Shown: positions 1 to 64,000 of the stretch, one piece after another | Position numbering within the stretch: position 1 is the first letter of the stretch | Layout: each line of letters starts with the position of its first letter | Source of the DNA: a virus | DNA length: 64,000 nt | Strand: one strand, 5' to 3' | Virus record (IMG/VR): IMGVR_UViG_3300035698_019895 | Span: 22,491-86,490 of that record | Notes under the pieces: generated by a model | Databases searched by the model: none | Told to the model about the DNA's origin: nothing | What the model saw: the letters and a program-made list of their open reading frames with translations, nothing else | Made by a program: the position numbers and the translations under genes

Positions 1-2
1 GA

Positions 3-218
3 ATAACTATAGCATCTGATGGTCTATCTACTTTCTTCTGTCCATCAACAGGAATTAAAACAAAAGAATCAGATGTTGCTACTTCTATGACTTCTTTTAA
101 AACTTTAAAAGGTGAATTTTTAAAAAGAAGAGTATTAAAAGCTGTTCAAGATTATGCCAAAAGAGATATCTACCACATGGATGATATAGCTTTGGCTTCA
201 TTTAATTTGAGATATTAA
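3..218 (+). CDS. PP2C-family protein phosphatase, C-terminal part (truncated by window start)
   Basis: Not in ORF track; frame 3 reads ITIASDGLSTF...DIYHMDDIALASFNLRY* with the PP2C SDG and DD metal motifs; stop TAA at 216-218, 1 nt before kinase ATG. Confidence 0.8.
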   Translation: MTIASDGLSTFFCPSTGIKTKESDVATSMTSFKTLKGEFLKRRVLKAVQDYAKRDIYHMDDIALASFNLRY

Positions 219-219
219 T

Positions 220-1905
220 ATGAGAGTATATATTCAAGGAAGACAAAAAAGAGAAGAAAATCTTACTGATAGAGATTATATTACTGAAGGTGGAGAAGGT
301 AGAATTTACGGTAAGCATGGAATAATATATAAACTATATTTTGACCCTAAAAAAGTTATTCCAAAAGCCAAAATAGATGAATTAAAAAAGATAGATAGAC
401 CAAATATATTATGTCCTCAAGATATAATTCTTAATAAAAAATTAGCACCTATAGGGACTACGATGAAATGGATAAAAAATGTTGAACCTATCTGTAAATT
501 GTTTAGTAATGATTTTAAAAGCAGACTCAATATTAAACCAAACAATATAGTTATGTTAGTAGAAAGATTAGCAAAAGATATTAAATTTATTCATGATAAC
601 AATTGTTTAATTGTAGATGGAAATGAAATGAATTATTTAGTAGATAATAAAACATTTTTAACACCTTACTTTATAGATGTAGATAGTTATCAAACTTCTC
701 ATTTTCCGGCTACAGCTATAAGTCCGGCTATAAAAGATTATCATAGCAAAAGGTTTTCTAATTTAAGTGATTGGTTTTCATTTGCGATAATAGCTACTCA
801 ACTATTTATTGGGATTCATCCATACAAAGGAACTCATCCAAAATATAAAAAATATGAGTTAGAAAAACGTATGAGAGATAATGTTTCTATATTTAATTCT
901 AAAGTTAAATTACCAGCATCTGTTAAAGATTTTAGTTATATACCAAAAAATTATATAGATTGGTTTATAAAACTCTTTGAAAAAGGGATAAGAACCATAT
1001 CTCCATCAGTTGCTGGACAAGTAATTGTAAGTATGAAAGTGAAAACAATAAAAAGCACTAACTTGTTTACTATTCAGTTAATAAGAGAAGTAGATGATGA
1101 TATTATAGATTATAATTCTGAAGTAATATTTACAAAAGATAAAGCATATTTAAATAAATTAGAAATTCCTTGTACTGCTAACACTAATGTTTTATTTACA
1201 AAACAATCTTTAACACCATTTTTTATTGACATTAAAGATAACAAGTTGGAGCTGAAGAAGTCTAATGAAGAATCAATACCTTGTAATATACACGCAACGA
1301 ATAAAACTTTTATAAATGATATGCTGTTTATTTTGATGAATGATTTGCTTTGTGAAGTAGATGTTGAAGAAATGAATTCTAAATTTATTCCAGTAATAAA
1401 ATCCACATGGAATGTGTTACCTAATTCTACAAAGATTTTTAATGGTATAGTTTATCAAGATGTTTTAGGAATGCCTTGTTTAGTAATTCCTTATAAATTA
1501 GATAATGGAAAAACAGCTTGTAGAATTCAAATGGTGAATGAATTAAAGAGATATAAGATATTAGAAGCAAAGCATGATAATCAAGTTGTTATGATTATAG
1601 GATATAAGAGTAATAAATATACGAGATTTATATTTAAATTTGATAATGATTATAAAACATATAATTGTAGGAAGGAGGAAGATGAAAGATATCATATTCC
1701 AAATTTTGTAACATTAAGTAATAACATTGTAGTATGTATTACTCCAGATGATACAATAGAAATTTTTAACAAAAGATTGGATAAGAATGATATCAAAAAA
1801 GTAGTGGATAAAGACATTAATTTCGATATGAAACTTTGTAGAAAAGGAATTGATGTTTTGTTTAGACAGAATAAAAAGTTATTTAAAATTGGTATGAATA
1901 AATAA
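220..1905 (+). CDS. Ser/Thr protein kinase-like protein (TerY-associated type) with C-terminal extension
   Basis: Gly loop EGGEGRIY, VAIK-like IYKLY, catalytic loop VDGNEMNYL, FIDVDSYQ, DWFSFA; between PP2C and vWA genes. Confidence 0.85.
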   Translation: MRVYIQGRQKREENLTDRDYITEGGEGRIYGKHGIIYKLYFDPKKVIPKAKIDELKKIDRPNILCPQDIILNKKLAPIGTTMKWIKNVEPICKLFSNDFKSRLNIKPNNIVMLVERLAKDIKFIHDNNCLIVDGNEMNYLVDNKTFLTPYFIDVDSYQTSHFPATAISPAIKDYHSKRFSNLSDWFSFAIIATQLFIGIHPYKGTHPKYKKYELEKRMRDNVSIFNSKVKLPASVKDFSYIPKNYIDWFIKLFEKGIRTISPSVAGQVIVSMKVKTIKSTNLFTIQLIREVDDDIIDYNSEVIFTKDKAYLNKLEIPCTANTNVLFTKQSLTPFFIDIKDNKLELKKSNEESIPCNIHATNKTFINDMLFILMNDLLCEVDVEEMNSKFIPVIKSTWNVLPNSTKIFNGIVYQDVLGMPCLVIPYKLDNGKTACRIQMVNELKRYKILEAKHDNQVVMIIGYKSNKYTRFIFKFDNDYKTYNCRKEEDERYHIPNFVTLSNNIVVCITPDDTIEIFNKRLDKNDIKKVVDKDINFDMKLCRKGIDVLFRQNKKLFKIGMNK

Positions 1906-1914
1906 GGAGGAAAA

Positions 1915-2721
1915 ATGGATAAGAAATTTAAAGTTCATTTGGTAATAATTGACCCACAGTATGACTTTTGTAACTCAAAAGGTGCTCTGTTTGTAGCAGG
2001 TGCTGATAAAGATATGGAAAATTTGGCGAATATGATAGATAGAATAGGTTCTAGACTTGATGATATTCATGTTACATTGGATAGCCATCATTTAGTAGAT
2101 ATTGCTCATCCAATTTTTTGGATAGATTCTACTGGGAAACATCCAGCTCCATTCACTATTATAACTGCAGATGATGTAACGTCTGGAAAATATACCACAA
2201 CTAATCCTGCATTTTTGTCCAGAGCAATTGATTATGTTAAAGAATTAGCTAAGAACAATCGTTATCCTTTATGTATATGGCCACCTCACTGTTTAATCGG
2301 GAGTAATGGGTATAAAATAGAAGAAATTCTATATAAATCATTGTCAACTTGGGAAGAAAAGAATTTTGCAATGATTAATTTAGTTACTAAAGGTTCAAAT
2401 TTTTGGACAGAACATTATAGTGCTGTAATGGCTGATGTTCCTGACCCTAGCGACCCTCATACTATGTTAAACACCTCGTTTATAAACACTCTGAAAGAAG
2501 CAGACATTGTTGCTTTGTCAGGTGAAGCTAAATCGCATTGTCTAGCAAATACAGTTAGAGATATTGCTAACAACTTTGGAGAAGAAAATATTTCCAAATT
2601 AGTATTGTTAGATGACTGTACTTCATCAGTTACTGGGTTTGAAAAATTAGGTGATGATTTTGTTTCTGAAATGACAAAAAGAGGATTAAAAGTTTCTAAT
2701 TCTAAAGATTTCTTAAAATAA
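1915..2721 (+). CDS. pncA: Nicotinamidase / isochorismatase-family cysteine hydrolase
   Basis: IIDPQYDFC, DSH, WPPHC, KG, GEAKSHC motifs; AGGAGG RBS. Confidence 0.8.
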   Translation: MDKKFKVHLVIIDPQYDFCNSKGALFVAGADKDMENLANMIDRIGSRLDDIHVTLDSHHLVDIAHPIFWIDSTGKHPAPFTIITADDVTSGKYTTTNPAFLSRAIDYVKELAKNNRYPLCIWPPHCLIGSNGYKIEEILYKSLSTWEEKNFAMINLVTKGSNFWTEHYSAVMADVPDPSDPHTMLNTSFINTLKEADIVALSGEAKSHCLANTVRDIANNFGEENISKLVLLDDCTSSVTGFEKLGDDFVSEMTKRGLKVSNSKDFLK

Positions 2722-2739
2722 TAATAGAGGAGGATTGTC

Positions 2740-3477
2740 ATGAAATTAATGAATGAAAATATGGAAAATTTATCTATCTTAGGTGGTAAGGGAGCCTTCA
2801 ATTTCTCTGCTACTAAAATAGAGGACCTAGGTTCTACAGAGTATACTCTAGTTACTATAACATTAGATAAATCCGGTAGCGTGTCTTCTTACAGCTCTGA
2901 ATTGTTGAAGGCTTTGAAATCAATAATTAACGCTTGTAAGAAAGCACCAAGAGCAGAAAATCTATTATTGAGAATAGTAGAATTTAACAGCAAACTTCAG
3001 GAAGTTCATGGATTTAAATTGCTTAGTACGATAAATGCTGATGATTATGATGAACCAAGTCCTGACGGAATGACAGCTCTTTTTGATTCTGTCTATGATA
3101 GTGTAGGAGCAACAGCTACTTATGCTAAGAAATTGACAGAACAAGATTTTGGAGTTAATGGTATTTGTTTTATTATCACTGATGGAGCTGACAATGTTTC
3201 TGTTTCTACTCCGAATATGGTTTTAGAAATGATTAAAAAAATTAAAGTTGGAGAAGAAATAGAATCTTTGATAACTGTATTAGTTGGTATTAACACATCT
3301 CAATGCAAAGATGAATTAGAAAACTTTAAGGACGAAGCAAAGCTTACTCAATTTGTAGATGTAGGGGAAGCTACTAGTGGCAAGTTAGCCAAATTAGCTG
3401 CTTTCGTTAGTCAATCAATTAGTTCTCAAAGTCAATCTTTAGGTTCTGGTGGACCAAGTCAACAGTTAAACTTTTAG
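2740..3477 (+). CDS. vWA-domain protein (TerY-like)
   Basis: MIDAS DKSGS, TALFD, ITDGADN. Confidence 0.85.
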   Translation: MKLMNENMENLSILGGKGAFNFSATKIEDLGSTEYTLVTITLDKSGSVSSYSSELLKALKSIINACKKAPRAENLLLRIVEFNSKLQEVHGFKLLSTINADDYDEPSPDGMTALFDSVYDSVGATATYAKKLTEQDFGVNGICFIITDGADNVSVSTPNMVLEMIKKIKVGEEIESLITVLVGINTSQCKDELENFKDEAKLTQFVDVGEATSGKLAKLAAFVSQSISSQSQSLGSGGPSQQLNF

Positions 3478-3498
3478 TTGCAAGAGAAGGATATCAAT

Positions 3499-4278
3499 AT
3501 GTTAAAAATAGATTGTAAAAAAGAGACGGATAAAATAGTAAAATTTATCCAAGATACTTTCAAAGAAAAAGGATTTGAAAAAGCTGTCATTGGTGTCTCT
3601 GGTGGGTTAGATAGTGCTGTTATAGTTGCTTTATTAGTAAAAGCATTAGGCAAAGATAATGTGTGTGGTTACTATATGCCAGTAGAAACTCCTAAAGATT
3701 TTACAGGTGATGCTTATGTTGTTACTGATAGATTTAAAATTCATATGGACACTTTTGGAATTAAATCATTTATTGAGATGTTCACAACTACTTTTCTTGA
3801 CCTAGCTGCTTACAAAATTAGAACAGGAAATATTATGGCTAGAACTAGAATGATGATTTTATATGATAGGTCTGCTTTTCATAAAGCTTTAGTAGTAGGA
3901 ACAAGCAACAAGACAGAATTAACTTTGGGATATTTTACATTATATGGAGACAGTGCTTGTGCTTTAGAACCAATAGGACATTTATATAAAACACAAGTGA
4001 AACAGTTAGCAGAATATCTAGAAGTTCCTAAAAAAATTATAGAAAAAGCTCCAAGTGCAGAATTGTGGGAAGGCCAAACAGATGAAAACGAATTAGGTAT
4101 GTCTTATGAAGAAATGGATAAAATACTTTTTATAATTATGTCTCCTCAATTTAGATATTGTGATATAGAAACAATAGATTTATTAGGATATAAAGAATTA
4201 AGAGAAAAAATAGAAACACTGATAGACAACAATAGATTTAAATCAGAATCATCTAGAATAATAAGAGAACAATTATGA
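3499..4278 (+). CDS. nadE: NH3-dependent NAD+ synthetase
   Basis: GVSGGLDS, GNIMARTRM, GTSNKTE..LGYFTLYGD, PSAELWEGQTDE; no glutaminase domain; start moved from TTG 3478 to ATG 3499 (GAAGGA upstream). Confidence 0.93.
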   Translation: MLKIDCKKETDKIVKFIQDTFKEKGFEKAVIGVSGGLDSAVIVALLVKALGKDNVCGYYMPVETPKDFTGDAYVVTDRFKIHMDTFGIKSFIEMFTTTFLDLAAYKIRTGNIMARTRMMILYDRSAFHKALVVGTSNKTELTLGYFTLYGDSACALEPIGHLYKTQVKQLAEYLEVPKKIIEKAPSAELWEGQTDENELGMSYEEMDKILFIIMSPQFRYCDIETIDLLGYKELREKIETLIDNNRFKSESSRIIREQL

Positions 4279-4475
4279 AAATAGGACAGAAAGTAAAAGC
4301 ATTATCACCTTGTGATGGAAAAAGTTCGATTCAATTTGAAATAGGAAAAGTAATTTATATAGGAAGGAGAGTATTAGTAGAATTTTTTAGTAATGTATGT
4401 GGACATAATGGAAATGGAATAGGTAAGAATAGATATTGTTGGATGATTGATTTTAACAAATTACAGGAGGTATGA
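4275..4475 (+). CDS. Small hypothetical protein
   Basis: ORF overlaps nadE stop (ATGA). Confidence 0.6.
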   Translation: MKIGQKVKALSPCDGKSSIQFEIGKVIYIGRRVLVEFFSNVCGHNGNGIGKNRYCWMIDFNKLQEV

Positions 4476-4476
4476 A

Positions 4477-4745
4477 ATGAGTAATAACTCAAGAGGATTG
4501 TTTGAAATAGTAGCTGTTAGTAAAGAAAGTGATGAAATAGTGTATGGAAAAAAATAGTAGCTGAAGGAGAAAAAGAAGCTCTTTTTGAAAGCGATTTAAA
4601 AGAACAGCTTAAAGCACAGGGTTTAAAGAAAGCAGATGTTTATATAATAGTTAAAGAATTCGGTGTATTGCCTGCTAAAGAGGATGTTAAAACAGTTAAG
4701 ATTATAGGACAAGTTGGTAAAACGCTTTTAGCTAAAGAGAAATAA
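4477..4745 (+). pseudogene. Frameshifted ~89 aa hypothetical ORF (or homopolymer error / -1 slippage gene)
   Basis: AGGAGG RBS, ATG 4477; GGA AAA AAA TAG stop after an A7 run, while the -1 frame stays open to TAA 4743-4745. Confidence 0.6.
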
Positions 4746-4764
4746 TAAAGATAAGGAGATTAAA

Positions 4765-5070
4765 ATGATTACAAATATGAAAAAAATGTGTGAAATGCGT
4801 TTGTTGGTTTCTGTAAAAGAATTAAGTTGGTTCAAAGAAAATTTTCCTAGCTTTAAATGGGAAGCAGGCGATACTACTATTAAATGGAATGCTAATGAAC
4901 CAGATGAAGTAGATATGGCTAAGAAAGCATTTGAAGCATATAAGAAAAAGCATCCAAAAGCAATGGCTTTTAAAGTTAAGAGAGATGATAAAAAAGATGC
5001 TCATGAGATTAAAGAATTCGACCCAAATGCAGAAATGATATTAATGCAAGATTGGATGCATAAAGGATAA
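4765..5070 (+). CDS. Small conserved-looking protein ending in Gly (possible ubiquitin-like modifier)
   Basis: AGGAG RBS; GDTTIKW..DEV..AK.AF...EFDPNAEMIL; C-terminus WMHKG*. Confidence 0.6.
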   Translation: MITNMKKMCEMRLLVSVKELSWFKENFPSFKWEAGDTTIKWNANEPDEVDMAKKAFEAYKKKHPKAMAFKVKRDDKKDAHEIKEFDPNAEMILMQDWMHKG

Positions 5071-5071
5071 A

Positions 5072-5953
5072 ATGCAGTTTAACAAATATAGAAGCCCTAG
5101 TAGTCTTATGGAGACTCTTACTCTCCAATATCATTTACCTAGTGGAGAAGAAAAAATTGTAGGGTTAGATATAAGTCAAAGATTGCGTGGTTCTCAAGAT
5201 ACAGATTATTTTCTTCATATCGAAGAAAGAGTTAGAGAAGAATTAAAAAGAAAAGCTGATAAGGATATTAGAGAACATATAAATGAGAGAATGGGAGAAA
5301 TGACTGCTATACAATATCAGAATCAATATTCGACTTTTGTTGAAGGAAATTTTGACTATAGTGCTAATAGTACTAGTACAACAATGACCGCTGATGCAAC
5401 TACCCCTATAACTTTTGGTCCATCACCACTACTCCATTGGATGGAGACTCCAAATACTAGAAAAATTATTATTAAGTTTGAAGATGGTCGTAGAACATTA
5501 GAAATTGAAAAAACTATTGATTCTGATGTTAGAATAACTCAAGAGGATATCAACAAAGCTAGAATTAAATGGTGGGGAAATGCTAGATTTCAAGTGTTAG
5601 AACGTAAAGCAGAGAGAAAAGCTGAAGATTTATTAAAAATGTTTATAGATGAAGTTGATTTTAGAAATTATAAAGAAAAAGGTTTCTTTATAGTTAAACA
5701 AGGGAACAGAATATTTAGGATATGGAAAGATAATCATAAACATATAGACATGTGGGAAAAACGAGGACAGCTTTTCCAACCGAAAAATAGATTGTGCGTT
5801 CATACTCCTACAAGAGAAGTTCCTTTAGCGGACGAAGTTCTAAGTAAGATATTACTGATACGTTCTGGTAATGTATTAGAAAAAAGTAATCATTGGAGTG
5901 CAGAAAGTTTAGAATCTATTAAAAACGAAGAAGAATTATTAGTTAAAGTATAG
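5072..5953 (+). CDS. Hypothetical protein with C-terminal LCVH...VPLAD domain
   Basis: 293 aa ORF starting 1 nt after upstream stop; its only Cys lies in RLCVHTP. Confidence 0.65.
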   Translation: MQFNKYRSPSSLMETLTLQYHLPSGEEKIVGLDISQRLRGSQDTDYFLHIEERVREELKRKADKDIREHINERMGEMTAIQYQNQYSTFVEGNFDYSANSTSTTMTADATTPITFGPSPLLHWMETPNTRKIIIKFEDGRRTLEIEKTIDSDVRITQEDINKARIKWWGNARFQVLERKAERKAEDLLKMFIDEVDFRNYKEKGFFIVKQGNRIFRIWKDNHKHIDMWEKRGQLFQPKNRLCVHTPTREVPLADEVLSKILLIRSGNVLEKSNHWSAESLESIKNEEELLVKV

Positions 5954-5964
5954 AAAGAAATAAT

Positions 5965-6351
5965 ATGTGGAAATTTATACAGCTTTTGTTTATGTTTATA
6001 GCAGGTCATAGTATAGCAGATACCGCTTTGCAACCTGATTCTATGGGTAGAGGTAAAAGCAGACTAAGGAAAATAGATATAAGTCGTGTTCCGCCAGGAC
6101 AAAAACCACTTAATCTATGGTTCATGTGGTTAAGTCATCATTCAATAATACATGGATTTATGGTTATGTTGTTAACTTTTATGTTTACACTGGATATATC
6201 GTTTGCAATTAATCTTGGAATGATAGAAACAGTATCTCATATGACTATAGATTTTTTTAAATGTGAAGGTAAATACAGTCCTTATGTTGACCAAACTTTA
6301 CATTATCTTGTCAAAGTAGGGTTAGCTCTTGCAATATTATGGAGATTATGA
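5965..6351 (+). CDS. DUF3307-like membrane protein
   Basis: GH..AD...Q, HS.IHG, H..ID..K, DQ.LH His motifs within hydrophobic helices. Confidence 0.75.
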   Translation: MWKFIQLLFMFIAGHSIADTALQPDSMGRGKSRLRKIDISRVPPGQKPLNLWFMWLSHHSIIHGFMVMLLTFMFTLDISFAINLGMIETVSHMTIDFFKCEGKYSPYVDQTLHYLVKVGLALAILWRL

Positions 6352-6483
6352 AGAAAAGTTTAGATAAAATTATTAAAAAACTAAAGAAACTTGTAAGAAC
6401 AGAACATAAACCAATGACAAAAGCTGAGGGATTTATAGCTATAACATATTATTTTTCTACTGGGAACATAAAGGAAATATAAA

Positions 6484-6756
6484 ATGCCATACATAAAACA
6501 AGAAAAAAGGAAAGTTTTAAATAAACACGCCAGATTAGAACTGATTGGAATGGAATGTGAGAACGAAGGAGATTTAAATTATGTTCTTACTATGATATGT
6601 AAAGGATATCTAAACAAGTACGGTTTAATTAGATATGCTCGTTTAAATACTATTGTTGGTGCTTTAGAGTGTTGTAAATTAGAATTTTATCGTAGAAAAG
6701 CAGTGCCATATGAAGATATGAAAATAAAAGAATCAGGTGGTGGAGATGTATATTAA
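6484..6756 (+). CDS. Conserved phage protein (DUF6899-like)
   Basis: MPYI, GDLNY, GALECCKLEFYRR, PYED.KI...GDVY. Confidence 0.65.
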   Translation: MPYIKQEKRKVLNKHARLELIGMECENEGDLNYVLTMICKGYLNKYGLIRYARLNTIVGALECCKLEFYRRKAVPYEDMKIKESGGGDVY

Positions 6757-6816
6757 TGAGAAAACCAAGAATCAGGGAGATGTAATAATTAGTTTTAAAA
6801 AACCCAAAACAACTAA

Positions 6817-7152
6817 ATGATTAAATCTGTAAACAAACTTTGGGGATATGAAGACAAGCTTATAAATACTGAACTTTATTGTGCTAAAATTCTAGGACTA
6901 AAACATGGTTATCAATGTTCTCTTCATTATCATAAGAAAAAAGACGAAACATTTTATTGTTTAGATGGTTGTATAAAATTAGAACTAGAAGATGAAGTAT
7001 TTACTTTAGCAAAAGGACAACAGGTGAGAATTAGACCTAAACAGAAGCATAGATTTACAGCAATAACTAATACAGCAAAAATATTAGAAGTAAGTACATA
7101 TCATTCTAATAAAGATAGTTGTCGTATTGAAAAATCAAAAGAAATAAAATGA
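6817..7152 (+). CDS. Cupin (sugar isomerase-like)
   Basis: KLWGYE, SLHYHKKKDETF, HRF, LEVST. Confidence 0.8.
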   Translation: MIKSVNKLWGYEDKLINTELYCAKILGLKHGYQCSLHYHKKKDETFYCLDGCIKLELEDEVFTLAKGQQVRIRPKQKHRFTAITNTAKILEVSTYHSNKDSCRIEKSKEIK

Positions 7153-8636
7153 AATCTATATATTTAATTAATCCAAAAATAGATTTTCCAACATATTTCG
7201 GTTCGGAAATATTAAAAGAATTAAATCTAGATTCAAAAGTACTTGTTTCTGATATAGTTACCCCAACTATAGCAGCATTTGTCCCAAAAGAATTTAATGT
7301 TCAAATTTGTGATGAACGAGTTACTCCGATTGATTTTAATACTAAATCAAAGTATATTGGTATTACAGGTAAAAATGCTCAATATAAACGCATGAAAGAA
7401 ATTGCTCAAAAATTTCAAACAAAGGGTAAGACAGTTATTATAGGTGGTCCCTTCGCATCACTTAGTCCAGAAGCTGTTCGTCCTTATTGTGATATTTTAG
7501 TAAAAGGAGAGATAGAGGAAATAGCAGATGAATTATTTTCAGATTTATTACGTGGAGAATGGAAACAAGAATATACTGGGACTCGTCCAAATCCAATAAA
7601 ATCTCCTATACCGAGATGGGATTTATATCCTAATCAAAGAGCAACCACAGGAATGATACAAATTTCAAGAGGATGTCCATTTGATTGTGATTTTTGCGAT
7701 TTAAAATTATATGCAGGTCGTGGACAAAGACATAAATTAATTGAAGATGTATTAGCAGAACTAGATGTAATATATAAACATGGATATCGTCATATCTTCA
7801 TAGCAGATGATAACTTAACAGCAAATCGTAAATATGTTAAAGAATTAATGCAAGCAATAAAAGAATGGAATGAAAAACTTCCATCAGGATATGTGGGATT
7901 TGTTGCTCAATTATCTTTAGATGCAGCCAATGACGAAGAATTAGTTAAAATATGTGCTGAAGCTGGACTTACACAAATATATATTGGAATTGAAACGTTA
8001 GAACAAAACAATTTAGCTAACATTAATAAGTCACAAATTATCAATATAAATATAAAAGAAAAAATATTATTATTTTTAAAATATGGTATTTCTGTTATGG
8101 TAGGTTTGATTAGTGGTTTTGATTTCGACAATTTAGATGTTTTTGAACAACAATATCAGTTTGCTATGTCATTACCAGTTCCAATTTTTCTTTTTCAAGC
8201 ATTAATAGCATATCCAAATACTCGTATTTTTAATACATTACAAGAACAAAATAGACTTGTTAATAATATATCTACTGAAGATTTGCCTTGGGAAACAAAT
8301 ATAATACCAAAACAAATGACAAGAAAAGAACTTACTACTGGGATACGAAGATTATTTGAGAGTATATATAGTCCAGAAATGTTCGGCAAACGTTTAACTG
8401 CTTTTATTGATATTTTAGGTGAAAATAAAAGCTTGACAAAAGTGGAAAAAGATGATAGAATGAAGGTATTAATGTTCTCTGTTATTAAATATATAAGAAA
8501 ATTAGGTAAAAAAGAGCAAGAATTATGTCAGACTATTATAAAATTAATTGTTCAAAAACCAAGAACAGGATATTATCTAATACCGATATTAATTCATTAT
8601 GCTCAAATCAGTTATATGTATAGAGAGGGAAAATAA
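7149..8636 (+). CDS. Cobalamin-binding radical SAM protein (class B methyltransferase-like)
   Basis: N-terminal B12 domain (DE, IGITG, IIGGPFAS, GE.E); SRGCPFDCDFC CxxxCxxC; ADDN; GIET. Confidence 0.88.
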   Translation: MKSIYLINPKIDFPTYFGSEILKELNLDSKVLVSDIVTPTIAAFVPKEFNVQICDERVTPIDFNTKSKYIGITGKNAQYKRMKEIAQKFQTKGKTVIIGGPFASLSPEAVRPYCDILVKGEIEEIADELFSDLLRGEWKQEYTGTRPNPIKSPIPRWDLYPNQRATTGMIQISRGCPFDCDFCDLKLYAGRGQRHKLIEDVLAELDVIYKHGYRHIFIADDNLTANRKYVKELMQAIKEWNEKLPSGYVGFVAQLSLDAANDEELVKICAEAGLTQIYIGIETLEQNNLANINKSQIININIKEKILLFLKYGISVMVGLISGFDFDNLDVFEQQYQFAMSLPVPIFLFQALIAYPNTRIFNTLQEQNRLVNNISTEDLPWETNIIPKQMTRKELTTGIRRLFESIYSPEMFGKRLTAFIDILGENKSLTKVEKDDRMKVLMFSVIKYIRKLGKKEQELCQTIIKLIVQKPRTGYYLIPILIHYAQISYMYREGK

Positions 8637-9187
8637 ATGTCATTATTAACATTAAAAAAGAAGATACAAGATTGGTGGGAAATACAAACAGTTATTAGAA
8701 AAGCTTTTAATTCAAAAGGATTTTTCATAACTGTAAGCCATAAAGTAAAAACAAAAGAGAATGAAACAGATTTAAATCATTTTTGGACGACAAGAGATTT
8801 TCCTACAAAATCTATTCTTCCCTCTTTACAATCAATATTTAATGATTTAGATAAAAAAGAGCTATTATTTAATGACTTATTAAAGTCAAACAAGGAGCGA
8901 CATAATGAATAAAGCAATAAATATACCAGACTTTACAATTAATCAATTAATATATATTGTTGACTTTGATGATTTTATCATAGAACGAGGAGTGATAGCT
9001 AAACGTTATTGTGATGAGGATGATAATTATTTGTATATACTTAAAAACGATAGATTCGAAGTAGAATATGAAGAAGAAAATATGTTTAAAACTTTTCAAA
9101 CAGCTAAAAATTATATGGAAGATATTGTAAAAGAAACTTTACAAGATGTTAGAAAATTAAGTCAAAAAGATATAAGAGAGATATAAA

Positions 9188-9538
9188 GTGGAATTAAAAC
9201 ATCAAGTAGTAAGTTTAGAGTTAAGTAAGCAGTTAAAAGAGGCAGGTTACAAGCAAGAGGGGATTTGGGAATGGATAAAATATAAAGATAAACCACTCCA
9301 GCTTTTAATAATAAAAAGAATAATGACTCAAGAGTTAAGAATTATAGATTTCCAATATGTCGCCCCTACAGTAGCAGAGTTAGGAGAAGCGTTGCCAAAG
9401 TGGAATAAGACTTGGAAAATATCTAAAAAGTCTTGGAAGGGAAGTAATATTGAGAATACATTTTATCGAAGTGCCGACACCGAAGCAGATTGTAGAGCAA
9501 AAATGTATCTACACTTAAATAAAAAAGGATTAATATAA
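9188..9538 (+). CDS. Phage hypothetical protein, paralog of 29947-30315
   Basis: Shared VVSLELSKQLKEAGY.QEG, APTVAELGEALP, ADTEA..RAKM blocks. Confidence 0.7.
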   Translation: MELKHQVVSLELSKQLKEAGYKQEGIWEWIKYKDKPLQLLIIKRIMTQELRIIDFQYVAPTVAELGEALPKWNKTWKISKKSWKGSNIENTFYRSADTEADCRAKMYLHLNKKGLI

Positions 9539-9539
9539 A

Positions 9540-10094
9540 ATGCGTTATTTTTTTACAGCAGATTATCATTTAGGACATTTCAACATAATTAGATACTGTA
9601 ATCGTCCATTTTCTTCATTAGAAGAAATGAACGAAATTATTATTCGTAATCATAATCAACGAGTAAAACCAGAAGATATAGTATTTTTTAATGGAGATTT
9701 TTGTTTTAGAAATAGTGCTGGAGGTAAAAAAGGAGAAGGAGAAACTTTTAAATCTGATTACTATATTAAACAACTTAATGGAAGATTTGTATTTATTAAA
9801 GGAAATCATGATAGAAATAACTCATTAAAAACAATTATAGAAAGATTAGTTGTTAGTTATGGTGGCAAACGAGTTAACATTGTACATAATCCTATTCACG
9901 CAGATAATAACTATACAATCAATTTGGTTGGTCATGTTCATAATAATTGGATGTTTAGAAAATTGAATCATAAATCAGATATGATTAATGTAGGAATTGA
10001 TATGTGGGATTTTAGACCAGTTACTTTTGAAGAGATAATGAAAAAATATAATCAATGGAAAAAATCTAATAATGAGCAAAAAACCACTCAGTAA
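9540..10094 (+). CDS. Calcineurin-like metallophosphoesterase
   Basis: DYHLGH, GD, GNHD, H, GHVH. Confidence 0.9.
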   Translation: MRYFFTADYHLGHFNIIRYCNRPFSSLEEMNEIIIRNHNQRVKPEDIVFFNGDFCFRNSAGGKKGEGETFKSDYYIKQLNGRFVFIKGNHDRNNSLKTIIERLVVSYGGKRVNIVHNPIHADNNYTINLVGHVHNNWMFRKLNHKSDMINVGIDMWDFRPVTFEEIMKKYNQWKKSNNEQKTTQ

Positions 10095-10449
10095 AAAAGA
10101 AATTAAAGCCAGAAAAGCAGAACAGAACAAAAACAAGCGTAAGAAGATAGATTATAGGCAGTTTGCTAATAAATTTTTTAAAAAACCTACTGACCATCTT
10201 CCATTAATCATTGGAGGTATTGGGTTAGGTACAAAGTCTTACTGCTATAATTGTCAATCTATAGTTTCAAAGACTAAAACTATAGAAAAGGTTACAACTT
10301 GTGGTAGATGTGGAAGTACTTTCATAGAAATGAGAGAAAAAAATCCTAGTCGGTGGAAAAAGATATATTGGAAATGGAAAGAATTTCGGTATCTAAATAT
10401 TAAAATTAGAAATGATTATCAGAATAATTGGATAAATAGAAAACAATGA
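10072..10449 (+). CDS. Zinc-ribbon protein
   Basis: CYNC...CGRCGS. Confidence 0.55.
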   Translation: MSKKPLSKKEIKARKAEQNKNKRKKIDYRQFANKFFKKPTDHLPLIIGGIGLGTKSYCYNCQSIVSKTKTIEKVTTCGRCGSTFIEMREKNPSRWKKIYWKWKEFRYLNIKIRNDYQNNWINRKQ

Positions 10450-11078
10450 AACTGATTTGTATAGCTGACACTCATTGCAATTATAAGAATCTTGAAGTTC
10501 CTGAGGGAGATATCTTAATTCATGCAGGTGATATTGATGCGTATCAATATTCTTCAGAACTCAAAGATTTTAATAAATGGTTAGGTAAATTACCTCACAA
10601 ATATAAAATAGTTATTGGTGGCAATCACGATAAATATTTATTTGAGACAGATACTAATAAAATCAGAAGCTATCTTACTAATGCTATTTATTTAGAAAAT
10701 TCTGGGTGCGAAATAGAAAAAATTAAATTTTGGGGGTCTCCAGTTACTCCTCGCTTTGGAAGATGGTTCTTTATGGCTGAAAGAGGAGCAGATATTAATG
10801 AGTATTGGAAAATGATTCCAAAAGATACTGATATACTTATTACTCACGGTCCTCCTTACAATATATTAGATGCTGTCGCTTTCAGTTATGGCAATCATCA
10901 TGTAGGATGTAGTGAATTATTGAATATAATAAAAAAGATTAAACCAAAATTCCATATTTTTGGTCATATACATAGTAGTTCAGGGATTTATAAAGAAGAT
11001 AATACAACTTTTGTTAATGCTTCTATTTTAGATGAAGATTATCAAGTAGCATATGAACCTATAACAATAGAAATATAA
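10446..11078 (+). CDS. Metallophosphoesterase (MPPED/239FB-like)
   Basis: DTH, HAGD, GGNHD, THGPP, FGHIH. Confidence 0.9.
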   Translation: MKLICIADTHCNYKNLEVPEGDILIHAGDIDAYQYSSELKDFNKWLGKLPHKYKIVIGGNHDKYLFETDTNKIRSYLTNAIYLENSGCEIEKIKFWGSPVTPRFGRWFFMAERGADINEYWKMIPKDTDILITHGPPYNILDAVAFSYGNHHVGCSELLNIIKKIKPKFHIFGHIHSSSGIYKEDNTTFVNASILDEDYQVAYEPITIEI

Positions 11079-11175
11079 TGGCAAAAGAACACAACGACAC
11101 AGATATTGTAATAATATTATCTATAATACTACTACTAGCAATATCAGTATTAGTTTTTCTTTGCTGGGGGATATA

Positions 11176-11730
11176 ATGACAAAAATAAATGAACCTTCTA
11201 ATTTAACATTAGAAGAAGTATTTAAAGATACAAAAAAGCCATGGAAATGGTATAATCATGTTTGGTGGTGGATAAGATATGGTATTTGGAATAAAATTAC
11301 AGATTTAAAATGGCAAATTCCTAATATTATTAGTCGTGCAAAAAGAGGATGGGGACATGCAGATACTTGGGGATTCTCTGATTATCTATCAAATGTTATA
11401 TCAGATGGTATAAAACATCTCAAAAAAATTAAACATGGATATCCTGCTACATTTAATGAAAAAATTAATGATTTAGATTATAATGAAAAACGCTGGGATG
11501 AAGTTTTAGATAAAATGATTTGGACTTTTGATACAGCGAAAAAAATTCAATATAATTATCCAGAGAATGAGTGGTTATATTCACCTACTAAAGATTGGGA
11601 TAAAGGAAAAGACTTGAGAGATAAATTTAAAGACGGAAAATTAATGAAGGTAATGACTAAAGAAGAATGTTTAAGATATGAAGAAGGATGGAAATTGTTT
11701 CAAGAATATTTCTTTAGTTTATGGGACTAA
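11176..11730 (+). CDS. Conserved phage hypothetical protein
   Basis: Trp-rich ORF ending LF..YF.SLWD; ATG 11176 preferred over TTG 11161. Confidence 0.6.
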   Translation: MTKINEPSNLTLEEVFKDTKKPWKWYNHVWWWIRYGIWNKITDLKWQIPNIISRAKRGWGHADTWGFSDYLSNVISDGIKHLKKIKHGYPATFNEKINDLDYNEKRWDEVLDKMIWTFDTAKKIQYNYPENEWLYSPTKDWDKGKDLRDKFKDGKLMKVMTKEECLRYEEGWKLFQEYFFSLWD

Positions 11731-12213
11731 AACATGTGTAAAATAATAGCAATACTTATGTTTCTTATCCCTTACATACTTTTCTTATCTAGTATGTGGA
11801 AAGAAGCAAAAGATTATGTGTTAATAGCAATAGGAATAACTACCCTCTGTACTGTATATTGGGGATTAGCAGGATTTCTATTAGGGAAATAAGCAGAAAG
11901 GGATGGGAAAAATGTCAAGAAGAAGCAAAACAAAAGGTGTAAAAAAACATAGAAAAATTGGGCACAAACCTAAACATAACAAGAAATCTGTAATGGAAAG
12001 AAAAAGATTAAGAGAGAGCCAAAATGCAAATGCCTGATTGGATGAAATCTGGAGCGTTCATAATAATATGTATGATAGTATGGGATTTAATTAGAATTCC
12101 ATTACAGGCATGGATTACCAAGTTATTCATGAGTGACAATTTTAAAAAAATAGAAGATAGTGTGGAAGATATAGAAGAAGTTGTTGAAGAAGCTTTAGAA
12201 GAGGACCAAATAA

Positions 12214-12729
12214 ATGAAACTAAAAACAAAACTGATAGAAAAAGCATTTAAAGGAAAAGTCATTCCATTTATAACAGTAATGGGAATTGATACAGCATCT
12301 AGAACTGGTTGGTGTAAAGCAACTACAGCTCCTGACTATGTAACTTTTGATTATAATTTTACAGATATTAAAACCAGAGACAAATATTATAAGTATAATC
12401 AATATATAGATATTTTTACTAATCTTTTAAAATCGGAAATAGATATAATAGTTATTGAAGAAACTTACTATAGTAAAAATGTTAAGACTTTCCAATTATT
12501 ATCTCGATTAGGCGGTTTCGTATATGCAGCCGCTCATACAGTAGGAATAAAAGACAAACGTTTTATACTAGCAACTTCTGCTAGAAAAAAATTAGGTTTT
12601 AAAGGAAATCTTAAAAAACAAATAATTCAGAAACAATTTATAAAAAAACTAAAGATAAAAATAGATGATGAAGACATCATCGATGCCATGGTTTTGGCAA
12701 TGAACGGAATTTTGGAGGAAAAAATATGA
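12214..12729 (+). CDS. RuvC-like Holliday junction resolvase
   Basis: GIDTASRTGW, VIEE, D..DA acidic tetrad. Confidence 0.8.
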   Translation: MKLKTKLIEKAFKGKVIPFITVMGIDTASRTGWCKATTAPDYVTFDYNFTDIKTRDKYYKYNQYIDIFTNLLKSEIDIIVIEETYYSKNVKTFQLLSRLGGFVYAAAHTVGIKDKRFILATSARKKLGFKGNLKKQIIQKQFIKKLKIKIDDEDIIDAMVLAMNGILEEKI

Positions 12730-13283
12730 TAATATATTTAATTGGATATTTATTAGTCGGAATTGTAACTGCAATAACATGTTCTTTCTTATGGGCTTTC
12801 GGGGGAGCAGAAAATACTGATAAAAATTGGAGAAGAATTGGAGTTCCAGTTGCAGTAGGAGTAGGAAGTTTTATAATAGCTTGGATTAGTTGGTCAGCTT
12901 TGTTATGGATTGTCTTAGCTTGTCTAGCTTTATATGCAGCTACTACTATTGGATATGGAATTCCTGATGAAAATGATGAAGGTTCTCCGTTAGGAAAATT
13001 TTGGTATTTGTTTTTTAATCAAGATGCTAAACAAGCAAATATTTTAACGAGAGCAACTGTTGGATTAGCATATGGAGGTTCACTTGCATTACTTTCCTTC
13101 ATTAAAGGACATTTGTTTTGGGGATTTGTCGTAGCTATAATATGTATGTTAAATACAATATATTGGGCTTGTTTTGATAAAGAAGGACCTTTTCCTCTAG
13201 ATTTAGGATTTGTTAAATTAAATTCAGAAGAAGTATTTATTGGTATTGGAATTGGTATTTGTACAGTATTGGCTTTAATATAA
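12726..13283 (+). CDS. Multi-pass membrane protein
   Basis: Several hydrophobic helices, WRR.G motif. Confidence 0.65.
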   Translation: MIIYLIGYLLVGIVTAITCSFLWAFGGAENTDKNWRRIGVPVAVGVGSFIIAWISWSALLWIVLACLALYAATTIGYGIPDENDEGSPLGKFWYLFFNQDAKQANILTRATVGLAYGGSLALLSFIKGHLFWGFVVAIICMLNTIYWACFDKEGPFPLDLGFVKLNSEEVFIGIGIGICTVLALI

Positions 13284-13597
13284 TGAAAAAATGGCAGAAA
13301 CTTCAGTGGTATGTTGCTCGAAAATTAAAAGAACTAGGAATAAAAGCAAGACCTACTAAAGCTTCAGGAGCAAGTACAGAGCTAGGCGATATTTTAAACG
13401 AAGTTTTTTTAGTGGAATGTAAACAAAGAAATACTAAAAGTGTAACCATAGATTTAGCTACTTGGGAAAAAAATAAAGCGAGATTACCAGTGAATAGTAA
13501 ACGTATACCAATATTAGTATTGGAAAATAAAGAAATTAAAAGATTTGTAGTTCTTGAAGCTCATGATTTTTTTGAAATGTTAGGGAAACAGGAGTAA
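13283..13597 (+). CDS. PD-(D/E)xK nuclease, Hjc-like resolvase
   Basis: SGA....GD.....VECK; ATG 13283 coupled to upstream TAA. Confidence 0.7.
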   Translation: MKKWQKLQWYVARKLKELGIKARPTKASGASTELGDILNEVFLVECKQRNTKSVTIDLATWEKNKARLPVNSKRIPILVLENKEIKRFVVLEAHDFFEMLGKQE

Positions 13598-13599
13598 AC

Positions 13600-14553
13600 A
13601 TGACAAACAAGAAAAAAGAAATAGTTTATAAGACTAAAGATGACCGTAAAACAGCTCTTAAAAATATGATGAGAGATATTAATAAAAATTTAGGAGATAA
13701 TGCTATAAAGTTTGCTAAAGATGAAAAAGCCAAAGATAGAATTCCTTTTGGAATTGAAAAAATAGATGAATTTACTGGTGGTGGTGCAGTCAGAGGAAAT
13801 TTCTGTATATTATATGGAGGAGATAGTACGGGTAAAACTTCGTTAGCTTATGCACAAATAGCTAAGAGTCAAAAAGAAGGATTAAATTGTGCTCTTTTTG
13901 ATTTAGAACATAGTTTTGATGGGATAAGAGCCGTAAGTTTTGGTGTAGATTTGAATAAATTAATTCTAATAGAAAATATTAAAACAGCAGAACAAGCTAT
14001 GGATATTTTGATTAAACTTTGTAAACAAAATGTTATAGATTATGCTGTTATAGACAGTATTCAAGCAATGTCTCCAACAGGGCAACAAGAAACTAAAAAG
14101 GGAGCAGAGAAGTCAGTAGAAGATGACAATATAGCATTATTAGCTAGAAAAATGAGTCAGTTCCTTGTTATGTCTAAAGATGCAGTATACAGTGCTAATG
14201 TAGGGATATTAATGATAGGACAAGTTAGAACAGGTATTGGTCCTTTTATGTCAACTAATGTTCTAACAGGGGGATTAGCCCAGAAACATTATTCTTTAAT
14301 TACTTTACTCATAAGAAGAGGACAAAAAGCAGATGCTCCTACAGAGAAATATAAAGAATATCTTGAAGATGAAAGTGATAAACAACATTATAAAACGAAA
14401 GAAAGAATTATAGGATTTGATTGTGTTCTAAAAATAATAAAAAAGAAAATAGGTGGTTGTCAAGTTGAAGGAAGTCAACTTCATATACCCTTTTATTTTG
14501 AAACAGGATTTTCTCAACCAGAAAAAAAAGATGAGGAAGAAAATGAGAAGTAA
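13600..14553 (+). CDS. recA: RecA/UvsX recombinase
   Basis: Walker A GGDSTGKT, DLEHS, Walker B VIDS, QVR, TGG. Confidence 0.9.
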   Translation: MTNKKKEIVYKTKDDRKTALKNMMRDINKNLGDNAIKFAKDEKAKDRIPFGIEKIDEFTGGGAVRGNFCILYGGDSTGKTSLAYAQIAKSQKEGLNCALFDLEHSFDGIRAVSFGVDLNKLILIENIKTAEQAMDILIKLCKQNVIDYAVIDSIQAMSPTGQQETKKGAEKSVEDDNIALLARKMSQFLVMSKDAVYSANVGILMIGQVRTGIGPFMSTNVLTGGLAQKHYSLITLLIRRGQKADAPTEKYKEYLEDESDKQHYKTKERIIGFDCVLKIIKKKIGGCQVEGSQLHIPFYFETGFSQPEKKDEEENEK

Positions 14554-14884
14554 AATAAAGAAATCACTTTATACTTATGACCCTAAAAAAAATAAAAAAG
14601 TATTAGTCGGAGTCTATACATATGGTTTCTTCTTTAAAACAGTGTCTTCTAAACATTTTATGATTAAAGAACAAGGATATGGTATTCAAGAAGATGTAAT
14701 AGAGCAATTAAAAGAATTAGGGTGTGAAAGAGTTTATATAAAAACACCTACTCATATTTATAGAACTGAGTTTTCAGAATGGTTAGAACAAGATATTAAA
14801 AATTATTGTCATGGAAATCAAAGATTTCTTTCTGTAGCTAAAACAAATCCTGTAACGTATGAACAAGAACTCAGTTTATTTTAA
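14543..14884 (+). CDS. Hypothetical protein with C-terminal clamp-binding-like motif
   Basis: ATG 14543 preferred; ends EQELSLF*. Confidence 0.6.
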   Translation: MRSKIKKSLYTYDPKKNKKVLVGVYTYGFFFKTVSSKHFMIKEQGYGIQEDVIEQLKELGCERVYIKTPTHIYRTEFSEWLEQDIKNYCHGNQRFLSVAKTNPVTYEQELSLF

Positions 14885-14893
14885 GGAGACTAA

Positions 14894-15346
14894 ATGAATT
14901 ATCAAGAAGCATTAGTATTATTTGAATCAGAAGATAATATTTTAGATTTATTGGAAAAATTACAACCGATTTTTGAGAGAGTTAATCATTACGGAACTTT
15001 ATTTCAGAATCATCAAATTTCAATGAATTCAGAAGAATGTAAAAAAGCATTAGATGAATTAACAGGTTTATATATGTATCTTAATCCAATTTACTCTGTT
15101 GCTTTATCTGTTAAACAGAATAAAGAAGATGAATATTATGTTCAAAAACGAAAAGAAATGATAAAAGAGTTAAAAGGAAAAAGAATTATATCAGCTCCTA
15201 TTGATAGAGAAGCGTCTGCTCATGTAGGTAAACATCGAATAATTAGAAATTTATTAGAAAAATATACAGAATCATGCGATAAAGCAATTTCATCTTGTCA
15301 ATCCATACTAAAATATATGGGAGAGGAAATAAAGTTAAATAAATGA
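14894..15346 (+). CDS. Helical hypothetical protein, possibly UvsY-like recombination mediator
   Basis: Size, helical character and position between recA and polB; no diagnostic motif. Confidence 0.4.
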   Translation: MNYQEALVLFESEDNILDLLEKLQPIFERVNHYGTLFQNHQISMNSEECKKALDELTGLYMYLNPIYSVALSVKQNKEDEYYVQKRKEMIKELKGKRIISAPIDREASAHVGKHRIIRNLLEKYTESCDKAISSCQSILKYMGEEIKLNK

Positions 15347-17478
15347 AGCTATTAAATATTGCTAATACTAAAAGATTAGTTCGCTTATTTTGTAGAGACG
15401 AAAACGGAAAACAAATAATTATAAATGATAACTCGTTCTATCCGTTCTATTATGAACCATCTCCACAAGGTAAATTCATAGGATATGATGGAGTAAAATT
15501 GAGAAAAGTATTTTGTTCTGAACCAAAAGAAATTCCTCTTCAACGAAGCAACAAAAGCTATAGTAGTGATATTATTTTTGTTAAGAATTACATGATTAGC
15601 AAAATAGATAAATTGGATAAAACTGTTGTGAAATATCTATTTATAGATATAGAAGTTCTTAATGAGGATGGTATATTTCCTGAACCAAAAGATGCATTAT
15701 ATCCTGTAAGTTGTATAACTATATACAATTCCTTGCATAAAAACATACAAACTTGGTGGCTTAAAGATTTTAGAAATGAAGAAGAGATGTTAGATAGTTT
15801 TATTGAATATGTAGCATTAGAAAAACCAGACATTTTATTAGCTTGGAACATTAATTTTGATTACGATTATTTATATAATAGAGTGCCTAATTTTGCTAAA
15901 AGAATCAGTCCTATAGGAAGAGGAAGATTTCAAAGTAGAAAAGAATTATTCTATCCAACAGGTATAAGTATTGTAGATTATCTCGGTCTATTTAGAAAAG
16001 TATTTAAAGCAGAACAATCATATAAACTAGATGATATAGCTCAAAAACATCTAAAAGAGAAAGAATGGGGAGAAACTGATTTTGGGTTAAATGAGCATGT
16101 TAGAGAGAAGAATATCAATGATGTCAAGAGACTAGTCAAATTAGAAGAAAAGTATCGTCTAATGCCCTATTATGATGAAATACGCCGGTTATCTAAGTGC
16201 CAGTGGGAAGACTTATACTATAATTCGAGAATTGTAGAATGTTTACTGTTAGAAGAAGCAAAACTTAAAAATATAGTGCTTCCTTCAAGACATGAAAGAA
16301 CAACAGAAAAAGTGGCATTTAAAGGAGCAACAAGAGAAGCAGCAGAGAATGGCGTTGTTTATGAAGTCGGGAAATTCGACTTAGGTTCAGCTTATCCTTC
16401 AATGATATACAACTTCTGTTTAGATACAATGAATAAAAACGATAACAAAGAAGGTATAGAAGTTGATGGTATGTATTATAAACAAAATGAAGATGCTTTA
16501 TTACCTTCTATAATTAAAAAAATATTAATAATAAAAGATGATTTAAAAAGAGCAAAAAAGATAGACCCTTCTCTAGATAGTCAGTATGAAGCAATAAAAG
16601 CCATTGTAAATTCTTGTTATGGAGTAATGGGAAATGAATATTTTAGATTATATGACCCAGATATAGCCGCCTCAACTACATATTTAGTTAGAGATTTATT
16701 AATGTATTGCAAAAATAAATTAGAAGAAAAAGGTCATAAGATTATATACTGGGATACAGATAGTTTATTTTTGAAAGGTAAAGATGATATCAGCAAACAT
16801 CTTAATCAACTTATTCAAGATTGGGGTAAGAAATATGGAAAAGAAAAAATTGATTTATTTTTTGGATATGAAGGATTTTTTAAGAGTTTATTTATCTTAG
16901 GAAAATGCCACTATTATGGTTATATAGATGGTAAGAAAGACCCTGAAATAAAAGGCGTTGAAATAAAAAGAAGCAGTTCTTCTAAATACGAAGCATATTT
17001 TCAGAGAGAATTATTAGAAAAAGTAATTAATAGAGAAACAAAAGAAAATATATTAGATTGGGTAGATACAGAGAGAGAAAGAATCAAAACACTACCTGTA
17101 GAAGAAATAGCTTTTCCATGTAAAATATCTGGAAAGAAATATAAAACAGTTGTAACTAGAAAAGATGGAAAAACATTCAATAAGAAACCTCCAATATTTG
17201 TTAGAGCATATGAGAATACACAAAAGATACTTTCTAATTTTAAATTAGAAATAGGAGAATTATTTTATTATATATATGTTAACGCATTAACTACTAACTG
17301 TGATGTGTTAGCATTAACCAAAACTAATAAAGATTTTATTGATTGGAAGGAAAATATTAATTGGAAAGAAATAATAAGAAGAAATATAATATCTAAAGCA
17401 AAACCAGTATTCGAAGCAATGAACTGGGATGCTGACATTTCAGAAACTGATAACAAACAATTAACATTTAAATTTTAG
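15343..17478 (+). CDS. polB: Family B DNA polymerase with 3'-5' exonuclease
   Basis: ExoI DIE, ExoII WNINFD, motif A DLGSAYPS, motif B K...NS.YG, motif C WDTDS. Confidence 0.95.
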   Translation: MKLLNIANTKRLVRLFCRDENGKQIIINDNSFYPFYYEPSPQGKFIGYDGVKLRKVFCSEPKEIPLQRSNKSYSSDIIFVKNYMISKIDKLDKTVVKYLFIDIEVLNEDGIFPEPKDALYPVSCITIYNSLHKNIQTWWLKDFRNEEEMLDSFIEYVALEKPDILLAWNINFDYDYLYNRVPNFAKRISPIGRGRFQSRKELFYPTGISIVDYLGLFRKVFKAEQSYKLDDIAQKHLKEKEWGETDFGLNEHVREKNINDVKRLVKLEEKYRLMPYYDEIRRLSKCQWEDLYYNSRIVECLLLEEAKLKNIVLPSRHERTTEKVAFKGATREAAENGVVYEVGKFDLGSAYPSMIYNFCLDTMNKNDNKEGIEVDGMYYKQNEDALLPSIIKKILIIKDDLKRAKKIDPSLDSQYEAIKAIVNSCYGVMGNEYFRLYDPDIAASTTYLVRDLLMYCKNKLEEKGHKIIYWDTDSLFLKGKDDISKHLNQLIQDWGKKYGKEKIDLFFGYEGFFKSLFILGKCHYYGYIDGKKDPEIKGVEIKRSSSSKYEAYFQRELLEKVINRETKENILDWVDTERERIKTLPVEEIAFPCKISGKKYKTVVTRKDGKTFNKKPPIFVRAYENTQKILSNFKLEIGELFYYIYVNALTTNCDVLALTKTNKDFIDWKENINWKEIIRRNIISKAKPVFEAMNWDADISETDNKQLTFKF

Positions 17479-17957
17479 AAAGGAGGAAGATATGAATTAT
17501 TTAGTTTATTTGCAAAGTAAAGAAGACAAGTTAATTGATGTTACAGTTTGTAACGAAACCGAGTTTGCTAATCTATTACAACATATAGATTCAAAAAGAT
17601 ATGTTGTAACTGAGGCTGTAAAACTAGCGGATAGGTTACCAATTTACAAAGAGTTTTGTAAAAAAGAAGACAGCCTGGAAACAGGGAAAAATAAATAAAA
17701 AGGAGGAAAATTATGTTAAGTAATAGAGATTTGTACGCAGAAATTGAATCCATTGAAAAAAGAATGGAAGCTATGGAAGAAGGTCAAGCTAAAGATGCAT
17801 TGAAAATAGGAACTCTTCAGTTAAAGTTATTGCACAACATCAGAGCTAACACAGTAACAGTCATGAGACATTTTAACATCGAACTATTGAAATCACAACT
17901 TGGGAAAAAAGAAGAAGAGCAGACTGACAAAGAGAAATCTAAGTCAGAAGAGAAATA

Positions 17958-18019
17958 AGTTTAGAGATAAAGTTGCCAAGACCGTAAAGAAAAATGGTCT
18001 TGGTAGCTGTCTCTGAACT
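17958..18019 (+). other. Long intergenic RNA stem-loop upstream of RNR
   Basis: AGTTTAGAGAT(aa)AGTTGCCAAGACCG pairs with TGGTCTTGGTAGCT-GTCTCTGAACT: 25 bp including 5 G-U pairs, 10-nt loop. Confidence 0.7.
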
Positions 18020-18050
18020 AAAAAAATAAGAAAAGGAAGGTAAACTATAA

Positions 18051-20315
18051 ATGGCTTTGACTAAAAACGCTAAAAATTTATTAGAACAACGCTATTGTCA
18101 TTCTGATGAAACATATAAAGATGTATATCCTAGAGTAGCAGGTGTTTTATCTTTAGGAGATACAAGATTTGAAAAAAAGTTGCGAAAAGCCATGATGGAT
18201 GGTATATTTTTGCCTAATTCTCCTTGTTTACGAAATGCTGGTATTAAAAAAGGTATGCTTCATGCATGTTTTGTTCTTCCTATTGATGATGATATGGAAA
18301 GTATTACAGATACTATTAAAAATATGATGAATATTTTTAAACATGGAGGAGGAGTTGGTATCAATTTCAGTAAACTAAGACCGAAAGATGCAGAATTATC
18401 TGGAGGAGGAACTTCCAGTGGAGTAGTGTCTTTTATGGGCTTATTTAATACAGCTACTGAAGTAGTTAAACAAGGGGGGTTCAGACGAGGAGCTTTGATG
18501 GGAGTTTTGAATTTTGAACACGCAGAAATAATGGAATTCATCAGAAGCAAACTTACTGGTAAACTTACTAATTTTAATATATCTGTTTTAGTTAGTAATA
18601 AATTTATGGAACAAGTTGAAAAAGGAGAAATTATAGAACTTAAAAATCCTCAAGATGATAAAATTTGGGGAACAATTAATGCTAAAACTATTTTTGATGT
18701 TTTATGCTTTTCAGCATGGAACAGTGGTGACCCAGGATTTTTATTTTATGATAGAATAAATAAAGATAATATGTTATTTCCTAAAATCAAGATAAAGACA
18801 ACTAATCCTTGTTTCACAGGAGATACTGAAATAGAAACTCCTCATGGTAAAATAGCTTTTAAAGATTTTAAAATGAAATCTGTTCCAGTATATTGTTACG
18901 ATGGGAAGAAAATTAATATTAGCTGGATGAGAAACATTCGAAAAACAGGAATTCAACAAGAGGTTTGGAAATTAACTTTAGATAATAAGAAAGAAATAAA
19001 AGCTACTCCAAATCATAAATTTATGTTGAGAAGTGGAGAATATGTAGAACTTAAAGATTTAAAAATTGGCAGTAGTTTGATGCCTTTTTATAGATATAAA
19101 AGAAATTCTAAAGGATATAATCAAATAGCATTGAATAATGGGAAACATATAGGAGAAGCTCAACTAGTTTGTGAATGGTTTAATGGACGAAAAATGAAAA
19201 AAGGAGAATGTGTTCATCATAAAGATGAAGATAAGCAAAATAATAATCCTTTTAATTTAGAATTTAAAAAATCTGGTAATCATAATTCTGAACATATGAA
19301 GGGAGATAATAATCCTTCAAGAAGATTTCCTGAAAGAAATCCTATGAAACTGTATCCTGATATGTTTAAAGGTGAAAAGAATCCAATGTTTGGTCATAAA
19401 CATAGTAAGAAAACTAAAAAGAAAATAAGCGAATCACAGTTAGTAAGATTACATAATCATAAAGTTAAGAAGATAGAATTTTACGGTTATGAAGATGTTT
19501 ATTGTGGAACGGTGGATGCTTATCATAATTTTGTTTTAGAAGCCGGAGTTGTTGTTTCAAATTGTGGCGAGGTTCCTTTACCAAACTATGGAGCATGTTG
19601 TTTAGGTTCTATAAATATTAGTAAATTAGTAAAATATAATAAGTTTGATTTTGATGCGTTTGGTAAATATGTAGAATTAGCTATAAGAGCATTAAGAAAT
19701 AACAATGCTATCTCTTGGTATCCTTTACCAGAGATAACTAAGATAATGAAAGAACTAGACCCTATAGGTGTAGGTATAATGGGATTTGCAGATTGTTTAA
19801 TTAAATTGGAAATGATGTATGATAGCGAAGAGACTCTTAAATTTATAGATGAACTGGGTAAAATATATAAAGATGTAACAGATAGATTAGCAAAAAAATG
19901 TTTTTGGAAAAGAATAATCGCACCTACTGGTTCATTAAGTATATTAGCAGATTGTAGTAGTGGAATAGAACCTGTTTTCGAAGCTGCATTTGAAAGACAT
20001 CTTACCGTAGGAATAATAGAAGAAAAAAGAGAATTGTATAAGTCTAAATATTTAAGAACAGCACATCAAATAAGTCCTGAATGGCATTTAAAGATTCAGG
20101 CTCAATGGCAAAAATGGTTAGACGGAAGTATAAGTAAGACTATCAATTTACCTAATAGTGCTTCTGTAGATGATATAAAGAAAATATATATAGATGCTTG
20201 GAAAATGGGATGTAAAGGAATAACTATTTTTAGAGACGGTAGTAAAGAAGGAGTATTGAGAACAAAAACAGCTTCTGTTAGAGGAAAGTGTGAAGGAGAT
20301 AGTTGTCAACTTTAA
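18051..20315 (+). CDS. nrdJ: Class II (B12-dependent) ribonucleotide reductase with intein
   Basis: PNSP, ACFV, GGGVG, RRGA, TNP/CGE active site split by intein, APTG, SSGIEP, SKTIN, C-terminal Cys pair; no NrdB in window. Confidence 0.9.
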   Translation: MALTKNAKNLLEQRYCHSDETYKDVYPRVAGVLSLGDTRFEKKLRKAMMDGIFLPNSPCLRNAGIKKGMLHACFVLPIDDDMESITDTIKNMMNIFKHGGGVGINFSKLRPKDAELSGGGTSSGVVSFMGLFNTATEVVKQGGFRRGALMGVLNFEHAEIMEFIRSKLTGKLTNFNISVLVSNKFMEQVEKGEIIELKNPQDDKIWGTINAKTIFDVLCFSAWNSGDPGFLFYDRINKDNMLFPKIKIKTTNPCFTGDTEIETPHGKIAFKDFKMKSVPVYCYDGKKINISWMRNIRKTGIQQEVWKLTLDNKKEIKATPNHKFMLRSGEYVELKDLKIGSSLMPFYRYKRNSKGYNQIALNNGKHIGEAQLVCEWFNGRKMKKGECVHHKDEDKQNNNPFNLEFKKSGNHNSEHMKGDNNPSRRFPERNPMKLYPDMFKGEKNPMFGHKHSKKTKKKISESQLVRLHNHKVKKIEFYGYEDVYCGTVDAYHNFVLEAGVVVSNCGEVPLPNYGACCLGSINISKLVKYNKFDFDAFGKYVELAIRALRNNNAISWYPLPEITKIMKELDPIGVGIMGFADCLIKLEMMYDSEETLKFIDELGKIYKDVTDRLAKKCFWKRIIAPTGSLSILADCSSGIEPVFEAAFERHLTVGIIEEKRELYKSKYLRTAHQISPEWHLKIQAQWQKWLDGSISKTINLPNSASVDDIKKIYIDAWKMGCKGITIFRDGSKEGVLRTKTASVRGKCEGDSCQL
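18810..19562 (+). mobile_element. Intein (251 aa) with HNH endonuclease and NUMOD3-like motif
   Basis: Starts CFTGDT, block B ATPNHKF, VHHKDEDKQNNNPFNL (HNH), NPMFGHKHS..TKKKIS, ends HNF......VSN followed by Cys. Confidence 0.92.
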
Positions 20316-20698
20316 CAAATAGGAGGGAGTCATGGGATATAGTTATTATGGAGAAGGTTATGGTAAAGAAATAGAAGTGAAAAAAGGAAGTCCTACAACT
20401 GCGAAATATGCAATATTTTATGCTATTGATGATGACCCAGTAATATTCTGTAAGAATAAAACTGAGATGAAAAAAGAATTAGCAAAAGTGAATAAAAAGA
20501 AAAATGTAGATAAAAAAAGTATCAGGATATTTGAATTAGTTGAAGATGCAAAATAATTGTAAAGGAATGAAAATGAAATGACAAGACCAAAAGCCAGAAG
20601 AAGAAAGAAAAAAAGAGGTAATAAAAAAGCTAAAAGTTTAGAATTACATAGAAAAAAACATGGAAAAAACAGAAAAAAAGAAAGGTAGGGTTTAATGT

Positions 20699-21403
20699 AT
20701 GATAGATTTAAAATCGTTGAAAAAATCTGAGATATTAAAAAGAGCGGCTTGGAAATGTCCAGTACCTGGTCATTCTAAACATAATGGTTTAGAACATCCG
20801 AGATGTTATGATAAATTAAATAAATTAACAGGAGAAAGAGTGGGAGTTTTGGATATTGAAACAGAAGATTTATCAGCAGAATATGGAATTATTTTTTGCT
20901 GGTGTCTTCTAGATATGGAAACAGATAAAATACATGAAGATATAATTACTGCAGAAGATGTTAAAAAATATAAATCTAATAAACGTAACAAACAGCCAAG
21001 AGAAGATACTAGAGTAATAGAAAGTTTAGTAAAACTTCTAAACAGTTATGATAGAGTAATTCTGCATTATGGTTCATATTTTGATTTAAAATTTATAAGA
21101 ACTAGAGCAGTTATTTGTGATGTTGATTTTCCTACATATGGCCTACTTAATCAGTCAGATACTATAAAAATGTTATGGTCTAAATTTAAATTAAAGAGAA
21201 ATAATCTAGCAAATGCTACAAGAGTACTAGTAGGCAAAACTAGAAAAGACCATTTATCTCTAGCTATTAAACATGGTTGTTTAAGAGTGGAAAAATGGGC
21301 ATTAGATGATACTATTAAACATTGTAGAAAAGATGTATTAGATACTAGAGATTTATATAACATTATACATCCTTTTGTTAGAAAAACCAATACTAGTATT
21401 TAG
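20699..21403 (+). CDS. DEDD / RNase H-like 3'-5' exonuclease (YprB-like)
   Basis: LDIETE, HYGSYFD, C..DV. Confidence 0.8.
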   Translation: MIDLKSLKKSEILKRAAWKCPVPGHSKHNGLEHPRCYDKLNKLTGERVGVLDIETEDLSAEYGIIFCWCLLDMETDKIHEDIITAEDVKKYKSNKRNKQPREDTRVIESLVKLLNSYDRVILHYGSYFDLKFIRTRAVICDVDFPTYGLLNQSDTIKMLWSKFKLKRNNLANATRVLVGKTRKDHLSLAIKHGCLRVEKWALDDTIKHCRKDVLDTRDLYNIIHPFVRKTNTSI

Positions 21404-21417
21404 GGAGTTAAATAAAT

Positions 21418-21723
21418 ATGAAAAATATACAGAGGCTTTGTCATAAAATAGCAAAAGAAAAAGGATTTTGGGACAAAGATAGAAATGATGGTGAACTAAT
21501 TGCTCTTATGCACTCAGAATTATCAGAAGCATTAGAGTGGTTAAGAAATGCACAAAAACTTAAAAAAGAAGATATGTGGAATAAAGTTGAAGAAGAAATG
21601 GCTGATTGTATAATTAGAATTTTTGACTTTTGTGAAGCTAGAGGATTAGATTTAGAAACTGCTATCTGGCAAAAGATGGATGTAAATAAGAAAAGACCAA
21701 GGAAACATGGTAAGGTATTTTAA
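21418..21723 (+). CDS. MazG-like nucleotide pyrophosphohydrolase
   Basis: HSELSEALE, EEMADCIIRIFD, KM..N..R. Confidence 0.85.
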   Translation: MKNIQRLCHKIAKEKGFWDKDRNDGELIALMHSELSEALEWLRNAQKLKKEDMWNKVEEEMADCIIRIFDFCEARGLDLETAIWQKMDVNKKRPRKHGKVF

Positions 21724-22242
21724 CCAAAACAAAGGAGGGAAGTATGAAGCTGTTACTAAATGTTCGAGATTCTGCCCAGTCGGTAGAAAGCAAACAGTTG
21801 AAAATGTCGAATAAGTCTTTAAAGAAAGACTTAAAAATTCTAGCTAAAAATGTTGCAAAGATAGAAAAAATTAAAGAAAAGCAACTAAAAGATGCAGAGA
21901 GTCTTCATTGTCTAAAAACAGATAACACAGAGTTAAAAGGCAGTGTAAAAGATTTGCAAGAAAGAGCCAATCAGTTAATAAAAGAATTAGCAGTCTAAAT
22001 TGATTAGAAAGAATCTATATAAATAGAGGAATTTTAATTATGAACGAAATGACTTTATCAAATAATGTTATTGATAATTATTATGGTATTTATATTAAAG
22101 CTGATACTAAAGAGATGAAAAAACTTTATGATATAAGTGATTCAAAAAAGAAAACAGAAGTATATATAGAAATAGATGGAAAAGTTAAAGAGATGACATT
22201 AAAAGAATTTACAAATAAAATATTTAAAGAATAAAACATAAT

Positions 22243-23067
22243 ATGCAAGTAGGAATTGTAGGACGAGGGACTGTTGGAAATGCTTTAGCATATGGTCTAT
22301 CTAGAGGACATGAAGTTCTTAGTTATGATAAATATAAAACTGAATTTCAAAATATAACTGAAATAGCAAAATGTCCAATAATATTTTTCTGTGTACCTAC
22401 TCCAATGACAGAAAATGGACGAATTGGGTTAGAAATTCTTGAAGATGCGGTATATGAAATTTTTAAAAGAATTGAAAAATTTTCAGGACAAATTTTTGTT
22501 ATTAAATCTACAACAGTTCCTGGTACAACCACATATTTTGAAAAAAAATATTTAGGAGTTCATTGGGCATTCTGTCCAGAATTTTTAAATGAACGTTCAG
22601 CTCAAGAAGATTTTGTAAATACAAACAGAATTATCATTGGAACCTGTTTAGAATCAACTAAAACAATATTAACAAATCTTTTTAGAAATGCTAAATTTAC
22701 ATGTCCTATTTATCATACAGATAATATAGTAGCTGAATTTGTAAAATATTATTGTAATATATTGGGGGCAACAAAAGTTACACTTGCAAATGAAATGTAT
22801 CAAATAGCAAAATTATTAGATATAAATTATAATAAAATAAAAAAATTAGTGATAACTAATAAATATTTTACAGACCAACATTTAGATGTTCCCGGTCAGG
22901 ATGGGAAATATGGATTTGGTGGAAAATGTTTTTCTAAAGATTTAAATGCTTTTATCTGTTTCGCTAAAGACAAAGGATATAATCCATATTTCTTAGAAGA
23001 AGTATGGAAAAACAATATTGAATTTAGAGCCAAAGGAAATAAAAATGAAATACACAAACAAATTTAA
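22243..23067 (+). CDS. UDP-glucose/GDP-mannose dehydrogenase family (short phage form)
   Basis: GRGTVG, CVPTP, KST..PGT, PEFL, GFGGKCF.KD. Confidence 0.88.
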   Translation: MQVGIVGRGTVGNALAYGLSRGHEVLSYDKYKTEFQNITEIAKCPIIFFCVPTPMTENGRIGLEILEDAVYEIFKRIEKFSGQIFVIKSTTVPGTTTYFEKKYLGVHWAFCPEFLNERSAQEDFVNTNRIIIGTCLESTKTILTNLFRNAKFTCPIYHTDNIVAEFVKYYCNILGATKVTLANEMYQIAKLLDINYNKIKKLVITNKYFTDQHLDVPGQDGKYGFGGKCFSKDLNAFICFAKDKGYNPYFLEEVWKNNIEFRAKGNKNEIHKQI

Positions 23068-23932
23068 TTTACCACTGAGTTTAGTTGATGTGATAAACAA
23101 TAAGACTTATGATTTATCTGAAGCCGACCCAAATAGGATAGGAGTTACTACATTAATCAATCCTCCTATAACTAGATTGCTTACTGTCCGTCATTGGAAA
23201 GAATTAGAAGAAGATGTTTCGGACCATCTCTGGAGAATAACGGGTAATGCCTATCACTATATTTTGGCCAAGACTAGTAGCAAAGATAGATTAATTGAAG
23301 AAAAATTGTTAGAAGTTGTAGATGGTATTACGATAGTAGGTAAATTAGATTTATATGAACAAAAACATAAGTCAATTGAAGATTACAAAGTTACTTCTGT
23401 TTGGGCTGTGAAGCTAGGAAGTAAAGAAGAATGGGAAAAACAATTAAATTGTTATGCTTGGCTATTACGAAAATCCAAACTTGAGGTTAAAGAAGCTTAT
23501 ATTAATGCTATATTAAGAGATTGGAGAAAAAAAGAAAGTAAAAAATATAATGATTATCCACCAATACCTTTTTCTAGAATAAAAGTTAAGTTGTGGTCTT
23601 TTGATGAACAACAAAAATTTGTAGAAGATAGAGTTGCATTGTACAAGTCTGTAATGAATCTTCCAGATGATGAATTACCTATATGCAGTCCAGATGAAAG
23701 ATGGGCAAAAAAAGATGTATGGGCAGTATATAAACACACTAACAAAACTGCTATGAGACTATTTGATACTGAAGATGCAGCTATAGATTTTACTTATAAT
23801 GTTTCTTGCAAAACTAGAATAGAAGAACGAAAAGGTGTTGATATGAAATGTCAGGATTATTGTCTCATAAACAAATTTTGTAAGTATTGGAAAGAAAATT
23901 ATGAACGAAAGACAAGCAAAAAAACTTCGTAA
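23045..23932 (+). CDS. PD-(D/E)xK exonuclease (Cas4/RecB-like)
   Basis: G..YH, EE, GKLD, DYK, QLN.Y, terminal C..YC.....C; ATG 23045 preferred. Confidence 0.8.
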   Translation: MKYTNKFNLPLSLVDVINNKTYDLSEADPNRIGVTTLINPPITRLLTVRHWKELEEDVSDHLWRITGNAYHYILAKTSSKDRLIEEKLLEVVDGITIVGKLDLYEQKHKSIEDYKVTSVWAVKLGSKEEWEKQLNCYAWLLRKSKLEVKEAYINAILRDWRKKESKKYNDYPPIPFSRIKVKLWSFDEQQKFVEDRVALYKSVMNLPDDELPICSPDERWAKKDVWAVYKHTNKTAMRLFDTEDAAIDFTYNVSCKTRIEERKGVDMKCQDYCLINKFCKYWKENYERKTSKKTS

Positions 23933-24202
23933 AGAAGTATATGGTGATAAAGCTATAGTTGTAAAAACATTTAAAATAGGAGGGCAGATAATCTCTGACC
24001 CAGATAGAAGAAAGTATCAGCTTTTAAAAAAAGATTATTATAGAACTGAAGATAAAAAACCATTAGAGAAAAATGTCAAGTCAATTTGATACTTATAAAC
24101 GCTGTACAAAATGTGACAAACCATTTAAAAATTATGTAGACACAGATAGATGTCCGAAGTGTAAAAGCAAAAAATATGTTATTAATTTACTAAAGGAAAA
24201 GA

Positions 24203-24832
24203 ATGAAAATAATAAAACCAAGCGTTGAAATACTAACAATGACTCCTGATATATTAAGAACAATAGAAAAAGCAGGTAGAACTTGTTACAAATCAGAGAG
24301 CAAAATAACAAAAGACAGTTCTAAAAAGTTCATTAGTGGTATTATTAAACGAGGACACGAGTCTGTAATAGAACATGGAGTTGTTACTGTCAAGATTATA
24401 TGTGATAGAGGAATTTTAGGCGAAATAACACGCCATAGATTGGCAAGTTATTCTGTTGAATCTACTCGATATGTTAATTACAAAGAGGGACTTACAGTTG
24501 TAGAACCAATCTTCTGGAGAAGAGAAGATGCTCATAAAAATGGAAAATTAAAATATATAACATGGAAAAATGCAATGATTCAAGCAGAAGAGAATTACAA
24601 AACTCTTATCCAAGATGGAGCAAAGCCAGAAGAAGCAAGAACTGTATTACCTGCTTCTCTAAAGACAGAGATAATAATGACATGTAATTTAAGAGAATGG
24701 AGACATTTCTTTAAAGTTCGTTCTGAAAAAGGTGCACATCCGCAAGCAAGAGAAGTTGCTTTTATGATTTTAGAAGAATTTAAAAAGAAAATCCCAGTCA
24801 TATTTGATGATTTAAAAAATGAAAAAGAATAA
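24203..24832 (+). CDS. thyX: Flavin-dependent thymidylate synthase
   Basis: GHESVIEH, RHR...S.ES.RY, AR..LP, NLREWRHF..R, AHPQ.R. Confidence 0.95.
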   Translation: MKIIKPSVEILTMTPDILRTIEKAGRTCYKSESKITKDSSKKFISGIIKRGHESVIEHGVVTVKIICDRGILGEITRHRLASYSVESTRYVNYKEGLTVVEPIFWRREDAHKNGKLKYITWKNAMIQAEENYKTLIQDGAKPEEARTVLPASLKTEIIMTCNLREWRHFFKVRSEKGAHPQAREVAFMILEEFKKKIPVIFDDLKNEKE

Positions 24833-25951
24833 AAAATTAATTCCTAAAAATAAATGTTATTGTTATAACTATTTAAAACCTATGAAAAATGGAAGATATA
24901 AAGTAATGGGTTTATGTCCATATTGGTCTATTAGAAAAGGAAAACCAAAACAAAATAATGGCTATTGTGCTTATTTAGAGAAGGGAGATTGGGAAATAAA
25001 TGCTGAAAAGAGATGGCGACAAATCCATAACAAAAGAGGCAAAGATACTTATGGAAAATATAGAAGTGCTTATGAAATGGGATTTCCTATGTCATTGATA
25101 TGGGACCAAGTTAAAGAATGTAAAATAAATGAGGAGGAATAATAATGTATCATGCAGGGTTTATAAATGCAAAAGATTATAATGGTAGATTGTATCGAGA
25201 AAAAATAACAGGAAATTCACTTGCATATTGCTCCCATTCATATATTATAAAACCAAGATTTGAAGATAGAGATAAAACTATTGCCAATGAATTCTCTTAT
25301 CCTGTAAAAACATTTGATGGTTTCAAAGGAATATGCGAATATTGTGGAGAAGTAATTTTAATACGTTCAGAAGATGTTATAGATGATGAAACTTTTGATA
25401 AACGAATAGATGAAAGAGTAAAAGAAATAAACGAAAAATCAAGGAGAAAAAAATGAAGATAAGAAGAAGAGTTTATGATAAAGCAAAAGGCACTACGAAA
25501 GTTAAAATAGAAACAGCTTCGCTAGTAAAAAAAAGCGATAAAACAGTATTAGTTAAACTTGGCAATAATGATGTAATTAAAAGAAAAATAAAGGATGTAG
25601 TAGAATGGGACAAAAAGAAAAAGTGATTTTAAAAGATATACCATTAGTTATAATGTGTTTTATAGTTTTTGGTATTGGGGATTTATTAAGAAAGGTAAAA
25701 CACTTATGGCGAAAATAAAGGAGGAAATATGTCAGGATTTATATCAAGAGAAGCAATGATAGAACAAATAATTTATTGTACAGCCGGAGGAGATAACTGG
25801 GATAAACATAGAAAAAACATTATAAATAATTTAAATAATTTTATTACTATGCACCACACTCCAAAAGTAGATATTGTTAGAACAGAAGATGGTGATGTAT
25901 TATTTAATTGTGATAAAATAATTAGTGAAACTGTAACAAAAAAGGAATAAA

Positions 25952-26290
25952 ATGGCGAAAATAGCCTTTGATATAGATGACACCCTAGCAAAAATAGTTG
26001 CACAAGGACAAGAATATGTCCAAGTACCTGACTATGATTTAATTCAAGTGATGAGATGGTTCATCAATAATGGAGATGAAGTTTATGTTTGGTCTGCAGG
26101 AGGAGTAGATTATGCTCAAATGTGGCTTAGAAAACTAGGACTTACTGATTCAGTAACAGTTATACCAAAAGTAGATTTGGGTGAAACACATCCTAATATG
26201 GATATTGCTTTCGATGATTGTGAAACTAAATTAGCTAAAGTAGATATTATAGTAAAAAGAAAATTAGGAATTGGACCAAAAAGAACATGA
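25952..26290 (+). CDS. HAD-superfamily phosphatase
   Basis: FDIDDTL, WSAGG, FDD. Confidence 0.75.
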   Translation: MAKIAFDIDDTLAKIVAQGQEYVQVPDYDLIQVMRWFINNGDEVYVWSAGGVDYAQMWLRKLGLTDSVTVIPKVDLGETHPNMDIAFDDCETKLAKVDIIVKRKLGIGPKRT

Positions 26291-26973
26291 AGAAATCAGT
26301 AATATTAATAGGGGCAGGAAAAAGTGTTAGAGAAGGAATTGAAAAAGGTCTCTGGGAAAAGATTAAAGAGAAAACTATTTGGTCTTGTAACTATGCTTTT
26401 ATGACTATGCCTTATCTACCAAAAAGAGAACTCTTTGTAGATAGAGAATTTTATCTAAAAAATACAAATGCTTTGCAAGCTATATCTGATGAAGGAGTAG
26501 AAATGATTGCTCGTTATCAGTCACATTATGAAGCAGTAGGTTCAATTACAGGATATCAAACAACAAGATTACCAACTGGTTATAAAGGTAAACAAGCATT
26601 AAAAACAGATGGAACTCCTCATATTTATATAGGAGAAATGAATTTAGTAGGAACTTTTGCACTTTCATTAGCAATAGCAGAAGACTATGAAACTATTTAT
26701 TTACTCGGTTATGATTTTGGACCAACAAGTTATGAAGATAAAGATACTCATTATTATCAAGGAAAATTAGATGTATGGTCTGTAGGTGTAGGAAACCCAT
26801 CAGTTTATTTAAAAACTGATGGAAAAGTTGCAGATAATGTTAGAGATTTTAAAGTTTTTACACAAGAGAAAGATATTCAGATTTTTAATGTATCTTTGAA
26901 TAGTAATATTCCATATTTTACAAAACTCTCATATGAAACGTTCTTTAAAAAGATAGGAGATAATAATGTTTAA
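26287..26973 (+). CDS. Putative glycosyltransferase-related protein (Maf/GT-like)
   Basis: IGAG.S, CN, LLGYDF, H.Y, FNVS..S pattern. Confidence 0.5.
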   Translation: MKKSVILIGAGKSVREGIEKGLWEKIKEKTIWSCNYAFMTMPYLPKRELFVDREFYLKNTNALQAISDEGVEMIARYQSHYEAVGSITGYQTTRLPTGYKGKQALKTDGTPHIYIGEMNLVGTFALSLAIAEDYETIYLLGYDFGPTSYEDKDTHYYQGKLDVWSVGVGNPSVYLKTDGKVADNVRDFKVFTQEKDIQIFNVSLNSNIPYFTKLSYETFFKKIGDNNV

Positions 26974-27267
26974 ATGTAATAAGTGTGGGAAAACTACACA
27001 ACCAAGAGAAGGAATGAATAAGATAATGTTAAATCGTAGAGAAAAACAATATTATACTGCAACTTTTAGACATAAAAAAAATAATAATAAAATGATAAAA
27101 TACGTTAAACCTTATGATGAAGAGTTGGAAAAATTAAAAAGAGATAATTGGGAACTTATTTCTGAAAAACAGACTAAAGGATGGGAAATAGTTTCCGAAT
27201 TAAATTTGTGTGAAGAATGTAATAGACAGAATATAGAGAAAATTAAAACGGAGGAAACAATTAAAAC

Positions 27268-27957
27268 ATGAAGAAAAAAATTCTAGCTTTAGTAATGATT
27301 TTGTTCTTAATGGCAAGCCCAATAGTATTGGGTGATGCAGGAGTCGCAGGAGTTATTGGTTCAGGTTCGGCAAGTGATTCGACTTCCACTGCAACAGGCG
27401 GTGCTGGTGGCGCAGGTGGTAATGCAGTAGCTGGTGGTGGAACTGGCGTAGGGACAGGAGTAGGAACAGGCATTGGTGGAGACTCAAGTGCTATGTCAGG
27501 TTCTAACGCACAGCAATTAGGTATAGTAGAACAAGGTAGCGAGCAAGCTACTGCTGTAGATGCAAGTAAAAAGAATAATGTATTTGCACCAGTATTTGTT
27601 GCACCGTCGCTTAACCCAACAAAGGGAATGGCAGAGGCACAACTCAATACCTTTTTTGGAGGATTAGGTTTTTCACAGACAGAAGAGTATTCAACTTGTT
27701 CAGAAAGCATAAAGCTAACGCTTGAAGCTTTAAGAGCAGGTATTATTAATATAGATGAAGCAAAAGTAGAATATCTAGCAGCAAAAGCACAATATAAAGA
27801 TGCAACAGCACCTAAGAGACTTTGTAGCATAGGTCCAAAAACAAGAGGGAGACATCTTCTTAATGGTTTTGGTTTACTAGCTAACGATGGTTGTAAAGAG
27901 TTCAATACTGATAATTTGTTCGGGTTGAAAAATTTATTTTCAAAGAAAAACAAGTAA
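27268..27957 (+). CDS. Secreted Gly/Ala-rich protein
   Basis: GGAGG RBS, signal peptide MKKKILALVMILFLMA, GVGTGVGTGIGG repeats. Confidence 0.7.
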   Translation: MKKKILALVMILFLMASPIVLGDAGVAGVIGSGSASDSTSTATGGAGGAGGNAVAGGGTGVGTGVGTGIGGDSSAMSGSNAQQLGIVEQGSEQATAVDASKKNNVFAPVFVAPSLNPTKGMAEAQLNTFFGGLGFSQTEEYSTCSESIKLTLEALRAGIINIDEAKVEYLAAKAQYKDATAPKRLCSIGPKTRGRHLLNGFGLLANDGCKEFNTDNLFGLKNLFSKKNK

Positions 27958-27995
27958 ATTAAATATTCTGTCTATTACATTTAATTTAAAATATT

Positions 27996-28370
27996 ATGAA
28001 AGTAATTATAGCAGGAAGTAGAAATATAAATAATATTGCATTAGTAGAAGCTGCTTGCTTCAAAGCTATGCAACGTTGGAGAAAGCATGGAGTTGGATTT
28101 TACATTACTGAAGTAGTTTGTGGTGAAGCTAGAGGAGTTGATAGCTTAGGTAAAGAACTAGCTAAAAAAGCAGGAATTCCTATAAAATCATTTCCAGCTG
28201 ATTGGGATAAATATGGGAAACAAGCAGGATATATTAGAAATGCAGCTATGACTAAATATGCAGAAGCATTAATAGCAATTTGGGATGGGCAAAGTCGAGG
28301 CACTAAAATGATGATAGATTTAGCTAAAAGAGCTAAATTAAAAGTATTTGTTTATCAAGTAGAAGGATAA
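27996..28370 (+). CDS. SLOG-family protein (YspA/DUF2493-like)
   Basis: IAGSR, G.ARGVD, PADW..YGK.AG.IRN, WDG.SRGT. Confidence 0.85.
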   Translation: MKVIIAGSRNINNIALVEAACFKAMQRWRKHGVGFYITEVVCGEARGVDSLGKELAKKAGIPIKSFPADWDKYGKQAGYIRNAAMTKYAEALIAIWDGQSRGTKMMIDLAKRAKLKVFVYQVEG

Positions 28371-28373
28371 AAA

Positions 28374-28880
28374 ATGACTATAATAATTCAAGCTAAAAAA
28401 ATAATAGAATCTTTATCTCAAATGAAAGAACAGCCTGCTTCAGTTTCAGGAAAATATCATTTCGGAGAAACTTTATTAGAACATACTGAACGTTGTGTTA
28501 GTATAATGTATAATATTTGTGATAGTTTGAATATTCAAGAAAGCGATAGAGAAATGTTAGTTGCTTCAGCTTATTTACATGATATAGGTAAAGTACTGAT
28601 TACTAGAAAAGGTCATGAAGATTTATCTTGTTGGAAATATTTTTCTAAAACAGGTTATAGTAGAATAGATGCTTTTATGCATTTACATCCTATATTATCT
28701 GCTGTTATGTTAGATGATTTTGAACTAGATAGAAAAGAAGAAATAAAAAGATTAGTTTCTGTTCATATGGGACATTGGTATAAAGAATGTCCACAACCTG
28801 AAACTTTATATGAAAAGCTAATTGTATTAGCTGATTATTTAGCTTATCAGAAAGAATTATTTAATTATAAAGAGAAATAA
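28374..28880 (+). CDS. HD-domain phosphohydrolase
   Basis: H...EHT, LHDIGK, H, HMG, LAD. Confidence 0.85.
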   Translation: MTIIIQAKKIIESLSQMKEQPASVSGKYHFGETLLEHTERCVSIMYNICDSLNIQESDREMLVASAYLHDIGKVLITRKGHEDLSCWKYFSKTGYSRIDAFMHLHPILSAVMLDDFELDRKEEIKRLVSVHMGHWYKECPQPETLYEKLIVLADYLAYQKELFNYKEK

Positions 28881-29210
28881 AAATGATAGAATATATATTA
28901 TTAGGTGCATTCTTATTCGGTGTATTTGTAGGTTATATTATACGAAGTATGGAGTAAATATGAATAAAGATAAAACAAAAAGACTGTCTAAACATAGACA
29001 TGAATTGAAAGAAAAAAAGAAAAAACATAGTAATAGACATAAACATACTTGGATAAAATATCAGGATTTCAATACAGTTACAATGATGAAATGTAAAGAT
29101 TGCAATAAACTAGTTTTTCCAAATAAAAAAATAAATAAATGTGTAGTAAAAGGATGTTTTGGGAAGGCTAAATACAGACCACCGTTAGATACAAAAGCTT
29201 GGAAAGAAAT

Positions 29211-29912
29211 ATGCAAAAAATTAAAGTAGGATTACTAGGACTAGGTAGAACAGGACGAATAGTAGCTGAATCTCTATTCAAAGATGGAAGATTTGATTTA
29301 GTATTTGCTGTTAAAAAAACTCCTCCTAAAATTCAAGATTATGATTTTAGTGTAGAACCTAGAGAGATGCTTCCAAAATTAATTAGAGAATTTCAACCAA
29401 ATATTATAGTAGATTTTACAACTCCAGAAGCTACTTTAGAAAATATAAAAAATCTAAGTGAAAATATAGGTATGGTTGTAGCTACTACAGGATTTACAGA
29501 TAATCAGATTGATGAGTTAAAAATGCAATCTCTCAAGATACTTTATGCTCCAAATATTTCAGACGGTATAAACATCTTAATGAGTGCTTGTAAAACTATT
29601 GATAGATTATGGCCAGATGCAGATGTTGAAATAATAGAACAACATTTTAAAGGTAAAAAAGATGCACCTTCTGGAACTGCAAAAAAGATAGCAAATGTAT
29701 TTGAAAAAGATGTTTGTATACATGCAGTTAGAGCTGGAGGAATAGTTGGAATGCATAAAGTAATATTTGCTAGACCTAATCAAAAAATTATAATAGAACA
29801 TGAAAGTTTTTCTAAAGAAGTATTTGCAGAGGGAGCAAAAAGAGCTGTATTGTGGTTACATAAACAAGAACCCGGATTTTATGAAATGAATGATATTTTT
29901 AATGGAAGATAA
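29211..29912 (+). CDS. dapB: 4-hydroxy-tetrahydrodipicolinate reductase
   Basis: G.GRTG, DFT.P, ATTG, APN.S.G, IE.H...KKDAPSGTA, R.G..VG.H.V, FA.GA. Confidence 0.88.
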   Translation: MQKIKVGLLGLGRTGRIVAESLFKDGRFDLVFAVKKTPPKIQDYDFSVEPREMLPKLIREFQPNIIVDFTTPEATLENIKNLSENIGMVVATTGFTDNQIDELKMQSLKILYAPNISDGINILMSACKTIDRLWPDADVEIIEQHFKGKKDAPSGTAKKIANVFEKDVCIHAVRAGGIVGMHKVIFARPNQKIIIEHESFSKEVFAEGAKRAVLWLHKQEPGFYEMNDIFNGR

Positions 29913-29946
29913 AAAAGAAAAGTGATTAACCCCTTGAAAGGAAGAT

Positions 29947-30315
29947 ATGAAGCTACAAGACCAAGTCGTAAGTTTAGAGTTATCTAAGCAGTTAAAAGAG
30001 GCAGGATATAGGCAAGAAGGCTTATGGTGGTGGCAACTGACAGGTTTTCCAATAGAAGAATATTACAATGGAAAATTAACTAATAATCCTAATAATGAAA
30101 CGTTAAGAGCCATTATCGCTCCCACAGTTGCAGAGTTAGGGGAAGCGTTGCCTGATACATTTGTATCAGGACAATTAGATATAAAAAGTAATAAACCACA
30201 TACCTTTGCTTGTTATGGGTGGTCACAAATTCCACAACAAGAGGCCGACACCGAAGCCAATGCCAGAGCAAAAATGTGGTTATATTTAAAAAAAGAAAGG
30301 AAGAAAAGTGGCTAA
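29947..30315 (+). CDS. Phage hypothetical protein, paralog of 9188-9538
   Basis: Same three conserved blocks at protein and DNA level. Confidence 0.7.
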   Translation: MKLQDQVVSLELSKQLKEAGYRQEGLWWWQLTGFPIEEYYNGKLTNNPNNETLRAIIAPTVAELGEALPDTFVSGQLDIKSNKPHTFACYGWSQIPQQEADTEANARAKMWLYLKKERKKSG

Positions 30316-30961
30316 AGAAAAAATAATTCTTTCAGCAATTGTAGGGTCTCATGCATATGGATTAGCTAATGAAGATAGTGATATAGATACTTTAGGAATC
30401 TATGTAGCTCCAACTCAAGAAGTACTAGGAATACGCAATATAAAAGAAACTATACACAAAACTAATCCAGATGTTACATATCATGAAGTAAAGAAATTTA
30501 TTAGTTTAGCTTTGAAATGTAATCCTACTATTTTAGAATTATTGTTTGTAGATAAGTATCTCAAACAAACTCCAGAAGGATTACTATTAGTACATAATAG
30601 AAAAGCATTTTTAAGCAGAATTATATATAACTCTTATGGTGGATATGCTATATCTCAAGCTCGCAAATTAAATGCGAAAGGAACTTTTCCATCAAAAGTA
30701 AAGAATAGATATGCAAAACATGCCAGACATGTTTATAGATTATTAGACCAAGGTCGACAACTTCTTGAAACAGGTAATTTGAATGTTAAAGTTAAGAACA
30801 GAGATGAACTGATGAGAATAGGAGAACTACCTGTATATGAATTAATTACAAAATTTGAAAAGGATTTTAAAAAGTTTGACCAAACTGTGACTACATTACC
30901 AGATAAACCTGATTATGAAACTATCAATAAAATACTTCTGGAAATTAGGAGTTACAATTAA
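30308..30961 (+). CDS. Pol beta-superfamily nucleotidyltransferase (YcgL/RlaP-like)
   Basis: GSHAYGL...SD.D..G, NP.ILE, K...H..RL. Confidence 0.82.
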   Translation: MAKEKIILSAIVGSHAYGLANEDSDIDTLGIYVAPTQEVLGIRNIKETIHKTNPDVTYHEVKKFISLALKCNPTILELLFVDKYLKQTPEGLLLVHNRKAFLSRIIYNSYGGYAISQARKLNAKGTFPSKVKNRYAKHARHVYRLLDQGRQLLETGNLNVKVKNRDELMRIGELPVYELITKFEKDFKKFDQTVTTLPDKPDYETINKILLEIRSYN

Positions 30962-31432
30962 ATGATATTGTCTAAAATTTGTAGAGCATGTAAAAAAGAA
31001 AAATCATTAAGTGATTTTTATACTAATAACAGATGGAAAGATAAATTAGAACGTAGATGTAAAAAATGTTTATCCTCTCAAGCAAAAAAAAGATATTGGA
31101 AAAACCCAGAAAAATATTTACTCAAAAACAAAAATAGTAAATACGGCAAAAAAGGCAGTGTTTTTGCTAAAGCAAGAAGACTAAAGAAAGCTTACAATCT
31201 TCCAATTAAAATATGGAATACTATGTTTAAACATCAAAAAGGTAAATGTGCTATTTGTGATGCTTCTGCATTAGTAGTAGACCATAATCATAATACTAAA
31301 GAAATTAGAGCTTTGTTATGTCATAAATGTAATCGTGGTTTAGGTCATTTTAATGATAATCCAGAATTATTAAGAAAAGCAGCAAGATATTTAGAAGACC
31401 CAGTTGCAGTAATATCTGAAAAACGGCCTTGA
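30962..31432 (+). CDS. Endonuclease VII-type HNH nuclease
   Basis: Q.GKCAIC, VDHNH, R.LLC..CN.GLG.F.D; N-terminal CxxC pairs. Confidence 0.88.
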   Translation: MILSKICRACKKEKSLSDFYTNNRWKDKLERRCKKCLSSQAKKRYWKNPEKYLLKNKNSKYGKKGSVFAKARRLKKAYNLPIKIWNTMFKHQKGKCAICDASALVVDHNHNTKEIRALLCHKCNRGLGHFNDNPELLRKAARYLEDPVAVISEKRP

Positions 31433-31457
31433 CAGATAAGCCAAATTATGATATAAT
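31429..31457 (+). promoter_or_regulatory. Consensus sigma70 promoter with extended -10
   Basis: TTGACA 31429-31434, 17-nt spacer ending TGn, TATAAT 31452-31457; AGGAG RBS and ORF follow. Confidence 0.9.
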
Positions 31458-31863
31458 AAACAAGATATTACTCGAAATAAGGAGCTATAATTAATGACAG
31501 AAAGAATTAGAAAAGAAAGAGTAACTTTATTAAAACTTAAAAAGGGAGCATCTGACCATCAAATAGAACAAATGAAAAAGTTTTTGGTCAAACATGATTT
31601 ATTTAAAAAATATATTCCTGAAGAAAATGCTTTTGAAGTAAAAGACCAACAGAAAGCAAAAAAAATTCTAAATGATGCTAAACAAGGATTAGATACATGA
31701 GTCAGTTTTGTAGAATTTGTGCAAAGAAAATACAAAAAGACAGAACAGGGCATGAACAAGTTTGTAACAAATGTATTGATAGTTTATCCCCTTGTCCTCA
31801 TTGTTTTAGTATGACATATACTATTAAAGATAAATGTGGAAAATGCAAAGAAAATAAATTAAA

Positions 31864-32856
31864 ATGTATAATAAAGTAAAAGAAATTATCAATCCAGTAT
31901 ATATTGTAGGTGGTTCTGTTAGAGACGAAATTATGGGAAAGAAACCCAAAGATTACGATTTCTGCACTCCATTACTACCTGATGAAATTGAAAAAGCTAT
32001 AAAGAAAGCTGGTAAGAAAGCTTATAACATCGGTAAAAGATTCGGTACTCTTGGAATGACTTTCGATGGCCAAATGGTTGAAGTTACTACTTTCAGAACT
32101 GAACAATATACTCCTGGAAGCAGAAAACCTCAAGTTCAATTTGTCAATGATATTACTGCAGATTTAAGCAGAAGAGATTTTAGAATCAACTCAATAGCTA
32201 AAAGAGATGGCAAATATATTGACCCCTTTGGTGGCAGATTAGATATAATGGAACGCAGTATTAAATGTGTTGGAGAACCAAAGGCTAGATTCAAAGAAGA
32301 CCCCTTAAGAATGTTAAGAGCTGCTAGATTTGCTTCTCAATTAGAATTTAGTATAGACCAGTATCTAGAACAAATGGCTAAAAAAATGTGTCATAAAATT
32401 CTAGAAGTTAGTAAAGAGAGATGGATGATGGAGATGGATAAATTACTTGTAACTGAACATCCAGAATTGGGTTTAGACTTTTTAGCTAGAACTAAATTAC
32501 TGAACTTTATGTTTCCAGAATTATCTTTACAAGTAGACTATGACCAGAACAATCCATTTCATAGTTTAAATTTGTGGGAACATACTAAATTAACTGTATA
32601 TTATACTCCAAAAGATGTCAACTTACGATGGGCTTCATTATTACATGATATCGGTAAACCTTTTGTTAGAGGAGAAAAAGACAATCCTCCCAGAAGTAAT
32701 TATATTAAGCATGATTTACTCGGAAAAGAACTTGTAGAGAAATATGCACGATATTTAAAATGGTCCAACGAAAGACGAGAGAAAGTCTCTGAATTAGTTT
32801 TAAATCATTTACTAACAGGAAGTCCTATATACGAAGCTGATAAGAAAGCTCATTAA
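31864..32856 (+). CDS. cca: tRNA nucleotidyltransferase (class II CCA-adding-like) with HD domain
   Basis: VGGSVRD, DYD, EVTTFR, DL.RRDF.IN, EDPLRMLRAARF, ER...E, EH..LLHDIGK. Confidence 0.9.
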   Translation: MYNKVKEIINPVYIVGGSVRDEIMGKKPKDYDFCTPLLPDEIEKAIKKAGKKAYNIGKRFGTLGMTFDGQMVEVTTFRTEQYTPGSRKPQVQFVNDITADLSRRDFRINSIAKRDGKYIDPFGGRLDIMERSIKCVGEPKARFKEDPLRMLRAARFASQLEFSIDQYLEQMAKKMCHKILEVSKERWMMEMDKLLVTEHPELGLDFLARTKLLNFMFPELSLQVDYDQNNPFHSLNLWEHTKLTVYYTPKDVNLRWASLLHDIGKPFVRGEKDNPPRSNYIKHDLLGKELVEKYARYLKWSNERREKVSELVLNHLLTGSPIYEADKKAH

Positions 32857-33067
32857 ATGAAAGTAAGGGGGTATAATGGCATTAAAAGTAGGATGTATAA
32901 TGTGTGGTAATGAACTTCAAGAACCCGGAGCAATACTTTTTGCATCACCAACAGAGATAGGGCTGTGTGCTAAATATCATATATGTATTAAATGTCAAAA
33001 AAGTGTTATTATTTTTATAACTGAAAAAATGTTACAAAATAAGAAAACTCATTAAAAGGAGAAATAT

Positions 33068-33379
33068 ATGCCTGGATTAATACTAGAAACAGATTTATCT
33101 GAACACTATAATTGTACCAAGTGTGGTCAATGTTGTCATTTTTTTGAAATGATAGTTAACCCACAAACACTTAAAATCGATGGTTTGTTAGTTAAAGAAG
33201 CATTTAAAAAAGAATTAAGAGTAGATTTTAAAGATGTAGGACAATGTTCAGTTAAAGTTAATGTTACATGTGAACATTTTGATAATACTAACGGATTGTG
33301 TAAGATATATGACAGAAGACCAAAAATTTGTAGAAATCATTTTTGTCAACGTTATCCGAAAATAGATGAGGAAAAATGA
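33068..33379 (+). CDS. YkgJ-like CxxCxxCC cysteine-cluster protein
   Basis: CTKCGQCC, C.......C.IY..RP.IC. Confidence 0.8.
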   Translation: MPGLILETDLSEHYNCTKCGQCCHFFEMIVNPQTLKIDGLLVKEAFKKELRVDFKDVGQCSVKVNVTCEHFDNTNGLCKIYDRRPKICRNHFCQRYPKIDEEK

Positions 33380-33696
33380 AAATTATAATAGGAAACATAA
33401 TAAAGAAGCTTTTACATACAGTAAAAACAAAAATATCAGTTAGTAAAAAAGAAATTAGAATAAATGGTGAGAAAATTGATATAAAAATTGATGATAAAGA
33501 TGAAATTAAAATTATTGTAGAAGGAGGAGTCGCAGATATTGATGCTAATGTTGTTATAGTGAAGGGTAATGTTAATGGTAATATAAAAACAAATAGCATT
33601 GAATGTAAAGATGTTAATGGTGACATAGATGCGAATTCTGTTATATGTAATAAAATCAAAGGTAATATAGACTCATTGAGTATTATAAATAATTAA
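33376..33696 (+). CDS. Beta-helix / bactofilin-like repeat protein
   Basis: Repeated V.G.I...S(I/V).C units. Confidence 0.55.
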   Translation: MKIIIGNIIKKLLHTVKTKISVSKKEIRINGEKIDIKIDDKDEIKIIVEGGVADIDANVVIVKGNVNGNIKTNSIECKDVNGDIDANSVICNKIKGNIDSLSIINN

Positions 33697-33721
33697 AAAT
33701 GAAGAAGATAAATAATAAATT

Positions 33722-33808
33722 GCGTGGTTGCGATAGCGGCAATTCGACCTGCCTGTAGAGCAGGTGCTCTTCGGAGCTTCGATGGTTCGAGTCCATCACT
33801 ACGCACCA
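33722..33808 (+). tRNA. tRNA-Tyr(GTA)
   Basis: Acceptor GCGTGGT/ACTACGC, anticodon arm CCTGC-CTGTAGA-GCAGG, long V arm, TTCGA, encoded CCA. Confidence 0.92.
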
Positions 33809-33812
33809 TTAT

Positions 33813-33882
33813 TGGGAGGTAGTTTAATTAAAACGCCAATCGTAAGTGGAAATGTAACGTCAAATCGTTTCCCTCCCAGCCA
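33813..33882 (+). pseudogene. Degenerate tRNA-like element
   Basis: Perfect acceptor TGGGAGG/CCTCCCA plus G-CCA and D stem GTTT/AAAC, but 5-nt D loop, broken anticodon arm and 6-nt T loop. Confidence 0.65.
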
Positions 33883-33959
33883 GCGAGTGTAACAGAATTG
33901 GTATATGTACTCGGCTTAGACCCGAGGTTTTAGAGGTTCGACTCCTCTCACTCGTACCA
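33883..33959 (+). tRNA. tRNA-Leu(TAG), short variable loop
   Basis: GCGAGTG/CACTCGT, CTCGG-CTTAGAC-CCGAG, AGAGG-TTCGACT-CCTCT, ACCA. Confidence 0.9.
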
Positions 33960-33973
33960 AATGGAGAAAATAA

Positions 33974-34249
33974 ATGAGTAGAGAATATTTGCTGAAAATA
34001 GATTTTGAAAAACACTATAAGAAAAAAGAATTAAGAGACTTTTTTATTAAATGGTGTGGTAAAGACCAGATATTTAAAATAGAGCCTGACTATGTAGTTG
34101 TAGAAATGGGATGCAGTAGTGGTTTAGATGCTGATGAATATATGCAAGAATTATATACTCAATTACAAGAACAAGGTTTTAAACTAGAAAAAGAAGATAT
34201 GCTATGTTGGAGTTTACATCCTGACAGAGCAATAAGTTTGGCGGAGTAG
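33974..34249 (+). CDS. Hypothetical protein (stop codon lies inside tRNA-Leu(TAA))
   Basis: GGAG RBS, 91 aa ORF. Confidence 0.6.
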   Translation: MSREYLLKIDFEKHYKKKELRDFFIKWCGKDQIFKIEPDYVVVEMGCSSGLDADEYMQELYTQLQEQGFKLEKEDMLCWSLHPDRAISLAE

Positions 34250-34316
34250 TCCAACTGGCAGAGGCAACGGTCTTAAAAGCCGTAAAGTGAGGGTTCGAAT
34301 CCCTCTTCCGCTACCA
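34240..34316 (+). tRNA. tRNA-Leu(TAA), short variable loop
   Basis: GGCGGAG/TTCCGCT, ACGGT-CTTAAAA-GCCGT, GAGGG-TTCGAAT-CCCTC, ACCA. Confidence 0.9.
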
Positions 34317-34479
34317 TTATTAAGTCTGAGAAAGAGATAAAAAAATGTTATTAATTTTGGGAATAATATTAGTTATTTTAAGTTATTTTATGGCTTATTG
34401 GTCTGCATTAAAATATATTATCGGAGCTATAGGAACTGGTTTGATAATTGGATATTTGTTAAATTTTTTATAATAATAT

Positions 34480-34555
34480 GTGCGAGTGATGCAACGGCAG
34501 ACATGCTTGTTTCAAAAACAAGCTTTTATAGGTTCGAGTCCTATCTCGCATACCA
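34480..34555 (+). tRNA. tRNA-Leu(CAA), short variable loop
   Basis: GTGCGAG/CTCGCAT, CTTGT-TTCAAAA-ACAAG, ATAGG-TTCGAGT-CCTAT, ACCA. Confidence 0.9.
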
Positions 34556-35840
34556 ATAATGTAAAAAGATTTTGAATAGTAATTTTTTAACAGGGAAGGT
34601 AAAAGATGAAAACAATAAACAGTGAAACCCTTGTCGGTGGACGTTATACAACTCATGATTGTGAAGTAAATATTTTTGAAATTCTGAAAGATGTTGATGC
34701 AAGAATATCAAAATATGGACTCGAAATTGTTCTAAAAGATTATAGTGGCATTGACTATGATAAAGATATATATGGTCATCCTTCTTTCGATTTTTGGATA
34801 GAGAAAAGTGATAAAAAATTATGAATAAAACAGTTGTTAATTTTATAAGAACACAAATAAAAGAAGGATTGGCACAATTAGAAGATGAGAATAGATTACT
34901 TTTTAATCGCATGTATTCTCATGACAATTTAGAAAGACCAGTAAATGAAGTTGTAGATGATATGCCAGAAGAAAAACTTAATTGGGCTTTAACTCAAGTA
35001 GAGAATAGTTTGAAGAAAAAGGAGAAATAATGATTGAAGGAAATTGTTATTATTGTGACAAACCTGTAAATAATCTTGCAGGTAATCCAAATGAATGGGG
35101 AATACCATTATGTCATGAAGATGAACCTGGAAAAGTAAAAACTCATCATATTGGATGTGTTAGCGAAAGGTTAAGAGAGAATAAGAAAATGAAAAAAGCT
35201 CTTGCTTGGGCTGATGAAGAATTATCTCGTTTAAAGACAGGTAAAGAAAGTCAATTAGTAGAAGAAATAACCAAACTTCAAGAAGAAAAGAAAAAGTTTG
35301 ACAAAATATATGAAGAAGAAATGAAAACTGTGGGAGGAATTCTTAATGATAATGAAGAACTTCAAAAGAAAAATGAAGCATTAACGACAGAATTACATAG
35401 AGATTGTAAACTTACTTGTTGGGAAATGCAACAACTTCGTAAAACTATAGAACCTTTTAATAATAGTATGAAACAAAATGAAGAATTGAAAGATTGTTTA
35501 AAAGAAGCAGTTGACTTAATGGAAGATATTATTAAAGGAAAATATGAACCAGACAGTTTCACTACTCAACCATGGAAAAAGATTTTAATGATAGAAGAAG
35601 AATCTAAATGAAAGAAGCTATTTTAAAAGTATTACAAGAATTTAATGAAGGAAAATGGGGATATTATATTAAACCAATTGATAATAATACAAATATGATA
35701 ATGTATATCTATGATGAAAATGGGATAAAAGAAACCAATACAAAAGAATGGATGAAAAAACAAGGATTGAATCCAGAAAAAATAGATTTTGGTAAAGTGA
35801 TTGAAGAATATAAACGAGTAGGGATAATAACGGAAATATA

Positions 35841-36332
35841 ATGAAAATAGGTTTAGACTTTCACGGAGTAATTGATAAATATCCTAATTTATTTAGAATA
35901 ATAACTAGTGGATTCAATATCACTGATGGACGTTGGATAAAGAATGTTGAAGTTCATATAATTACTGGATGTAGAAAAAAAGATGTAGAACAATTCTTAC
36001 AAGACCATGATATTTATTATACTCATGTTTATTCTTTAACTGATGAATTTCTAAAACACAAAGTACCTTATAAAATAGATGAAAATGGAAATCCCTCTTT
36101 TAAAGAAGCATTATGGAATACAGCTAAAAGTTTATATTGTGCTAGTCATGATATAGATATAATGATAGATGATTCAGAGATTTACGGTCAATATTTTGTT
36201 ACTCCTTATATATTATTTAAAGAAATAAAATCTGACTTTATTCCAAAAGAAATACAAGAAGGATTAGAAGATGCTAAAAAAGGTAAAGTAATAAGAGTAA
36301 AAAATATAAAGAAATTTTTGAGAGATTTATAA
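35841..36332 (+). CDS. HAD-like protein
   Basis: IGLDFHGV, IITG, K, MIDD. Confidence 0.7.
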   Translation: MKIGLDFHGVIDKYPNLFRIITSGFNITDGRWIKNVEVHIITGCRKKDVEQFLQDHDIYYTHVYSLTDEFLKHKVPYKIDENGNPSFKEALWNTAKSLYCASHDIDIMIDDSEIYGQYFVTPYILFKEIKSDFIPKEIQEGLEDAKKGKVIRVKNIKKFLRDL

Positions 36333-36512
36333 AATGAAGAAAAGAAAAAGATTAAGAACATATGAAGTATGGTATGAACCTGACCCTATGCAGGATAGTA
36401 TAGAAGTAAAAGCATTTTCTACAAGAGGTGCTAAGAAAATTGCTATGGAACAAGAAGACCTTGATGAATATCAGATAGAAAGTGTAAATTTAAAAAGGAC
36501 TAGGAGAAGATA

Positions 36513-36743
36513 ATGGCAAGACCAATAGAACCAACTCCTATATTATATGGTGAAGATGCAAAGAGATTATTAAGAGATGTTGCAGAAGTAAATAAAAAAT
36601 TAGAAGACCCTATATATAGAAAAAAAGCAAAAGCTCATTTAGACTATTGTGAACAGCTTTATTTAAAGTTTTTTAGGAAACTAAAAACTTCCAGGAAGGG
36701 CCATCCGATAGCTGGCGACGGATGCTGTCTTGAAAACAGTTAG
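36513..36743 (+). CDS. Small hypothetical protein whose 3' end overlaps tRNA-Ser(TGA)
   Basis: AGGAG RBS; N-terminus MARPIEPTPILYGEDA. Confidence 0.6.
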   Translation: MARPIEPTPILYGEDAKRLLRDVAEVNKKLEDPIYRKKAKAHLDYCEQLYLKFFRKLKTSRKGHPIAGDGCCLENS

Positions 36744-36784
36744 CTGTAACAGGCGTATAGGTTCGACCCCTATCCCTTCCGCCA
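36694..36784 (+). tRNA. tRNA-Ser(TGA)
   Basis: GGAAGGG/CCCTTCC, GCTGT-CTTGAAA-ACAGT, long V arm, G73-CCA; C at position 8 is atypical. Confidence 0.88.
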
Positions 36785-36861
36785 ATCCCTGTAGCCCAAT
36801 CGGATAGGGCATCAGATTTCTAATCTGAACACTATAGGTTCAAATCCTATCAGGGATGCCA
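36785..36861 (+). tRNA. tRNA-Arg(TCT)
   Basis: ATCCCTG/CAGGGAT, TCAGA-TTTCTAA-TCTGA, GCCA. Confidence 0.92.
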
Positions 36862-36937
36862 ATGCCTATAGCTGAAATGGAACAGCATCTGACTACGAAT
36901 CAGAGCAATGTAAGTTCGACTCTTACTAGGCATACCA
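36862..36937 (+). tRNA. tRNA-Arg(ACG)
   Basis: ATGCCTA/TAGGCAT, TCTGA-CTACGAA-TCAGA, ACCA. Confidence 0.92.
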
Positions 36938-37013
36938 GGTGACTGTAGTGTAATGGTTAGCATATTTGACTGTGACTCAAATGGTATGGGTTCGAATCCC
37001 ATCGTTCACCCCA
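36938..37013 (+). tRNA. tRNA-His(GTG) with encoded G-1
   Basis: G-1:C73, TTTGA-CTGTGAC-TCAAA, ATGGG-TTCGAAT-CCCAT, CCA. Confidence 0.92.
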
Positions 37014-37062
37014 TAAACAAAAGGAGAAATAATGAAATCAGGATTAACAATTACAGGATTTA

Positions 37063-37851
37063 ATGAGTAAATTAGACGGTTTGGCTATTGGTGATAGAAT
37101 GAAGAGATATGAAAAAGTATCTGAATTTGTATTATCAAGACGAATTCCAGTAATAATTCGCATAGATGGAAGAGCATTTCACACTGTTACTCGTAAACGT
37201 TTTGGTAAGAATTGGTCTATGGAATTTGTAGAACAGATGATAGAAACAGCTAAGACAGTTATGACTGATATACAAGGATGTAACTTTTGTTACTCTCAAT
37301 CTGACGAAATAAGTTTTCTTCTGACAGATTATACTACTATACGAACAGAAGCTTGGTTTGGATATGATATTAGAAAACTTATATCTATATCTGCTTCTTT
37401 AGCAAGTTCGGTATTTTCTAGATTATACGGTAAAAATGTATGTTTTGATAGTAGAGCTTTTTCTCTTCCTCAAGATGAAGTATGTAATTACTTTATTTGG
37501 AGACAAGTAGATGCTACTAGAAATGCGATACAAATGGCAGGAAGAGAATATTTTTCTCACAAGCAACTAAATGAAAAAAGTTGTAATGAAATACAAGAAA
37601 TGCTCTTCCAAGAAAATAATATAAATTTCAATGATTATCCTGTAGTTAGAAAAAGAGGGTTTTCTATAATAAAACAATTTGAACATCAAAAAGACTTTGA
37701 TGAAACTATTCAGAAGAATGATAAATTATATAAAGCTGAAAGTGGTGAAGAAGTAAAAAATAGAAAGAAACCATATGCTGATTTAGAGATTCCTATATTT
37801 ACTCAAGATAGAAACTATATAAAACAGTTTGTAAACGTAAGAGAGGATTAA
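37063..37851 (+). CDS. Thg1-like tRNA(His) guanylyltransferase / 3'-5' polymerase
   Basis: RMK.YE, RIDGRAFH, QSDEIS, FDSR, NYFIWRQ.DA.RN. Confidence 0.92.
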   Translation: MSKLDGLAIGDRMKRYEKVSEFVLSRRIPVIIRIDGRAFHTVTRKRFGKNWSMEFVEQMIETAKTVMTDIQGCNFCYSQSDEISFLLTDYTTIRTEAWFGYDIRKLISISASLASSVFSRLYGKNVCFDSRAFSLPQDEVCNYFIWRQVDATRNAIQMAGREYFSHKQLNEKSCNEIQEMLFQENNINFNDYPVVRKRGFSIIKQFEHQKDFDETIQKNDKLYKAESGEEVKNRKKPYADLEIPIFTQDRNYIKQFVNVRED

Positions 37852-37966
37852 AAGATGAATAAAAACAACTTATTACCAATTTGTGGAAATTGTGGATGTA
37901 GAAGATATACTGCTTGTAAATGTAGAAAACCTACACCTAATTCGATATCGCAAAAAAGAAAAAATT

Positions 37967-38042
37967 CCAGAGGTAGCTCAACTGACTGAGCAGCACACTC
38001 ATAATGTGCCATATGTAGGTTTGAATCCTGCCCTCTGGACCA
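37967..38042 (+). tRNA. tRNA with CAT anticodon (elongator Met or Ile2)
   Basis: CCAGAGG/CCTCTGG, GCACA-CTCATAA-TGTGC, ACCA; lacks initiator GGG/CCC; D loop lacks GG and T loop reads TTTGAAT. Confidence 0.8.
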
Positions 38043-38918
38043 AATAAAGAGATTAAAATGAAAACAAATTATCTATTTTATAAAATTATGGACAAAAAGT
38101 TTCCTTCAATGGGAAAATGGTGGGTATTAGTTTTAAATACTGTAAAAAGATTATCTGATTATCAAGAAGTCCAATCGCAAAGAATGATAAACTCTTATGT
38201 TGATGCAAAAACTCAATTACGAAAAGGTCAACATGTAGAATATGAAGGATATGTTTTACTTAAAACATTAGAAAATAGAGCCAATAGAAAAACAATAGCT
38301 GATGATATGACTATTTTAAGTGAGGTTATGCAGACTCCTATGACAAACTTTTTTATAAATGGGGAAATACCTTTAATTAATTCTGTAGGTGGTTATAGAT
38401 TTTTAGATAAAACAGTAGAAGTACTTGAAAAACTTGAGAAAGACGAAATGGTTTGGCCAGATGATAATGATTTAAAGATTAAAGTTTCTCGATGGCCAGA
38501 AGGTGTACATTACTATGCCAAAGTTGGTAAATATGATGTACAAGATAAAGAAGGTAACGTAAAATGGAATACATCAAAACAAGCAAGAACAGAAGCTAAA
38601 AAATTCTTAAAGAGAATAAATAATGGGATTACTAGAAAATAAAAAATTATATAATTCATTGTCTTTAAAGAAAAAGAAAGAAGCAATAGATTTTTTAAAA
38701 ACTTGGATACATAAAAACGATATTAAAAAAATAGATATTGCTATAAAGAAAGAACCTGAAAGTTGGTTTGCTTCTTATCATTTTAATTGGGGCATGGCGG
38801 TTAGAAATGCCTTAAGGACTGAAGGGTGTGGAGAAAAATATTTTGGTATAGATAATCTTGATGATATATATGTAGAGTTAGTAGAAGATGTCATAAAAAA
38901 TAAAAAAAGGAGTAAAAT

Positions 38919-39515
38919 ATGACAAAGAAAATCGTACATCTCATGATAGCCATGTTTATGATTATTGCTATGACTTCACCTATATCTTTCGCAACAGAAA
39001 AATCATCCGAGGAAGTTATAATAGCTGACTTTAACAGTGGTATAAAGCCCAATAAGATAGGCGGTAACTTCGGAGCATGGGATAAAGACCCTGCAGATTT
39101 CTCACAAGGTTGTGAAGAAATATTTGACAGTAAGAATAGATATGGCTTACGTGGATTCTCAATCAAATTAGACTATGATGTTGATTCTGAGAAACCAGCT
39201 TATAATGGATTTTGGATGTTCTTACAAAACTTTGATGCATCAGAGTATGAAAGCATATCTCTATGGGTAAAAGGTGATAGCGATGGATATACAACTGTAT
39301 TTAAAATTGAACTCAAGAATGCCAAGAAGGAAGTAGGTCGTTACTATATAACAGAAGCAACAGAGAATTGGGTAGAATTTGTTATACCGCTGGAAGATTT
39401 CAGAGGAATAACAGACTTCTCAAGCATGACAGAGTTCGTCATTGTATTTGAAGATAGAGTTGTCTCAAACAAAGATGGCGCAATATATATAGATGATATT
39501 AAGTTTATAAAATAA
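38919..39515 (+). CDS. Secreted carbohydrate-binding (CBM11/CIA30-like) protein
   Basis: Signal peptide; IADF, ISLWVKG, FKIELK, W....IPL.DF, IYIDDI.F galactose-binding-fold pattern. Confidence 0.7.
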   Translation: MTKKIVHLMIAMFMIIAMTSPISFATEKSSEEVIIADFNSGIKPNKIGGNFGAWDKDPADFSQGCEEIFDSKNRYGLRGFSIKLDYDVDSEKPAYNGFWMFLQNFDASEYESISLWVKGDSDGYTTVFKIELKNAKKEVGRYYITEATENWVEFVIPLEDFRGITDFSSMTEFVIVFEDRVVSNKDGAIYIDDIKFIK

Positions 39516-39525
39516 AGAGAGTATT

Positions 39526-39599
39526 CGAGGGTTAGCTCAATGGTAGAGCAGTCGGATGATAACCGACCAATAGAGGTTCAATTCCTTTACTCTCGACCA
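39526..39599 (+). tRNA. tRNA-Ile(GAT)
   Basis: CGAGGGT/ACTCTCG, GTCGG-ATGATAA-CCGAC, ACCA. Confidence 0.9.
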
Positions 39600-39675
39600 G
39601 GGCTCGTAGCGTAGTGGTTTACGCACCTGACTTTTAATCAGGCTTACGCAGGTTCGATTCCTGCCGAGCTCACCA
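39600..39675 (+). tRNA. tRNA-Lys(TTT)
   Basis: GGGCTCG/CGAGCTC, CCTGA-CTTTTAA-TCAGG, ACCA. Confidence 0.93.
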
Positions 39676-39765
39676 GGAAGGTTGGCTGAGTGGTTTAAAG
39701 CGGTGCTCTGCTAAGGCATTGAGGATTTATCTCCTCCGCAGGTTCGAATCCCGCACCTTCCGCCA
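39676..39765 (+). tRNA. tRNA-Ser(GCT)
   Basis: GGAAGGT/ACCTTCC, GTGCT-CTGCTAA-GGCAT, long V arm, GCCA. Confidence 0.93.
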
Positions 39766-39939
39766 AAAAGAAAGGAGTATATCATGAGAAACAAAATTAT
39801 TAGAGCAGTACAAAAGAAAGCAGATACTTCAAAACAAAAGATAGATGCTTCTATTGTATCAAGAGTAGCTAGTTTAACTATAGATGAAGTAATGAAAATA
39901 TTAAAAAGAAAAAGAAATAAATAAAAAGGAGGAATAAAA

Positions 39940-40197
39940 ATGGAAAAAACTAAAGTAGTACACTGTAAAAAAGAAGCTTATGATGTTTATATAGGTAGAA
40001 ATTCTATATGGGGTAATCCTTTTAGCACAGGAACTTATGGTAGAAAAGGTGCAATAATGAAATATAAACTATGGCTTGAAAGTCAGCCTCAATTGCTTAG
40101 AAAATTAAAAGAATTGAAGGGTAAAACATTAGGTTGTTGGTGCAAACCATTAGAATGTCATGGTGATGCATTGGTGGAGTTGGCTGAAAGATTGTAA
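39940..40197 (+). CDS. DUF4326-family protein
   Basis: VYIGR.S.WGNPF, L.GK.LGCWCKP..CHGD. Confidence 0.85.
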   Translation: MEKTKVVHCKKEAYDVYIGRNSIWGNPFSTGTYGRKGAIMKYKLWLESQPQLLRKLKELKGKTLGCWCKPLECHGDALVELAERL

Positions 40198-40309
40198 TGA
40201 AAAAGAAAAAAAGATGTGAGCAATGTGGAAAAAGATTTGTACCTAAAAATTCTCAACAAGAATATTGTACTGGTAAATGTTGGGAGAAAGCTAATGGGAT
40301 AAACAAAAA

Positions 40310-40669
40310 ATGATTATAGAAGGAATTGTTTTAAAAGGTTTGGGGAAAGCTAGTAAAGCAATGGCTCAATGTATAGAAGGATATAAAACTATATTAAATG
40401 AATCTATCTTTCCCGGAACATTTAATATTCAAGTTAAAAAAAATCTTTACTTACTAAGTCCAACTATTAGAAGTAATGGTGGAAAATTTTGGAGAGTTAA
40501 AATAACAAAACCAAAAGCAGTTGCTGTATGGATTTATAAACAAGTTGGTTCAGAAATGCCAGATAATCAATTACAAATATTGTCTCAACATAGATTAAGG
40601 GGTTATCTAGGAATTGGAACGAACGGGACAATACATATAGACATAAATAGAAGGCATGTAAAAAACTAA
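40310..40669 (+). CDS. CTP-dependent (archaeal-type) riboflavin kinase-like protein
   Basis: G.V..GLGKA, FPGTFNI, I.S..RLR..L. Confidence 0.6.
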   Translation: MIIEGIVLKGLGKASKAMAQCIEGYKTILNESIFPGTFNIQVKKNLYLLSPTIRSNGGKFWRVKITKPKAVAVWIYKQVGSEMPDNQLQILSQHRLRGYLGIGTNGTIHIDINRRHVKN

Positions 40670-40835
40670 TGAATAAATTTCATAATCTCGTTTTTATAAG
40701 TAATAAAATAAAATATCAAAATGGTAAAGAGGTTGATAAATTTATAATAGGAGATTATGAACTTGAATTTGCTAAACATGATACTTCTAAATATATAAAT
40801 GTTTTTATTAAATGTAAAAAAATTGGAAAAGAAAA

Positions 40836-41210
40836 ATGAAAGAAATTAAATTTAGAGCTTGGGATAAGAAGAAAAGAAAAGGTAGTAAGTCAGGTATGAG
40901 CAAATCTTTTTCTTTATTAGAAGCATTAGAAATGAATAACACTAACTTTGATGGTTGGAAAGACCAAATCTTCATGCAATATATAGGATTAAATGATAAA
41001 TATGATATTGAAATCTATGACGGAGATATAATTCTTCACAAATGGGAAGGAGATTGTTATGGAGGTAGTTCAGGAGAAATGATATTTGAAGTTAAACAAG
41101 CAGAACAATCTCATTATATAAACTTTGATTGTTTGGCAGCTATATTTCCTTGGCAAATAGAAATAATTGGTAATATATATGAAAACCCAAAACTAATGAG
41201 AAAGATATGA
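40836..41210 (+). CDS. YopX-family protein
   Basis: IKFRAWD, MQY.GL.D....EIY.GDI, IGNIYEN. Confidence 0.9.
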   Translation: MKEIKFRAWDKKKRKGSKSGMSKSFSLLEALEMNNTNFDGWKDQIFMQYIGLNDKYDIEIYDGDIILHKWEGDCYGGSSGEMIFEVKQAEQSHYINFDCLAAIFPWQIEIIGNIYENPKLMRKI

Positions 41211-41617
41211 GAGAAATTAAATTCAGGGTTTGGGATGAAAATAAAATGACATATAACTATATTCACAAAGATGCACCAACTATCTTCTTAAATGCTAAAG
41301 GTATACTTGTGAAATCAGAGAATGTTATCCTCATGCAATATGTAGGTCTAAAGGATAAAAATAATGTTGAAATCTATGAAGGTGATATATTACAATATCC
41401 TAATGAGAATTTGCTTGTTTTAATAAAATTTGGAAAATATGATAATGAAGAATGGTATGAAGATAATATATCAGGTTATGGTTATTATTTAGAAATAGAA
41501 AATAAATCAACAAAAGAAAAAAGCATAGCAGATTTAGCTGATTATAACGAGACATCGAATAACTTACAAATTATAGGAAACATATATGAAAACCCCGAAC
41601 TGTTGGAGAAAAAATGA
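41207..41617 (+). CDS. YopX-family protein
   Basis: IKFRVWD, MQYVGLKDKN..EIYEGDI, IGNIYENPELL. Confidence 0.9.
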   Translation: MREIKFRVWDENKMTYNYIHKDAPTIFLNAKGILVKSENVILMQYVGLKDKNNVEIYEGDILQYPNENLLVLIKFGKYDNEEWYEDNISGYGYYLEIENKSTKEKSIADLADYNETSNNLQIIGNIYENPELLEKK

Positions 41618-41922
41618 AACCAATTAAATTCAGAGCTTGGGATGGTTTGAGAATGACTACAACAGGAATAATGTTTAATAATTCTAAAGGTATTCTTGAA
41701 ACTATAAAAACTTCTATTCTTATGCAATACATAGGTCTAAAGGATAAAAATAATGTTGAAATCTATGAAGGGGATATAGTAAAAGACCATACAAACGGTG
41801 CTATTATAGAAGTGACATTTGACCCAAGACTATTATCTATCCTTACAACCTTTGATAATGTGCGTGAAGTAATAGGAAATATACACGAAAATTCAAAATT
41901 ATTAGAGGACACAAATGAGTAA
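41614..41922 (+). CDS. YopX-family protein
   Basis: [32 protein letters not shown]. Confidence 0.9.
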
Positions 41923-42970
41923 AACTGCATTAATCACCGGAATTACCGGACAAGACGGTTCTTATTTAGCCGAAATTCTTCTCGCTAAAGGTTATACTGT
42001 TCATGGAGTTATTCGCAGAGCAAGTACAGTAAATACCGAAAGAATAGATAATCTTTTTGACCCCAAAAGTTACCAACATATTCACTATGGAGATTTAGCT
42101 GATGGTTTAGATGATTTATTATATGAGATACAACCAGATGAAATATATAATTTAGGCAGTATGAGCCATGTTAGAATTAGCTTTAATATTCCAGTTTATA
42201 CTGCTAGAGTAACTGGTGTAGCTGTTCTAAGAATATTAGAAGGAATCAGAAAATTAGGTCTACAGAAAAAAACAAAATTCTATCAAGCATCTTCTTCAGA
42301 AATGTTTGGAATCACTAAACCTCCCCAAAATGAAGGCTCACCTTTCTTACCAGTAAGTCCATACGGTTGTGCTAAATTATTTGGATATCATATTACTCGT
42401 ACATATAGATTAGGTTATGGAATGTTCGCAGCCAACGGAATTTTATTCAATCATGAGAGCCCCAGAAGAGGAGTTAATTTTGTTACTAGAAAAGTAACTA
42501 GGGCTGCTGTTAGAATTAAATTAGGAATCCAAGATAAGCTTAAACTAGGTAATCTAGATGCCCTAAGAGATTGGGGATATGCTAAAGATTATATGGAAGC
42601 AGTACATCTAATACTACAACAAGATGAACCAGATGATTGGGTAGTAGCGACTTGTGAATATTATAGTGTAAAAGCATTTGTAGAAAAAGTGTTCCAATAT
42701 TTAAATTTAGACCCTTGGAAATATATAGAAATAGATGATAAATATAAAAGACCGAATGAAGTTCCAGCTTTATTAGGAGATAGTACAAAAATAAGAACTA
42801 AATTAGGATGGAAACCAAAAGTAGATTTTGACCAACTTGTTAAAATGATGGTTGATGAAGATATGAAATTAGCTCGAAAAGAATTGAATGAAACTATGTA
42901 TCCTCCTACAGTTCCAAGTAAAGAAGATTCAGGTGAAGGAGAAAATAAACAAAATAAGGAAGTGAACTGA
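41915..42970 (+). CDS. gmd: GDP-mannose 4,6-dehydratase
   Basis: [53 protein letters not shown]. Confidence 0.96.
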
Positions 42971-42971
42971 T

Positions 42972-43181
42972 ATGTTAAAAATTGATTATGAAATATGTTG
43001 TTGGAAAAATGGAAAATGTGAAAGTAATTGTTGTGGAGATAATAGTAAATACGATGGTTGTGTTGAAGTTTGTCCAACTAAAGCATTAGAACGAAAAGAT
43101 AAAGTAATATTTTACGAGGATAAGTGTATTGAATGTGGGGCTTGTGTTGAAGCATGTAAGTATAAGGCAATTACATTATAA
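42972..43181 (+). CDS. 4Fe-4S dicluster ferredoxin
   Basis: CVEVCP and CIECGACVEAC motifs. Confidence 0.85.
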   Translation: MLKIDYEICCWKNGKCESNCCGDNSKYDGCVEVCPTKALERKDKVIFYEDKCIECGACVEACKYKAITL

Positions 43182-43751
43182 AGGAAGTAATGACAACCGC
43201 AAAACAAGCTTTAAAAGAAGGATATAAATGGTTTTGTATGGGATGTTATACTGCGTATAAAGTCAAACCTACAACAAAAATGCAAGGTCAAGGTTGTGAA
43301 TATGATTATGAAATGTGTCGTTGTACTTGTGATTTGTTTATGTCATTTGAAGAACATATAAAGATGAGAAAAGAGAAAAAACAAAAACCCCAGAAAAAAA
43401 ATGAAACAAGCATCTGGGAAAACTGGAAGAAAAAGAAATGAGAAAAATAGATATAGAAAGAAGCAGAGATTATTATAAAAAGACTTTACATATTGCTCTT
43501 ATGACTATGGCACAAATGGCTAAAGTATTTGAAAAAACTGAAACATATTATAGAGACAGAATAAAAGAACTAGAGAAAAAAAGAAAGGGATAAAACAATA
43601 CTTATGACTTGTGAATTTTGTAAAGAAGAAATAAAGTATAATGAATCTCCTACTGAAATGAATAAAAAAAGCTATCATAATATGTGCTATTCATTTATGA
43701 TGTGGGTTAAAAGACATAAAGATAAAGTTAAAAAATTAATAGAGGAGTAAT

Positions 43752-44213
43752 ATGACAAAAAAAGAATGTAAAGCACAAACTCAAAAACATATAAATAATG
43801 TAAGATTGTTTATGCTTCAATGTATTCAAGAAATAGCAAGTAAAGCAGATATCCATGATTCATCCAAATTATCTTCTCCAGAACTTGAAACATTTGTAAA
43901 ATATACTCCAAAGTTAGCAAATTCTGTTTATGGTTCAAAACAATATTATAAATTTTTAACAGCAATGAAGCCAGCTCTTGACCATCACTATAGTGTAAGC
44001 CGTCATCATCCAGAACATTTTCGTAAAGGTCTTAAAGGAATGAACTTATTAGATTTAGTTGAAATGCTATGTGATTGGAAAGCAGCATCAAAAAGACATA
44101 AAACAGGTAATTTTAGAAAGAGCATTATACAAAATCAAAAAAGATTTAAATATTCCAATGAATTAAAACAAATATTTCTAAACACTATAGATGTACTAGA
44201 GGAAAAGAAATGA
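43752..44213 (+). CDS. DUF5662-like HD-related protein
   Basis: H...V, HD.SK, HHY...RHHPEHF, EM.CDW.AA. Confidence 0.75.
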   Translation: MTKKECKAQTQKHINNVRLFMLQCIQEIASKADIHDSSKLSSPELETFVKYTPKLANSVYGSKQYYKFLTAMKPALDHHYSVSRHHPEHFRKGLKGMNLLDLVEMLCDWKAASKRHKTGNFRKSIIQNQKRFKYSNELKQIFLNTIDVLEEKK

Positions 44214-44385
44214 AGAAAAAAAAGAAGAGAATTCCAGTAACTAAAAGACAATTAGATTGGGTTACTGAATATGTAATGATTGGTACTGCTGATATGTTTA
44301 CAGATTGGTGGACAGAAAAGGGTAAGAAAATATTTCTTAAATGGGCAATAAAAAGAAAAGCAGATTTTTAAATAAGGAGGATTGT

Positions 44386-45375
44386 ATGGTAAAAATTAGA
44401 AAAGGAAGTAAAATTAAGTTGAAAGAAACAAAGAAGGAAGTAAGAAAGCCATTTGTAAATTTTATTAATGATTTAGAAATAGCAGAATCTATTTCATATA
44501 AGAAATTACATTTGTTTCCTGTATTTAGACAGACTTTGAAAGATATTAAATTAAAAACATTAGCAGAAGCATTAAAAGAAGATATTATTGAAGTTAAAGA
44601 AACAGGAACAGTATCAGAATTAGAAATAGTTAATAAATCAAAAGATACTAAAGTATTAATTATGGAAGGTGATATTGTAAAAGGTGGAGCCCAAAACAGA
44701 GTTATAAATGTTTCTATGATTTTAGATGAAGACTCAACTGTAAAAGTTCCAACAACTTGTGTTCAAAAAAATAGATGGGATAATTTCGACGCTCCTTTTA
44801 AGGGATATAAATATTCATCTCCCAGTTTCGGACTTAATCTACATGAATCTGTAAGTAAGAATATGTTATGCTCACGAGGTACATCTGCTTATGCTGCTAA
44901 TCAAAGTAAGATATGGGAAGATGTTGAGTGTCATTTATCGGAAGGTGGAGTTGAAGATGCTTCTAAAAATTTTACGAAGCTTTATGATGAAAAGAAAGAT
45001 GATATTAAAGAATATGAAAAAGCATTTAAAGAAAAATTTCCACTTAAAGATAAATCACTAGTCGGTGTAGTTATTGTAATAGGTAATATGTGTAAAGTAG
45101 ATAATTGTGTAGATAATGATGTATTTTTAGCTCATTGTGAAGGACTATTAGAAGGATGTTTTCTAGATGCAGTTAATAACAAAGATGATGTGAGTGCAAT
45201 GTCAGTAAAAGATGTTAGTGATTTTATTGATGGATTAATTAAATGTGAGATTACTGAATTTAAAACTCCAAATAAAAACGCTGAAAATTTAGTTATTAAA
45301 GGTGATAAAGTTAAAGGAAATGTTTTGATATATAATGAGGAAGTAATTCATTTAACAGCATTTTTGGAAAGATAA
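44386..45375 (+). CDS. ARPP-1 / DUF6569-family protein
   Basis: V.E.G.V..L...N, G....GG.QNR, CV...RW, Q..IW; ATG 44386 has AGGAGG RBS. Confidence 0.75.
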   Translation: MVKIRKGSKIKLKETKKEVRKPFVNFINDLEIAESISYKKLHLFPVFRQTLKDIKLKTLAEALKEDIIEVKETGTVSELEIVNKSKDTKVLIMEGDIVKGGAQNRVINVSMILDEDSTVKVPTTCVQKNRWDNFDAPFKGYKYSSPSFGLNLHESVSKNMLCSRGTSAYAANQSKIWEDVECHLSEGGVEDASKNFTKLYDEKKDDIKEYEKAFKEKFPLKDKSLVGVVIVIGNMCKVDNCVDNDVFLAHCEGLLEGCFLDAVNNKDDVSAMSVKDVSDFIDGLIKCEITEFKTPNKNAENLVIKGDKVKGNVLIYNEEVIHLTAFLER

Positions 45376-45766
45376 AAATATGGAAATAATTATTTTATGT
45401 CTTTCAGTATCTTTAATATGTATACTTGTTGCTTTTTATTTTTTAAATGAAGCTTTAATACAATATAGAAAAAAGATACAAGAGTTAGAAAAAAGATTAA
45501 ATATGTGGAATATGAGAGGAGATAGTTGTTAATGAAAGCATGGTATAGATGTTGTAAAAGCTCATGCTGGGAAGCTATTATATTTTTACAAGGATGTACA
45601 TATATTAGTAGATGTATTTGCGGAACTTGGGTTATTAGAAATAGATTAGAAGAAGATACTCTTATAGATAGAATAGAACAAACAAATATTAATTTAGAGA
45701 AAGTGAATAAAAATTTAGAAGATATGAAAAATAATTTATAGGTTCAGACTAAAAGGAGAATAAATT

Positions 45767-46195
45767 ATGGCAGAAATAATACACGAAGGACAAGTATATG
45801 CTATTCATGATACTATCAATAGTATAGAACCTAGATTTCCTATGGTATCTGAAAATCAAGAAGGCAGTAAATGGTATGGAGAAGATAGAGAAGCAATGCA
45901 AGCTTCTAGAATGTGTTATAATAAACATAAAATATTTAGAGCACATACTCATATTCTTAGACCTAGATTAAATAATTACACTCAAGAATGTTTTATAATT
46001 CATAAAGGAGTTATTAAATTAGATATTTATTCGCAAGATAAAGAACTTTTAGCTAATATAGTGGCTAGAGAAGGAGATATAGTAATATTGTATCGAGGCT
46101 ATCATGCAGTAGAAGTTTTAGAAGATGATAGCATATTCTACGAAATAAAAAATGGACCGTTTACTACTGTAGATGAGGATAAAACTTATTTATAA
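45767..46195 (+). CDS. WbuC-like cupin
   Basis: H.H, TQE, GD......G.H, EIK.GP. Confidence 0.7.
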   Translation: MAEIIHEGQVYAIHDTINSIEPRFPMVSENQEGSKWYGEDREAMQASRMCYNKHKIFRAHTHILRPRLNNYTQECFIIHKGVIKLDIYSQDKELLANIVAREGDIVILYRGYHAVEVLEDDSIFYEIKNGPFTTVDEDKTYL

Positions 46196-46809
46196 TGAAT
46201 TATAATAAGTTTAACAAATATTTTTCGAGAAAAAAAATAGAAGATTTAATAAATAAATATCTTGATAAAAATCCAGATAAAGAAACAGGTACTTATGTAG
46301 ATATAGGTGCTAATCACGCATTTAAAAATAGTAACACTTTCTATTATTATGTTAGAGGTTGGAGAGGATTATTAGTAGAACCTTACGCTAGATATAAACA
46401 AATTAGTAACAAAATCAGACCTCAAGATATATTTGTATCTAAAGCTATAATGGATTATGATGGAAAAATAGAAATGGATTATAATGTAATTGCTTCAAAA
46501 AAAATTAGAAAAGCAACACAGAAAAAATATAAACATGATAAGTATATAGCAGATTGTATAACTATGAATACATTGATAAAAACTTATCCAACATTTTCTA
46601 AACCAGATTTTGTAAGTATAGATATAGAAGGTAGTGAGAAAAGAGCTTTATCGAAATGCAACTTTAATATTTTCAAACCAAAGCTTATTTGTATAGAATA
46701 TAAAACTAAGAAATATAATTTTAGAAAAGATTGGGAACATTTTCTTTTACCATATTATGAATTAAAAGATACTTTAACAGTAGACGCAATTTATTTAAGA
46801 AGGAAATAA
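46195..46809 (+). CDS. FkbM-family methyltransferase
   Basis: YVDIGA, S.T...Y..GW.G.LVEP, IDIEG.E. Confidence 0.85.
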   Translation: MNYNKFNKYFSRKKIEDLINKYLDKNPDKETGTYVDIGANHAFKNSNTFYYYVRGWRGLLVEPYARYKQISNKIRPQDIFVSKAIMDYDGKIEMDYNVIASKKIRKATQKKYKHDKYIADCITMNTLIKTYPTFSKPDFVSIDIEGSEKRALSKCNFNIFKPKLICIEYKTKKYNFRKDWEHFLLPYYELKDTLTVDAIYLRRK

Positions 46810-46811
46810 AA

Positions 46812-47453
46812 ATGAACGAATCAACAACTATAAAAGGAAAAAAATATTTTGCTCAAAACGAAGAAGAAAAAATTATTAATAAATATCTTGATAAAGACCC
46901 TAATGATTCAATTAAGGGTACTTACATAGATATAGGAGCAGGAGACCCAGTAATGATTAACAGTACTTATTATTATTACTGGAGAGGATGGAATGGTATA
47001 TTAATAGAACCCCATCCAAGATATGCAAAAAGAATTAAAGAAATGAGACCTAGAGATATTTTTCTACCAATAGCTATTCATAATTATGATGGCGAAGTTG
47101 AAATGTATGACACAGCTACTATTGGAAGTTATATAGGAGACGATTATAAATCTAGACTTCAAAAAAAGAAAGATTTATTTATTGTTCAATGTATGACTAT
47201 AAATTCTCTAATAAAAAAATATCCAGATTTCAGTGAACCTGATTTTTGTAATATAGATATAGAAAGTAATGAAGACAAAGCATTAGAAAAATGTGATTTT
47301 ACTATTTTTAAACCCAAAGTGATTTGTATTGAAGACTTTGGTACTTATAGAGGTATTAAGGATGAAAGATTCAAATGGAAACATTATTTAACTCCTTTTT
47401 ATGATTTAAAAGAAATGGTAATTAATAATCTATTTTATGTAAGGAAAAAATAA
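46812..47453 (+). CDS. FkbM-family methyltransferase (tandem paralog)
   Basis: YIDIGA, GWNGILIEP, IDIES.E. Confidence 0.85.
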   Translation: MNESTTIKGKKYFAQNEEEKIINKYLDKDPNDSIKGTYIDIGAGDPVMINSTYYYYWRGWNGILIEPHPRYAKRIKEMRPRDIFLPIAIHNYDGEVEMYDTATIGSYIGDDYKSRLQKKKDLFIVQCMTINSLIKKYPDFSEPDFCNIDIESNEDKALEKCDFTIFKPKVICIEDFGTYRGIKDERFKWKHYLTPFYDLKEMVINNLFYVRKK

Positions 47454-48119
47454 ATGCGAAGTGACCCTCATTTTTATTGGATGCCGAGAAGTGGTGGAAC
47501 ATTTATATGGCAAGTGTTAATTAGACTTTTCCCACTTGAAAGTAAAATGCATGAATTTAAAAAAACTTCTGCTCCTATTATAATGAGTTATAGAGACCCC
47601 AGAGATATGACAGCTTCTTATTTAAGAATTATGTTTGGAAAATTTGATGAAAATAGAAATTTAATTTATATACCTCCAACTCAACAACAAATTAAGTTAA
47701 TGGCAGAAGGAGTGCAAAATCAATATAAAGTTTTTAATAAATATAAAAAATTCTATAAAAATAAAAAAAATATATTGTGGTTAAAATATGAAGATTACAT
47801 AAATGATATTAATATTCTTTTTGATAAAATAGAAAAATTTATGGATATGAAAGTTCCACCAGAAAGAAGAGAAGAAATTAAAAGAGAAACTAGTATACCA
47901 ATTAACAAAGCTATCGCTAACAAAGTTACTCATTGGAGAGATGATGCAAAATGTGAATTTGACCACTTTGATAAAAGTAGTAGAATACATATACATCATA
48001 TTTATGATGGAGAATATAAAGGATGGAAGAACTATATTCCTGAGCAATATCATAATTATTTAAATAAATTGTTAAAAGAAGAAATAAAGGAGTGGGAATA
48101 CAAATATGAGAGAACCTGA
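47454..48119 (+). CDS. Sulfotransferase-like protein
   Basis: 5'-PSB PRSGGT, 3'-PB RDPRD...S, LKYED. Confidence 0.8.
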   Translation: MRSDPHFYWMPRSGGTFIWQVLIRLFPLESKMHEFKKTSAPIIMSYRDPRDMTASYLRIMFGKFDENRNLIYIPPTQQQIKLMAEGVQNQYKVFNKYKKFYKNKKNILWLKYEDYINDINILFDKIEKFMDMKVPPERREEIKRETSIPINKAIANKVTHWRDDAKCEFDHFDKSSRIHIHHIYDGEYKGWKNYIPEQYHNYLNKLLKEEIKEWEYKYERT

Positions 48120-48768
48120 ACCATATTTTTACTGGACACCAAGAAGTGGTGGAACGTTTGTATGGCAAGTGTTACATAGACTAATAGTAGTATATGAGAC
48201 AAGTCATAGTTTTATAGAAACAACAAGGCCTATAATAATTAATTATAGAGACCCTAGAGATATATTAACATCTTATTTAAGAATTCATTTTGGAAAATTT
48301 GATGAAAATAAAAACTTAATTTACATTCCTCCAACAAAAGAACAAATAGATATTAAAATATTTAGAGTTCAATTAGAGTTTAAAACTCTTAATGAATATA
48401 AAAGGTTTTATGAAAATAGAAAAGATATATTATATCTTAAATATGAAGATTATATAAGTGATATTAATATTCTTATTGATAAAATAGAAAATTTTATGAT
48501 GCTTCCAAAAGTTCCACTGGAAAGAAGAGCAGAAATTAAAAGAGAAACTTCTATTCCTGTCAATAAATCTATTGCTAATAAAGTTAAACGTTGGAGGACT
48601 GATATAAAATGTGAATTTGATAATTATGAACCAGTTACTAGAATACATATGCATCATATCTATGATGGACAATATAAGGGGTGGAAAAATTATATTCCAA
48701 AACAATATCATAATTATATAAATGAAGAATTGAAACAAGAAATAAAAAATTGGGGATATGAAATATGA
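48106..48768 (+). CDS. Sulfotransferase-like protein (tandem paralog)
   Basis: PRSGGT, RDPRD...S, LKYED; colinear with upstream gene. Confidence 0.8.
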   Translation: MREPEPYFYWTPRSGGTFVWQVLHRLIVVYETSHSFIETTRPIIINYRDPRDILTSYLRIHFGKFDENKNLIYIPPTKEQIDIKIFRVQLEFKTLNEYKRFYENRKDILYLKYEDYISDINILIDKIENFMMLPKVPLERRAEIKRETSIPVNKSIANKVKRWRTDIKCEFDNYEPVTRIHMHHIYDGQYKGWKNYIPKQYHNYINEELKQEIKNWGYEI

Positions 48769-49544
48769 CAATTGATATATTAAAACATCTATCTTTCTAT
48801 AAAAATCTTGAAAAATATAACGAAGTAATACGAAAAGTAAGTAAAAAATATACTTTTACTCGAAGCCCGAACCCATCAAAAGGAGAAGCTACAACATGGT
48901 TTGACCCAGATAGGTATAGACTAGCACCTTTATCTAGAACATATCCTGATATATCTGTTATTCAATACAAAGAAGAATATAGTTTAATATTTTATCTTCC
49001 TAATTATGTTCCTTTATTTCTAATAAATATTTTATATCAAGATAGAAAAGATATATTAATAGAAGATTTTGGAGCTGGAGTTGGCAGATTATTTTTCTTT
49101 TTATCTAAATTAGGATTTACTAACTTTCATAATATAGATAATTTTAGCATGGTACCTAAAACATTTTTTGAAGAAATGATGGAAGCGGGAAATATAAAAT
49201 ATCATCTAAATGATTTATCATTGCAACCCGTAGTTGTTCATAATGCAAGTAGTCCTTTTTATTATATTACACATGGATTAGATAAACAACATATTTTTTC
49301 ATCAGCTTCAATACTTATTCCTAATACTTATATAACTGCAAAACAAATAGAAGAAAGAACTTTAACAAAATTAGAATTAATTTGTTTTTACACTAATAGA
49401 GAATGGGAAAAATTAGCTTATAAAATTTTAGAACCTCAAGGATATAAATTTCTTTGTAGAGATGGAGACGATATGGGAGTTGCATGGTGTAGAGAAGATA
49501 AATATGATGAATTTAAAGAGAAACTGAGACCTTATGAACAATAA
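48765..49544 (+). CDS. Putative SAM-dependent methyltransferase, paralog 1 of 3
   Basis: IEDFGAGVG motif I-like; shares WF.P, PNY, LSK and C.E.KY.EF blocks with 55338 and 56992. Confidence 0.6.
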   Translation: MTIDILKHLSFYKNLEKYNEVIRKVSKKYTFTRSPNPSKGEATTWFDPDRYRLAPLSRTYPDISVIQYKEEYSLIFYLPNYVPLFLINILYQDRKDILIEDFGAGVGRLFFFLSKLGFTNFHNIDNFSMVPKTFFEEMMEAGNIKYHLNDLSLQPVVVHNASSPFYYITHGLDKQHIFSSASILIPNTYITAKQIEERTLTKLELICFYTNREWEKLAYKILEPQGYKFLCRDGDDMGVAWCREDKYDEFKEKLRPYEQ

Positions 49545-50640
49545 TTTTACACCTCAATATAAACCTATATTTACTAAAAAAGACCTTATTACGAGATTAT
49601 CTGACTATATCGAGAAAGATGGATGGATGACAGAGTTTATGGAAACTAAGAAATTTGAACAACAAATAGCAGATTTCTTAGGAGTTAAACATTGTATAGT
49701 AGTTAACAATGGAACTATATCATTAAGTTTAGCATTATTAGCTAATGGAATAAAAGCAGGCGATAAGATACTTGTTCCTTCTTTGTCAATGATAGCTACA
49801 GCAAATGCAGTAAGACTTATCGGAGCTGAACCAATATTTATTGATGTTGATTCCAAAACTCTTTGTATGGATTTAGAACAAGCTTATAGTATAATTCATA
49901 ATGATGAATATATAAAAGGAATCATATATGTTTCTTTGAACGGAAGAAGAAGAGTAGTCTATGAATTAGACATATTAATTAAAGAATGTGAAAAACAAAA
50001 CGTAGTATTCATAGAAGATGATGCACAAGCTTTTGGCTCTCAAGACAGTAAAAATGTAATGATAGGCAATACAGAACATATTTGTAGCTTTTCATTTTCT
50101 ATGCCAAAGATAATCACTACAGGACAAGGAGGATGTTTAACAACTAACAATGATGAATTAGCTCAAAAATTACGTTATCTAAAAGACCATGGAAGAAGTA
50201 GTGGAGGAAACGATATCCATAACTACTTTGGAGTTAATTCTAAGTTCACTGATTTACAAGCCATTGTAGGTTTAGAACAGATGAAAGAGATAAAAAACAG
50301 AGTTACTAAGAAAAAATGGATGTATCATTTATATTATAGTCAACTTAAAGATATTGTAGAGTTTATACCTACTAATATTAGATTTACTATTCCTTGGTTT
50401 ACTGATATTTATACAGACAAAAGAGAAGAGTTGGCAAAATATTTAAAAGATAGAAATATAGGAACTAGAAATATATATTCTCCAATGTATAGCCAAAAAT
50501 GTTATAATTTAGAGTTAAAACATCCAGTTACAGAAAAATATACAAGCAGAGGTTTATGGTTACCTTGTTCTTTAGATTTAAGAGAACCACAAATACTTAA
50601 CATATGTAAAAAAATAGAGGAGTTTTATGAAAATAATTGA
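49534..50640 (+). CDS. DegT/DnrJ/EryC1/StrS PLP-dependent sugar aminotransferase
   Basis: NNGT..L, ATANA, EDDAQAFG, FSF...K..TTGQGG, LWLP. Confidence 0.92.
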   Translation: MNNNFTPQYKPIFTKKDLITRLSDYIEKDGWMTEFMETKKFEQQIADFLGVKHCIVVNNGTISLSLALLANGIKAGDKILVPSLSMIATANAVRLIGAEPIFIDVDSKTLCMDLEQAYSIIHNDEYIKGIIYVSLNGRRRVVYELDILIKECEKQNVVFIEDDAQAFGSQDSKNVMIGNTEHICSFSFSMPKIITTGQGGCLTTNNDELAQKLRYLKDHGRSSGGNDIHNYFGVNSKFTDLQAIVGLEQMKEIKNRVTKKKWMYHLYYSQLKDIVEFIPTNIRFTIPWFTDIYTDKREELAKYLKDRNIGTRNIYSPMYSQKCYNLELKHPVTEKYTSRGLWLPCSLDLREPQILNICKKIEEFYENN

Positions 50641-50865
50641 ACATGCTAATCAAAATTTTCAAAGAATAATGGCATCTTTAAGTTTTGATAACCATTCATT
50701 AGGAGGACGTTATAAAAAAGGAGATAAAGCCGGAATTATTATAGGACATTGGCACGAAGATGGTAATACTTTTGAAATAATTTGTCCAGAACAATTACGA
50801 GATAGTTTAATAGAGTTACTAAATAATATACATTTGTTAGAATTTAGAAATGGAGAGAATCAAGA

Positions 50866-51462
50866 ATGATAGTACCTTTAAAAAGTCCTTATCACTTACC
50901 TTGGGAAAGAGGAACACGAGAAAAAGGTGAGAATATGGATTTAGGAGCTATGACTAGTAATATGTTAGTTTTTAAAGAAGTTATGGATAGACAAGGTATT
51001 CCTTTTATATTAATTTTTGGTACTTTGTTAGGAGCTATTAGAGAGAAAGGATTTATTGTTTATGATTCTGATGCAGATGTAGCTTGTTATGCTCAAGACC
51101 ATAAAAAAATTGGTAAAGTAATTAAAATTTTAGAATCGAAAGGTTTCTATATTCCAGATAAAAACGAATGTCCTTTACATGACCATTTCTTTGCTAGAAA
51201 AGGAGAAAGAATTGATATATGGTGGTTTGATGAAATAGATAATGATTGGATATATGATAAATATATAAGATATAATAAAAAATATTTCGATAATCCAATA
51301 TCTATAGAATTTTTGGGACAATCTTTTCTTGTTCCCAATGAGCCAGAAAAATTTCTTGAACTAACTTATGGAGATTGGAAAACTCCTAAACATATAAATG
51401 ACGAAAAAAGTAGTTATATCATAGACAGAACACAGCCGGACGGAAAACATAAACCAGGATAA
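50866..51462 (+). CDS. LicD-family phosphotransferase
   Basis: GTLLGA.RE.GFI..D.D.D, P......L...YGDW.TP. Confidence 0.85.
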   Translation: MIVPLKSPYHLPWERGTREKGENMDLGAMTSNMLVFKEVMDRQGIPFILIFGTLLGAIREKGFIVYDSDADVACYAQDHKKIGKVIKILESKGFYIPDKNECPLHDHFFARKGERIDIWWFDEIDNDWIYDKYIRYNKKYFDNPISIEFLGQSFLVPNEPEKFLELTYGDWKTPKHINDEKSSYIIDRTQPDGKHKPG

Positions 51463-51829
51463 ATAATTATGAAAAGAAAAATAGAAGATTTTATTTTAGT
51501 AGTTGATGCTTTTGGTCCCATGCCCATGTGGTCGTTACAACACCCTATTAAAGAAGCAAAAGACAGTTTTATGATTGTACAAATCTTAGATACACCAAAG
51601 AAGAAATGGCCACAATGGTTTAAAAGATTATGGAAAGTTGAGCAATTTTGTAATAAACTTAGTAAAGATTTAATGGATGTTCAAGCATATATTACAGGAG
51701 TTGTAACTTATTCAAACAAGTATCGTGAAGAGAAATGTAAACATATTACTAATCTTAAAATTGAGTTTATTGATATAAGAGGATTCTATCCAACAAAAGA
51801 GGAAGAACTCAAATCATAAAGGAAATCAT

Positions 51830-52252
51830 ATGAAGAAAATATATACTTATGGCGCCTTTGATTTGCTCCATCCAGGGCATATAAAACTTTTAGAAGGAGC
51901 CAGAAAATTAGGAAATTATCTAATAGTTGGTATAGTAGCTGATGAAGCAATCAAAGAATTAAAAGGAAATGATAGACCGATTCAGTCACAAGAAGATAGA
52001 GCTTACATCATAGAAAGCTTATCTTGTGTTGATGAAGTTATATTACAGGATGGATATGACCCCTCTCGTTATTTGAAAGAATATGAAGGAAAAATTGATT
52101 TTCTAGTTAAAGGAGATGATTGGGAATATATTCCAGGCACAGAAACAATCCATGAATTGGGTGGAGTATTAATTAAATTATCATATAGCAAAGAATATTC
52201 AACAAGTAGTATGGTAAATAAAATAAAAAATAATGATAATTCTGTCGAATAA
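51830..52252 (+). CDS. Cytidylyltransferase (TagD/RfaE-like)
   Basis: G.FDLLHPGH, VG...D, KG..RP, KGDDW, STS. Confidence 0.9.
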   Translation: MKKIYTYGAFDLLHPGHIKLLEGARKLGNYLIVGIVADEAIKELKGNDRPIQSQEDRAYIIESLSCVDEVILQDGYDPSRYLKEYEGKIDFLVKGDDWEYIPGTETIHELGGVLIKLSYSKEYSTSSMVNKIKNNDNSVE

Positions 52253-52763
52253 TTTAAAAGGTAGAATACCTATTCCAAAAGATATTGTAATAAGAGTTAA
52301 TATGGCTTGGATTAAAACTCAACTAAAATTGGATAATATTATAAGAAATATTAAACAAGATATATTTTTAGATTTTCCTAAAGGAAGAACTAAACCTCCA
52401 ATGCCTATTTTAAAGATAGAAGATGCTTTAGTTATGATGAAAAGATATAATCATATTAAATATTTTGCTATTTCTAATGCTGAAGATATAAGTACAATGA
52501 TATATTTACGAGAGGTAATTCCAAAACACATAACTATAGTGCCTAAAATAGAAACAATGTTAGGAATAACAAATTTTGAAATCTTGATGAAAACTGCTAA
52601 TAGTAAAATTGCAATGTTAGATAAAGAAGATTTATATCTAGATGTAAAAAGGAGAAATAGTGCATTTAATATTTTTGTTCGAAAAATAAGAAAAATATGT
52701 AAAAAAACAAATATTATATTATTAGAATTACAAGGAGTAATTTTTGAAGAAAAACATAAATGA
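52233..52763 (+). CDS. Minimal pyruvate kinase / HpcH-like barrel protein
   Basis: RVN.A, LD.P.GR.K, IVPKIET..G..N, D.EDL resemble the PEP/pyruvate barrel. Confidence 0.55.
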   Translation: MIILSNNLKGRIPIPKDIVIRVNMAWIKTQLKLDNIIRNIKQDIFLDFPKGRTKPPMPILKIEDALVMMKRYNHIKYFAISNAEDISTMIYLREVIPKHITIVPKIETMLGITNFEILMKTANSKIAMLDKEDLYLDVKRRNSAFNIFVRKIRKICKKTNIILLELQGVIFEEKHK

Positions 52764-53373
52764 AGAAGTAAAATTCACCTCTAAAAATCCTATCTGGGAA
52801 CATGGACAACTGGGAGGTTTAGGAAGACCTATAGATAGAGATGTTCTATTTAGAAATTTAATAGAATTGCGTGATATATTAAACAAACATAAAATCAAAT
52901 GGTGGTTATCACATGGCACTATGTTGGGAGCTTATAGAGAAAATAATTTCATAGCTTGGGATGATGATGCTGATATAGGATTAGATATGAAATATCGAGA
53001 TAGAATTTATCCAGCTATAGAAGAAGCTAGAGAAGCAGGTTTCTTCGTACCACCAGAAGCTATAAAAGATACAATAGTATTACCCAGTCTTTGTCCGTAT
53101 TATGACACTGTTTTTATTAGAGATGGAGAAAAAATAGAGGGTTGGTGGTATGATAGAAAGATAGAAAAAGATGGAGCTTATTATATTTATGATGAAGTAA
53201 GAGAAGGAAATAAACTTAAACATGAAGCAAAATATTATGATATATTAAAAACTTTTGAATTCAGAAAAAAAATATTTCCAATACCAAATCATCTATATGA
53301 TTGGATTGTCATGATGTATAATGAAGATTGGGATATTCCAAATAAAAAGAAAAAATATAATTGGCAAGGATAA
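52744..53373 (+). CDS. LicD-family phosphotransferase
   Basis: GTMLGAYRE..FI.WDDDADIG. Confidence 0.85.
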   Translation: MKKNINEEVKFTSKNPIWEHGQLGGLGRPIDRDVLFRNLIELRDILNKHKIKWWLSHGTMLGAYRENNFIAWDDDADIGLDMKYRDRIYPAIEEAREAGFFVPPEAIKDTIVLPSLCPYYDTVFIRDGEKIEGWWYDRKIEKDGAYYIYDEVREGNKLKHEAKYYDILKTFEFRKKIFPIPNHLYDWIVMMYNEDWDIPNKKKKYNWQG

Positions 53374-53377
53374 ACAA

Positions 53378-54475
53378 ATGAAATTTATATTAAAAAAAGA
53401 ACCGTTTTTAAAAATTATTCAAACCGTCCAAAATGCTATATCAGCAAATAAAAGTTTACCAATATTAACTAACATATTACTGGAAGCTGATAAAAATACT
53501 TTAAGACTTACAGCAACAGATTTAGAAATAAACATATCATCAGTTATATCTCTAAAAGCAGAAGTTGCAGGAGCTGTGATTGTCCCAGCAAAACAACTTC
53601 TTGATATTATAAAAGAATTACCTGATAAACAAGATATTACTGTAACTGTCAATGAGAAATATAAAGTAATACTAGAATGTAATAAAATAGTATTTAAAAT
53701 AGCAGGACTTCCTCCTGATGAATTTCCTAAAACATTATCGTTTAAAAATAAAGATTCGATAGAAATAGAACAAAAATTATTAAAAGAACTTATTTCAAAG
53801 ACAAGTTTTGCAATAAGTCATGATGAAACTAATCATATTTTAAGCGGATTACTTTTAGAAATAAAAAATAAAAATATAAAGATGGTTGCAACAGACGGTC
53901 GTAGAATTGCAATGATAGAAAGAAAGATGTCTCAAAAATCATTAACAGAGAGAAATCTAATAATACCTGTCAAAACAGTTCAAGAACTAAAAAAAATGTT
54001 AAAAGAAGTAGATAAAATTAAAATTCTCTTTGATAAAAATCACATACAATTTTTAACAGAAAACACGAGTATAACAACTCTTCTTATAGAAGGAAACTTC
54101 CCAAATTATAACCAGGTAATACCTTCTGAAATAAAAACTAAAATAAAATGTAATAAAAATAGTCTTTTGTCAGCAACAAAAAGAGCTAGTCTTTTCTCAA
54201 CTCAAGATTCTCTAGTAATAAAATTAGAATTATCACAAAACAAAATGATTGTCTCTAAAAATGCTCAATATATGGGAGAAGTAAATGAAGAAATTGATGT
54301 AGATTATACGGGTAAATCTATAACTATTGGTTTTAATCCCATATACATATTAGAAGTATTAAAAAGTATTAATGTAGAAGAAGTAAATCTTGAAATAACT
54401 GATGCAGATAAACCGGGTGTTATAAGAATAGATGACGAATTTGTATATGTTATGTTACCTATGCAATTAAATTAA
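53378..54475 (+). CDS. dnaN: DNA polymerase III beta sliding clamp
   Basis: LPILTNILL, ATDLE, VATDGRR, LIEGNFPNY..VIP, IGFN..Y, VMLPM; ATG 53378 preferred. Confidence 0.95.
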   Translation: MKFILKKEPFLKIIQTVQNAISANKSLPILTNILLEADKNTLRLTATDLEINISSVISLKAEVAGAVIVPAKQLLDIIKELPDKQDITVTVNEKYKVILECNKIVFKIAGLPPDEFPKTLSFKNKDSIEIEQKLLKELISKTSFAISHDETNHILSGLLLEIKNKNIKMVATDGRRIAMIERKMSQKSLTERNLIIPVKTVQELKKMLKEVDKIKILFDKNHIQFLTENTSITTLLIEGNFPNYNQVIPSEIKTKIKCNKNSLLSATKRASLFSTQDSLVIKLELSQNKMIVSKNAQYMGEVNEEIDVDYTGKSITIGFNPIYILEVLKSINVEEVNLEITDADKPGVIRIDDEFVYVMLPMQLN

Positions 54476-54486
54476 AGGAGATAATA

Positions 54487-55212
54487 ATGAATTTCTCAAT
54501 AGTAATACCAACATATCAAAGACATTCTAAATTAAAAAGATGTATAGATTCTATTTTAAAACAAACTCATCAAGACTTTAATATCTATCCAATGTGTGAT
54601 AATAAGGATTGGGATAGTTTTAATTACATTAAAGAACAATATAAAGATAACAATAAAATTCTTCCTTTTATAGTTATAGACCATCAATATGTTATGGGAT
54701 GTTGGAACTTATTTACTAGAGACCAAGATACTTTTGATTTAATTAAAGATGTAATGGTATGGGTAGTTGATGATACAGAATTATTACCAGATTGTTTAGA
54801 GAAGTTAAATGAAACTTTTACTAAACACTTTCCAGACAAAGATGGTATGGTAGGAATTTCTCAAGTTTATCCTCTAATGACAGAAGCTTCTTGGAAAGAA
54901 AATGGACAGTGTGTGATAGGTAAAAAATTCATAGAACGTTTTCCAGAACGTCAAGTATGTTGTCCTGATTATCAGTTTTTTTATCAGGATGAAGAAGTAT
55001 TAGAATACGCTAAATCGATAAACAAGTTTGTACTTTGTAGAGAAGCTAAACTTATTCATCATTCTGCTAATTTTTACAAAATAGAAATGGACGAAACTCA
55101 TAAAATTCCTAGAGATAATGTTAAAAGTGAGGATAAGCTAACTTATCAAAGAAGACAAAAAAGAAATTTATATTGGGGAAAAAGTTGGGAATTAATAAAT
55201 GACAAATCATGA
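54487..55212 (+). CDS. Glycosyltransferase family 2
   Basis: SIVIPTY.R, C..SI..QT, VDD, D.E. Confidence 0.85.
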   Translation: MNFSIVIPTYQRHSKLKRCIDSILKQTHQDFNIYPMCDNKDWDSFNYIKEQYKDNNKILPFIVIDHQYVMGCWNLFTRDQDTFDLIKDVMVWVVDDTELLPDCLEKLNETFTKHFPDKDGMVGISQVYPLMTEASWKENGQCVIGKKFIERFPERQVCCPDYQFFYQDEEVLEYAKSINKFVLCREAKLIHHSANFYKIEMDETHKIPRDNVKSEDKLTYQRRQKRNLYWGKSWELINDKS

Positions 55213-55337
55213 AGCCTATAATTTAATAAAACGAACTAAATACTCTATAAGAGATTATAAATTACTTGTAGCAGTTGATATGGCTTTACAAGCATTAACT
55301 TGGCAAAGCACAAATGAAATGATGAAAAAGGAACAAA

Positions 55338-56075
55338 ATGAAAATAAACATATTTAAAAGAAAAGATATTTTTAAAAAATTAATAAACTATAACAAAGAA
55401 TTTCAAAAATCATATGATATTTATAATAAATATGATAGTGAAGCAACTCCTGCTTGTCAAAAAATGACTCAAGGAAAAAGTACTTGGTGGTTCAATCCAG
55501 AACGTATCGGAGAAACAGAAACTCCTAGAATACATTTATCTGATAAACAAGGTAAACTAATTCAACAGCAACTACTTCCAGACAAAGACAACTATGTTTT
55601 ATCTATGCATGCACCAAATTATCTAGCTTTACTTTTAATTAATTTATTTTATCCTAATAAAAAAGATATTTTAATTGAAGATGCTTGTGCTGGAATGGGA
55701 ACATTAATATTCTATCTTAGTAAATGTAACTATACAAATTTCAGTATAATAGAAGATTTTTCTCAAGTTACGAAACTTTTAATGAATGGAATATTAACAA
55801 CTGCAAATATAAAATATATCTTAAACGATTTTAATACTAAACCGACTGTTATTAATATAGTAGCTTATACAACATATCCAAAAAATCATATTCCAGATTC
55901 GGTTGAACTTTTTTGTTGTTATGGAAATAGTCATGCATTAGAAACTACTGGACAAATGTTAGAAAAAACTCATGTAGAATTATGCACTGACCATAACATG
56001 ATTACTAAAGCATTTTGTAGAAAAGATAAATATGATGAATTTTACAATATAATAAAATTGTTAGAGGTTAAATAA
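55338..56075 (+). CDS. Putative SAM-dependent methyltransferase, paralog 2 of 3
   Basis: IEDACAGMG.L.FYLSK. Confidence 0.6.
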   Translation: MKINIFKRKDIFKKLINYNKEFQKSYDIYNKYDSEATPACQKMTQGKSTWWFNPERIGETETPRIHLSDKQGKLIQQQLLPDKDNYVLSMHAPNYLALLLINLFYPNKKDILIEDACAGMGTLIFYLSKCNYTNFSIIEDFSQVTKLLMNGILTTANIKYILNDFNTKPTVINIVAYTTYPKNHIPDSVELFCCYGNSHALETTGQMLEKTHVELCTDHNMITKAFCRKDKYDEFYNIIKLLEVK

Positions 56076-56080
56076 AATTA

Positions 56081-56995
56081 ATGATTAATATTTGTTTTTT
56101 TCAGAACAATATATCACATGAAAAAGTATTAATAACTTTTTCTAAAATGACACCTAGTTCTGCAGGAATTTGGAAAAATTTACAAGGAGTTGTAAATCCA
56201 GATATAGCAGATTTTCATATAGTAATAGATGAAACTAGTCTAAAAGTAGATTCTAAAAAGGCAATATATGTTGGAGGACATCCTACTAGCTGTACAGGAT
56301 ATAGTAATTTCGAAAATAGAGGTGAATATGTAGCTAAATTAGATTTAGCAGAAACTTTTGGATTTGGAGAATGGTGGTTAAAAGCAAACTATGATGAACT
56401 ATCTAGTTTACAACCTCCAAAAAAGATAAAAGACCTAAGTTGTATACTAAGTAATACTAGAGTGTTTGATTATCATAGAAAAAGAATAGAATTTATGGTG
56501 AAATTTTGCAATAAATATCTTACTAGAATAGATTTATATGGCAGAATAGTAATTGGTGAAGGGGAAAGTAGTTTACTTAATAGTTATAAAGGTCAGATTG
56601 GGGTATCTGCTGCTCATATAAATTATGAAAAGTTATATTGGTTTGGAAAAAGAAAAGCTTTAGAACCTTATAGATATGCTTTAGAATTTGATATGGGTAG
56701 AAGCCCAGAGATGGGCATATGTGAAAATTATTGGTCAGAAAGATTTTTTGATGCTATGTTACTTTGGTCAATGCCAATTTATTATGGCGGAACTAATATA
56801 CATAAATATTTACCAGAAAATTCTTTTAGATATATAGATTTATTCAATCCCGACCATACTCCAGAATATGTAATAGATATTATAGATAGTGATTTCAGAG
56901 AAAAACACATAGAAGATATGAGAGAAGCTAGACATCTATTATTAAATAAGTATCAAATATGGGCAAGAATACACGAGACAATAAGAAATCTATGA
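56081..56995 (+). CDS. GT10 (alpha-1,3-fucosyltransferase-like) glycosyltransferase, paralog 1 of 3
   Basis: DLYGR, YRYALEFD, NYWSERFFDA...W.MPIYYG. Confidence 0.78.
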   Translation: MINICFFQNNISHEKVLITFSKMTPSSAGIWKNLQGVVNPDIADFHIVIDETSLKVDSKKAIYVGGHPTSCTGYSNFENRGEYVAKLDLAETFGFGEWWLKANYDELSSLQPPKKIKDLSCILSNTRVFDYHRKRIEFMVKFCNKYLTRIDLYGRIVIGEGESSLLNSYKGQIGVSAAHINYEKLYWFGKRKALEPYRYALEFDMGRSPEMGICENYWSERFFDAMLLWSMPIYYGGTNIHKYLPENSFRYIDLFNPDHTPEYVIDIIDSDFREKHIEDMREARHLLLNKYQIWARIHETIRNL

Positions 56996-57717
56996 TAATA
57001 AATGTTTTTAAAAGCGAACTATTTCAAGAATTAAAAAAATATAATAGCGATATTATAGAAGCTTGTAAAGATATTCAATTTGAACAGAAACAGTGGTGGT
57101 TTAACCCAAAAGAATATAAGAAATATTTTATGTGTGTTCGTAATAAGAAAGAATTAGTACATGGAATAGAAAATCTAATTGATTCAGATAAATACAATTT
57201 AATATTACATCCTGCCAATTATACTAGTATCTTATTAATAAATTTATTATATTCAGACAAAAATATTTTGATAGAAGATATATGTTGTGGCATGGGAAAT
57301 TTAGCTTTTTATCTTTCTAAATGTGAATATAACAATTTTAGTTTAGTTGACGATTTTTCCCAATTACCTTATCATTTTTTACAAATATTAATGAATGCAG
57401 GGAAAGTTAATCATATAGTAAATAAACCCCCAGGTTTATTTGAACTCATTTTATTTAAAGAAACAAAACCAATAGTAGTAAATTTAGTAGGTTATCATAC
57501 TTATCCTAAAAGACGCAATGAAGCTTTTATTATATCTGACAAAACTGAATTATTTTGTTTGGAATCAGATAATAAATTACTTACTATGTTCGGAAATCAT
57601 CTTCTTCGAGGAAATTTCGTAGAATTATGTGAAGACAGTAATAGAATTACGACATCTTATTGTAGAAAAGAAAAATTTAGTGAATTTTATAATAAAATAA
57701 AACACTTAGAAATATGA
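56992..57717 (+). CDS. Putative SAM-dependent methyltransferase, paralog 3 of 3
   Basis: IEDICCGMG.L.FYLSK; ATG 56992 preferred. Confidence 0.6.
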   Translation: MIINVFKSELFQELKKYNSDIIEACKDIQFEQKQWWFNPKEYKKYFMCVRNKKELVHGIENLIDSDKYNLILHPANYTSILLINLLYSDKNILIEDICCGMGNLAFYLSKCEYNNFSLVDDFSQLPYHFLQILMNAGKVNHIVNKPPGLFELILFKETKPIVVNLVGYHTYPKRRNEAFIISDKTELFCLESDNKLLTMFGNHLLRGNFVELCEDSNRITTSYCRKEKFSEFYNKIKHLEI

Positions 57718-57923
57718 TACTTTTACAACTAGTAGCTTCTGCATTAATCATAATAGGATTAATTTTAAACACATACAAAAATAGATGGTGTTGGCCAATT
57801 TGGATATTAGGTAATATTGCACTTATTTGCTTATATTCTATTTCGAAATTATATGTAATAGTATCATTACAAGGAATTTTAATAATAATAAATATAATAG
57901 GATGGTTTAAATGGAAAACATAA
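57714..57923 (+). CDS. Small membrane protein, PnuC-like half transporter
   Basis: Three hydrophobic segments; W.WP.WI.GN, Q......N..GW..W. Confidence 0.55.
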   Translation: MILLQLVASALIIIGLILNTYKNRWCWPIWILGNIALICLYSISKLYVIVSLQGILIIINIIGWFKWKT

Positions 57924-58146
57924 ATGAAATGAGAGAAAGACATAAAAAAGAAATAGAGATTCTTGAAAACAGATGCACTCATAAAGGAAAAAAAGAATGG
58001 ATGCCATATATGTGGGCTCCTGGACATTTTGGTGGAGATGTTAAAATATGTAGATTTTGTGGAAAAATATTAAAAAGAAAAAATTCTTCTTCATTTCCTA
58101 AAATTAGTAAAAAAATAATAAAAGAAAAAGGAATGATGTTAAATTA

Positions 58147-58944
58147 ATGGAAACTCAACTAAGCGTAATAGTACCGTATACATATGGTGGACCTACTAGA
58201 GAAGGTGCTTTAAATATACTATTAGACAGTTTAAAAGCACAATTATTTCAGCCTTTTGAACTAATAGTAGTTGAAGAGGTTCTTGGAGATACAAAAGTCA
58301 CTTTTAAGGGACATGAAAGAGTTAATAGTCACATAGTATTACGAGATAATAGAAAATTTAATAAAAGCTGGATTATAAATGTTGCGGCTAGAAAAGCTAA
58401 AACTAATAGTTTATTAATTCTAGATGCAGATAGTAAAATGAGAAATACACACTTAGGGGAAGTGTTTATTTATAGAGATGCACAACCACAATTTAAATTT
58501 TTCTGTGCTTATTTATATTTGAAATTACAACCAGGAAAAGATAATCCTGTAGAAAGATTAACAAGTTTATTACACTTGCAAGCAGTAGGTGGAGCTTGGT
58601 TTTGTTATAAAGACTTCTTATTCAATACTCTCGGTGGAATGAACGAGAATTATTTCGGATATGGAGCAGAAGATAATGACATGTGGTGGAGAGTCCAATT
58701 ATGGTTTAATAAAACATTAGGAAATAATATGGCATATCCTATTCCTATGATGCCAGTCAACATGGTACATCAGTATCATGATTGGGCTCCGTTTACATCT
58801 GAAAGATATGATATGTTAAATAAAACAAGAAATCATCCAGAAATAGTAACTCAAAGATTAATTGAAGCTAATTTAGGTAAAGAATCTGGACCAACCTTAA
58901 TTGAAATAAAAGATATACCTGTAGAAACACTCTGGTATAAATAG
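58147..58944 (+). CDS. GT-A glycosyltransferase (GT2/GT7-like)
   Basis: FNKSW..N, LDAD, GGMNENYFGYGAEDND, H.YH. Confidence 0.85.
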   Translation: METQLSVIVPYTYGGPTREGALNILLDSLKAQLFQPFELIVVEEVLGDTKVTFKGHERVNSHIVLRDNRKFNKSWIINVAARKAKTNSLLILDADSKMRNTHLGEVFIYRDAQPQFKFFCAYLYLKLQPGKDNPVERLTSLLHLQAVGGAWFCYKDFLFNTLGGMNENYFGYGAEDNDMWWRVQLWFNKTLGNNMAYPIPMMPVNMVHQYHDWAPFTSERYDMLNKTRNHPEIVTQRLIEANLGKESGPTLIEIKDIPVETLWYK

Positions 58945-58953
58945 GAAAACAAT

Positions 58954-59955
58954 ATGAAAATATTATGGTTCTATCGTTTTGACTCAGATTATAATACAGA
59001 CCATTGGCTACATATGGATTTTGCAGAACACATTAAAAAATATCCTGGAGTTGAAATTAAATGTTATGGACATCTTTTACATGACATATATCCTAACTTT
59101 GTTGTAATGCCATGGAAAAAAACTATAACTATGAAAGATATAAAGAAAGAATATGATTTTGATATAATTATATTAAATACTAAAAGTAGAATGTTTGTAC
59201 AATATTTACCACCAATAAATCCAGGAAATTTACCTCATTCACATTCACCAACTTGGATGCCTAAAGATTTTGATAACTATGATTGTCCAAAGATAGTTAT
59301 AGAAGAAGATTATCATTGGGAAATAAATGATGATTGGTATGATAAAGTAGGAATAGATTTAATTATACAACGTCATTATTCCCAATCTCTTAGAAAAGGA
59401 AAAATTAAGTCTACTTGGCTTCCTTTTTCAGTAGATACTGCTGTATTTAAACCTAATGAAAATATTGATGAAAGAGAAAAAAGAATATGTTATATGGGAG
59501 GAGCTTCTGAATGTTATATTTACAGAAATAAAGTAAAAATAATAATAATGTATAGCAATTTAGGTCTAAATTTTATGACTGATTTTGGTAATACACATAG
59601 AGAAAAAAGATATGTAAAAACATTACAAAATTATAGAGCATATTTAAGTGGTTCTTCAACTGTAAATCATACACCTGCTAAAATGTTTGAAATAATGAGT
59701 TCTGGTGGATTATTATGGACTAACAAATCAGATAAATATGGGCTAAAACAATTGTTCCCAGATAATACATATGTAACTTATAATGAAGATTTTTCAGATG
59801 TAATCGAAAAAGCAGGAAAAATAGTACAAAATAAAGATTGGGCTGAAGCTATTGCACAAAAAGGAATGGAATATGTCCGAACAAATCATAATCATAAAGT
59901 TCGTATAAAACAATTAATGGATATATTGAATAAAGAATTTGGACTGTCTACATGA
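58954..59955 (+). CDS. GT-B glycosyltransferase (CgeB-like)
   Basis: WLPFSVD..VF.P, K.FE...SG.LL, IA..G...V...H....R. Confidence 0.78.
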   Translation: MKILWFYRFDSDYNTDHWLHMDFAEHIKKYPGVEIKCYGHLLHDIYPNFVVMPWKKTITMKDIKKEYDFDIIILNTKSRMFVQYLPPINPGNLPHSHSPTWMPKDFDNYDCPKIVIEEDYHWEINDDWYDKVGIDLIIQRHYSQSLRKGKIKSTWLPFSVDTAVFKPNENIDEREKRICYMGGASECYIYRNKVKIIIMYSNLGLNFMTDFGNTHREKRYVKTLQNYRAYLSGSSTVNHTPAKMFEIMSSGGLLWTNKSDKYGLKQLFPDNTYVTYNEDFSDVIEKAGKIVQNKDWAEAIAQKGMEYVRTNHNHKVRIKQLMDILNKEFGLST

Positions 59956-60509
59956 GAATTCATATATGTGCAGGAGATGTTTATCTCGAAAATTATATCA
60001 ACATAGATATAAAAGGTAAATTAGCTACTGAAGTTTCTAAAGAAGAATTAGAAAAAAACAAGACAAATATTGACAAATATTTTAAATATCCTTTTGGTGC
60101 CGTTAGAAGAGAAGTTATAGTTGATAAAAAAATGGATGTAACAAAACCTTGGAATTTCAAAGATAACTCTATAGAAGAAATTGTAGCAATATCTACAATC
60201 GAACATTTCACTTTATCAGAAGCTAAATTCATCATGTCAGAAATAAAAAGAGTATTAAAATCTGATGGACAATTGATAATAGATTTTCCAGATATAAAAG
60301 AAACAGTAAAAAAATATTTAGATATAATTCCTGAATTTTGTATGCGTCTTTTATATTGTAATCAAAAAGACAAATATTCTACTCATTTTTGGGGATATAC
60401 AAGAGAAACATTTAGAGAATTATTAGGATACGATTGGAAAGAAATAGTTTGGGGAAATGTAATAGAACACTCTTATCCCATGATAGGTACACTTTGTATA
60501 AAAATATAA
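59952..60509 (+). CDS. Class I SAM-dependent methyltransferase
   Basis: HICAG, NID, F.DNS.EEI....IEH, RVLK..G....FPD. Confidence 0.8.
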   Translation: MRIHICAGDVYLENYINIDIKGKLATEVSKEELEKNKTNIDKYFKYPFGAVRREVIVDKKMDVTKPWNFKDNSIEEIVAISTIEHFTLSEAKFIMSEIKRVLKSDGQLIIDFPDIKETVKKYLDIIPEFCMRLLYCNQKDKYSTHFWGYTRETFRELLGYDWKEIVWGNVIEHSYPMIGTLCIKI

Positions 60510-60679
60510 GGAGATAATATGGGAGTATTTGAAGAAATAAATTTAAAAATAAAGATTGAAGGACAGATAAAGACAGGAGATTTAGAAGAAGATATTAGAT
60601 TAAAAAATACATTTACTAAAGAATTAGAATTATTATGTGCCAAATATGACTTAAATCTTGAATATTTGGAGGAGGAAAT

Positions 60680-60874
60680 ATGAAACCCTACCAAAAAAGA
60701 AAAGAAGTAAAATTAATTCCATGCCCATCTTGTAAAGGAAAAGGTAGTGTTAAAGATGAGGATTCCAATGAATCTGGAATGTGTTTACATTGTGGTGGTG
60801 CAGGTGAAATTATAGATAAAATAGTTCCAGTGAATCCAATCAGACCAGGAAAAATAATAAAAAAATTAAAATAA
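60680..60874 (+). CDS. DnaJ-type zinc-finger protein
   Basis: CPSCKGKG...CLHCGGAG. Confidence 0.7.
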   Translation: MKPYQKRKEVKLIPCPSCKGKGSVKDEDSNESGMCLHCGGAGEIIDKIVPVNPIRPGKIIKKLK

Positions 60875-60882
60875 GAAAGATT

Positions 60883-61323
60883 ATGAAAGAAAAATTAGTA
60901 TGTATTTCTGGAGGATTTGACCCTATTCATATTGGACATATTAGATATATTCAAAAAGCTGCACAGTTAGGTACAAAATTATGGGCAATATTAAATACTG
61001 ACGATTTTTTGTTGAGAAAAAAAGGTTATGTTTTTATGTCTCAATCTGAAAGAAAAGAAGTTTTATGGAATATAAAAGGTATAGATAATGTAGTTTTATG
61101 TATAGATAAAGATAATACTGTTTGCAAAACATTAGAAATGATAAAACCTAATATTTTTGCGAAAGGTGGAGACAGAACAAATAATAATATTCCCGAAGCA
61201 TCTATATGTGAAAAAATAGGAATAAAAATGTATTTTGGTATAGGTGGTTATAACAAACCACAATCTAGCTCTTGGCTTATTAATAATTTATCAATGTATT
61301 TAAAGGAGAAAAAAAATATATGA
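60883..61323 (+). CDS. Cytidylyltransferase / FAD synthase-like HxGH nucleotidyltransferase
   Basis: SGGFDPIHIGH, RKKG..FM...ER, FAKGGDR, SSS. Confidence 0.88.
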   Translation: MKEKLVCISGGFDPIHIGHIRYIQKAAQLGTKLWAILNTDDFLLRKKGYVFMSQSERKEVLWNIKGIDNVVLCIDKDNTVCKTLEMIKPNIFAKGGDRTNNNIPEASICEKIGIKMYFGIGGYNKPQSSSWLINNLSMYLKEKKNI

Positions 61324-62237
61324 AAACAGTTTGCTTTTTAACCTGGCATTATAGAAGTCCAGAAATGTTCTTAGAAACATTGAAAAAACAAACTCCAAAT
61401 CGTTCTGGAATATGGAAGAATATTAAAGCTATAACAGAACCCGATAAAGCAGATTTTTGCGTTATATTTGATGGTTATCGAAATCCATTTCCTGCTGAAC
61501 GAGCTTTGTATTTCGGACAACATCCTCGTGGAGTTCAAGGATGTGTAGATTATAGAGATTTTAAAGACGTAAAATGTTTGGCAGCTTTTCCATTAGAAAG
61601 ACATTTAAATCCTGCCGAATGGTGGATAGATTATGATTATGATACTTTAGTAAAGATGAAAGCTCCTGAAAAGAAGAAAGATTTATGCTGTGCAGTTACT
61701 TATCAAGAAAGCAGACCTACTTATATTCATAGAAGAGAATTTCTAGCTAGATATATGAGTATATCCGAGAATATAGACCTTTATGGAAGACCCGAAGAGA
61801 AATTTAGAGCTTGCGAATTGCGTAAAATATATAAAGGAGTTTTAGGTTTTAATACTTATGACCCTTATAAAATGGACCACACTAGAGGAAAAGAACAAAT
61901 AATAGATTATAGATATTCTCTAGAATTTGATATGGGACCAACTACAAATTACATATGTGAAAGATTTTATGACTCTCTATTACTTTGGACGTTTCCTATA
62001 TATTATGGTTCAACTAATGTAGAACAATACTTTCCCAAAAACTCTTTTAGGTATGTAGATATTGCTGATAATAATATGGGAGAATCTAAAAAGGTATTAG
62101 ATTTAGTTAACAGTGATTTTAGAGAACAACATTTAGATGATTTAGCTCAAGCTAGAGATTTAGCATTACATAAGTATAGTACATTTGCTAGAATTCATGA
62201 AATTATAAACAATATTGATAAATATAGGAGGAAATAA
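61320..62237 (+). CDS. GT10-like glycosyltransferase, paralog 2 of 3
   Basis: DLYGR, YRYSLEFD, NYICERFYD...W.FPIYYG. Confidence 0.78.
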   Translation: MKTVCFLTWHYRSPEMFLETLKKQTPNRSGIWKNIKAITEPDKADFCVIFDGYRNPFPAERALYFGQHPRGVQGCVDYRDFKDVKCLAAFPLERHLNPAEWWIDYDYDTLVKMKAPEKKKDLCCAVTYQESRPTYIHRREFLARYMSISENIDLYGRPEEKFRACELRKIYKGVLGFNTYDPYKMDHTRGKEQIIDYRYSLEFDMGPTTNYICERFYDSLLLWTFPIYYGSTNVEQYFPKNSFRYVDIADNNMGESKKVLDLVNSDFREQHLDDLAQARDLALHKYSTFARIHEIINNIDKYRRK

Positions 62238-62548
62238 TGAATGATATTATAAAGAAACGAGGTTTATTAAAAACCTGGCTACTTATCTTTTTTCCTAAAC
62301 TTCATTGTAGAATTGATGGTCACTTATTACATCCAGAAAATATGTTATGTGGAAGATGTAGAAAGAAAATAGATTTAAAAAAAGATAAAATAGACAGAGA
62401 TTAAGTAGATGAGGCTAAATAGAATAAAAAAGACATCTCCAAAACGAGGCAGATACTGGTGTTATAAATGTGATAGAGCTCTTGTAAATAAAGGCAGTAA
62501 ATGCCCTGCATGTGGTCAAAGAGATATATCTAAACATAGAAAGAAATA

Positions 62549-62959
62549 ATGGATAATACAAAAAAATATATTAAGATGTGTGAGAAGGCAGAGGAGATAC
62601 AGAAGCGAGATTTTGAAAATGGAGATATAATATTTTATAAAAATAAATGGGGGATGTATTTCAAAGAAAAGTTCTATGAAGAAATGGTATTTAATGACAA
62701 TACTTTGATAAAATATGAGCTTAATCCTATTTGGCTCCCTCGCCAAGACCAGTTGCAGGAGATGATAAGCGGTAAGTATGAAAATACACATTTTTTCTTA
62801 GTTGCTTTTCTGAAATTTGCTGATGATTTCGGATATGATGGAAATAATATAAATTGCACATTATTTACCTCTATGGAACAACTCTGGCTTGCCTTTGTAA
62901 TGAAAAAGAAATATTCAAAAAAATGGTTGACAAATGAAGAAAAATGGGTTATAATATAA
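62549..62959 (+). CDS. Phage hypothetical protein
   Basis: YIKMCEKA.EIQ, WLPRQDQLQEM, SMEQLWLAFVM. Confidence 0.6.
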   Translation: MDNTKKYIKMCEKAEEIQKRDFENGDIIFYKNKWGMYFKEKFYEEMVFNDNTLIKYELNPIWLPRQDQLQEMISGKYENTHFFLVAFLKFADDFGYDGNNINCTLFTSMEQLWLAFVMKKKYSKKWLTNEEKWVII

Positions 62960-62968
62960 GGAAAAATT

Positions 62969-63895
62969 ATGAATGAAATAAAAGTTTGCTTTCTTAGTTA
63001 CCACTTTCAATCTCCTGAAATATTTCTAGATACTCTTATAAAGATGACTCCTAAATGTAGTGGTAAGTGGAAAAATATAACTGCGATTACAGACCCAATG
63101 GATGCAGATTTTTGTCTTGTATTCGATAATTATCTTGGAGTATATCCTCATAAGAGAACAATCTATTTTGGACAACATCCTTATGTTAAAGAACATAGTC
63201 CTTATTTCAGAACGTTCTTAGATAGAACTAACTGTGTAGCTAGATTTCCTCTTGATAAGTATCTTAATCCAGGAGAATGGTGGATTAAAAATACTTATGA
63301 TGAATTAATGGCTTTACAACCTCCAAAGAAAACTAAAAAATTAGCTTGTATAATGACTTATCAAACTCATAAGTCAATGTATGAACAAAGAGTTAAATTT
63401 ATGCAAGTACTTACAAAGCAATATAAAGATTATGACCTATATGGAAGACCTGAAGAGAAATTTAGAAAAGATTCTGATTTTACTAAAGTTTATAGGGGAG
63501 CATTAGGACATAATAAACCAGACGGCTTAAAAGGAGAACATCTGATAGGAAAAGAATTATTAATTGATTATAGATATAGTTTAGAATTTGATGTAGGACC
63601 AACTCGAAATTATCTCTCTGAACGTTTTTATGACGCTTTATTATTATGGACTATGCCTATCTACTTTGGTTCAAACAATGTTCATGAATATATTCCTTCA
63701 AATGCATTTCACTATATAAATATTTACGATAATTTAGATACAACTAAAGTGATGAACATAATTGATAGTGATTCCAGAGAACAAAATATAACAGCTATAA
63801 AAGAAGCTAGAGAATTATTACTTAATAAATATCAAACGTGGCCTTATGTTCATGAAATAGTGAACAATATAGAAAAATATAGAAGAACAATATGA
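62969..63895 (+). CDS. GT10-like glycosyltransferase, paralog 3 of 3
   Basis: DLYGR, YRYSLEFD, NYLSERFYDA...W.MPIYFG. Confidence 0.78.
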   Translation: MNEIKVCFLSYHFQSPEIFLDTLIKMTPKCSGKWKNITAITDPMDADFCLVFDNYLGVYPHKRTIYFGQHPYVKEHSPYFRTFLDRTNCVARFPLDKYLNPGEWWIKNTYDELMALQPPKKTKKLACIMTYQTHKSMYEQRVKFMQVLTKQYKDYDLYGRPEEKFRKDSDFTKVYRGALGHNKPDGLKGEHLIGKELLIDYRYSLEFDVGPTRNYLSERFYDALLLWTMPIYFGSNNVHEYIPSNAFHYINIYDNLDTTKVMNIIDSDSREQNITAIKEARELLLNKYQTWPYVHEIVNNIEKYRRTI

Positions 63896-64000
63896 CAGTC
63901 GAACATCTAATTAGTCTTTTAAAACAATATGATAAAGATAGTAAAGTTAAAACTATAGGATTAGGAAGTTCTTCGGTTTCTATTTCTTCTGTAACTTCAT

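What the first reader, a model, noticed from the sequence alone, without database searches (positions are those of the whole stretch)
4765..5953. Candidate minimal ubiquitin-like conjugation pair: Gly-terminated small protein plus single-Cys partner
Seen: a 101 aa protein ending ...EFDPNAEMILMQDWMHKG*, followed 1 nt later by a protein whose C-terminal domain has its only Cys in LCVH...VPLADEVL. From memory (not verified), uncharacterised relatives of the small protein often end in GG and sit beside the same LCxH partner. Inference: a modifier with a reactive C-terminal Gly and a Cys-dependent carrier, ligase or peptidase, i.e. a stripped-down phage protein conjugation system or a decoy of host Ubl defences (Bil, CBASS E1-E2). 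No E1 or JAB gene is visible in the window.
Basis: inference. Interest (0 to 1): 0.7.

Follow-up and report, generated by a model that had tools for sequence, protein, structure and literature searches.

The report
Phage ubiquitin-like protein with cysteine partner
An uncultured salt-lake phage carries a tightly coupled gene pair, a small ubiquitin-shaped protein that always ends in glycine and a partner with one never-changing cysteine predicted to hold that tail, which may be an undescribed protein-tagging kit that lacks its own activating enzyme.

Summary
Window 4765-5070 encodes a 101-aa protein ending HKG; one base later, 5072-5953 encodes a 293-aa protein whose only Cys is C242 in NRLCVH.

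This is the Lys-Gly-ended branch of a large viral family with no Pfam or PHROGs model. A profile search found 1929 cluster representatives; of the 148 new ones among the best 150, 134 end in Gly and 127 in Gly-Gly. The partner lies directly downstream in 24 of 24 loci with at least 800 nt of downstream DNA. Its Cys is kept in 55 of 55.

No E1 or JAB gene was found in the phage's own record or in three near-complete relatives. The partner matched no E2 fold or family, though its C-domain was never folded alone.

Best reading (0.4): an E1-less ubiquitin-like module with Gly-Cys acyl chemistry. This is untested; a plain non-covalent complex is the main rival.

Earlier notes of this scan describe the same kind of pair on other genomes. 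My six literature searches found no paper on it.

The parts
4765..5070 (+). Gene for the 101-aa ubiquitin-like small protein, Lys-Gly-ended subfamily. Gly101 codon is 5065-5067; stop is 5068-5070.
   Evidence: ORF. 45 homologues at 61-88% identity. 45 of 46 end in KG. The model has pLDDT 83 with order b-a-b-a-b-b-b. Fold hits are weak but consistently beta-grasp. It is a single copy in the record.
5072..5953 (+). Gene for the 293-aa partner protein, which has a single Cys.
   Evidence: ORF. 26 homologues. No Pfam or PHROGs family. Model has pLDDT 78.5.
5072..5302 (+). Partner N-terminal domain (residues 1-77). It evolves fast and its predicted fold is LptE-like.
5303..5449 (+). Low-complexity Ser/Thr/Asn-rich linker (residues 78-126), predicted disordered.
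   Evidence: pLDDT is below 50 for residues 78-126. These alignment columns are poorly conserved.
5453..5950 (+). Partner conserved C-terminal region (residues 128-293): hairpin, long helix 157-191, four strands 205-242, Cys loop, then helices 252-271. This is the part predicted to bind the small protein.
   Evidence: Secondary structure; conservation. Predicted interface residues are 173-191, 242-247, 249-254 and 257-273. No known fold or family was found.
5795..5797 (+). Codon of the invariant Cys242 (TGC) in NRLCVH.
   Evidence: Cys is present in 55 of 55 partner sequences that cover the column. The His at +2 is present in 47 of 55, the Pro nine residues on in 54 of 54, and the Asp twelve residues on in 53 of 54. 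Residues 242-247 lie in the predicted interface together with tail residues 95-101 of the small protein.

Best explanation
The two genes form one module made by a large lytic-type phage, in the middle of its replication and nucleotide-metabolism operon.

Shown or computed: the small protein is a ubiquitin-sized, beta-grasp-like protein whose last residue must be a free glycine. The partner's conserved C-terminal domain is predicted to clamp it. Two helices of the partner pack on the conserved Gly-Asp turn of the small protein. The small protein's C-terminal tail is laid along the loop that carries the invariant Cys242.

Inferred: the Gly carboxyl group becomes linked to Cys242 as an acyl-thioester. 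The small protein is then passed to an amine, either a lysine of the partner itself or of a phage or host protein, or it is released again.

The module has no activating enzyme. Activation would therefore come from one of two sources. One is the host's ThiF/MoeB-type adenylating enzymes. The other, as reported for the stand-alone E2 of E2-CBASS, is the Cys domain itself cutting a peptide bond after the Gly. That bond exists in the natural fused and extended forms.

The window's copy is a variant that ends in Lys-Gly instead of Gly-Gly, has an extra N-terminal strand and helix, and has a partner with an extra N-terminal domain.
For: (1) Terminal Gly. 45 of 46 close homologues end in KG. Of the 148 new representatives among the best 150 hits, 134 end in G and 127 in GG; the family has 1929 representatives at E<=1e-3. 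The profile match mostly runs to the last residue. N-terminal extensions and tandem forms occur, but the C-terminus stays free.

(2) Precursor-like forms, as in ubiquitin systems. 11 of the 14 representatives that do not end in G carry GG followed by an extension: 1-7 residues in nine, long in two. Two of 35 distinct loci read on in frame past GG: L031 as a full fusion with the partner, L029 up to the contig end.

(3) Linkage. The partner follows in 24 of 24 loci with at least 800 nt downstream. No other neighbour is conserved across the subfamilies.

(4) Invariant Cys in 55 of 55 partners, despite about 20% identity between subfamilies.

(5) Predicted complex. ipSAE 0.84 (three runs: 0.84, 0.86, 0.83); best of 3 controls 0.01. 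That mark was reached by 58 of 80 solved complexes and 2 of 110 mismatched pairs. Runs agree in at least 97% of contacts and the scored small-protein chain has pLDDT of at least 89. The interface includes partner residues 242-254 and small-protein residues 95-101.

(6) Fold. All weak Foldseek hits and nearly all VIA rows are ubiquitin-superfold or beta-grasp domains.

(8) Precedent for E1-free Gly-Cys chemistry. In E2-CBASS the CD-NTase tail lies in the E2 pocket, the E2 cuts off C-terminal extensions, it forms thioester and isopeptide links, and natural fusions are reported (10.1101/2022.05.25.493364, abstract and sections 4 and 6; PMC12948482, abstract and sections 7 and 8).
Against: No covalent bond has been shown, and a predicted complex cannot show one.

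Most family members already end in a free Gly, so peptide-bond cleavage cannot supply the energy for them. No E1 (ThiF) was found in the phage's own record. None was found in four other carrier records, three of them 97-100% complete. The single ThiF hit, in a fifth record that is 26% complete, lies roughly 27 kb from the pair.

The partner gave no E2/UBC, RWD or peptidase match by Pfam, by PDB sequence profile, by profile-profile comparison or by fold search.

The His next to the Cys is replaced by Gln, Leu, Ile or Tyr in 8 of 55 partners, so a Cys-His dyad at that spacing is not general.

Much of the conservation on both proteins lies in the predicted interface. A purely non-covalent complex would explain that equally well.
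Confidence: 0.4

Rival explanations
1. The two proteins form a purely non-covalent heterodimer. The small protein is a regulatory or structural subunit. Its C-terminal carboxylate is a binding determinant held by a pocket. The Cys is structural, a redox sensor or a ligand rather than a nucleophile.
For: The predicted interface contains most of the conserved residues of both proteins: small-protein residues 33-36 (A34, G35, D36 among them) with partner residues 180-187 and 254-265. There is no activating enzyme. The partner has no enzyme-like fold match. The His next to the Cys is not invariant.
Against: This does not explain why the chain must stop exactly at Gly in 134 of 148 divergent representatives. 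It does not explain why extensions begin right after GG in 11 of the other 14. It does not explain why a single Cys stays invariant in 55 of 55 at about 20% identity. The most conserved motif of the small protein, FDPNAE at residues 85-90, is not listed in the predicted interface. That hints at a further binding partner, though an unlisted residue is only uncertain.
Confidence: 0.3
2. The pair is a sulfur-carrier system like MoaD-MoaE or ThiS-ThiG. The host's MoeB/ThiF and a cysteine desulfurase would turn the terminal Gly into a thiocarboxylate. The partner would then use it, with its Cys as a relay, to put sulfur into a nucleotide, DNA or cofactor.
For: The pattern fits the sulfur-carrier systems (established knowledge; Iyer et al. 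2006, PMC1779556, passages): beta-grasp, free Gly or GG end, tail laid into the partner, and no E1 of its own. The pair sits among nucleotide and DNA metabolism genes here. In relatives it sits near QueD/QueE-like, DHFR-like and MazG-like ORFs; I named those from reading the translations and did not test them.
Against: None of the 55 scanned family members matched ThiS/MoaD or any other real Pfam family. The conserved part of the partner is only about 90-140 residues and has no cofactor or substrate-binding motif that I could recognise. Partner N-terminal regions are unrelated between subfamilies. No sulfur-metabolism gene is a conserved neighbour.
Confidence: 0.12
3. The pair is an anti-defence device. 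The small protein would be a decoy or suicide substrate for host ubiquitin-like immune systems (Bil, Bub, type II CBASS Cap2/Cap3). The partner would be its chaperone or a deconjugating Cys peptidase.
For: A Gly-ended beta-grasp is what the E1 enzymes of those systems adenylate (PMC10557695, abstract). The pair is phage-borne. I retrieved one locus from the genome collection of 185,579 species, using one narrow peptide pattern. Extensions and fusions after GG call for some peptidase.
Against: The family is very broad: 1929 representatives, from 29% to 66% GC phages. The small protein is strongly conserved. That fits a core phage function better than a counter to sporadic defence systems. The tight obligatory pairing is not needed for a decoy.
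Confidence: 0.08

Closest known systems
E2-CBASS: stand-alone bacterial E2 with CD-NTase CdnG/cGAS (Serratia marcescens). Yan et al., bioRxiv 10.1101/2022.05.25.493364 (abstract, sections 4 and 6 read); Xiao et al., PMC12948482 (abstract, sections 7 and 8 read).
   Same: It is a two-gene unit with no E1. A conserved C-terminal Gly lies on a tail that sits in the pocket of a small single-active-Cys protein. The Cys protein removes residues or fusions after the Gly and becomes covalently linked. Natural fusions of the two genes are reported. In the family here the tail is predicted on the Cys loop, there are GG-plus-extension forms, and there are two in-frame read-ons.
   Different: There the Gly-bearing protein is a 46-kDa nucleotidyltransferase of a bacterial defence system, and the Cys protein has a recognisable UBC fold. 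Here the Gly-bearing protein is a 75-101-aa beta-grasp-like protein of phages. The Cys domain gave no E2 match by sequence, profile or fold. Most copies already end at the Gly.
Bil (BilABCD) and related bacterial ubiquitination-like operons. Chambers et al., PMC10557695 (abstract read); Hor et al., 10.1101/2023.09.04.556158 (start of abstract in the search listing).
   Same: A small beta-grasp Ubl with a C-terminal Gly that must be exposed. It sits in a phage-bacterium conflict setting. Thioester chemistry runs through catalytic cysteines.
   Different: Bil has an E1, an E2 and a JAB peptidase in the operon and is host-encoded. The module here has none of these and is phage-encoded.
Sulfur carriers and dual-use modifiers: MoaD, ThiS, Urm1, SAMPs, TtuB. 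Iyer et al. 2006, PMC1779556 (passages); Ravichandran et al. 2022, PMC9574740 (start of abstract in the listing).
   Same: Small beta-grasp proteins made with a free GG end. The tail inserts into a partner enzyme. An E2 is not needed. Urm1 conjugation is coupled to a target cysteine.
   Different: Those need a ThiF/MoeB/Uba4-type E1, which is absent here. The family here gave no Pfam match to ThiS/MoaD (0 of 55).
Lambda/T1 tail assembly protein I (TAPI), a Ubl, with the TAPK JAB plus NlpC/P60 peptidase. Iyer et al. 2006, PMC1779556 (passages read).
   Same: It is the phage-encoded ubiquitin-like domain that paper describes. It has a conserved C-terminal Gly and an adjacent peptidase gene, with fusions between the two.
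   Different: TAPI lies in the tail module next to JAB and NlpC/P60 peptidases. The pair here lies among replication and metabolism genes. I found no JAB, and no papain-like fold appeared in the fold-search listings.

Membership tests
Ubiquitin-like beta-grasp modifiers and carriers (ubiquitin, SUMO, Urm1, SAMP, ThiS, MoaD) | Beta-grasp fold | tested here: inconclusive
Ubiquitin-like beta-grasp modifiers and carriers | Exposed C-terminal Gly (usually Gly-Gly) at the end of a flexible tail, either made free or freed by cleavage | tested here: met
   45 of 46 end in KG. 134 of 148 end in G and 127 of 148 in GG; 11 of the other 14 have GG plus an extension. The tail has low model confidence: residue 101 has pLDDT 41.
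Ubiquitin-like beta-grasp modifiers and carriers | Sequence membership in a described family (Pfam ubiquitin, ThiS, Urm1 and the like) | tested here: not met
   The window protein gave no Pfam family above E 0.07. Of 55 family members scanned, 0 matched any ubiquitin or ThiS family, and 0 of 55 matched PHROGs. The PDB profile search gave nothing below E 0.07.
Ubiquitin-like beta-grasp modifiers and carriers | A cognate E1-type adenylating enzyme (ThiF/MoeB/Uba family) | tested here: not met
   The ThiF model gave 0 matches in the own record, which is 60% complete. It gave 0 in four other carrier records, at 100%, 100%, 97% and 80% completeness. It gave 1 match in a fifth record, roughly 27 kb from the pair. 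A host E1 acting in trans cannot be excluded.
Ubiquitin-like beta-grasp modifiers and carriers | Covalent thioester, isopeptide or thiocarboxylate at the terminal Gly | not testable with these tools
   This needs protein biochemistry.
E2 / UBC superfamily (including bacterial Prok-E2 families and the CBASS E2) | UBC fold: N-terminal helix, four-strand meander, active-site loop, C-terminal helices | tested here: inconclusive
   The order of secondary-structure elements in residues 157-271 is compatible: helix, four strands, Cys loop, helices. No E2, UEV or RWD chain appeared in Foldseek PDB, VIA wide, VIA on Foldseek's top 998 or BFVD. Earlier notes of this scan call the domain E2/RWD-like; I could not reproduce or refute that.
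E2 / UBC superfamily | Sequence or profile similarity to E2 families | tested here: not met
   None of the window partner and 10 distant partners gave a Pfam E2 hit at E<=0.1. hhalign of the partner C-domain alignment against eight Prok-E2_B domains gave probability 0.4%. That E2 profile is thin, so this is a weak negative.
E2 / UBC superfamily | Catalytic Cys downstream of a His-Pro-Asn-type motif (motif recalled from memory) | tested here: not met
   The Cys is invariant in 55 of 55, but the order is reversed: Cys-x-His-(Thr/Pro). The His is kept in only 47 of 55. The eight Prok-E2_B domains I fetched show His about 7 residues before the Cys.
JAB or papain-like deubiquitinases (as in lambda TAPK and BilC) | JAB/MPN metal site or papain-like Cys-His fold next to the Ubl gene | tested here: not met
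   Prok-JAB and JAB models gave 0 matches in the own record. No match above the cut-off was found in five carrier records. The partner gave no peptidase family in Pfam. No papain-like chain is listed, which for the C-domain is inconclusive.

The most novel reading that the evidence does not exclude
This would be a self-contained viral ubiquitin-like tagging system with only two genes. A new, non-UBC cysteine domain would load a ubiquitin-sized protein onto its own Cys through the terminal Gly without any E1. Energy would come from cleaving a fused or extended precursor, or the domain would capture a host-activated form. The domain would then transfer the small protein to lysines of phage or host proteins during infection. 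The Lys-Gly branch in this window would be a second specificity class of that system.
Probability: 0.25. Interest if true: 0.9.

Novelty: new variant of a known kind. Interest (0 to 1): 0.68.

Why it matters
Ubiquitin-type tagging in bacteria and phages has so far been described as host defence (Bil, Bub, type II CBASS) or as the lambda tail-assembly Ubl.

The family here has about 1900 sequence clusters in uncultured phages and no Pfam or PHROGs model. In my three tblastn searches with Gly-Gly-type members, only 2 of 50,697 GenBank phage records held a relative. The window's own proteins matched none. If it is a tagging system, it would be a virus-owned one.

If the Cys domain really forms a bond with the Gly end without an E1, that would be a new minimal chemistry for protein conjugation and possibly a compact tool for it. 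If it is instead a non-covalent clamp, it is still a very common unknown phage module whose role in replication-stage infection is open.

The test is cheap: co-express two small proteins and run a gel and a mass spectrum.

Tried and rejected
Known-family searches that found nothing:
- Pfam and PHROGs on both window proteins.
- Pfam and PHROGs on 55 family members.
- Pfam on 10 distant partners.
- PDB sequence profiles.
- ESM Atlas, which returned only unnamed 'hypothetical' viral and bacterial clusters.

The E2 idea was tested by hhalign against eight Prok-E2_B domains: probability 0.4%.

Fused forms were sought with the search for homologous proteins, lengths 'longer', on A4: none found. The tool itself calls that weak evidence.

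A conserved third gene was sought by all-against-all BLAST of neighbours in 20 loci. None is shared across subfamilies. A vWA-like gene lies within 1.3 kb in the window and in the near-identical L023/L024 loci only. NAD synthase is a neighbour only in the window and L001.

Promoter and terminator scan of 2500-9000: fewer promoter-like sites than in shuffles, and one terminator-like site inside the partner gene. Nothing usable.

No RNA holder was listed among the sequencing runs, so nothing can be said on expression.

A Cys-His catalytic dyad at Cys-x-His was rejected as general, because the His is lost in 8 of 55.

I considered that Lys100 of the small protein pairs with Glu255 of the partner. 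Glu is present in the Lys-Gly branch and mostly absent in the Gly-Gly branch. That is two clades only, so I left it as a hint.

Literature searches found no paper on this family. Supplementary files were not opened and may hold family lists that I could not see.
Full report
**What is there.** The window is 29% G+C and is part of an 86.5-kb viral record that CheckV rates about 60% complete. Near-identical pieces occur in contigs of three salt-lake metagenome runs. On the + strand, inside a long co-directional gene array, lie two ORFs. One is 4765..5070 (101 aa, ending MHKG). The other is 5072..5953 (293 aa), starting one base after the first gene's stop. The 293-aa protein has a single Cys, C242, in NRLCVH. 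The surrounding genes are:
- a vWA-like protein and NAD synthase upstream;
- a DUF3307 membrane protein, DUF6899, a cupin and a B12-type radical SAM protein downstream;
- further on, a RecA-like protein, a family B DNA polymerase, a ribonucleotide reductase with an intein, a CCA/poly(A) polymerase-like enzyme and a sliding clamp.

So the pair sits in the replication and auxiliary-metabolism region of a large phage, not in a structural module. The record holds one copy of the pair.

**The family of the small protein.** Neither protein matches Pfam or PHROGs or any of 50,697 GenBank phage records. The word-indexed protein search gave 45 homologues of the small protein at 61-88% identity, and 45 of the 46 aligned sequences end in Lys-Gly. 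The one exception diverges after about residue 68.

Scans of viral contigs brought in a more distant branch of 75-96-aa proteins. These share the invariant FDPNAE motif, keep the same number of residues from that motif to the last Gly in the A3 alignment, and end in Gly-Gly or Ala-Gly.

A profile of both branches, scored against 1.84 billion cluster representatives, found 1929 proteins at E<=0.001 and 629 at E<=1e-10. Of the 148 new ones among the best 150:
- 134 end in Gly and 127 in Gly-Gly;
- 11 of the other 14 carry Gly-Gly at the aligned place followed by an extension, 1-7 residues in nine and long in two, one of those being DUF6197.

N-terminal extensions and tandem two-domain forms occur, but the C-terminus stays at the Gly. 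None of 55 scanned members hits a ubiquitin/ThiS-type Pfam family or any PHROG. In a collection of one genome per 185,579 prokaryote species, one narrow peptide pattern found a single locus, a contig of a Gallionella MAG. In GenBank phages only two uncultured records carry a relative. The family is thus common in metagenomic phages and nearly absent from what has been cultured, which fits its being undescribed.

**The partner and the linkage.** 26 homologues of the partner were found. Their N-terminal half is only 18-27% identical to the window's, and the C-terminal 144 residues 45-65%. For that comparison I paired each partner with a small protein by equal contig length, which is an inference.

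I built an HMM of the partner C-domain and searched all ORFs of the loci, which had been fished with the small protein alone. Among 35 distinct small genes, a partner lies directly downstream on the same strand in 24 of 24 loci with at least 800 nt of downstream DNA. It is also present in 3 of 11 with less, and a fourth, L033, gave a weak hit. L027, with 790 nt downstream, has other small ORFs instead.

Gaps run from an 8-nt overlap to 17 nt in most loci. L019 has 138 nt. One phage (L003 = L017 = L044) has a 241-aa ORF inserted between the two genes. L035 has two partner paralogues in tandem.

In the partner C-domain the Cys is present in 55 of 55 sequences that cover the column. The His two residues later is present in 47 of 55 (otherwise Gln, Leu, Ile or Tyr). 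A Pro nine residues after the Cys is present in 54 of 54, and an Asp twelve residues after it in 53 of 54. No third gene is conserved across the subfamilies. The Lys-Gly branch keeps a 66-aa gene upstream in 5 of 5 loci and a gene of about 95 aa in the 3 viral-contig loci that clustered (L001-L003).

**Fusions.** In L031 the small gene runs in frame, without a stop, from ...AMQGG into a full partner, giving a 362-aa ORF. In L029 the frame also continues past ...AMQGG to the end of the contig. These two cases, together with the short extensions after GG, are what one sees for ubiquitin-type precursors. They call for a peptidase that cuts after the Gly. The only conserved candidate is the partner.

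**Structures.** The small protein's model (pLDDT 83, pTM 0.69) has the order strand-helix-strand-helix-strand-strand-strand. The Gly-Gly branch lacks the first strand and helix in the alignment, which leaves a ubiquitin-length core.

- Foldseek against the PDB gave no hit at E<=0.001. Every one of the better weak hits (E 0.04-0.5) is a ubiquitin-superfold domain: RA, UBX, SUMO, RBD or PB1.

The partner's model (pLDDT 78.5) has four parts:
- a disordered linker, residues 78-126;
- a hairpin and a long helix, 157-191;
- four strands ending at Cys242, a loop, and helices 252-271.

That order is compatible with an E2/RWD-type layout. No E2, UEV or RWD chain was listed in any search. A profile-profile comparison with eight bacterial Prok-E2_B domains gave probability 0.4%. 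The Cys also precedes the His rather than following it.

**Predicted complex.** The small protein with partner residues 128-293, each supplied with its own alignment, scored ipSAE 0.84 (runs 0.84, 0.86, 0.83). The best of three controls scored 0.01. That mark was reached by 58 of 80 solved complexes and 2 of 110 mismatched pairs, though these counts hold only roughly with my own alignments. The runs agree in at least 97% of contacts and the scored small-protein chain has pLDDT of at least 89.

The interface joins the partner's helices (173-191, 253-273) to small-protein residues 12-20 (its extra N-terminal strand and helix) and to its conserved turn at residues 33-36. It also contains partner residues 242-247 and 249-251 and tail residues 95-101 of the small protein. 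The model supports binding and a tail-on-Cys-loop geometry. It shows neither, and it cannot show a bond. I know of no solved like complex, so this pass is probably not from memory.

**Activating enzyme.**
- The ThiF model gave 0 matches in the own record. It gave 0 in four other records that carry the pair, at CheckV completeness 100%, 100%, 97% and 80%.
- It gave 1 match in a fifth record (26% complete), roughly 27 kb from the pair. My HMMs of the two families found no match among the ORFs of the two short loci fetched there, L047 and L048.
- Prok-JAB gave nothing above the cut-off in those five records.
- Prok-JAB and JAB/MPN gave nothing in the own record.

**Reading.** Four points are shown or computed:
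- a conserved, translationally coupled two-gene phage module;
- an obligatory Gly end;
- an invariant partner Cys;
- a confident predicted complex that brings the two together.

It is inferred that the Gly is acylated onto the Cys and passed on. The nearest documented chemistry is E2-CBASS. There a lone E2 holds the CD-NTase tail in its pocket, removes what follows the conserved Gly, and forms thioester and isopeptide links without an E1. Fusions of the two genes are reported (10.1101/2022.05.25.493364, abstract and sections 4 and 6; PMC12948482, abstract and sections 7 and 8).

Against the covalent reading:
- most family members already end in a free carboxylate, so they would need a host E1;
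- no enzyme-like fold was recognised;
- interface conservation alone could explain much of the pattern.

I put the covalent module at 0.4, a non-covalent clamp at 0.3, a sulfur-carrier pair at 0.12, an anti-defence decoy at 0.08, and something else for the rest.

**Relation to earlier notes of this scan.** Look-ups by words show that the same kind of pair has been reported many times on other genomes. Each is a Gly-Gly protein plus a Cys-x-His-Pro partner with no E1, and the readings were similar. Some notes mention an E2/RWD-like fold, a three-gene version with an E1, and two cultured carriers. These are unchecked AI notes and I did not count them as evidence. They gave me the E2-CBASS papers, which I then read.

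This window adds the Lys-Gly-ended branch. Its small protein has an extra N-terminal strand and helix that joins the predicted interface. Its partner has Cys-x-His-Thr and an added LptE-like N-terminal domain. Look-ups by sequence found no look-alike stretch in other windows.

**Novelty and score.** Six literature searches found no description of the family. The phage Ubl I found in print is lambda TAPI with its JAB/NlpC peptidase (PMC1779556, passages). I class the finding as a new variant of a known kind (ubiquitin-like systems), of high interest if the chemistry is real, but with the mechanism still unproven.

Noticed in passing
window 4447-4745 (A-run at 4548-4554): The gene just upstream of the small gene is conserved as one ORF of 92-111 aa in L001-L003. 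Here it is split by a frameshift at a run of seven A: GGA AAA AAA TAG. A -1 slip on A-AAA-AAA, or an eighth A, would restore the conserved ...KKIVAEGEKE... reading. One low-depth contig of run X1 has two extra A at this run, which does not restore the frame. Contigs of run X2 agree with the window. It may be a homopolymer error, a broken gene or programmed slippage.
   Followed up: partly
window 4275-4475: A 66-aa protein with a CGH...C motif lies upstream of the pair in all 5 Lys-Gly-branch loci examined, at 285 nt to 2.2 kb. It has no real family match. It may be a third component of this branch.
   Followed up: partly
L031 7974-9062; L029 822-1178: These are natural in-frame read-ons from the Gly-Gly end of the small protein. 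L031 runs into a complete partner (362-aa ORF). L029 runs on to the contig end. They may be real fusions or single-contig errors.
   Followed up: partly
L003 10295-11020 (= L017, L044): A 241-aa ORF is inserted between the small gene and the partner in one phage. From reading its translation it looks like a homing-endonuclease-type protein; I did not test that.
   Followed up: no
L035 5665-6633 and 6778-7725; P0091, P0094, P0181, P0201: Two partner paralogues lie in tandem after one small gene that ends in Gln-Gly. Separately, there are small proteins made of two tandem domains, of which only the last keeps the Gly end.
   Followed up: no
G005 (record of L014) about 72280-74832; loci L047, L048: A 191-aa minimal ThiF-type ORF (E 4e-27) and a weak Prok-JAB-like ORF (E 2e-4, below cut-off) lie roughly 27 kb from the pair in one incomplete phage record. 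My HMMs of the two families found no match among the ORFs of L047 and L048.
   Followed up: partly
window 2740-3477; L023 2034-2645; L024 8010-8621: A vWA-like gene with a DxSGS motif lies within 1.3 kb of the pair in the window and in the near-identical L023/L024 loci. It did not cluster in the other loci examined.
   Followed up: no
window 18051-20315: The ribonucleotide reductase large subunit is interrupted by an intein with HNH and NUMOD3 motifs.
   Followed up: no
window 44341-45375: A protein with a full-length ARPP-1 domain (ARG and rhodanese-phosphatase-superfamily-associated; E 1e-58) is encoded in this phage.
   Followed up: no
partners of the Gly-Gly branch, e.g. L008 6176-6748, L004 5422-5979, L007 10203-10979: The N-terminal regions of these partners carry two or three Trp-x-x-Trp-Asn-like repeats in place of the window's LptE-like domain. 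I saw this by eye in the translations. Their role is unknown.
   Followed up: no
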